A DNA stretch of 34,621 bases from Nitrosopumilaceae archaeon. Its GTDB lineage: Archaea; Thermoproteota; Nitrososphaeria; Nitrososphaerales; Nitrosopumilaceae. Below the pieces are notes generated by a model, which saw only the letters and a list, made by a program, of their open reading frames with translations, made no database searches and was not told the DNA's origin. The position numbers and the translations under genes were made by a program. The DNA is taken from the NCBI GenBank assembly GCA_052389415.1, contig JBQTHX010000081.1, positions 1-34,621 on the forward strand. The letters are read 5' to 3'. Below, in pieces: positions 1 through 34,621 of the stretch (positions are counted from its first letter, which is position 1; each line of letters begins with the position of its first letter).

Positions 1-904
1 TAATATTGCAATCAAATTCAACAAATAGTAAACAGTTTAAATTTTTTGTAAACCTCGTTTTGAAATGTTTTGTAATATTTTCATCCATTACTTCTAGAGC
101 CGATGGTCTTAACTTGACTATTTTTGCAGAATCTAATGAGGCTTCTTTTACGCTCTTGTAATTCAAGATTATTAACAATTTTTTTATCGGTAATGGCAAC
201 GTCCTAATTTTTACAGATGTGATTATTCCTAAAGTTCCTTCAGAAGCAGCGATGATCTTATGCATGTCAGATATTGTCTTGATTGCATCTAGTCGGTAAC
301 CGCAGGAATTCTTTGAAATTTTCGGGAATTTTTTTTGTATGTCTTTTTTAATTATTTTAAAAATCTTTTTACTGAACTTTGTATTCGAAGGAAGCTCAAT
401 GATATCACCATTAGCGGTAACGAATCTAACCTCAAGCAGATTGTCAATAGTGCTACCGTATTTTAGAGAATGGCTTCCACTTGCATTTGTAGCAACCATG
501 CCCCCTATTGTACAATATGGCCCAATGGATGGATTTGGAGCAAAAAACCTGCGTTTTTCTGCTAACCTGCTATCCAAGGTTCCCTTAAAAGCACCAGGTC
601 CGACGATAGCATAATTTGATCCAATCTTGATTTTATCAAAATTTTTCAGATCAAGAATTATTCCTGTTCCTAATGCGCTTCCCACAAGACCGGTACCTGC
701 ACCTCTTGCAGTAACTGAGATCCTGTTTTTTGAGGCAAACTTTAAGATTGAAATTATTTCTTGCTCGTTTTCCGGAATTACCACAACTGCAGGTCTTACG
801 ATATATGAACTTGCATCAACCGAGTAAAAATCTAAATTGTTTTTATCAACTAATATTCGACACTTTACGAAATTTGCTAACTCTTCAACTTTTTTTGAAT
901 TCAT
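1..904 (-). CDS. FAD-binding oxidoreductase (GlcD/D-lactate dehydrogenase-like, FAD_binding_4); partial, runs off the window start
   Basis: Not in the ORF track. Hand translation from ATG at 904 gives MNSKKVEELANF...YSVDASSY...P...TARGAGTGLVGSA...PNPSIGPYCTIGGMVATNASGSHSLKYG. These are the RGAGT and TIGGMxAxNAxG motifs of VAO/PCMH-type FAD domains. Confidence 0.9.
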   Translation of the reverse strand, partial: MNSKKVEELANFVKCRILVDKNNLDFYSVDASSYIVRPAVVVIPENEQEIISILKFASKNRISVTARGAGTGLVGSALGTGIILDLKNFDKIKIGSNYAIVGPGAFKGTLDSRLAEKRRFFAPNPSIGPYCTIGGMVATNASGSHSLKYGSTIDNLLEVRFVTANGDIIELPSNTKFSKKIFKIIKKDIQKKFPKISKNSCGYRLDAIKTISDMHKIIAASEGTLGIITSVKIRTLPLPIKKLLIILNYKSVKEASLDSAKIVKLRPSALEVMDENITKHFKTRFTKNLNCLLFVEFDCNI

Positions 905-1005
905 AAGAGTTCTTAAATTATCTTAGATTAAAGTTTAAAATGCATTTTGCCCGAAACTGTTCTGTCGACAAAGATTTAATTTAGCAAAGTCAGGCGTGAT
1001 AATTA

Positions 1006-2127
1006 TTGGAATTTTTAGGAATAAACATAGATACTCTGTTTGACGCAAATGATGAATCAAATCCCTTGATGTGGCTTGTCTGGATAGTTCCAATAATTAT
1101 TTTCATGTTCTACGGACAACGAATCCAGCTCCAGATAACATCATCAGAAATCTCAAAATCGCTTGAAAAACTAAAGGGATACAAGGAAGAGACCAAAAAA
1201 GAGTTGATAGAGTACATCAAAAATACCTTAAAGCCAACTGTTGATCCTTCTCAAAAAATTGAACGATTTTTTGAACACTTTACTATCATGCCAGTAGATA
1301 TGGATCCAAACGGAATTGTTCAAAAAGTACGACACGTCATGCGTTCACGTGAAGATTATACCAGATTGCAAGTCAAAGCATTCTCTCCTGAAATGAGTAG
1401 TCTTGAGGCTAGTAAAATCGAAAATATCATGGAAGCGGCCACCTCACTACATCTTCTTTACAAAATAGTTAGACACCTTTTCCTTACAGCGAAAAAACAA
1501 AACAATTTCCCCTTGATCTTGCCACTGCAAATGATGATGCCATTTATTATGGAAGAAGCTGAAGCACTAAAGACTGCCGTGTCTGCCTTCAAGCAAGGCC
1601 AACCTATTGGAGATGGAATTGGTCCAATGGTTGTAGGGAAGTTGATGCTTGGCTCAGAAAAGAAGATAGCAGCATTTGAAACCATATGGAGTGAAATTGA
1701 GTATGATGGAAGAAAATTGTATCTTATGAAAGCGGAAGGACCTTCAGCTACTGTGGGAAGACCAGGCGATGCGCTTGAAAAAATCATTTCTGAAACCAAG
1801 CCTGATATCATGATTATGGTAGATGCCGCATTGAAATTAGAAGGAGAAGAAACTGGCTCAGTAGCACAAGGCTTTGGTGCTGCAATTGGAGGAATTGGCA
1901 CGGACAGATTTCAAATGGAAGAAATTGCTACCAAACACAAGATTCCAATCTACGCGATTGTAGTAAAGCAGTCGATAAAGGAGGCGATAACTCTGATGAA
2001 AAAAGAAATTGCAGATTCCGCAGAGAAGGTTCTCTCCAACATTCATGAAATCATAAAAGAAAATACAAAGCAAGGGCAATCAGTACTAGTCATTGGCGTT
2101 GGCAATACTCTAGGAGTTTCACAATGA
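1006..2127 (+). CDS. DUF1512-family membrane-anchored protein
   Basis: 373-aa ORF (TTG start) with an N-terminal TM helix and the motifs PVDMDPNG, IGDGIGP, GRPG, VDAALKLEGE, GxGAAIGG and IGVGNTLGV typical of this archaeal family. Confidence 0.8.
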   Translation: MEFLGINIDTLFDANDESNPLMWLVWIVPIIIFMFYGQRIQLQITSSEISKSLEKLKGYKEETKKELIEYIKNTLKPTVDPSQKIERFFEHFTIMPVDMDPNGIVQKVRHVMRSREDYTRLQVKAFSPEMSSLEASKIENIMEAATSLHLLYKIVRHLFLTAKKQNNFPLILPLQMMMPFIMEEAEALKTAVSAFKQGQPIGDGIGPMVVGKLMLGSEKKIAAFETIWSEIEYDGRKLYLMKAEGPSATVGRPGDALEKIISETKPDIMIMVDAALKLEGEETGSVAQGFGAAIGGIGTDRFQMEEIATKHKIPIYAIVVKQSIKEAITLMKKEIADSAEKVLSNIHEIIKENTKQGQSVLVIGVGNTLGVSQ

Positions 2128-2309
2128 TATTTTCCAAGAAAAAGGAAATTCTTGAACCATACTCTATAGAAGAATGCAGCTCTTGCAAAGCAATATCGAA
2201 GAGAAAATTTAGGGAAGGAGATTACATCTTCAAGCATACTGACCAATGTTCTTCATGCAAGGGACAGATGGCTGTGGTCAAAATCTTTGGCGAAGTTTTC
2301 AAAGAGTAG
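2124..2309 (+). CDS. Small Zn-ribbon protein (CxxC...CxxC)
   Basis: 61 aa with CSSC...FREGDY...CSSC; ATGA overlap with the DUF1512 stop. Confidence 0.8.
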   Translation: MIFSKKKEILEPYSIEECSSCKAISKRKFREGDYIFKHTDQCSSCKGQMAVVKIFGEVFKE

Positions 2310-3189
2310 TTATTGTTATTCCATTTTGCTGTGGAATAAATGTGTGTTCGGCTTGTGCTACTCGCTGGCCGTTGGCTTCAACCAATATAGGATATGAATG
2401 GACAACTTTGAATTTTGTGAGTTTCTCGAGTAGGGTCCTTGCCGTTTTTTCATTCCATTGAGGCAAGAGCCAGCGCAAGGCAAAGGGAAGCATATTGAAT
2501 TTTTCCCAAATGTAATCTACAAGTTTGTCGCATTCAGGATCCTTTGTTCTCTTTCTTGAAACAAGTGAAAAAATGTTTCTTGTTTTTCCTTCCCGCACAA
2601 ATCCCAGACCGTCAGGCGTTGTCACAAAAGGTTCACAAGCATAAGCTTCTGTTGGTAAAAATGAAAAGGAACCTATGGACCAAACATTGGGAATAGACTT
2701 ACCAGCATGAATAGTATACTGTTCTAATGAATGTCCACTAAGATTTGCAATTGGCACTCCGCCCATCTGTTTTATAGTGTTTTCAATTGTTTTTCCAACC
2801 TCGCTAGATTTTACCCCTGATCTTATCATGGCAATCGCATCCTTTAGTGCAGCCTCTGCTGCCTGAACTAGATAGTCAAAACTTGGGTCATAGCTGACCG
2901 TAACTGCAGTGTCTGCAATGTACCCATTTATCTGAACACCAAGATCAATTTTTAACAAGTCAGTCTCGCTTACAGTTTTCTGATCGTTAGGTTCAGCTGT
3001 ATAATGTGCAGCAATTTCATTCAAGCTTGTATTTACAGGAAAAGCACATTTGCCACCTTTTTTAGTAATTTCGCTCTCTATTGATTCACAAATTTCAAAC
3101 AGCGTAGACCCTACATGGTATTTTTTTCTAGCATTTTCTCGCACCTCAGCTGCAATTTTTCCAGCAGAAAGGTAATCCTGAATTTGCAT
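2299..3189 (-). CDS. map: Methionine aminopeptidase, type II
   Basis: AFPVN, AAHYT, KIDLG, GYIADTA, NLSGH, EPF and AQAEHT metal-binding motifs, plus the type II helical insertion. Confidence 0.97.
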   Translation of the reverse strand: MQIQDYLSAGKIAAEVRENARKKYHVGSTLFEICESIESEITKKGGKCAFPVNTSLNEIAAHYTAEPNDQKTVSETDLLKIDLGVQINGYIADTAVTVSYDPSFDYLVQAAEAALKDAIAMIRSGVKSSEVGKTIENTIKQMGGVPIANLSGHSLEQYTIHAGKSIPNVWSIGSFSFLPTEAYACEPFVTTPDGLGFVREGKTRNIFSLVSRKRTKDPECDKLVDYIWEKFNMLPFALRWLLPQWNEKTARTLLEKLTKFKVVHSYPILVEANGQRVAQAEHTFIPQQNGITITTL

Positions 3190-3270
3190 AGGCTAGACTA
3201 GATTTTGTATCTTATTTAAAATCATCACATGTGAAGCTTAAATTGGGGATCTCCAAACTGCTCTCATCTC

Positions 3271-3347
3271 GGGATCGTGGTCTAGCTTGGCATGATTCGG
3301 GTTTTGGGTACCTGAGGTCGTCGGTTCAAATCCGGCCGATCCCACCA
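3271..3347 (+). tRNA. trnP: tRNA-Pro(TGG) with encoded CCA
   Basis: Acceptor stem GGGATCG/CGATCCC, anticodon stem CGGGT/ACCTG with loop TT-TGG-GT, T-loop TTCAAAT, 3' ACCA. Confidence 0.97.
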
Positions 3348-3429
3348 TTTTAAAGGGGTAAAGATAAGACGCTACCGTTTGACTCTATACTAACATAATA
3401 ACTAAAGATTGAATGAAAGTAATAAAAAA

Positions 3430-3729
3430 CTAAGCAGCTATCTCTTGACTTGGAAGATCAGTGAGGGTAAATACAAATCTTGAACCTTGAAAATCGGTGG
3501 TTCCCTCTCTTTCCCAATTAACTTTATACGATTTTGTTAAATGACCACCGATAATTGATATTGTTTGTGGAACTTCCGAATATAATTTTTCTACCTTATT
3601 CTTGTCTCTTGTCATAAGTAGAGAACGACGTTTTTTCATTAAATATTTTATGGCCACATTTTTGTGCTGGTGACCTTCCACTTCTATCTTCTCACTTCCT
3701 AAGTCAATTACGAATTTGCGTTTTCCCAT
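3430..3729 (-). CDS. Conserved hypothetical basic protein (99 aa)
   Basis: The track ORF extends to 3795, but ATG at 3729 (MGKRKFVIDLG...) gives a more plausible globular protein. Function unknown. Confidence 0.75.
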   Translation of the reverse strand: MGKRKFVIDLGSEKIEVEGHQHKNVAIKYLMKKRRSLLMTRDKNKVEKLYSEVPQTISIIGGHLTKSYKVNWEREGTTDFQGSRFVFTLTDLPSQEIAA

Positions 3730-3830
3730 TAAGGACAGTCTTGTGAAAAATCTACTAAAAGATAAAGACCAACAGAAAGCAAGTAAAAAGAGCACAAATT
3801 ATGACTAGTTTCTAAAATGAGTGGTTTTTC

Positions 3831-3940
3831 CTCAGCTAGTTCTTATCTTACATTGACTAACCTCTTATCGCCAGGCGATGAAGAGGAGTTAGAGACATGA
3901 TATTAAGATGAATGCAAATTCAGTGACTCTGAGTACTGGC
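3831..3940. other. Long imperfect inverted repeat / candidate structured ncRNA between divergent genes
   Basis: Nested pairings: ATCGC/GCGAT, CCTCTT/AAGAGG, CTAA/TTAG, ATCTTA/TAAGAT and CTCAG/CTGAG, centred on 3873. Confidence 0.45.
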
Positions 3941-3977
3941 ATAGATTTTTATTAAAAATTTTTAAGACACAAGACTA

Positions 3978-4235
3978 TTGCCATTTGAAAAACGAGAAAT
4001 AATTCTAATCCTTGGAATATTGTTTTTAATGATTGGAATGCTGTCATTTATCGCGCCAATTTATGCAGTAACAATTGCCATAGTCATCTATTTTGGTATT
4101 AGAGTGCTTGTTGGAAGAAGAAAAAAACAAATCCGCGAATCTATTGGGGAGGGAGTCTGTGCAGTTTGCGGTAGACAAATAATAAAAAACAAGTGTCCTA
4201 ATTGTGACAGTTCAAACGATTCTCGTGCCACATGA
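3978..4235 (+). CDS. Small membrane protein with C-terminal Zn ribbon
   Basis: Two TM helices, a basic stretch, then CAVC...CPNC. Confidence 0.8.
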   Translation: MPFEKREIILILGILFLMIGMLSFIAPIYAVTIAIVIYFGIRVLVGRRKKQIRESIGEGVCAVCGRQIIKNKCPNCDSSNDSRAT

Positions 4236-4393
4236 GAAGGACCTTAGAACGAATCATGCGCACTGCTTATTATTCGCATAATCATGATTAATCCGCTTAT
4301 GGAGGAATATTCTACATTCACAACCAGCTCAACTTTTCCACAATCAACACCTAAAATTAGATTATTCTTGATAAAAAGGTAAAGGGAAGAGAA

Positions 4394-7300
4394 TTGAGGT
4401 CGCACTTACTTTTTGTAATTTTAGGATTAATTTTACTAACAGGGCAAGCTACACCTGCAATTGGTCAGTCAATTGAACCGGAATCTAATGTTGTAATAAA
4501 CGAGGTAGATATCAACCCTCCAGGTGATGATTCAAAAAGTGTTTTTGAATGGATTGAGCTTTACAATCCTACTGATGCAGCTGTAGATTTGGGAGGATGG
4601 AAAATCTCAGCTACTAGTGGAATTAAAAAAATATACACAATAGCAGAGGGCACGCAATTAAAAAGTGGGGGGTTTGCTACTTTTTCTTTTGGTCCATTAT
4701 GGTTTCCAGACACATCTGCAGTGATTCAACTAAAGAATAAAGATGGTGAAATTGTCGATTCGACTGCAACGTTAAGAGACGTTGAAAATAGTCTAAAGTC
4801 TTGGCAAAGAATTACAGATGGTTATGATACAAATTCATCCACTGATTGGATATATAGGACTGCTAATGCAGGTTCATCAAACGGAAAAACTGGTTTTAGT
4901 GATTCATTTGAATTTTTGTCAATCAAAGTTTTCACAGATAAAACGATTTACAATCCTGGCGATATAGTGAAAATTAGTGGAGAAATTTCAAAAAAGGTTA
5001 CTTTGCCAGATCAAAAATACACTGTTCAACAAATCCATCTTAAGATAACTGGACCCGGAAATTTCAAGAAACTAGTATCGCTTTTCCCTGACAGAATGAA
5101 TCTGTTTAAAAGCGAAATGAAAACTGACAAGGTACTAAACGTTCCTCAAGGCAATTTCAAAGTTTTAGCAGAGTACGCAGGTGAAATCACCGAAACCTCA
5201 TTTATCATTACTTCAAAGTCATCTGTTCTTGCAGAAAGTGAAGCATTGCCTATAATTTCAATAGATGTGGATAAACCTGTCTACCTTCCAGGGGAAACCG
5301 CAGTTCTTAGTGCTAATACATCAAAAATCATTCCGTTTACAGGAATGAAATTCAAGATTTTTGATCCCAAACAAAAGCTAATCTACGAAGGAACATTATA
5401 TCCAAATACACAAGGAAAATTCAATACCAAATTTTTCATAAATTCAGTTAAGCCCGTATTTGGACAATATGCGGTTTCTGCAACATATGCCAAACAAACA
5501 GCTCTTGCTTTCTATGAAGTGGTTCCAGAAATTAAAGAAGACACCATAATTTCTTTATCAACTGACAAGAAAGCGTATGGACTGGGGGACACTGTAATAA
5601 TTTCTGGTAGAAGCAACAAAATCTGGGTCTCTTCAATTGATCTAGAAATTATACAATCTTACAAAAGCAAGGACATTACTGACACTTTTGTAGTAAAGGA
5701 TCTGGTCAGACTGGAAGGGGATAGCACATTCAAATACGAATTCAAGATACCTTCTACCCAACAACGATTTGGTGATTACAAGGTAAAGGTTTCAGTAGAT
5801 ATTGGCTCTGCAGAATTGTCTTTCAAGGTAGTAGCAAACCCAAATGATTTTGTTGAAGAAGAAATAAAACCACTTTCGATATCAACTGACAAGACGTCGT
5901 ATAATATTGGTGATGATCTGGTAATCTTGGGTAAGGTTTCAGAAAGCAAGGATCTTGGACGACAAGTAGTAACAATTTCTGTGGCAAAATCTGATGGCAC
6001 TCCTATAATTTCAAAAGCTGATCCTCGTGGAACTGCTGGCGACAAAGATGCACGATACTCTTTTACTGGGATTCCTGATGCCTCTGGAAACTTTGAGGTA
6101 AAAAGTCAGATATCAAGAAATGTTTTCGCGAATGGAAAATACATACTAAAAGCGTCTTATGGCAATGAACATGCTTCTACCTCATTTCTAGTTGAGGACT
6201 CTGCTAGAAGCGGTAAGGTAGAAATTCTTGCTTCAACGGATAAGGAGGTTTATGGCGCAGGAGAAAAGGTATTGCTGACAGGTGGTGTTTCTACCTTTAC
6301 TGCCCAGTCATCTTACACCATAAAATTGACTGATCCCAGCGGAAAAGTCACAAAAAGCGGCGTAATTCTTGACAAAGGGCAATTTTCATGGTCTTGGATG
6401 ATTCCATCACGAGCAACCATATACGGACTGTACAAGATAACTGTGAGCTCAGATTCAGATGAAACAAACGTATTTTTCAAAGTATCTAAAAATCCTGAAT
6501 CAGAACCAAAGTTACAGCCTCTTGTCATAGAAATTGACAAGGAGGTGTATAACAGCGGAGAGACTGTCAATATTTCTGGTAGTGTAATAAAGATAGTTTC
6601 TGGAACAGAAGGGTTACTTGTTGATCCCAAGCCAGAAATCATTGTAAAAAATCAAAAAAACCAAGAGGTATTCAAGGCATATCCAGATCTTGGTGTGGAT
6701 GGAACATTCAAGACATCTGTAAAGGTAGTTCCAGGAGTCTTTAAGACCGGACAGTACAAAATAACTGCAAAATATTACAACGAAAAAGATCAAGTGGTTT
6801 TCAAAGTTGATGATAGATTTAACATCGGAAAGGACGTTCCCTTGGTTTTGCTTATCGAAACTGACAAAGAAAGATATCTTCCAGGAGAAACTGTCAAGAT
6901 ATCAGGAAAAACTAGCAGAATAGTTTCAGTATTTGATATCAATGTAAAGATATCAAAAGATGACATACCAATCTTTGATGATATTGTGAGATTTGATGGA
7001 CTGGGTTCATTTTCATATGATTATCCTATTGTACAAAATGCAAATCTTGGAATTTATTCCATAGAAGCTGACACTGATTTTGATACGGTTTCAATTTTAT
7101 TTGAAGTTGTAAACGAATTACCTCCTGAAATAATTGTGCCGCCAGAATCAACTGACACAGACATACCAATCCTACCGGAGAAAATAACCGATGTTGTTAA
7201 CAGAATAACAGACTCTTCAATCACAATCTTGGTTGAACCAAAAAGTATCGGGGAAAAAACTTATGTCCCCACACTTGTTGAAGGAATGCTTCGTGTAAGC

Positions 7301-7609
7301 TATGGGGAAGAACCAAACGTGAACCTAATACTAAGTTCCAATGATGGAACTTGTATTATAGGACAAGAAGAGGACTGTGAGATATCAAAATCAACACGAG
7401 ATGGAAGTTCTCTATACAAAATTGTCAAAGTAGGAGAGACTGAAGTTAAAGTAAGGTATAGCGGCCATGGAACAAGATTGGAAAAATTCACAATTCTTCC
7501 TGAAAAGAATGGCGAAATAATTCCTGAAGGAAACTGGACTGTAGACATAATCAAAGACGAACAAATTTCTAGATTCTACTACAAGATTACATATACTGCG
7601 ATAAATTAA
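4394..7609 (+). CDS. Large secreted/surface protein: lamin-tail domain plus seven Ig/MG-like repeats
   Basis: Signal peptide; LTD motif VVINEV...EWIELYNP...VDLGGW; seven [TVI]DKxxYxxG[DE] repeats. Confidence 0.85.
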   Translation: MRSHLLFVILGLILLTGQATPAIGQSIEPESNVVINEVDINPPGDDSKSVFEWIELYNPTDAAVDLGGWKISATSGIKKIYTIAEGTQLKSGGFATFSFGPLWFPDTSAVIQLKNKDGEIVDSTATLRDVENSLKSWQRITDGYDTNSSTDWIYRTANAGSSNGKTGFSDSFEFLSIKVFTDKTIYNPGDIVKISGEISKKVTLPDQKYTVQQIHLKITGPGNFKKLVSLFPDRMNLFKSEMKTDKVLNVPQGNFKVLAEYAGEITETSFIITSKSSVLAESEALPIISIDVDKPVYLPGETAVLSANTSKIIPFTGMKFKIFDPKQKLIYEGTLYPNTQGKFNTKFFINSVKPVFGQYAVSATYAKQTALAFYEVVPEIKEDTIISLSTDKKAYGLGDTVIISGRSNKIWVSSIDLEIIQSYKSKDITDTFVVKDLVRLEGDSTFKYEFKIPSTQQRFGDYKVKVSVDIGSAELSFKVVANPNDFVEEEIKPLSISTDKTSYNIGDDLVILGKVSESKDLGRQVVTISVAKSDGTPIISKADPRGTAGDKDARYSFTGIPDASGNFEVKSQISRNVFANGKYILKASYGNEHASTSFLVEDSARSGKVEILASTDKEVYGAGEKVLLTGGVSTFTAQSSYTIKLTDPSGKVTKSGVILDKGQFSWSWMIPSRATIYGLYKITVSSDSDETNVFFKVSKNPESEPKLQPLVIEIDKEVYNSGETVNISGSVIKIVSGTEGLLVDPKPEIIVKNQKNQEVFKAYPDLGVDGTFKTSVKVVPGVFKTGQYKITAKYYNEKDQVVFKVDDRFNIGKDVPLVLLIETDKERYLPGETVKISGKTSRIVSVFDINVKISKDDIPIFDDIVRFDGLGSFSYDYPIVQNANLGIYSIEADTDFDTVSILFEVVNELPPEIIVPPESTDTDIPILPEKITDVVNRITDSSITILVEPKSIGEKTYVPTLVEGMLRVSYGEEPNVNLILSSNDGTCIIGQEEDCEISKSTRDGSSLYKIVKVGETEVKVRYSGHGTRLEKFTILPEKNGEIIPEGNWTVDIIKDEQISRFYYKITYTAIN

Positions 7610-7616
7610 ACAAAAC

Positions 7617-8111
7617 ATGCAAGTGCAGGTGCTGATGTTTAGGCAAGATGATCCAAAAAAATGTACCGCCGCAAAAATTGTAAAATTTAAACTTGCAACA
7701 AGTGTCAGATCAACTTCATCAAATACACTACTTTTAGATCCTTATGCTAAAAAAATACTCTTAAGAAATAACGCTTCTTTAGTGGACTCTATAACCGGCA
7801 TAGATTGCTCCTGGGAATTGGCAGAAAAAACATTTACAAAAAAATTTCCTGGTATTTCAAGAAAACTTCCTCCTCTTTTAGCAGGTAATCCAGTGAATTA
7901 TTCTAAACTTGGCAAGCTTACAACAGTGGAAGCTATAGCCGGGGCAGCTTTTATTATGAATTTTTCTAGTCTTGCGCATGAGCTTCTTGACAAATTCAAA
8001 TGGGGTCATACATTTTACGATCTAAACCACGATCTCCTTGATGACTATTCGCAAGTAAATTCTGAAGAAGAGATCAGCGCTATCATAAAAGAATATCGCC
8101 TTTTAGGATAA
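7617..8111 (+). CDS. tsr3: rRNA aminocarboxypropyltransferase Tsr3 (DUF367)
   Basis: DDPKKCT, IDCSW, RKLPPLLAGNPVNY, LTTVEA and FKWGHTF..LN motifs. Confidence 0.95.
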   Translation: MQVQVLMFRQDDPKKCTAAKIVKFKLATSVRSTSSNTLLLDPYAKKILLRNNASLVDSITGIDCSWELAEKTFTKKFPGISRKLPPLLAGNPVNYSKLGKLTTVEAIAGAAFIMNFSSLAHELLDKFKWGHTFYDLNHDLLDDYSQVNSEEEISAIIKEYRLLG

Positions 8112-8191
8112 AGTCAACAGATTTTCCTTTTATCTGAGTCCTCAATCAACGGGTAGAGATTTATTCGACCATTTTTTCCACACCGATAGGT

Positions 8192-10546
8192 ATGTCTTCA
8201 GAAAGGTCATCATCAGGTCTTGTTCGCAGTCTTTCTTTGCTTGACATAACAATGGTAGGAATTGCAGCCATGATAGGAGGTGCGATTTTCGTTCTTGTAG
8301 GCCCTGGTATGAATGAGGCTGGACCAGCATTGATGATCGCTTTTTTGATAAACGGAATAATTACCTTGTTTACAGCCCTTACATATGCTGAGCTTGGTTC
8401 TGCATTACCTGAAGCAGGCGGCGGATACAAGTGGATAAGAGAGGGTCTTCCTAGACCAAATGCGTTCATCAGCGGTTGGATGGCATGGTTTGGCCATATG
8501 ATTGCAGGAAGTCTGTACGCTGTTGCCTTTGGCTCCTTTTTTGGCCATTTACTTTTGATAACAGGAATTGCGGATTTTCTGGGTGGTATTCCACCTGACA
8601 AACTGATTGCGGTTACTGTAATTGCGCTTTTTACTTACATTAACGTCAAAGGAGTTTCGGATACTGGAAAAATTGGTAATGCCATTACTTTCTCACAGCT
8701 CGCCGTAATTGGCATTCTCATAGCAGGAGGATTATTTGCTATGGCCTTTACAAATCCAAATTGGCCAACAAATTTTGATGAATTTTTTCCAAACGGCAGT
8801 ATTGGATTGATAATTGCTATGGGTCTTACTTTTATTGCCTTTGAAGGATATGAAATAATTGTACAAACAGGAGAAGAAGCTAAAAATCCAAAAAAGAATA
8901 TTCCCAGAGCAATTTTTATTTCGTTAGGAGTAGTCGTAACTCTTTACATCGTATTTGCTTTTGTATTCATTGGTGGAATAAATTCAGCAGAAATTGGAAA
9001 GACCTCTTGGCAGTTCATTGGGGAAAATAAAGAACTAGGAATAATTGAAGGCGCAAAATTTCTCATACCATTTGGTGCACTCGTTGTTCTTGCAGGAGGA
9101 TTAGTGTCCACACTTTCTGCACTAAATGCAACAACGTTTTCTTCAAGCAGAGTCGCATTTGCGATGGGAAGGCAATACAACCTTCCTGTAAAATTTAGCG
9201 CAATCCACAAAAGTTACAAGACACCATATTTTGCAACACTTGCATCTGGGTTCATCATGATTATAGTGGCAATATTGCTACCACTAGAACAAATTGCATT
9301 AGCTGCAAGTGTGATGTTTTTGTTTCTCTTTGCTCAAGTAAATGTTGCAGCAATAACAATCAGACGACTATATGGGCACAAGTTAGACTATGGATTCAAA
9401 ACTCCATTTTTTCCGGTTTTGCCACTAATAGGAGTCTTTTCAACAATAGGCCTGGCAATCTATCTTTTAGTTTACAATCCCTTAAGCTGGTTAATTGCAA
9501 TAATTTGGGTAATTATCGGATTCTCAGTTTACAAGGTGTATTCTATTAAAAAAGAGTTGGAACATTACGCACCACTTGTAGCAAGTGAAGGTCCAGATGA
9601 ACGAAAGAATTATCGAATTATGATTGTTTACAATCCATTGACTGCTGAAAAGCTAGCAAAAATAGCATCCGCGATAGCTCAAGATAAAGGTGGTGAAATT
9701 TTGTTCTTAAATGCAGTTGTTGTTCCAATACAACTTCCATTGTCTTCCGCTCAAGGATTTGCAGAACCTGCCATGAAATCCTTTGACGAACTCAAGCAAA
9801 ATCTTCCCTATTCTGTAGAGCATAGATATCTTGTCAGATTATCCCATGATACTACTGAAGCAATTCTTGCAACTGTCGAAGAACAAGGAATAAACCTACT
9901 AATAATGGATTTTCACAGTCTTCGCAGTAACAGAAAACTGCTCTCGCTAACTACATGCGACATTATAGGAGTAAATATCAAGCCGAATTTTGAAAAAGAA
10001 TTGACAAACATCGTTGTATCATATGATAAAGGAAGACATTCAAATCTTGGTCTAGAAATTGCAAACTCTTTCTCAAACTCATTAAACAGTAGGATACGAA
10101 TAGTTAGAGGAGTTGTCGAATCACCAGAAGAGGAACGTGACATTTTAGGAAGAATCAATGAAAGGATGTTTGATCTAGACATGAAAAAAATCCCAGTGGA
10201 AAGAGTTTATTCACAAACAGATAATGTCACTCAAAGTCTTCTCAAGAATTTTGACAACGGAATACCAGAGATAATAATAACTGGAGCTGGCAATCAGTCA
10301 GACCAAGCATTCAGTCCAAAGACAATGGAAGTTGTTGAAAAATCTACAAAGACGGTATTTGTAATTCGTGATTCTAGGTTATCAGGAATTCAGGCCAGAT
10401 ATTTCTGGAACGTGTTAGCACCAAGATTAAGAGAAAACCGAGTTATCTACAGAATGTACCTTGATGTGCTAAGGCTTGTCTATTTCATTAGAATGAAACG
10501 AGCAAAAGCTAGATCCGACGAAGATTACTTTGGGCCAAAAATGTGA
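8192..10546 (+). CDS. APC-family amino acid permease with C-terminal USP-like domains
   Basis: About 12 TMs with IGGAIF, YAELGS..P.AGG.Y, AFEGYE and EE.KNPKK.IP; soluble ~310-aa tail with two USP-like alpha/beta units. Confidence 0.9.
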   Translation: MSSERSSSGLVRSLSLLDITMVGIAAMIGGAIFVLVGPGMNEAGPALMIAFLINGIITLFTALTYAELGSALPEAGGGYKWIREGLPRPNAFISGWMAWFGHMIAGSLYAVAFGSFFGHLLLITGIADFLGGIPPDKLIAVTVIALFTYINVKGVSDTGKIGNAITFSQLAVIGILIAGGLFAMAFTNPNWPTNFDEFFPNGSIGLIIAMGLTFIAFEGYEIIVQTGEEAKNPKKNIPRAIFISLGVVVTLYIVFAFVFIGGINSAEIGKTSWQFIGENKELGIIEGAKFLIPFGALVVLAGGLVSTLSALNATTFSSSRVAFAMGRQYNLPVKFSAIHKSYKTPYFATLASGFIMIIVAILLPLEQIALAASVMFLFLFAQVNVAAITIRRLYGHKLDYGFKTPFFPVLPLIGVFSTIGLAIYLLVYNPLSWLIAIIWVIIGFSVYKVYSIKKELEHYAPLVASEGPDERKNYRIMIVYNPLTAEKLAKIASAIAQDKGGEILFLNAVVVPIQLPLSSAQGFAEPAMKSFDELKQNLPYSVEHRYLVRLSHDTTEAILATVEEQGINLLIMDFHSLRSNRKLLSLTTCDIIGVNIKPNFEKELTNIVVSYDKGRHSNLGLEIANSFSNSLNSRIRIVRGVVESPEEERDILGRINERMFDLDMKKIPVERVYSQTDNVTQSLLKNFDNGIPEIIITGAGNQSDQAFSPKTMEVVEKSTKTVFVIRDSRLSGIQARYFWNVLAPRLRENRVIYRMYLDVLRLVYFIRMKRAKARSDEDYFGPKM

Positions 10547-10597
10547 TTCAACGACACTTGAAAATCTTAAAATAGAAATTTTCATATAATAATTCCA

Positions 10598-10881
10598 AGT
10601 GCGAGCTGGTGCACGAGCCACTGCTACGGCAGAGGAAACTCCTCCCTCCATGCAGTAAGTGTGATCCAGAGATGGATAATCAGAGATGGTTGGCTCCAGA
10701 ACAGAAAAGTATCTGACCCGGCGTACTGTGATGGCAAAACCTGAGGTTTCCGGCAAAAGAGTGAAAAAGCTGTCCCACACGGAGCAAGGCCAAACAAAAC
10801 TATAGGAACTGCACTTTGTTTAGGTAGGCCGCATAGCTGAATCTCGTAAAAACAGAAGGAGGGTTACGGCTAGCACGCACT
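10598..10881 (+). ncRNA. rnpB: Archaeal RNase P RNA
   Basis: CR-I GAGGAAACTCC (10632-10642), ACAGAAA, GTGAAA, GGAGCAAG and CR-V AACAGAAGGAGGGTTAC (10851-10867). The ends pair as P1 (AGTGCG.GCTGG / CTAGC.CGCACT). GC-rich relative to its flanks. Confidence 0.95.
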
Positions 10882-10888
10882 AAATTTT

Positions 10889-11947
10889 TTAATTGCCTCT
10901 TTGTTTTTTGAGCTTTTTGTCGCTCCAGACTAGAACAAAAACTGCAACAGCTCCGCCAGCAGCTGCCATTCCATACATTACACCTACTGGAAATCCTCCA
11001 GTTGAAGTCGTCGCATAACCTTCTGGTACTTTCGGACTTGAACCAAAGTATTCAGAGTCATCAACAGAGGTTTCAGTAACAAATCCATCTATAGAAATAG
11101 TTGCAGAGTGTGCTGACTCTACTGTTCGTATGACATATTTCTTGTCAGTAGTAAACTCTACTGATTTTTCCCTTTCTGTTTGAATTCCTTCTCTTATACT
11201 ACTTTCACCCATGGTAAAACTTGTAATTACTAATTTCTCTGTATATCCCCACTTGGCAGTTTCTGAAATTGTTCCAGATGGATCGAAAAGATGGTGCCAG
11301 TTAGAAAGTGGTTGTGCCAATATTCCACTGGCATCAATTAAACTGACATTCAAAATATCTTCGCCCTCTGTTCCAACTATCTTTTCATAAACTTCAGGAG
11401 TTTCTTTCATCAAGAAACCTGACAAGGTATTAATTTCAACATCACCGTGCTCTGCATCTGTTATTGTTACTGGACCATTTACTGTTAGTCCTCTCCAATT
11501 TGCATCAATAAGTGCTGGATTGTTCCCTTCTGCAGGACGCAAAAGATAATTTGTCATTGTAGGTATGATAGTTACTTTGTAATCTATTGCGGCTTGTCCC
11601 CCGCGTCCTTGAAGATGAGCTCTATAGGTTAATTCCAGGTCGGTAACAAAAACGGTACTGTCTATACTCTGTAAATTAGAGTTCATTTTTTGTATAAGCT
11701 CAGAAACACCAGGAGTGTCCTTGTTTGCTTCGATACTAACCAAAATATCCTTGCCATTTAATAATTTTGAAATTTCTCCACCGTCTTCATATTCAATAAA
11801 GACAGTCTTTAAGAATTTGAAAGTAGGCTGAGCTTCTGACAGATGTGTACTTAGTCGTGCATCTAGCTGAGCTGCCCAAATAGGAGAGATGCTGCCAACA
11901 ACTAAAAGGCCAATAATTCCAACTGAGAAAATTAGCCTCTTAGACAC
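10889..11947 (-). CDS. Hypothetical cell-surface protein with signal peptide and C-terminal TM anchor
   Basis: 352 aa, GTG start; N-terminal hydrophobic signal, acidic body, C-terminal TM followed by a KKLKK tail. Confidence 0.8.
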   Translation of the reverse strand: MSKRLIFSVGIIGLLVVGSISPIWAAQLDARLSTHLSEAQPTFKFLKTVFIEYEDGGEISKLLNGKDILVSIEANKDTPGVSELIQKMNSNLQSIDSTVFVTDLELTYRAHLQGRGGQAAIDYKVTIIPTMTNYLLRPAEGNNPALIDANWRGLTVNGPVTITDAEHGDVEINTLSGFLMKETPEVYEKIVGTEGEDILNVSLIDASGILAQPLSNWHHLFDPSGTISETAKWGYTEKLVITSFTMGESSIREGIQTEREKSVEFTTDKKYVIRTVESAHSATISIDGFVTETSVDDSEYFGSSPKVPEGYATTSTGGFPVGVMYGMAAAGGAVAVFVLVWSDKKLKKQRGN

Positions 11948-12073
11948 GAAAAAACTGCTTTTGGTGATAGTAATAAATCTTCTTTTTCAAATTACATCGA
12001 TTCAAAAATTTGATAGTCTAGCAAAATTATTATTGTGCATCAGTCTTCCTAAACAAATCTTGGTGAACTAAAA

Positions 12074-12994
12074 ATGATAGCAATACTTGCTGGAGGAACA
12101 GGTTCCGTAAAACTCGTACGTGGAATATCATCACAAACAAGAGATATCAATGTAATATCAAACGTTGGTGACAACTATTGGCTCTATGGCCTCTATGTAT
12201 GTCCTGACATCGATACAATTCTCTATGGACTTGCTGATTTGCTTGACACTGACAAAGGCTGGGGAATAAAAAAAGACTCCTTTGGATTTTTACGTCAAAT
12301 GGAAATACTTGGAGAAGAAACTTGGTTTAAGATTGGTGACAGAGATGTCGCAACTCATCTTCTAAGGACCAATATGCTAAAAAATGGGAAAAATTTGACT
12401 GACATAACTGCGTGGATGTGCCAAAAATTTGCCATTGATACAAAGATAATCCCAGTAACAGATAACAGTGTAGAGACAAGAATTGTTACAAACAAGGGAG
12501 AACTTCACTTGCAAGAATATTGGGTAAAATACAGAGGTCAAGATAATGTAGAGGGAATAAAATATCTTGGTGCTGACAAAGCTCGTGCAAATCCAGCTGC
12601 AGTAAACGCGATTCATGACGCTAGTCTAGTAATAATTGCTCCAGGTAATCCACTTACTAGCATCGGACCAATTTTATCTATCAAAGGAATTAAAAAGGAG
12701 CTCTCAAAATCAAAAAAGAAAGTTGTTGTTGTTAGTCCACTTATCGGAAACAAAGCAATCAGTGGCCCCGCTGTAAAATACATGGAAGCTGCAGGAATGG
12801 AGGTTTCTGCTTATGGACTTGCAAAGATGTACTCAGAAGTTGCTTCGCACATGGTAATTGATTCATCTGACAGATTGCTTACAAGAAAGATAGAAAACCT
12901 AGACATGCACGTATATGAAACTAAAATAAAAATGAAAGATAAGATCGAAGAAACTGCGCTTGCATCATTTATTCTAAAACAAGTGCATGTCTAA
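12074..12994 (+). CDS. cofD: 2-phospho-L-lactate transferase (F420 biosynthesis)
   Basis: LAGGTG, NVGD, VCPDIDT, GWG, WFKIGDRD.ATH, HLQEYWV, PGNP..SIGPI and SGPA motifs. Confidence 0.95.
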   Translation: MIAILAGGTGSVKLVRGISSQTRDINVISNVGDNYWLYGLYVCPDIDTILYGLADLLDTDKGWGIKKDSFGFLRQMEILGEETWFKIGDRDVATHLLRTNMLKNGKNLTDITAWMCQKFAIDTKIIPVTDNSVETRIVTNKGELHLQEYWVKYRGQDNVEGIKYLGADKARANPAAVNAIHDASLVIIAPGNPLTSIGPILSIKGIKKELSKSKKKVVVVSPLIGNKAISGPAVKYMEAAGMEVSAYGLAKMYSEVASHMVIDSSDRLLTRKIENLDMHVYETKIKMKDKIEETALASFILKQVHV

Positions 12995-13625
12995 AATTAG
13001 AACGGCTGCAATAGTCCCCGTTAAAACTTTTTCAAAAGCAAAAAAGCGGTTAAATCTTTCTCCTGAAAAGACCGAGATTATCTGCAAGCTGATGCTAGAA
13101 GAAGTCCTAAATACGATATCAAAATCTCACCTAATTGAAAAAACTGCGCTTGTCACTAAAGACGAGGAGGCATTTACAATAGGGAAAAAATTTGGATGTA
13201 TGGAAATCATGGATGAAAAAGAACAAGGAGTAAATAACGCGGTGGCCTTGGCTGACAAATACTTTCTAAACGACGGGTTTGACGCTTCCTTCGTGTTTCC
13301 TCAAGATATCCCGTTAATGGAACCAGAAGACATTCAGACTCTATTTAATTTCAAAAACGCCCAAAAATGTGCGCTTGTCGTTCCTTCCAGAAAGTTTGAT
13401 GGGACTAACGCTTTATTTCGAACTCCTGTAGATTTGATGAAAACCCACTATGATGAGGACAGCTACAAGATTCATCTTACTACAGGACAAGAAAGTTCCG
13501 CATCAACTGCCCTTATTCTAATAGGAAGAATGATGCTTGATGTAGATGAGATATCTGATCTACAATTTGTGGCAAAATATTCTAAACCCTCGCTTTCTAA
13601 TATGATAGAAATATGTATGTCATAA
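12987..13625 (+). CDS. cofC: 2-phospho-L-lactate/PEP guanylyltransferase (F420 biosynthesis)
   Basis: IVPVK...AK.RL, G.NNA, DIPL, GTNAL, S...H and DVDE..DL motifs; overlaps cofD by 8 nt. Confidence 0.93.
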   Translation: MSKIRTAAIVPVKTFSKAKKRLNLSPEKTEIICKLMLEEVLNTISKSHLIEKTALVTKDEEAFTIGKKFGCMEIMDEKEQGVNNAVALADKYFLNDGFDASFVFPQDIPLMEPEDIQTLFNFKNAQKCALVVPSRKFDGTNALFRTPVDLMKTHYDEDSYKIHLTTGQESSASTALILIGRMMLDVDEISDLQFVAKYSKPSLSNMIEICMS

Positions 13626-14603
13626 TAACACAGTACTTTGTTTTTTTGATTTAAAATAATTTAAAACGAAAATTATTGCAGCCAGAGTACCTGAGATCAC
13701 AAACAAAATCTCCAGAGTACTAAGAAATGGATTAGATGTTTCGTTTAATGTGTGATTCATGTCAGACATGAAAAAAATATATGAAAAAATAAAATAATTA
13801 GTTGCCCAATGAAGCAAAATTGCTGGGGCTAATCCGTGTCTTACATAGACCCACCCGATGATAATGCCACTTGTTGCTGCTTGTGCAAACTTTCCTGTAC
13901 TCCATGGAGATCCTGAAATTACATGTGCTGCACCAAAAAGTATTCCAACCGCTACGATTAGAATTAACACTTTTCTGAAGCTTGTAATATCTAAATTCTG
14001 AGAAGGATGCCATAATGACTTGAAAAAATTTCCAATGGATGTTTTTGTGGCAAAAATAAGATAAAGCGGTAAACCAATAAGAATCACCCTAAATCCAAGC
14101 TCTTCAGTTATTGGTGATATGGTAATAAGAAAGAACTGCATTAACTTGTTCTGGATTTGTGGTGGTTCAACAGAGATCCCAAAACCTTGTTGCACCGAAT
14201 CTATGACAATTGACGCAACAATTAGGATTGAAAACCAAGTTAACATTCCAAGAAGATAATTGTTTTTAATGCTGTTCAAACCCTCAGTGATCAGCGAAGA
14301 AAGAGCCTGAGAAAAACTAGTTTTTGGACCAAAAATAGAGATTGCAAACAAAACTAGGTAAACACACCAAACCACAATAAAGCCATCCCCTAACTCGAAC
14401 TGAATTGGAATCTTTAGACCAATACCCGCAATAAAAACATCAATTCCGTCAATAGGGAAATCAAACATTATTTCGTTGCCAATTTCTGAATTAAAGACTA
14501 CATATGCTCCGATAGGAAATGAAACAATCATCAATCCAAAAATTACCGAAGTTATTGCAGAGTAAGGCGTACAAAAGGCTTTGATTAGTTTATCGCTTGG
14601 CAA
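13620..14603 (-). CDS. CPBP (CAAX/Abi-like) intramembrane glutamic protease
   Basis: EExxFR (TEELGFR), FxxxH (FGAAH) and HxxxN (HWATN) motifs in a multi-TM protein. Confidence 0.9.
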   Translation of the reverse strand: MPSDKLIKAFCTPYSAITSVIFGLMIVSFPIGAYVVFNSEIGNEIMFDFPIDGIDVFIAGIGLKIPIQFELGDGFIVVWCVYLVLFAISIFGPKTSFSQALSSLITEGLNSIKNNYLLGMLTWFSILIVASIVIDSVQQGFGISVEPPQIQNKLMQFFLITISPITEELGFRVILIGLPLYLIFATKTSIGNFFKSLWHPSQNLDITSFRKVLILIVAVGILFGAAHVISGSPWSTGKFAQAATSGIIIGWVYVRHGLAPAILLHWATNYFIFSYIFFMSDMNHTLNETSNPFLSTLEILFVISGTLAAIIFVLNYFKSKKQSTVLL

Positions 14604-14608
14604 ATCAA

Positions 14609-14917
14609 TTAATGAACTTCTATGCTGGATTCAGGAAATCCCAACTTTACCAAAGTTCCCTTGATAGTATCTCTGTGATCCCCTTGAAGTAGTATGTAAC
14701 CGTCCTTTACTGTGCCACCACATGCGTATTTTGCTTTTAACTCTCTTACTACTTTGCTAAGGTCATTCATTTTTGGATTTACTCCTTCGATCATGGTCCC
14801 TTTCTTTTTGAATCGTCTTTCCTCTAAACGAACAACAATCTGGGTAGCATCTTTTTCAAGTTCGCCACAGGCGCATAAATCATCAGGAAGTCCGCATGTA
14901 TTGCAGATAACCGCCAT
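14609..14917 (-). CDS. sui1: Translation initiation factor aIF1/SUI1
   Basis: N-terminal CxxC-GLP-DLCxC, E.RRFKK..T, LK.KYACGGT and LQGDHR. Confidence 0.95.
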   Translation of the reverse strand: MAVICNTCGLPDDLCACGELEKDATQIVVRLEERRFKKKGTMIEGVNPKMNDLSKVVRELKAKYACGGTVKDGYILLQGDHRDTIKGTLVKLGFPESSIEVH

Positions 14918-14995
14918 TCAAGATAAAAAATCGCTTTCCTACTATTAAGCCTTGTCCGTCTCTATCTTTTTTACTTGGATATGTAAGAAAGATTT

Positions 14996-15313
14996 GTGCC
15001 AGATGAAGTTACCAAAAAAGCTATAGAGATGCTACTCAAAGGTGCTACTCTAATAAGCGATCCGTGTCCATACTGCAAAGGTGTTAGAGTGATGAAAAAT
15101 GGTAATGCACTTTGTGTAAATTGTGGAAGAGAGGCAAAAGAAGAAGAAATTCCTGCACAAGAAAAAACTGAAAAATCCATTCCTGCAAAATTTGAACAAA
15201 AACTAAAGATACTTTATGAAGAATTAGAGAATGAAAAGGATCACCAAAAACAGCAACAGATCATAAAATCCATAACTGATCTACTGGCCTTAATAGAAAA
15301 ACTTAAAAAATAA
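14996..15313 (+). CDS. UPF0148 / autoantigen-p27 family Zn-ribbon protein
   Basis: MLLKGATLIS..CPYC...CVNC followed by a coiled-coil tail. Confidence 0.85.
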   Translation: MPDEVTKKAIEMLLKGATLISDPCPYCKGVRVMKNGNALCVNCGREAKEEEIPAQEKTEKSIPAKFEQKLKILYEELENEKDHQKQQQIIKSITDLLALIEKLKK

Positions 15314-15356
15314 CACGAAAAAGTATTTATGTAAAAATCTCGCCCTCCAATGTACA

Positions 15357-15521
15357 ATGAGTAGCAAAAAATCTGCCCCTCTTCCTGCATCAAGTGCCGG
15401 TCTTTTGAGGTTCTTTGAGGACGAGACAAAAGGTTATCGGGTAAGACCAGAAATTGTAGTATCAATTCCATCTGGGTTGATTGTAATCTCTTGGATTCTA
15501 AAAATATTCTTTCTACCATGA
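15357..15521 (+). CDS. secG: Preprotein translocase subunit Sec61beta (54 aa)
   Basis: Not in the track (<60 aa). MSSKKSAPLPASSAGLLRFFEDETKGYRVRPEIVVSIPSGLIVISWILKIFFLP has the AGLxRF[FY]xE...P + TM signature. Confidence 0.92.
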   Translation: MSSKKSAPLPASSAGLLRFFEDETKGYRVRPEIVVSIPSGLIVISWILKIFFLP

Positions 15522-17254
15522 CAGAAAACGCTGACAATGTCTCCAATATTCATAGGAGATACTCGCTGACTTTACTTACTCCGTCTTCTCCATACCTTTC
15601 TGTTTTTGTTTCTGTTGTTGTTGCATCGATACTAGTCTTGCTATCAGAGCTTGCATATTTTGAAAACTATGACAAGTTTTTCATTCATCTCTTTCTAACG
15701 ATCGTAGTGCTTCTTGTAACCCAACTCCTAGATGCACAACTCTTGAAGACGGAAAAATCTAAGGTAAGACACGTTTCAGGATTTGGAAGTCTATTATGGC
15801 TTGTTACTACAATAGGTGGCATAATTTCTGTTGGCCTCTTTTCCAAACCGGAACTTTTACCAATTTATCTTACCGAGGGAATGTTTTTGTTTGCAAGTTT
15901 TAGAATAGGAATCTTTACTTCAGTTATGGGTGCGAAAGTAAAACTAGCTTGGGCAATATGCTTGATACAACCATTAGCAATGTTTCTAGCCATTGTTCCG
16001 TATCAATTTTGGATTCCAATGCTCAGTGATTTTCAAGCATTAGTTTATGGAGCGATCTTTTTGACCGTGGCAACAATTTGGACCATTGTAAGTGACCGAG
16101 CTGGAGGCCCCAAAGTGCCTAGTACTCACAAGATATTGCAGGCATATGTTGCTGCATGGACAAGAAACAATCCTTCTGAGATGGAACGTCTCATAGAGGA
16201 ACGTTCTCAACCATCAAAAGTCACAACATTTCAAATTAGATTCAAAACAAAAAAGGATGAATTTACTCTAGTGTTGCCAGATGTTCATCCAGGACCATTT
16301 CATCCCATAGGAGGAAGCAACATTCCCTATCAAATATACAAGAATCTAAACTCTTGTGCAATGGTGATGCATGGAATTTCGGATCATTCACTTAACTTGC
16401 CATCAAAATCACAAGTTGATGCATATTTGGCAAGCTTTGCTACAAGCTCTATCTTTGATCAAGGCAGTCATTGCACCAAACCTGTTACAGTACAGGTAAA
16501 CAAGGCAAGGACAGTTGGGTTGTTGTTTGAAAAGACCGCAGTTCTAATCTTGTCACTTTCTCCACATGGGATGGAAGATGTTCCGCTTTATGTAAAAAAT
16601 GAGCTGGACCAGTATGCAAAAAATCGTGGTTTTGATAAACTCTTAATCGTAGACAGTCACAACGCGATGGGAGAAGAGATCTCTCAAACTGATGCGGATG
16701 ATCTTTTCAAAGCAGCAAAATCAAACCTTGATACACTGATTACAAAAGAATCATTGCCCATAGAAATAGGATTTGCGAACAAGGAAAATCAAAAAATCCT
16801 TGCAGATGATCTAGGACCTGGAGGGATTGGAATCTTGTGTATGAAGATAGGAGATGAGAAATTCTTTCTTGGATGGTCCGACTCCAATAACATGCAAAAT
16901 GGTTTTCGTGAAGAGATTGTAAACTCACTATCAAAAAATGGTTATAATCTGATTGAAATGTGTACGTCTGATACTCATTTTAAGACAAAAGAAGCAAGAA
17001 ACAAACACGGTTACTATACTTTTGGCAGTCTGTCTACGCCTGATGATGCATCTTCTTGGTATCTAGATCTTGCTAGAAAAGCTGAGCAGAACATTTCTGA
17101 AGCCTCATTTGAAGCACTTCAACATCAAACAGACGTCAAGATAATGGGGACAACTCTCCTTGAGGATTATTCAAAATCTCTTGATCGTACAATGAGAATA
17201 ACACAGGCATTCCTGATAGGAACTACCGCATTCTTTTTCCTAACTATGTTCTAG
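15518..17254 (+). CDS. DUF2070-family membrane protein (predicted hydrolase)
   Basis: N-terminal multi-TM domain; soluble domain with HPGPF, H..SDH, DSHN, DSNN and TSDTH; C-terminal TM. Start moved to ATG 15518, which overlaps the Sec61beta stop (ATGA). Confidence 0.82.
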   Translation: MTENADNVSNIHRRYSLTLLTPSSPYLSVFVSVVVASILVLLSELAYFENYDKFFIHLFLTIVVLLVTQLLDAQLLKTEKSKVRHVSGFGSLLWLVTTIGGIISVGLFSKPELLPIYLTEGMFLFASFRIGIFTSVMGAKVKLAWAICLIQPLAMFLAIVPYQFWIPMLSDFQALVYGAIFLTVATIWTIVSDRAGGPKVPSTHKILQAYVAAWTRNNPSEMERLIEERSQPSKVTTFQIRFKTKKDEFTLVLPDVHPGPFHPIGGSNIPYQIYKNLNSCAMVMHGISDHSLNLPSKSQVDAYLASFATSSIFDQGSHCTKPVTVQVNKARTVGLLFEKTAVLILSLSPHGMEDVPLYVKNELDQYAKNRGFDKLLIVDSHNAMGEEISQTDADDLFKAAKSNLDTLITKESLPIEIGFANKENQKILADDLGPGGIGILCMKIGDEKFFLGWSDSNNMQNGFREEIVNSLSKNGYNLIEMCTSDTHFKTKEARNKHGYYTFGSLSTPDDASSWYLDLARKAEQNISEASFEALQHQTDVKIMGTTLLEDYSKSLDRTMRITQAFLIGTTAFFFLTMF

Positions 17255-17887
17255 CGTGTTTAGATCTTCCAAGTTTCCATAAAACTCTTCACAAAATGAA
17301 CTAAGCTGGAATATGGGAATTATGGGAACCTTGTCAATGAATCTTATCTCTTCTTGATACAGGGTGACAATTGCAGGAATTGCAGCTTTTATCTTTTCAG
17401 TTTTTAGAAAGCGCTTTGTTCTTTCTATTTGCATTTTTACTGCTTTATCTAAAGATGATTTACTAGATCTTTTCCAATGCTTACAATCGATTAGAATTGC
17501 AACATCTGATTTTATTCCTACTACATCTATTTGCATTCTTGGTTTTGTAAAGATCATATTCCGCGTTGTCTCAAATTCACTGGCATCTAAAATCTCTGCC
17601 GCAAGTGACTCAAAATTTTTCCAATCAAGTGATCTTGAAACTTCACCAATAGGCGCTCCCATCTTTATTGCTAACAAACAAGTCTTTAGTTTGTCAGTTT
17701 CGTTGAAAAAAACTTGATGATCTTCATACTCTCCTATTCCATTTTGAAGGAAACTGTCAAGAATTGATTTTGCAGTATCTTCATCAGTTCTTGTGACTAC
17801 AGAAAAGTCCTTTATTGACAACCCTCCTGGAATTATTCCATTTATTCCTCTCACAATGGTTTGTAGATTCAATAGGGCTGATTTCAC
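17240..17887 (-). CDS. PD-(D/E)xK restriction-endonuclease-fold protein (Mrr_cat-like) with N-terminal wHTH-like region
   Basis: W..FE.L...IL, QIDVV and IDCKHW motifs. Confidence 0.75.
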   Translation of the reverse strand: MKSALLNLQTIVRGINGIIPGGLSIKDFSVVTRTDEDTAKSILDSFLQNGIGEYEDHQVFFNETDKLKTCLLAIKMGAPIGEVSRSLDWKNFESLAAEILDASEFETTRNMIFTKPRMQIDVVGIKSDVAILIDCKHWKRSSKSSLDKAVKMQIERTKRFLKTEKIKAAIPAIVTLYQEEIRFIDKVPIIPIFQLSSFCEEFYGNLEDLNTLEHS

Positions 17888-18043
17888 TCTCTATTATATA
17901 CATTTTAATAATAAATGATAACTATCTGACAAAATCATTTTTCTGATATTTTAGCATATTTAAGGTAATAATTCAAATGTGTGTCCATAATCTGTATCCT
18001 TGATACCAAAGAAGATTAAAAACAGTGACAATCATTCAAAATT

Positions 18044-20530
18044 ATGAAATTATTTCCGTTACTCGTATTCCCACTATTTCTTTTTGGTTGGACTGCCTGT
18101 TCTGCTGATAAAGGAAGCTATGTTGATACAATACAATTTATCGAGTATACCGATGAAAATACTGCGCTAGAAGAGATAAAAAATGGGAACTTGGATCTTT
18201 ATTATTATAGAATACCGCCAGAAAGAATTGAAGATCCAAAATCAAGGGAAGAATTGAGTGTCTTTCAATCTACAGGAGGATCATACAGTATTCTAATCAA
18301 CCCTGCTGAATCTGAAAAATTTAATCCATTTTCATTACGTGAAACTCGCTTTGCACTAAATTATCTAATAGATAGAGAACTGATTGTAAATGAATTTCTA
18401 GGAGGATACGGCATTGCAATGATTTCAGCATATGCTCCATTTGATCCTGACTATCTTCTAGTCCTCGAGGAACTTGAGTCCTTCAACTTTAGATATAACC
18501 CAATACTTGCTGAAGAAATAATTTCGAGCTCTCTTCTTACTGCAGGGGCTGAAAAAATAGATGGCAGGTGGTTTCATAATTCAAAACCAATTGAGATTAT
18601 TATTTTTATTAGAAGTGATGATCCTGTACGAAAATCTATTGGTGAAGTCCTTTCTGCACAGCTAGAAAAGATTGGGTTTACAGTCAAAAAAGATTTTGGA
18701 GACTTGAATAAAGCATTTACTATAGTATATGGAAGTGATCCTGCAGAACAAAAATGGAATATCTACACAGAAGGATGGGCAGGAAGATCCGCATTTGTAA
18801 GATATGATACACTAGTAACTGCTCAAATGTATTCACCTTGGTACTGTAATACGCCAGGACTTTGTGACCCTACTTACTGGAATTACCAAAATGCAACAAT
18901 TGATGTAATATCTCAGAATGTTTTCAATGGCAACTTTACTTCTGCACAGGGGCGCGCAAATCTTTTGAAACAAGCAACATCTATAGGTGTACAAGAATCT
19001 GTCAGGGTATTTCTTGCAAGCAAAATTGATGTGTATGTAACGAGTGATAAGATAAAAGGAATCGTAAATGACTTTGGGGCAGGTGTGCCTAGTAGATTTA
19101 CACCAATAAATATCCAGAGTGATTCAGACCTTGTAAGAATTGGGGTAAAGCAGATCTATCAGGGCGCTTGGAATCCCATAGGAGGGCTAAGTGATCTCTA
19201 CAGCAGAGCAATCTGGGATATAATTTCTGACCCAGCTACATTCAAACATCCGTATACAGGTTTGACTATACCAATCAGAACGCAGTGGAAAGTAGATGCT
19301 GGAGGACCAGATGCAAAATTCGAAGTACCGAAGGATGCAATAAAATGGAATTCGACTCAACAAAGCTGGATTGAAGTAGGAGAAGGCAATCATGCCATAA
19401 CTAAAGTTACCTTTGATCTGAAATTTGGTAACTGGCATAATGGTCAACCAATGGACATGAACGATATTTTATATCCAATTTATTTCATGTACGAATGGAC
19501 TTGTGATACAGAAGACGATAAGACTTGCGATTCTGAATATTCTCCTAAGGCATACCAAGCCACTCAAACACTTGCTGGGATTAGAGTTATTGATTCTGAC
19601 ACCATCGAAGTATATCAGAATTATTGGCACTTTGACCAAGCAGAAATTGCGGATTCAGCAGCGGTATGGGCAGGAATGCCTTGGGAGGTAATTGCTGCAA
19701 TGGAAAAATCCGTAACGGACGGTAAGGTTGCGTTTTCTAGATCAAATTCAGTAGGAAACAACATAGGATGGCTTTCCTTACTAATACCAGATGACGCAAC
19801 TCAGATAAAATCAAACCTTGAAGAATTCAAAAAAACAAACTTTATTCCAACTGCTCTTACAACTCTTGAATCGGATCACTCTTATTTTGATGCACGATAT
19901 GATTCTACAATTTCGTGGATTGAAAAGAAAAATCATGCAGTAATTAGCAACGGTCCTTTCTATATGGAAAACTATTCCCCCGAAGCAAGAACTATAACGG
20001 TAAGAGCTTTTGATGATCCAAAATATCCATTCAAGGCAGGACACTGGCGGGAATTCACTAACGTTAGACTTTCCACAATAAATCGTGTTGATATACCTGA
20101 TTTTATCAAAAAAGGAGATGAGATAACGGTTCCTATCTTTGTTAATGGTGACTCTACGATCTATTATTATTTCATTAATGCTAACAACGAAGTAGTGGTA
20201 TCAGGTACAAAAAAATCTGGCAATAATAAAATCGACCTTACTTTATCAAAAGATGAAACTAGCCTTTTTAGCGTAGGCGCAAATGACTTGAAGATTTTTT
20301 CAGTATCTGATTCTGCTTTGCGTCCTGACATTTTCCGGACAAGCTTTTTAGTTGTGAATGAAGAGTTTGACGAACCAACTGAAGAACTAAATGCAGATCT
20401 AGGAACTTTATCCACAGATCAAGATTATCTTATTCCAGTTTTGGTAATAATTGCAATCATTATAGTGTTTTTCATTTTTCTAAGAAAAAGGAAACAAGCT
20501 TCTCATGTTATCAGTAAGGAGGATAATTGA
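18044..20530 (+). CDS. Peptide/nickel ABC transporter substrate-binding protein (family 5), C-terminally TM-anchored
   Basis: NPF...E.RFALNYLIDR, WHNGQP....DI and SNGPF motifs; C-terminal TM + RKRK; lies upstream of two permeases. Confidence 0.88.
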   Translation: MKLFPLLVFPLFLFGWTACSADKGSYVDTIQFIEYTDENTALEEIKNGNLDLYYYRIPPERIEDPKSREELSVFQSTGGSYSILINPAESEKFNPFSLRETRFALNYLIDRELIVNEFLGGYGIAMISAYAPFDPDYLLVLEELESFNFRYNPILAEEIISSSLLTAGAEKIDGRWFHNSKPIEIIIFIRSDDPVRKSIGEVLSAQLEKIGFTVKKDFGDLNKAFTIVYGSDPAEQKWNIYTEGWAGRSAFVRYDTLVTAQMYSPWYCNTPGLCDPTYWNYQNATIDVISQNVFNGNFTSAQGRANLLKQATSIGVQESVRVFLASKIDVYVTSDKIKGIVNDFGAGVPSRFTPINIQSDSDLVRIGVKQIYQGAWNPIGGLSDLYSRAIWDIISDPATFKHPYTGLTIPIRTQWKVDAGGPDAKFEVPKDAIKWNSTQQSWIEVGEGNHAITKVTFDLKFGNWHNGQPMDMNDILYPIYFMYEWTCDTEDDKTCDSEYSPKAYQATQTLAGIRVIDSDTIEVYQNYWHFDQAEIADSAAVWAGMPWEVIAAMEKSVTDGKVAFSRSNSVGNNIGWLSLLIPDDATQIKSNLEEFKKTNFIPTALTTLESDHSYFDARYDSTISWIEKKNHAVISNGPFYMENYSPEARTITVRAFDDPKYPFKAGHWREFTNVRLSTINRVDIPDFIKKGDEITVPIFVNGDSTIYYYFINANNEVVVSGTKKSGNNKIDLTLSKDETSLFSVGANDLKIFSVSDSALRPDIFRTSFLVVNEEFDEPTEELNADLGTLSTDQDYLIPVLVIIAIIIVFFIFLRKRKQASHVISKEDN

Positions 20531-20537
20531 TAGCTAG

Positions 20538-21587
20538 ATGAGTTTCAAAAGATATCTTTTGACTAGAGGTGTAACTATGTTTGGTGTTCTTATGGCTACA
20601 ATTCTAGTTACGATAGCACTTGTTGGCTCCAATATGGATAGTATACTAGAACAGAGTGTTATAGTTGAGTGCAGAGATTCCATTACTAATGACCCAGACA
20701 GCGTTAAGGGCCTGACTCCGGAAGAGTTGGAGGTGTATATTCAAGACTGCATTACTATCAGAAGAGCCACCCTAGGTCTTGATACACCTTGGCACTCTCC
20801 TCAAAGACTTGGAATAACAATGTACAAAATATTAATTCTTGATTTTGGTCAAGCTACATTTCTAACAAGTGATTCTGGGTCATCTGATGTTAAAGACATT
20901 TTGCTTGAAAAACTTCCCAGAACTATACTACTATTTACAACTGCAACTGTGATCATTTCATTGATTGGAATATTTCTTGGTACAATCTCTGCAAGCAAAC
21001 TAAATTCAAAGCTTGATAGACTCACCTCAACTTTTGCAATCATCAGTAGCAGCTTTCCTGTGTGGTGGATAGGAATGCTAATGATCTTTGCCTTTGCATT
21101 TGTTTATCAGATATTTCCATCAAGAGCAACTCCGCTTATCCCGGCAACAGATCCAGGATATTTTGTAGCGCTATTATACCACATGACTTTGCCTCTTATC
21201 ACTTTGGTGTTGATCGGATTTGGTGCATGGGCCTATCTTGTTCGAAATTTTGTAATTGGAATTTTACAAGAAGACTTTGTAACTGCCAAAAGAGCAATTG
21301 GAATTCCTGAAAAAAAGATTCTTTTCAGACATGCGCTAAAAAATGCGGCCCCTCCGATTGTAACTGTTCTAGCGTTGAGCCTTTCAGGTTCCTTGGGCGG
21401 TGCAATAATTACAGAAGCTGTATTTGATTGGCCTGGAATGGGAAGATTATACTTTGAAGCAGTTAATGTTTCGGATCTTCCCGTGATAATAGGCGCAACT
21501 TACGTTCTTACTGCATTTTTCCTTGTAAGTATATTCTTGGCAGATATCTTGTATGGTTATTTTGATCCTAGGGTGAGGACAGGATGA
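20538..21587 (+). CDS. dppB: Peptide ABC transporter permease (DppB/OppB type)
   Basis: LPRT, P.WW.G, EAA loop (EDFVTAKRAIG...HALKNA) and ITEAVFDWPGMG...DPRVR. Confidence 0.9.
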   Translation: MSFKRYLLTRGVTMFGVLMATILVTIALVGSNMDSILEQSVIVECRDSITNDPDSVKGLTPEELEVYIQDCITIRRATLGLDTPWHSPQRLGITMYKILILDFGQATFLTSDSGSSDVKDILLEKLPRTILLFTTATVIISLIGIFLGTISASKLNSKLDRLTSTFAIISSSFPVWWIGMLMIFAFAFVYQIFPSRATPLIPATDPGYFVALLYHMTLPLITLVLIGFGAWAYLVRNFVIGILQEDFVTAKRAIGIPEKKILFRHALKNAAPPIVTVLALSLSGSLGGAIITEAVFDWPGMGRLYFEAVNVSDLPVIIGATYVLTAFFLVSIFLADILYGYFDPRVRTG

Positions 21588-22939
21588 GAACAAGAGAGAT
21601 CTGGGAAGATTTTTCAAAAAGTAAAATAGGACTGGCTGGAATAGGTATTCTAATCTCGCTTTTTTGCTTGTCATTGGTTGCAGTAATCACAATTCCTGAT
21701 GAGACCTTTAGAGAATGGAATAATCCTTCGAGCTGGATAACGTATCCAAAAACATCCCAGCCTGCTTGGATGAATTACTTTAGCTTGGAAAAAATCCCAG
21801 AACATAAGATACTAAGTAATCCTCAAACATCATCTCAAACCACAGGTGAAATTTCAACTTTCTCACAAAACTTTGCTATCGAATATAATTATGACGGATT
21901 TCCAAGTGATTTTATCTATGAATACTCTACAAAATATTCAGGTTCTCCATTGTTGCAACTGTCAGTAACTCGTCCTGATGGTACACAGATAGATCTAGTT
22001 TCAAGATCACTTCCTAAATCAGAGGGTTCAATTTATTCAGAACAAATTTTTTCTACTGATGATTCTGTGAAAAAAAATCTTAGAAAAATTTTGGACAATT
22101 TTAATTTTCTAACTGATCTATTATCTGCTGAAGACATTGTCTTTTCTCAAACAGATAAAAACACAATCTTAAAGGGAAAATATGTTTTTCATGCTAAATT
22201 CTACAATGTAAACTCTAAAATTGAAATAGATAATTCAAGACTAATTCTTGGGGGTAAAGTTTACGGTCTTATTGGAACTGATGATTTGAGACGAGATCTT
22301 GCTATTGGAATACTCTGGGGGACTCCGCTGGCACTGTTCATTGGAATATCAGTCGCAATAGGCTCCGTAATAATCGGACTAGTCTATGGCGTTTACGCAG
22401 GATACAAAGGAAAAAAAACGGATGAAGGATTGATGCGCTTTAATGACGTGATATACGCCATGCCTTCACTTCCATTGTTGATAATTTTAACCGTAACTCT
22501 AGGAAATAACATATTTCTGATAGTTGGATTCTTGATGATTTTTGGCTGGGTAGGCACCGCAAAAATTTCAAGGAGCATGGCAATTCAAATAAAAAATCTC
22601 CAATATGTAGAGGCGTCGAAAATTATGGGACAAAAAGATATCAAAATAATTTTCAAGCACATAATCCCTCAACTCTTGCCTTTTACTTTTGCAAGTATCG
22701 CAATATCTGTGCCTTCTGCTATCACTACTGAAGCGGCGTTAAGCTTCTTGGGGCTAGGGGATCCAACCTTTCCTACTTGGGGTCAAATACTTCATGATGC
22801 AAATTCATTTGGTGCTGCCGCACGCGGTCTTTGGTGGTGGATTCTTCCTCCTGGAATAATGATTGCAATTACTGGTCTTGCTTTTGTCTTTATAGGAAAC
22901 GCGATGGATACAATTGCAAATCCAAGACTGAAACGCTAG
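21584..22939 (+). CDS. dppC: Peptide ABC transporter permease (DppC/OppC type) with a large extracellular insertion
   Basis: GTDDLRRD, YVEASKIMG...KHIIP, EAALSFLGLG...WG and WWW..PPG motifs. Confidence 0.9.
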   Translation: MRTREIWEDFSKSKIGLAGIGILISLFCLSLVAVITIPDETFREWNNPSSWITYPKTSQPAWMNYFSLEKIPEHKILSNPQTSSQTTGEISTFSQNFAIEYNYDGFPSDFIYEYSTKYSGSPLLQLSVTRPDGTQIDLVSRSLPKSEGSIYSEQIFSTDDSVKKNLRKILDNFNFLTDLLSAEDIVFSQTDKNTILKGKYVFHAKFYNVNSKIEIDNSRLILGGKVYGLIGTDDLRRDLAIGILWGTPLALFIGISVAIGSVIIGLVYGVYAGYKGKKTDEGLMRFNDVIYAMPSLPLLIILTVTLGNNIFLIVGFLMIFGWVGTAKISRSMAIQIKNLQYVEASKIMGQKDIKIIFKHIIPQLLPFTFASIAISVPSAITTEAALSFLGLGDPTFPTWGQILHDANSFGAAARGLWWWILPPGIMIAITGLAFVFIGNAMDTIANPRLKR

Positions 22940-23253
22940 GCTCTGAATTGGCGGACCAGTCTTATCACTTCATCATTTAACTTCAAAGTATATGCCGCTG
23001 CATTGGGATCAGTCTCCTGTGAAAGCATTTCTGCGAACTGCGTCTTGTCCTTTCCTCTTTCGTACATTCCTCCAGATTCTTTTATGCAAAGAGGAAACTT
23101 TTGCATTTTAAGACCACTTTTAGAAAGATAGTCTATGAATTTTTTGTAATCTTGAGTTGAAAACCATTCCGAGTTTTTTTCACTACATGCCATTATCCAG
23201 GTGTCAATCGTATTTTGAAATAATGCTTTTTGTCTTAATTCTTCTAGAGTCAT
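22936..23253 (-). CDS. Conserved hypothetical protein (105 aa)
   Basis: ATG-started ORF with globular composition; last gene of a minus-strand run. Confidence 0.75.
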   Translation of the reverse strand: MTLEELRQKALFQNTIDTWIMACSEKNSEWFSTQDYKKFIDYLSKSGLKMQKFPLCIKESGGMYERGKDKTQFAEMLSQETDPNAAAYTLKLNDEVIRLVRQFRA

Positions 23254-23268
23254 GGAGATTTAGTGAAT

Positions 23269-23565
23269 TTAAAAGTCAGCTCTTTTCATTTTAGAGCCAC
23301 ACCGTGGGCAGGAGCCACCTTTGTATCTGTTGTTGCAAGTCAGACAAATATATTTCACAGTCTGGTTTTGACCAAAAAATCCACTGCCTTCGCCCAATCC
23401 TCCCATTCTTTTCATAGCGCGTCTTCTAATTATGAGTGGGAAAATAATGAATAGGGCTAATGATGTAATCAATCCCCATGGAAATCCTAACAGCGCCTGT
23501 AATCCGATGCTTATTGCTAGTGAGCCAAAAAGGAAAATTAGATATGTTCTATACTGTTTGTCCAA
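23269..23565 (-). CDS. Small membrane protein with C-terminal Zn ribbon
   Basis: Two TMs, an RRR + Gly-rich linker, then CLTC...CPRCGS. Confidence 0.8.
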   Translation of the reverse strand: MDKQYRTYLIFLFGSLAISIGLQALLGFPWGLITSLALFIIFPLIIRRRAMKRMGGLGEGSGFFGQNQTVKYICLTCNNRYKGGSCPRCGSKMKRADF

Positions 23566-23613
23566 CAGTTAACTTTGTTTCAAAAACCTTATAAGTTTTT
23601 GTCAGAATTTTTC

Positions 23614-24012
23614 TTAGTCTACTGTTAATGAGAGAATATTGCCATCTCTGTCATAGGCAAAAATATCATTGTCCTCGTAGGGCGATTTAACGATCATTGT
23701 TACTAGTCCAAAAAAATTGTGTAGATCAGTAACAGACGGTTCTGGAGAACCAATCGGGTGAGAATGAACAGTTCCCACATAGCTTGGATCAAAAGGCAAA
23801 AATGAATGAGGAAAACCAGCAAACGTAGGCCCATGTTCTGAAAACGGTGGTATTACAAGACCGTCTATCTTCACGTTCCCTTTTTGTGATCTTCCACGCA
23901 GAATCAATAATCCTTCATTTGGATGATTCATCTTGCAAAATGTCAATATTCCATCGCGCGATTCTTTCGTAATTGTAACAGTACGGTGCATTTTGGGTTT
24001 TTTGAAAATCAT
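23614..24012 (-). CDS. JAMM/MPN+ (Mov34) metallopeptidase
   Basis: PNE...HSHP-x4-PS-x2-D matches the complete E-xn-HSH-x7-S-x2-D JAMM motif. Confidence 0.9.
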   Translation of the reverse strand: MIFKKPKMHRTVTITKESRDGILTFCKMNHPNEGLLILRGRSQKGNVKIDGLVIPPFSEHGPTFAGFPHSFLPFDPSYVGTVHSHPIGSPEPSVTDLHNFFGLVTMIVKSPYEDNDIFAYDRDGNILSLTVD

Positions 24013-24037
24013 AAGAAAAGATTCCTAGTCGTGCTAA

Positions 24038-25315
24038 TTAATCTTCAGTTACGTTAAATTTGGGACCTAAAGTTTCCTCTAGTTTTGATTCTAGGTTTTT
24101 TATCAACTGTGGTAAGAGTATTGTTGATTCATTAATTTTATTTTCAAGATTGGTTATTTCTATCTCAAGATGTTTTTTATGTTCTTTTGTGTTAGATAGT
24201 TTTTTTTCTTTTTCGTCCAGATCTTTGTTGTTAAACAAGATGGTCTGTTTTAATGCATTTCTGTTATTTGAAAGATTATTTTTTGATTGGACAAATTCAT
24301 CTAACATAGTTATTGTTTCTTCAATTTGCTCTACTGATTTGTCAGTATCCTTGACAGAGATGCTTCCAGCAACAACAGATTTGATTACTGCCTGTAATAC
24401 TTCAATTATTGCACCTTTGGTATCATCAGTAATAATGTCAAATGGTTCATCAATCAATTTTTCCATGACTAATCTTAATGGCTTCTCTAATGAAGACACA
24501 TACCGATACTTACCAAGAGGTCTTGAAATTTTTGAGAACTGAAAATCAATCTGCTTTCTTATCTTTTCTTCTTCACCATCAAGTGATTCTAGGTTTTTTT
24601 TGATTCGAAGAAATTCAGTGTATTCCTTACTTGATATTAGATTATTGATTTGTTCCTCTAAGCTTTGAATGGATTTGTTGCTCGCTTGGATCTCTTCTTT
24701 TAGCTTCATTATTGAATTATTCCTTGCCTTGTTCTCTTTTTTAGAGTCGGAGAATTTTTTTTTATCTTCCAAAATTTTTGAGATTTTAGAATCTAGTGTA
24801 CTATGCTCATCAACAAGTTTTTGAAGATTTGCTTTGTATTTAGTAACATCTGCTAGAATTTCTTTTAGTCTGTCAGCATATTTTCTTGCAAATACATGCA
24901 TTACTCTGGAATTTGGACCTAAAACATCACCAATCCTTTTGAGAAATTGTGCTACTTCAGAATTCAGATTTGTTACATCTGTAAATTTTGTAATTTCATC
25001 AAATGTTTTTGCGGTTTCTTTTCTTACTCCTGAAATTAATGCATTTTTTCCTCTCTCTACGATTATTTTCAAATGTTTATCAATGTCGTGTGATCCTAGA
25101 TCGTCTGACTCGAATTGCAAAAATAATTGAATTATTGCTTTTCTGCTTAGTTCGATCTCACTTCTAATTGCTTTTGTTTTTTCTATGATTATATTGATCA
25201 AACTATTCTTTTTTTCCTCTAATAGACTGTCTATAGCATCTATAGAAATTTGTTTTACTGGTTGGGAAGACTCGATAGAACCTGCTGTCTTTTTTTTACC
25301 CCAACCAAAAACCAT
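24038..25315 (-). CDS. Long coiled-coil protein of unknown function
   Basis: Heptad-rich and K/E-rich, with no Walker motifs. Likely start is ATG 25315 (MVFGWGKKK); the track extends it to 25363. Confidence 0.8.
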   Translation of the reverse strand: MVFGWGKKKTAGSIESSQPVKQISIDAIDSLLEEKKNSLINIIIEKTKAIRSEIELSRKAIIQLFLQFESDDLGSHDIDKHLKIIVERGKNALISGVRKETAKTFDEITKFTDVTNLNSEVAQFLKRIGDVLGPNSRVMHVFARKYADRLKEILADVTKYKANLQKLVDEHSTLDSKISKILEDKKKFSDSKKENKARNNSIMKLKEEIQASNKSIQSLEEQINNLISSKEYTEFLRIKKNLESLDGEEEKIRKQIDFQFSKISRPLGKYRYVSSLEKPLRLVMEKLIDEPFDIITDDTKGAIIEVLQAVIKSVVAGSISVKDTDKSVEQIEETITMLDEFVQSKNNLSNNRNALKQTILFNNKDLDEKEKKLSNTKEHKKHLEIEITNLENKINESTILLPQLIKNLESKLEETLGPKFNVTED

Positions 25316-25380
25316 CTGATAATTCACTCGTTGTATTGTTGTCATTACAACATTAAATATCACACGATGTAAATCATCCT

Positions 25381-25689
25381 GTGAGTGATACTCGCTTTAT
25401 AATGCTAGGAATTGTATTCATATTTGCTGGATTTCTAATCTTGGGAATAGTTGGGCGACCATTTTTTGAATTTACAATACAGGCAAATGAGTTTGGAGAT
25501 TGTATTGATTATACTGAAACAGGAACATTAACGAGAGATTGTGAAACAATAATTCAAGACAAACTACTCTTTTTTGGGGGGGTGATGGGTTTAATTGGTT
25601 CTGGGATTATAGCGCTAATCAAAGGATATCGCGGACGTTGGGATCAGGATGTAAAAAGCGATGAAATAGTGGGACCAAAAAAAGACTAG
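25381..25689 (+). CDS. Hypothetical two-TM membrane protein
   Basis: Two hydrophobic helices flank a loop carrying a Cys pair; C-terminal G.WD...K motif. Confidence 0.75.
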   Translation: MSDTRFIMLGIVFIFAGFLILGIVGRPFFEFTIQANEFGDCIDYTETGTLTRDCETIIQDKLLFFGGVMGLIGSGIIALIKGYRGRWDQDVKSDEIVGPKKD

Positions 25690-25797
25690 AGATGTCTTTT
25701 TGGCAAAACCGTCCCTGTCAATTTCCTTTGTGTTCCGGTTTATCTCTCGAAGTTTTGATAGTTATTTGACATGATGGATTGATAACCAAAACATAAT

Positions 25798-26868
25798 TTA
25801 TTCTGGTTTCATTAGGATCTTTCCAAAAACGTTTCCCCTTAGCATCTTTGTATGGGCTTCCACTGCATTCTCAAACGTGTATACAGAATCAATTATCGGT
25901 CTTATCCTTCCTTTTGACATCCAAAATAGTGACTCTTCTAGCTCTGCTCTTGTTCCTTGTGTAGAACCTAAGATGTTTATGCCTTTGAAAAAAATATGTC
26001 TTAGATCTGTCTTGACATCATATCCAGTTGTTGCGCCAGTTGTAACAACTGTTGCACCATATTTTAACAAAGTTAATTCTTTATTCCAATGTGAACCTCC
26101 AACATGTTCAAAAATTATATCCACACCTGGTTGTTGATTCTTCTTTTTCGCCAACTCTTTTGCAATGGAAAAAACTTCTTTATCCCAATCTTCTTTTCTA
26201 TGATCAATAGCATAATCCGCGCCGATCTCTAGACACTTTTCAAGCTTATCTGAACTTGCAGTAGCAATGACATCGCAATCATACAACTTGGCAATTTGAA
26301 TTCCAAAAGTTCCCATGCCAGAACCTCCTCCCATTATTAGAACGGTTTGACCTGGTCTAATGTTGGCTCTTCCAACTAGCATGTGCCATGATGTCATCAA
26401 AGTCATAGAAGCAGCAGCAGCTTCTTCGTAGCTAATGTTGTCTGGAATCTTTACAGTGTTTACTTCTGGTAGATGAGTGACCTCACAAAATCCTCCCCAT
26501 AATGGTCCAGTCTGAAAACCCCATACCTTTCTTTGTTTGCAATCATATTCTCTTCCTTCTGTGCATGTTGAGCAAGTACGACAGGAAATATTTCCATGTG
26601 AGACAATCCTGTCTCCAATGTTGATATTTCTCACGTCATCGCCAACTGCAATTACTTCCCCTGCAGCATCGGTTCCAGAAATGTGCGGCATTGGTATCTG
26701 AATTGGTTTTCCCCTCATTCCCCAGATGTCATCATGGTTTAAACCAGCAGCTCTTACTCTGAAAACAACTTCCTTTGATTTTGGTTCGGGTTCAGGAATA
26801 TCTTTTAATTTTAAAATTCGTTTGTAATCATCATCAGGGGCATATTCTTCATAGACTAGAGCCTTCAT
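25798..26868 (-). CDS. Medium-chain dehydrogenase/reductase (Zn-ADH/quinone-oxidoreductase-like)
   Basis: GroES-like domain, structural-Zn motif CxxCxxC-x7-C, Rossmann GGGSGMG and GKILM C-terminus. Confidence 0.92.
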   Translation of the reverse strand: MKALVYEEYAPDDDYKRILKLKDIPEPEPKSKEVVFRVRAAGLNHDDIWGMRGKPIQIPMPHISGTDAAGEVIAVGDDVRNINIGDRIVSHGNISCRTCSTCTEGREYDCKQRKVWGFQTGPLWGGFCEVTHLPEVNTVKIPDNISYEEAAAASMTLMTSWHMLVGRANIRPGQTVLIMGGGSGMGTFGIQIAKLYDCDVIATASSDKLEKCLEIGADYAIDHRKEDWDKEVFSIAKELAKKKNQQPGVDIIFEHVGGSHWNKELTLLKYGATVVTTGATTGYDVKTDLRHIFFKGINILGSTQGTRAELEESLFWMSKGRIRPIIDSVYTFENAVEAHTKMLRGNVFGKILMKPE

Positions 26869-26988
26869 GCAAAAAAACTGATGACAACTTATTATATAGA
26901 TTGGCTGACAAGTATTGTTCGAATACTAAATGAATTAAAAAGAAAAATTTGGGAAAAAATTAGTTTTTTGGATTGGTTAGAAAATCTG

Positions 26989-27297
26989 TTAAGCTGCTGG
27001 TTCGGTTGCAGGTTGCGAAGAACTTTCTATGATTTCACCAGAAGCAAATCGTCCGCCCACTTGGGTGATCTTTATTTTTGCATTCTGGCCAGCCTTGCCG
27101 TTTTTAACAAATATCACAAAGCCATCTACTCTTGCGATACCGTCTCCTTTTCTGCTAATTTCCGTTATGGAAACATCATACTCTTTTCCGGTTTCTACAG
27201 GTTTTGGTCCGTCATCAAATCGTCTATTACCGCCATATCCTCTATCTCGGCCATATCCTCTATTGGATCTTCCAAAACCGCCGTCGTTGTAACTCAT
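26989..27297 (-). CDS. Single-TRAM-domain RNA chaperone with RG/Y-rich N-tail
   Basis: PV..G.EYDV.I.....KGDGIARVDGFVIFV...G....KI......FA is the archaeal single-TRAM signature. Confidence 0.92.
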   Translation of the reverse strand: MSYNDGGFGRSNRGYGRDRGYGGNRRFDDGPKPVETGKEYDVSITEISRKGDGIARVDGFVIFVKNGKAGQNAKIKITQVGGRFASGEIIESSSQPATEPAA

Positions 27298-27302
27298 CGT
27301 TG

Positions 27303-27310
27303 CACCTCCT
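27303..27310 (-). promoter_or_regulatory. Strong Shine-Dalgarno (AGGAGGTG) of the TRAM gene
   Basis: AGGAGGTG lies 5 nt before the ATG at 27297. Confidence 0.75.
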
Positions 27311-27439
27311 TTCTGATATTATGATGAATTGCATCTCAATAAGAATGGATGTAAATTGCGATTACGACATAATAATTGACATTACCGCTAAATTGAATCA
27401 TTTCAGCATGCTTAATAATGATGCAAAAACTTGAAGTAT

Positions 27440-27496
27440 ATGGCAAAAGCCAAATCAAAAGCTAAATCAAAAAGCTCAAAAAAATCTAAAAGATAA
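27440..27496 (+). CDS. Candidate 18-aa basic micropeptide MAKAKSKAKSKSSKKSKR
   Basis: ATG...TAA with only K/S/A/R after Met; TATA-like TTAATA at 27412-27417 and a hairpin + pyrimidine tract just downstream. Confidence 0.55.
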   Translation: MAKAKSKAKSKSSKKSKR

Positions 27497-27503
27497 AAAA
27501 TCT

Positions 27504-27533
27504 GACCTGGAAAGGTCCTTTCCTTTTTCCTTA
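27504..27533 (+). terminator. Hairpin plus pyrimidine/T tract after the micropeptide ORF
   Basis: GACCT-GGAA-AGGTC (GNRA loop) followed by CTTTCCTTTTTCCTT. Confidence 0.5.
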
Positions 27534-27615
27534 CACACAAATATGACTTTTTTTCACGAAATTACCGAATACTCTGGTTTTTATGGAGAGACAATCCACC
27601 AATATGTGAAATCAT

Positions 27616-28530
27616 ATGGTTTTACAAACTTTCAATAAAAGTATGCTCTGCCCACGCTGTGGGAAAAATTCGATGGTAACTGATAATACCACTGGTGAAA
27701 GATTTTGTGGAGGGTGTGGGTTTGTTATCACAGAACGTGTTGATGATTCAGGTCCAGAATGGCGCTCTTTTTCAAAGGAGGAATACGATGATAAAAGCAG
27801 GACAGGTTCTCCAACGTCGCTTGCAATGCATGACATGGGACTTGCTACAGTAATAGGTCATGCAAATAAGGACGTAACTGGAAAGCCATTATCCGCTTCC
27901 ATGAGAAGTACGATTGAACGACTCAGAACATGGGATAGCAGAAGTCAAGCACACGAATCTTCAGACAGAAACTTTAGACAGGCATTTAGTGATCTTGGAA
28001 GACTAAAAGATAAGCTTGCACTTTCAGATGCAGTGATAGAAAAAACAGCTTATATTTACAGAAAGGCCCTTGACAAGGGTCTTGTAAGAGGAAGATCTAT
28101 TCCAGGCCTTCTTGCTGCAGCATTATACGCTGCATGCAGAGATAGTGGAACACCCAGAACTTTAAACGATGTCTCTAATGAAATAAATATCAAGAGAAAA
28201 GATGTTTCGCGATGTTATAGGTTACTTTTACGAGAACTTGATCTAAAGATGCCTGTAGTAGATCCAGTAAAATGTATGTCTAGAATAGCAAGCGAAGCAG
28301 GATTGACTGAAAAAGTAAAAAGGCGAGCCCTTACCATCCTAAGTGATGCAAGCAAACTAGAAATTACATCCGGAAAAGATCCTATGGGACTTGCAGCAGC
28401 GGCACTGTATCTTTCATGTGTGTTAAACGGAGAAAACACGACACAAAAAGTTATTGCAATGGCAGCCGGTGTAACCGAAGTTACAATACGAAACCGATAC
28501 AAGGGACTAAAAGAATCGCTTAATATCTGA
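27616..28530 (+). CDS. tfb: Transcription initiation factor IIB (TFB)
   Basis: Zn ribbon CPRC...CGGCG, GPEWRSF B-reader, two cyclin folds, GKDP.GLAAAALY and VTEVTIRNRYK. Confidence 0.97.
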   Translation: MVLQTFNKSMLCPRCGKNSMVTDNTTGERFCGGCGFVITERVDDSGPEWRSFSKEEYDDKSRTGSPTSLAMHDMGLATVIGHANKDVTGKPLSASMRSTIERLRTWDSRSQAHESSDRNFRQAFSDLGRLKDKLALSDAVIEKTAYIYRKALDKGLVRGRSIPGLLAAALYAACRDSGTPRTLNDVSNEINIKRKDVSRCYRLLLRELDLKMPVVDPVKCMSRIASEAGLTEKVKRRALTILSDASKLEITSGKDPMGLAAAALYLSCVLNGENTTQKVIAMAAGVTEVTIRNRYKGLKESLNI

Positions 28531-28626
28531 TCTTTTATCCAACTTGCTGATGTAATGTTAGATGTGTCAGTCATAACAGCATTTTGTAAAATAGCAAAGC
28601 TATAAGGGTTGGAACAAATGATATAA

Positions 28627-30831
<2,205 letters not shown>

Positions 30832-30903
30832 TTTTCATAAAATTGCTAACAGTGATTTTTAAAATATTTTTCGGATGCTTAGCTGCTTCTACCCAAAATC
30901 ATT

Positions 30904-31203
30904 CTAGCTTGTATCAACATTAACGGTACCTGATGATCTGACAAGACAAGTAAGATGCTCATCTTCTTTACAGGAATTATTTTTCCAATGTAGGGGACGG
31001 AGATTTGATAGATCATCTAAATTTCCATCCAATGTACGGTTTATCTGATTAATTTCCCATCCATAAGCAGAGTCATGATTCCCATATTGTGTTCTTTCAA
31101 TCCAAGCTCCGCATTGATCTTTTCTAAAATCATTTGGTACATTATACTCATCAATTTCAGCTTTTTGCCATACTTTTAAAATAATTTCATCAGGGAAATT
31201 CAT
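30904..31203 (-). CDS. Degenerate HNH-endonuclease-like protein
   Basis: VW.KA...RKD.CGAWI....YG...S.YGWEI....D...NLRPL.W.NN..K matches a small stand-alone HNH family, but the usual DH is NQ here. Confidence 0.75.
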   Translation of the reverse strand: MNFPDEIILKVWQKAEIDEYNVPNDFRKDQCGAWIERTQYGNHDSAYGWEINQINRTLDGNLDDLSNLRPLHWKNNSCKEDEHLTCLVRSSGTVNVDTS

Positions 31204-31211
31204 TCTTATTC

Positions 31212-31388
31212 CTATGTGGATTCTTCTGCGATAATTGGAGGTTCAGTTTTTAATTCCATTGTTGACCATCTTTTCTGCCCTGATGAATGTTTATTTTCTT
31301 CACATCTGACACAAACTTGAGATATATTATAGGTGTAGATACCACATTCACAGAAGGAACACTTGCACTCTACTGGTGATTTTGACAT
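31212..31388 (-). CDS. 58-aa Cys-rich metallothionein-like/zinc-binding protein
   Basis: Not in the track. MSKSPVECKCSFCECGIYTYNISQVCVRCEENKHSSGQKRWSTMELKTEPPIIAEEST fills the gap upstream of the HNH-like gene, 8 nt from its ATG. Confidence 0.72.
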   Translation of the reverse strand: MSKSPVECKCSFCECGIYTYNISQVCVRCEENKHSSGQKRWSTMELKTEPPIIAEEST

Positions 31389-31561
31389 ACTCTGTTTAGT
31401 TTTGTAACTATAATAGTCTTAGTTAATCAAACCATCTGCTAATTCTTTCAAAGACCTTGCAATTTTTTACTAGTTGTTTATCGATTCTTAGAAACTAACA
31501 CTAATTTAGTAGCCGAATTAATACAAGAAATCTTTATCAATTACTATCGAATCAATACCAC

Positions 31562-31909
31562 ATGGAAGTTAAAAGCGCAGCTGAAAGGTTGATTCGTCTT
31601 AGTCCATCAGTAAGAGTCGTAACTGTTTGTGATATGAATGGCAAATTACTTTTTAGCGCCCGTTCCAAGAGAGCAAAAATTCTACTCTCAAAAAAAGAAA
31701 GCATGATGTCTTTGCAATCTGCAGCTCGTTCATGGAAGGTACGAAGGCAACTAGAACGAAAGCTTGGAGCGTGCAAATATGTCCTTGCTGAATATGGCAA
31801 TGTTAAAAGAATTACAATGCCGGCTGGAAGAAATCACCTACTCTACATTACCACTACTGGATCATTCGATCACAACAAAGTGATCCGCAAGGTTCGTTCT
31901 TTCAGATAA
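31562..31909 (+). CDS. Roadblock/profilin-like small protein (thaumarchaeal DUF6659-like)
   Basis: SVRVVTVCDMNGKL...LG...Y..AEY..VKRITMP...LLYITT beta-strand pattern. Confidence 0.7.
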   Translation: MEVKSAAERLIRLSPSVRVVTVCDMNGKLLFSARSKRAKILLSKKESMMSLQSAARSWKVRRQLERKLGACKYVLAEYGNVKRITMPAGRNHLLYITTTGSFDHNKVIRKVRSFR

Positions 31910-31974
31910 ACCCTTTATTTTCCAAAAATATTATTTAGATATATAATTCCTCAGCATTGATTGTATTATTGTTG

Positions 31975-32226
31975 TTATAGCTGTCTTTTGCCTGTGCCTC
32001 TTCCAGAGCTAATCCACATTCCTTTTGTTGAAGTACCCTGTGTACTAGGAATGTCGCCAAATTTTATTTTCGTAGTGCCTCTTCCTACGGTAATAAAATT
32101 ATCTTTTGCTGCTTCTTTTCTTTGCTTAGAGTACTCTTTAAAGGCGTCACCAGACCAGTTTTGTTCTTCTTCTTTTTCTGCTACTCGCCTTGTTGTTCCT
32201 CTTCCTCCAATACGTATGTGAACCAT
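31975..32226 (-). CDS. Hypothetical basic protein with three GRGT repeats
   Basis: 83 aa from ATG 32226 (the track extends it to 32256); IGGRGTT, VGRGTT and SGRGTG. Confidence 0.68.
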   Translation of the reverse strand: MVHIRIGGRGTTRRVAEKEEEQNWSGDAFKEYSKQRKEAAKDNFITVGRGTTKIKFGDIPSTQGTSTKGMWISSGRGTGKRQL

Positions 32227-32309
32227 TATTTTATTCCTCGATATCAGATAGAACAATCATATTAATAAGATTATTCTAGTTTCAATCTATCTTGTCACTT
32301 AAAGCAAAA

Positions 32310-32612
32310 TCATCGTTTCTTTACTATTGCTGCAAAAAACAATACTAGAATTGCAAATGTCATTAGTTTCACTATAATACCAGTGATTTTTTCATCCAAA
32401 AACGGTAGGTAGTCCTCTATAGAATCAACAAATAGTTGTATAGCAAATAAAGCGAAAGCGGCAGCTGCAAATAGAATTTTCTTAATTCTAGTGTTTCGAT
32501 AAGCTGTGATAGATAATGCAAATAAAATTAAAGCAAAAGCCACAATTCCAAGCTCAATTCCACTTTCTATTCCAAATGGTTCGGTTTCTAAGAATAACTT
32601 GGGAAGGATCAT
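32310..32612 (-). CDS. Small three-TM membrane protein coupled to a wHTH regulator
   Basis: TM-AYR..R.KK-TM-TM pattern; ATGA overlap with the upstream wHTH gene. Confidence 0.78.
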   Translation of the reverse strand: MILPKLFLETEPFGIESGIELGIVAFALILFALSITAYRNTRIKKILFAAAAFALFAIQLFVDSIEDYLPFLDEKITGIIVKLMTFAILVLFFAAIVKKR

Positions 32613-33166
32613 TGTTTCTCCCCCTCTCTTGACAAATCCAAGAACATTTCTGCTAGTCTGTTACTCCATCTACTCCATAAACCTGGGTGATAATTTTTCA
32701 TTAATGAAACAATATGCTTGGGTTCAATTTTAAACAAATATCTCTTAAATTTACCATCTTTTAATTCCATAATAAAACCTAATTCAACTAGTCGTTTGAT
32801 ATGCCAACTTACTGATGCTGGAGATATTCCAATAAGATCGACGATATCAGTTTGGGTTGGATTTTTCTTTTCTAATATCATCATTAGGATCTCCCTTGCA
32901 GTTTCTTGATTCAAAATCTTGAGAATGTCCCTCTCATTTTGTTCAAAAAGTCCAATCGGAAAATAGTATTTGAAAAGATTATGTCTTTCAGAGGAGATCT
33001 TGCCCTGCTTTTCTAATAAATTAAGATGATACTGGGTTGTTCCCATCGATATTGTTAACTCTCTTTTTATTTGACGCAAGTGACACCCTGGATTTTCTTG
33101 AATGTACCGTAATACTTTTTCTGTATTACTATTTGACTCATCATTCACTACACACCAACTTCTCAT
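32609..33166 (-). CDS. Tandem winged-HTH (ArsR-like) transcriptional regulator
   Basis: YI..NPG.HLRQIKREL..SMGT.QYHL..LEK.GKI, and a second wHTH TQ.DI...IGIS.ASVSWHIKRL...G.I. The exact start is uncertain (GTG alternatives a few codons in). Confidence 0.88.
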   Translation of the reverse strand: MRSWCVVNDESNSNTEKVLRYIQENPGCHLRQIKRELTISMGTTQYHLNLLEKQGKISSERHNLFKYYFPIGLFEQNERDILKILNQETAREILMMILEKKNPTQTDIVDLIGISPASVSWHIKRLVELGFIMELKDGKFKRYLFKIEPKHIVSLMKNYHPGLWSRWSNRLAEMFLDLSREGEKQ

Positions 33167-33288
33167 TTATGCCAAAAATCATGATACAGTCAATTTTTTT
33201 CATCCTTTGATTGAATTTAGATCAGATGAATATATCGGTTCTAGTACATGTATCTAAATCAAAAATAATTCATTACTAAAAATAACCC

Positions 33289-33307
33289 TGATTAGATAAT
33301 CTGATCA
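33289..33307. promoter_or_regulatory. Candidate operator palindrome
   Basis: TGATTAGAT-A-ATCTGATCA (9-bp arms, 1 mismatch) between the divergent wHTH and secreted-protein genes. Confidence 0.45.
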
Positions 33308-33367
33308 ATTTTTTGATTAGGTTCTTGTCCCAAAATCGCTTTAATATTTGACACATAAGACTTCATA

Positions 33368-34099
33368 ATGAACTCCAAACAGACGTTGAAGATTGCAATT
33401 ATTGCCATTGTTGCATCTATTTTGATAACAGGAACATACAATGAGGTGAACAAGGCAAATGCAGAAAAAGAAGCGGAACCAAACTTTGAAGACTCTTTTG
33501 ACTTGGAAACATGCAGTTGGTCTACAACAGGGAGCAATCCATACTTTGTCTTGCAGCCAGGATATCAACTAGTACTGAAAGGAAAAGAGGGCAACTCGGT
33601 TGTTCAGCTTACCATCACAGTTTTAGATGAGACAAAAACTATACAAGATATTCCAACAAGAATTGTAGAAGAAAGTGAAACCAAAAACGGACAGTTGGTA
33701 GAAATCTCAAGAAACTATTTTTCTATCTGCACTCAGAACAACAACGTCTTTTATTTTGGTGAAGATGTAGACATCTATCAAGATGGTCGAATTGTCAGCC
33801 ATGATGGTGCATGGATACATGGAAAAGATGGTGCTAGAGCAGGATTGATGATGCCAGGGTCTCCAATAGTAGACTATGCCTATTATCAGGAAATAGCTCC
33901 TGGTGTGGCACTGGACAGGGCAGAAATTGAAAGTCTTGATGAGAGAGTCAAAACTCCAGCAGGTGTTTTTGAAGATTCGCTGGAAATTTTTGAAACTACT
34001 CCTCTTGAGCCAAATGCTGAAGATTTCAAATGGTATGCGCCTGGGATAGGATTAGTCAAGAGCAATACTCTGAAACTGGTTCAATATGGATACATTTGA
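33368..34099 (+). CDS. Secreted/membrane-anchored beta-rich hypothetical protein
   Basis: N-terminal signal/TM; NPYF.L.PG, V.YFGE, W..G.DGARAG..MP, Y.QE.APG, V.TPAG.F and K.YAPGIGLV motifs. Confidence 0.85.
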   Translation: MNSKQTLKIAIIAIVASILITGTYNEVNKANAEKEAEPNFEDSFDLETCSWSTTGSNPYFVLQPGYQLVLKGKEGNSVVQLTITVLDETKTIQDIPTRIVEESETKNGQLVEISRNYFSICTQNNNVFYFGEDVDIYQDGRIVSHDGAWIHGKDGARAGLMMPGSPIVDYAYYQEIAPGVALDRAEIESLDERVKTPAGVFEDSLEIFETTPLEPNAEDFKWYAPGIGLVKSNTLKLVQYGYI

Positions 34100-34212
34100 A
34101 AGGTAAGAACATTGAATCTTGTCCCCGATTTCCTTTCTTTTTTCTTTATAATTCAAAATTGAGGATTTCTGAACAAACATAATTTGGTGCAAGTTTTTTT
34201 AAAAAATTCAAG

Positions 34213-34309
34213 CGCCAGGTAAGGGATTCGAACCCGTGTGTGCCGAAGCACAACCGCTACCTTGTATTTTGATCTCGAGGCGGTCGCCGTACCACTTGGC
34301 TAACCTGGC
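34213..34309 (-). tRNA. trnS: tRNA-Ser(CGA) with a 15-nt intron at position 37/38 (intron 34259-34273)
   Basis: Acceptor stem GCCAGGT/ACCTGGC, G discriminator, anticodon stem ACCGC/GCGGT, loop CT-CGA-G[intron]A, long variable arm GTGC-TTCG-GCAC, T-loop TTCGAAT. Confidence 0.93.
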
Positions 34310-34402
34310 AACTGCAAGACTTCATACTATGATCAATAAATAGACTAAGTGATCAAATATATAATAAAAGATATAAAGTAGACTATTTATTATACAGATC
34401 AA

Positions 34403-34570
34403 TTGAAGACCATCTCTAAAAAAGTCGTCTCAATCGAGATTGGAGATAAAAAATATGCACTCTCAGATGACGTTACACTTGACATATTTTTGTCAAGCCT
34501 TGGCTTGGATGCAAGTGATATAATGCATCTCAAACCCACACGAGAAGGATTCAATCTATCTTTGAAATAG
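34403..34570 (+). CDS. Small hypothetical protein (55 aa)
   Basis: Not in the track. TTG start gives MKTISKKVVSIEIGDKKYALSDDVTLDIFLSSLGLDASDIMHLKPTREGFNLSLK; TATA-like GATATAAA at 34371-34378. Confidence 0.6.
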   Translation: MKTISKKVVSIEIGDKKYALSDDVTLDIFLSSLGLDASDIMHLKPTREGFNLSLK

Positions 34571-34621
34571 TGCAATAATTGATAGTGGATAGTTTATTAT
34601 TGATATCATGCTTGCTAATAT

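Follow-up and report, generated by a model that had tools for sequence, protein, structure and literature searches.

A conserved, very probably protein-coding micro-gene for a lysine-rich peptide in the Nitrosopumilaceae

The micro-gene, its signals and its neighbours

The window, that is, the whole stretch of 34,621 nucleotides that was analysed, belongs to the genome of a Nitrosopumilaceae archaeon. On its forward strand, a micro-ORF of 18 codons plus TAA (27440-27496, the stop at 27494-27496) encodes MAKAKSKAKSKSSKKSKR, a peptide with eight lysines, one arginine and zero acidic residues. The codons read ATG GCA AAA GCC AAA TCA AAA GCT AAA TCA AAA AGC TCA AAA AAA TCT AAA AGA TAA, with alanine written as GCA, GCC and GCT and serine as TCA, AGC and TCT. 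A TATA-like box, GCTTAATA, lies on the same strand at 27410-27417, its TTAATA (27412-27417) being 28 bases 5' of the ATG, and immediately 5' of the box stands the motif CATTTCA with a TTCA core (27399-27405, forward strand). Seven bases past the stop, a forward-strand hairpin with a GNRA-type loop, GACCT-GGAA-AGGTC (27504-27517), is followed on the same strand by the pyrimidine/T tract CTTTCCTTTTTCCTT (27518-27532, T5 at 27524-27528), which is presumed to be the transcription stop. U-tracts act as the archaeal termination signal according to PMC8716108. A first-pass annotation of this DNA had described the box, the ATG, the peptide, the stop, the GNRA hairpin, the pyrimidine tract and the alanine and serine codons, and each of them is in its place. 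Its description of a self-contained gene holds as well, since the unit has a promoter-like box, leaderless spacing and a terminator-like end of its own.

Two neighbours are given as context only. A gene on the reverse strand (26989-27297) encodes a stand-alone TRAM-domain protein of 102 aa with an RG/RGG-rich N-terminal tail (PF01938, E 5.9e-15), and the TFB gene, tfb (27616-28530, forward strand; PF00382 and PF08271), begins 120 bases 3' of the micro-ORF on the same strand in this genome. The profile matches bear out the earlier placement of the unit as divergent from TRAM and upstream of tfb. Within the whole 1.43-Mb genome, the micro-ORF alone is built of K, R and small residues only, and a model search finds one copy of the micro-gene.

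The promoter spacing of the micro-gene (TTAATA at -28) is the leaderless pattern of its own genome. Upstream of the long ORFs of that genome, the commonest position of TTAATA is -28 (8 of 65 occurrences), and the peak for other TATA-like hexamers falls between -28 and -31 from the ATG, a pile-up that is expected if most mRNAs are leaderless. Among 56 unique units from this genome and its relatives, TTAATA stands at -28 in 33 and at -27 or -29 in another five (38/56 in total); the genera g14, g34 and g4 carry a different conserved box, TATAGAAAT. In the CATTTCA motif, T23, T25, C26 and A27 are invariant and T24 is conserved to at least 90% in a 12-genome alignment (A1), and loci without TRAM have a related motif, AATTCAA-N-ATGCTTAATA. 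It is possible that CATTTCA is a BRE or a regulator site in a promoter region common to the divergent TRAM gene.

A hairpin of -3 kcal/mol or lower is found past the stop in 55/56 units (60-nt window; a raw count without a null), and 55/56 have a run of five or more T within 45 bases past the stop. The hairpin of the present unit is part of the minimum-energy fold and is flagged as terminator-like; 1.8 kb holds 6 sites of this kind, where shuffled sequence gives 1.3 +/- 0.9. Its stem, GACC/GGTC, is invariant in g1, g6, g9, g11 and g37, so that covariation is absent there; at this position, stems of unrelated sequence are found in other genera (GAGG/CCTC, TAAGATA/TATCTTA, GAGATC/GATCTC, GAGATT/AAATCTC), and the stem of g14 and g34, GCTTCA/TGAAGC, has its 5' arm within the last codons. 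Across the units, the hairpin starts 0-10 bases past the stop. The idea that GACC..GGTC followed by T5 is a genome-wide terminator was dropped: just three further sites in the genome show the arrangement, and it is thus specific to the micro-gene. A C/D-box reading of AATGATG beside the TATA box was likewise set aside, as that motif is not kept in relatives.

Two sets of metatranscriptome contigs, compared at 85% likeness, match portions of TRAM and of tfb and none of 27299-27583, a gap that contigs cannot turn into proof of absence; the two metatranscriptome runs had word shares of 0.15 and 0.05 with the stretch.

Conservation, distribution and changing neighbourhood

In a genome of 36% G+C, chance can produce a frame of 18 codons. 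The case for the micro-gene hence rests on comparison, and the feature that exceeds chance is the conservation of the unit, not the open frame itself. A BLAST search of 40 relatives with 27300-27620 as the query gave full-length matches in 8 further members of the genus and partial matches in 3 other genera. Of the 10 other genomes of the genus, 8 have the promoter, ATG, frame, stop, hairpin and T-tract, and the two genomes that have no unit are 58% and 69% complete. In 12/12 compared sequences, the same ATG opens and TAA closes the frame ahead of the same hairpin. The first-pass annotation had named the want of a conserved reading frame in relatives as what would speak against the gene; the frame is conserved across genera.

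The distribution was followed with two covariance models. R1, made from the transcript part of 12 sequences and run on 151 genomes of the family, matched 37 genomes at E <= 0.01. The broader R2, made from 33 sequences and run on 151 genomes of the class, matched 32 genomes at E <= 0.1, all within Nitrosopumilaceae, and with strict filters it matched none of 70 genomes of eleven other families. A pattern for the MAAKKKA start matched 7 of 41 genomes of genus g14. In all, the units that were read come from 49 published genomes, which belong to 10 genera (g1, g6, g9, g11, g37, g34, g14, g4, g43 and g38); G241, G246 and three further weak G253 matches are model matches outside the read loci. Two unpublished genomes, G100 and G114, are counted in the R1, R2 and spermidine synthase tallies and are excluded from the models after R1 and from the codon, composition and promoter/terminator counts; no claim depends on them. 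A pattern scan of a named genome collection found the complete unit in at least 11 archaeal records, with Ca. Nitrosotalea devanaterra LN890280.1, a Nitrosotalea MAG and MAGs labelled Nitrosopumilaceae, Nitrosopumilales or Thaumarchaeota as named carriers. Incomplete copies were seen in G149 (no stop) and in the second copy of G081 (no stop and no terminator). A six-frame protein-profile search with 22 peptides over 201 genomes returned zero matches and also missed the own, unit-carrying genome.

Several model matches were rejected on inspection. The match in G011 is a long ORF and not a micro-gene; those in G109, G102 and G084 have no ATG-started K-rich ORF; those in G135, G047 and G143 are, respectively, the C-terminal tail of pyruvate phosphate dikinase, the N-terminal tail of a 344-aa protein that by eye is DHH-type phosphoesterase-like, and the tail of a 95-aa Cys-rich protein. 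The relatives thus carry K-rich tracts of a like kind as tails on larger proteins.

The neighbours of the unit change from genus to genus. The unit is divergent from an adjacent TRAM gene in g1, g6 and part of g11, and some MAGs have TRAM nearby; TRAM is not the neighbour in g37, g14, g34, g4 and g43, and the adjacency is missing in half of the genera. Likewise, the micro-gene is followed by tfb in g1, g9 and a small number of other loci only, the neighbours elsewhere being unrelated genes. In 6 of 16 representative loci (L039, L045, L172, L174, L182 and L184), the nearest downstream ORF of at least 80 aa runs on the opposite strand. The reading as a leader peptide for tfb was therefore rejected, the downstream gene varying by genus and often being on the opposite strand, and the changing neighbours point to an autonomous cassette. 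Of the co-regulation with TRAM that had been proposed earlier, the divergent arrangement stands for g1, g6 and part of g11 and does not extend to g37, g14, g34, g4 and g43, where the two are not adjacent; co-regulation is thus suggested and goes no further.

Coding signature and composition of the peptide

In 47 unique units, which encode 38 unique peptides of 15-21 aa, every frame starts with ATG-GCN and ends with TAA (45 units) or TGA (2 units); the wider set reaches 28 aa (g14, g38). The residues are K 402, A 215, S 108, T 37, R 22, P 10, G 3 and M 1, with no others. Net charge is 8-10 in the forms of 15-21 aa and 11-13 in those of 25-28 aa. Mean column identity is 44% in alignment A4, with sequence and length varying widely while composition and charge are kept. 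These counts come from sequences found with models built on the family, in genomes that are related and are not independent samples, and the unit filter fixed the first four codons and asked for K+R of at least 38% and no D or E, Asn being allowed; part of the uniformity is consequently selected for. The composition is that of histone-H1 tails and protamines (K/R with A/S/T/P, no acidic or hydrophobic residues), a likeness of kind and not homology.

The third codon base carries the coding signature. In AAN codons, it is A 323 times, G 96 times and never C or T, so lysine is always AAA or AAG and AAN is never AAC or AAT. In the neighbouring NCN codons, it is A 288, C 41, T 58 and G 1 times, that is, C or T in 99 of 388. 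Wobble pyrimidines are thus tolerated save where they would turn lysine into asparagine, which argues for selection on the peptide and not on the RNA. Within the genus of the present genome, synonymous switches are seen (GCT/GCA, AGC/AGT, AAA/AAG, and TCT to AGT for one and the same serine), amino-acid replacements are confined to S, A and T, and length differences between the micro-ORFs are always multiples of three. The first-pass annotation had argued from the mixed alanine and serine codons for selection on the peptide over simple slippage; the contrast between AAN and NCN third bases and the frame-keeping indels in relatives lead to the same conclusion. We consider it very likely that the unit is a real protein-coding gene.

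The least probable of the alternatives is that the locus makes a small non-coding RNA, with an A-rich 5' part, a 3' hairpin and U-tail, and an open frame that is incidental. This reading can draw on the hairpin and U-tail, a common 3' end of sRNAs, and on the first 15 bases, ATGGCAAAAGCCAAA, which are invariant in four genera even at synonymous sites, can form a 4-bp 5' hairpin (UGGC/GCCA), and indicate some constraint at the RNA level as well. It can also point to the +1 frame, which is open too in 46/47 units, so that openness itself is no evidence for coding. However, three-base periodicity, variation limited to AAR, in-frame indels, and an ATG and TAA kept across genera of diverged nucleotide sequence speak against it. 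The fold z-score is only -1.54, and Rfam 15 gave no match at its gathering threshold, the only two matches having E values of 6.2 and 9.2 with 9.5 and 20.2 bits against thresholds of 428 and 45. Moreover, translation as a leaderless mRNA would be expected of an archaeal RNA that starts with AUG.

A further alternative, which we regard as very improbable, accepts translation and holds that the translating of the run of lysine codons matters and not the peptide, either as a sensor or decoy of the status of Lys-tRNA or aIF5A or through coupling of translation to the terminator. Lysine codons do predominate, the hairpin lies 0-10 bases past the stop, the 5' arm in the last codons of g14 and g34 means that a terminating ribosome would melt the hairpin, and tfb follows on the same strand in this genome. 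Nevertheless, with a downstream gene that is not conserved and is on the opposite strand in 6/16 loci, there is no common target to regulate. The small residues between the lysines are also limited to A, S, T and P. Furthermore, AAG is used in 77 of 217 lysine codons that touch a K or R codon and in 19 of 202 that stand alone (odds ratio 5.3, with a p-value that overstates the effect because the genomes are kin). Judging from the codons, AAG next to K/R codons limits long A runs, and this enrichment reduces slippery or stalling A-runs and does not preserve them.

Candidate roles and comparison with known systems

We favour a free polycation over a ribosomal component, a translation-only device and a non-coding RNA, with some probability left for functions of another kind. 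On this explanation, to which we give slightly less than an even chance, the micro-gene is autonomous and leaderless and its product would be a disordered peptide that binds nucleic acids electrostatically. Judged by composition only, the peptide probably binds RNA or DNA, and the nucleic-acid condensation or ribosome association proposed in the first-pass annotation likewise derives from composition. The archaeal RNA polymerase would start about 25 bases past the GCTTAATA box, at or beside the A of the ATG, and would end at the hairpin and U-tract, giving a monocistronic leaderless mRNA of about 90 nt that ribosomes would translate from its 5'-terminal AUG. Removal of Met1 before alanine would leave a peptide of about 17 residues with a net charge near +9. 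Such a peptide would have no hydrophobic core or fixed sequence, and its composition (K with A/S/T/P), its charge of 8-13 and its small size alone are kept. It most likely binds polyanions non-specifically by charge, above all RNA and DNA, and would serve as a genetically encoded counter-ion, as a compaction factor or as a chaperone, in the manner of a free tail of the histone-H1 or protamine type. That charge, size and composition are kept but positions are not is what would be expected of an electrostatic, disordered polycation and not of a peptide fitted to a pocket.

In part of the family, the peptide may act with the adjoining TRAM RNA chaperone. Stand-alone TRAM proteins are presented as archaeal RNA chaperones in PMC5572242 and PMC6705878. 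The partial linkage to TRAM fits an RNA-related role and proves nothing.

A different role, unlikely in our estimation, is that of a lineage-specific ribosome-bound micro-protein in an rRNA groove or at the subunit interface, as are eL41, bS22, bL37 and bTHX. The size, the charge and the stand-alone gene match those of tiny basic ribosomal proteins missed in annotation, the conserved promoter and terminator suit a constitutive gene, and as a rule there is one copy per genome. The own genome also has no eL41 match, zero matches having come from a six-frame search with PF05162, which is a weak search in which the control genomes also stayed below the cut-off. Against this role, the peptide has no match to Ribosomal_L41, to other Pfam or NCBIfam models or to any PDB chain, it is rich in lysine with zero aromatics and almost no arginine, and it is found in one family only (0/70 genomes of other families under strict filters). 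Its positions are not conserved over 15-28 residues and repeats come and go, which, we infer, is untypical of a peptide in an rRNA pocket.

The database comparisons behind this judgement were as follows. Pfam and NCBIfam gave zero families at E up to 10 for the 21-aa TTG-start reading, which holds the whole peptide. Two natural homologues of 20 and 28 aa had zero matches among PDB sequences, ribosomal chains included, and none of 13 natural forms of 20-28 aa is present in a collection of 15 billion proteins. The likening to eL41 in the first-pass annotation consequently finds no support as an identity, there being no Pfam or NCBIfam match and the members differing widely in sequence and length with composition kept; such variation would itself argue against one fixed binding pocket. 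Literature searches on small proteins of AOA and Nitrosopumilus, ribosome structures, TSS and sRNA, and lysine-rich small ORFs of archaea found no paper on such a peptide. PMC12856327 and PMC5069720 place thaumarchaeal small proteins and TSS tables in supplements.

A more far-reaching idea, which we hold to be improbable, is that the oligolysine of Nitrosopumilaceae acts in bulk, like a polyamine, as counter-ion and chaperone to RNA and DNA and partly replaces spermidine-type polyamines. Neither spermidine synthase (PF01564) nor AdoMet decarboxylase (PF02675) has a match in the own genome, which does have two homologues of pyruvoyl arginine decarboxylase; from its gene content, this genome appears unable to make spermidine-type polyamines by the usual route. 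Within the class, spermidine synthase matches were found in 18/80 genomes of Nitrosopumilaceae against 31/70 of other families, and among the Nitrosopumilaceae matches listed, most are weaker (E 1e-20 or worse) and many lie in ORFs of 540-820 residues. Four genomes of g37 combine the micro-gene with a good spermidine synthase match, and in two other families both are missing, which makes the link to polyamines weak.

Nitrosopumilaceae have a central part in nitrification and are among the most abundant archaea of the oceans, soils and fresh water. With the micro-gene unannotated and missing from the protein collection, the gene inventory of a well-studied group has a blind spot. Trypsin would leave pieces of 1-3 residues, so that the peptide would escape standard proteomics. 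If it is abundant, models of chromatin, RNA chaperoning or ribosome composition in archaea would gain an extra polycation. Since the peptide (17 residues without Met) can be synthesized, the main hypotheses are directly testable.

Several known systems resemble the micro-gene in part. Tiny basic ribosomal proteins such as eL41 (PF05162), bS22, bL37 and bTHX sit in rRNA grooves or at subunit interfaces, and they share with the micro-gene a length of about 17-30 residues, an extreme positive charge, a short stand-alone gene and the habit of escaping gene callers and tryptic proteomics. Unlike them, the micro-peptide is without a profile or PDB match, is made of Lys, Ala and Ser and is not Arg-rich, and is free in sequence and length within one family. 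Leaders of the trpL/hisL attenuator type likewise have a very short ORF rich in one residue, with a terminator hairpin and T-tract close behind; in contrast, the micro-gene has no conserved co-oriented downstream gene, is a cassette in changing contexts and has its codon runs interrupted by AAG.

The same genomes hold a second family of polycation genes, represented by G000:C63:4092-4199, whose product begins MATKKRS and has SAPKRKAAKRR repeats. It is similarly very basic, of low complexity and of variable length, with a conserved promoter of its own whose type resembles that of the g14, g34 and g4 micro-genes; it differs in being Arg-rich, in its 24-114 residues with tandem repeats and in lying at a separate, co-present locus. 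Look-alikes were also seen in bacterial MAGs (L053, L088, L089 and L096), each with a Shine-Dalgarno site and a terminator. By comparison with these, the micro-gene is archaeal and leaderless, and common descent is untraceable on such sequences. Taken with the bacterial look-alikes, the micro-gene hints at a class of oligolysine micro-proteins that recurs and has so far gone undescribed.

The Lys/Ala-rich, histone-H1-tail-like nucleoid proteins offer a further comparison. Chlamydial Hc1 and Hc2, AlgP, the lysine-rich tails of some HU proteins and protamines have in common with the micro-peptide a composition of K with A/S/T/P, low complexity, charge that is kept over sequence, and a binding that is presumed to be electrostatic. 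Sequences of this sort cannot establish homology to such proteins. In contrast to all of these, in the micro-peptide the "tail" is the whole protein, of 15-28 residues with no globular domain, archaeal and expressed from a gene of leaderless type.

RNA-level features at the two ends of the micro-gene

At the 5′ end of the micro-gene, the unannotated Lys-rich ORF of 18 codons, the segment ATGGCAAAAGCCAAA (window 27440-27454) shows no variation across four genera (g1, g6, g9 and g11), even at synonymous sites. In contrast, the spacer from the TATA box to the ATG has diverged in the same genera. A possible 4-bp hairpin, UGGC-AAAA-GCCA, lies within ATGGCAAAAGCCAAA and takes in part of the start codon. 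Given the invariance at synonymous sites, the diverged spacer and the potential hairpin, these observations suggest that the presumably leaderless mRNA is under an RNA-level constraint at its 5′ end.

In this genome, the region 27504-27523 of the window, downstream of the stop codon, holds the conserved GACCT/AGGTC hairpin and, overlapping it, a second hairpin, GGAAAG-GTC-CTTTCC (27509-27523). The two are mutually exclusive, and TTTTT follows the second one immediately on its 3′ side. In relatives, the T-tract is likewise able to pair with the A-rich hairpin loop.

A second micro-gene form and a second polycation gene

In genera g14, g34 and g4, the micro-gene (L181, L183, L184, L186-L188 and L194-L200) encodes 17-28 aa of the form MAAKKKAAAK...KASKKK, and is preceded by a conserved box, TATAGAAAT, that differs from the TTAATA type. 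In g14 and g34, moreover, the terminator hairpin (GCTTCA...stop...TGAAGC) has its 5′ arm within the last codons, where a ribosome would cover it at termination. In g37, the micro-genes open with MAAKKK and also carry the TTAATA box and the GACC hairpin; thus, they bridge both types.

The TATAGAAAT box is similar to the promoter of a second tiny polycation gene, located on the minus strand of the genome to which the window belongs (G000:C63:4092-4199; loci L209-L223 and L227 for the family). Its product is 35 aa long, is composed of K, R, A, S and P, and carries the repeat SAPKRKAAKRR twice. Nine genera have homologues of 24-114 aa with a variable number of repeats, and an upstream box, TTTAGTTTAAC-ATAGAAA, is conserved before the gene and these homologues. 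A Pfam search with the second polycation gene returned no match, and a 107-aa member of the family matched low-complexity look-alikes only, including tails on HU- and MC1-domain proteins.

Decayed copies, tails and bacterial look-alikes

Genome G081 has two micro-gene copies. One, L037, is intact and lies elsewhere in the genome; the other, L206 (G081:C4), occupies the ancestral position before tfb and has decayed: its stop codon and terminator are lost, and the frame continues for 24 codons. A decayed copy in G149 (L048, G149:C37) has also lost its stop, and its frame runs 37 codons through the hairpin.

The micro-gene nucleotide model also picked up micro-peptide-like tails on larger proteins, namely a C-terminal one on pyruvate phosphate dikinase (L189, G135), an N-terminal one on a protein of 344 aa that by eye looked like a DHH-type phosphoesterase (L230, G047), and a C-terminal one on a Cys-rich, zinc-ribbon-like protein of 95 aa (L229, G143). 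In g34 (L186), a 462-aa ORF lies 155 bases downstream of the micro-gene and was taken, again by eye, for a candidate pyruvate phosphate dikinase.

Among the matches listed, four bacterial look-alikes (L053, L088, L089 and L096) from MAGs of Magasanikbacteria, Betaproteobacteria, Gammaproteobacteria and Parcubacteria are ORFs of 20-28 codons encoding mostly K, A and small residues, except for V and L in one and two E in another. All four carry a Shine-Dalgarno-like site and are followed by a G+C-rich hairpin with a T-tract.

Polyamine genes and the TRAM neighbour

Across the whole G000 genome (94% complete), neither spermidine synthase (PF01564) nor AdoMet decarboxylase (PF02675) was matched in six-frame searches; two pyruvoyl-dependent arginine decarboxylase homologues (PF01862; L201 and L202) are present. 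The neighbouring TRAM protein (minus strand, region 26989-27309) bears an N-terminal RG/RGG-rich tail of ~30 residues (MSYNDGGFGRSNRGYGRDRGYGGNRRFDDG). A Shine-Dalgarno-like GGAGGTG (27303-27309) lies 5 bases upstream of its ATG, which sets the TRAM gene apart from its leaderless-looking neighbours.
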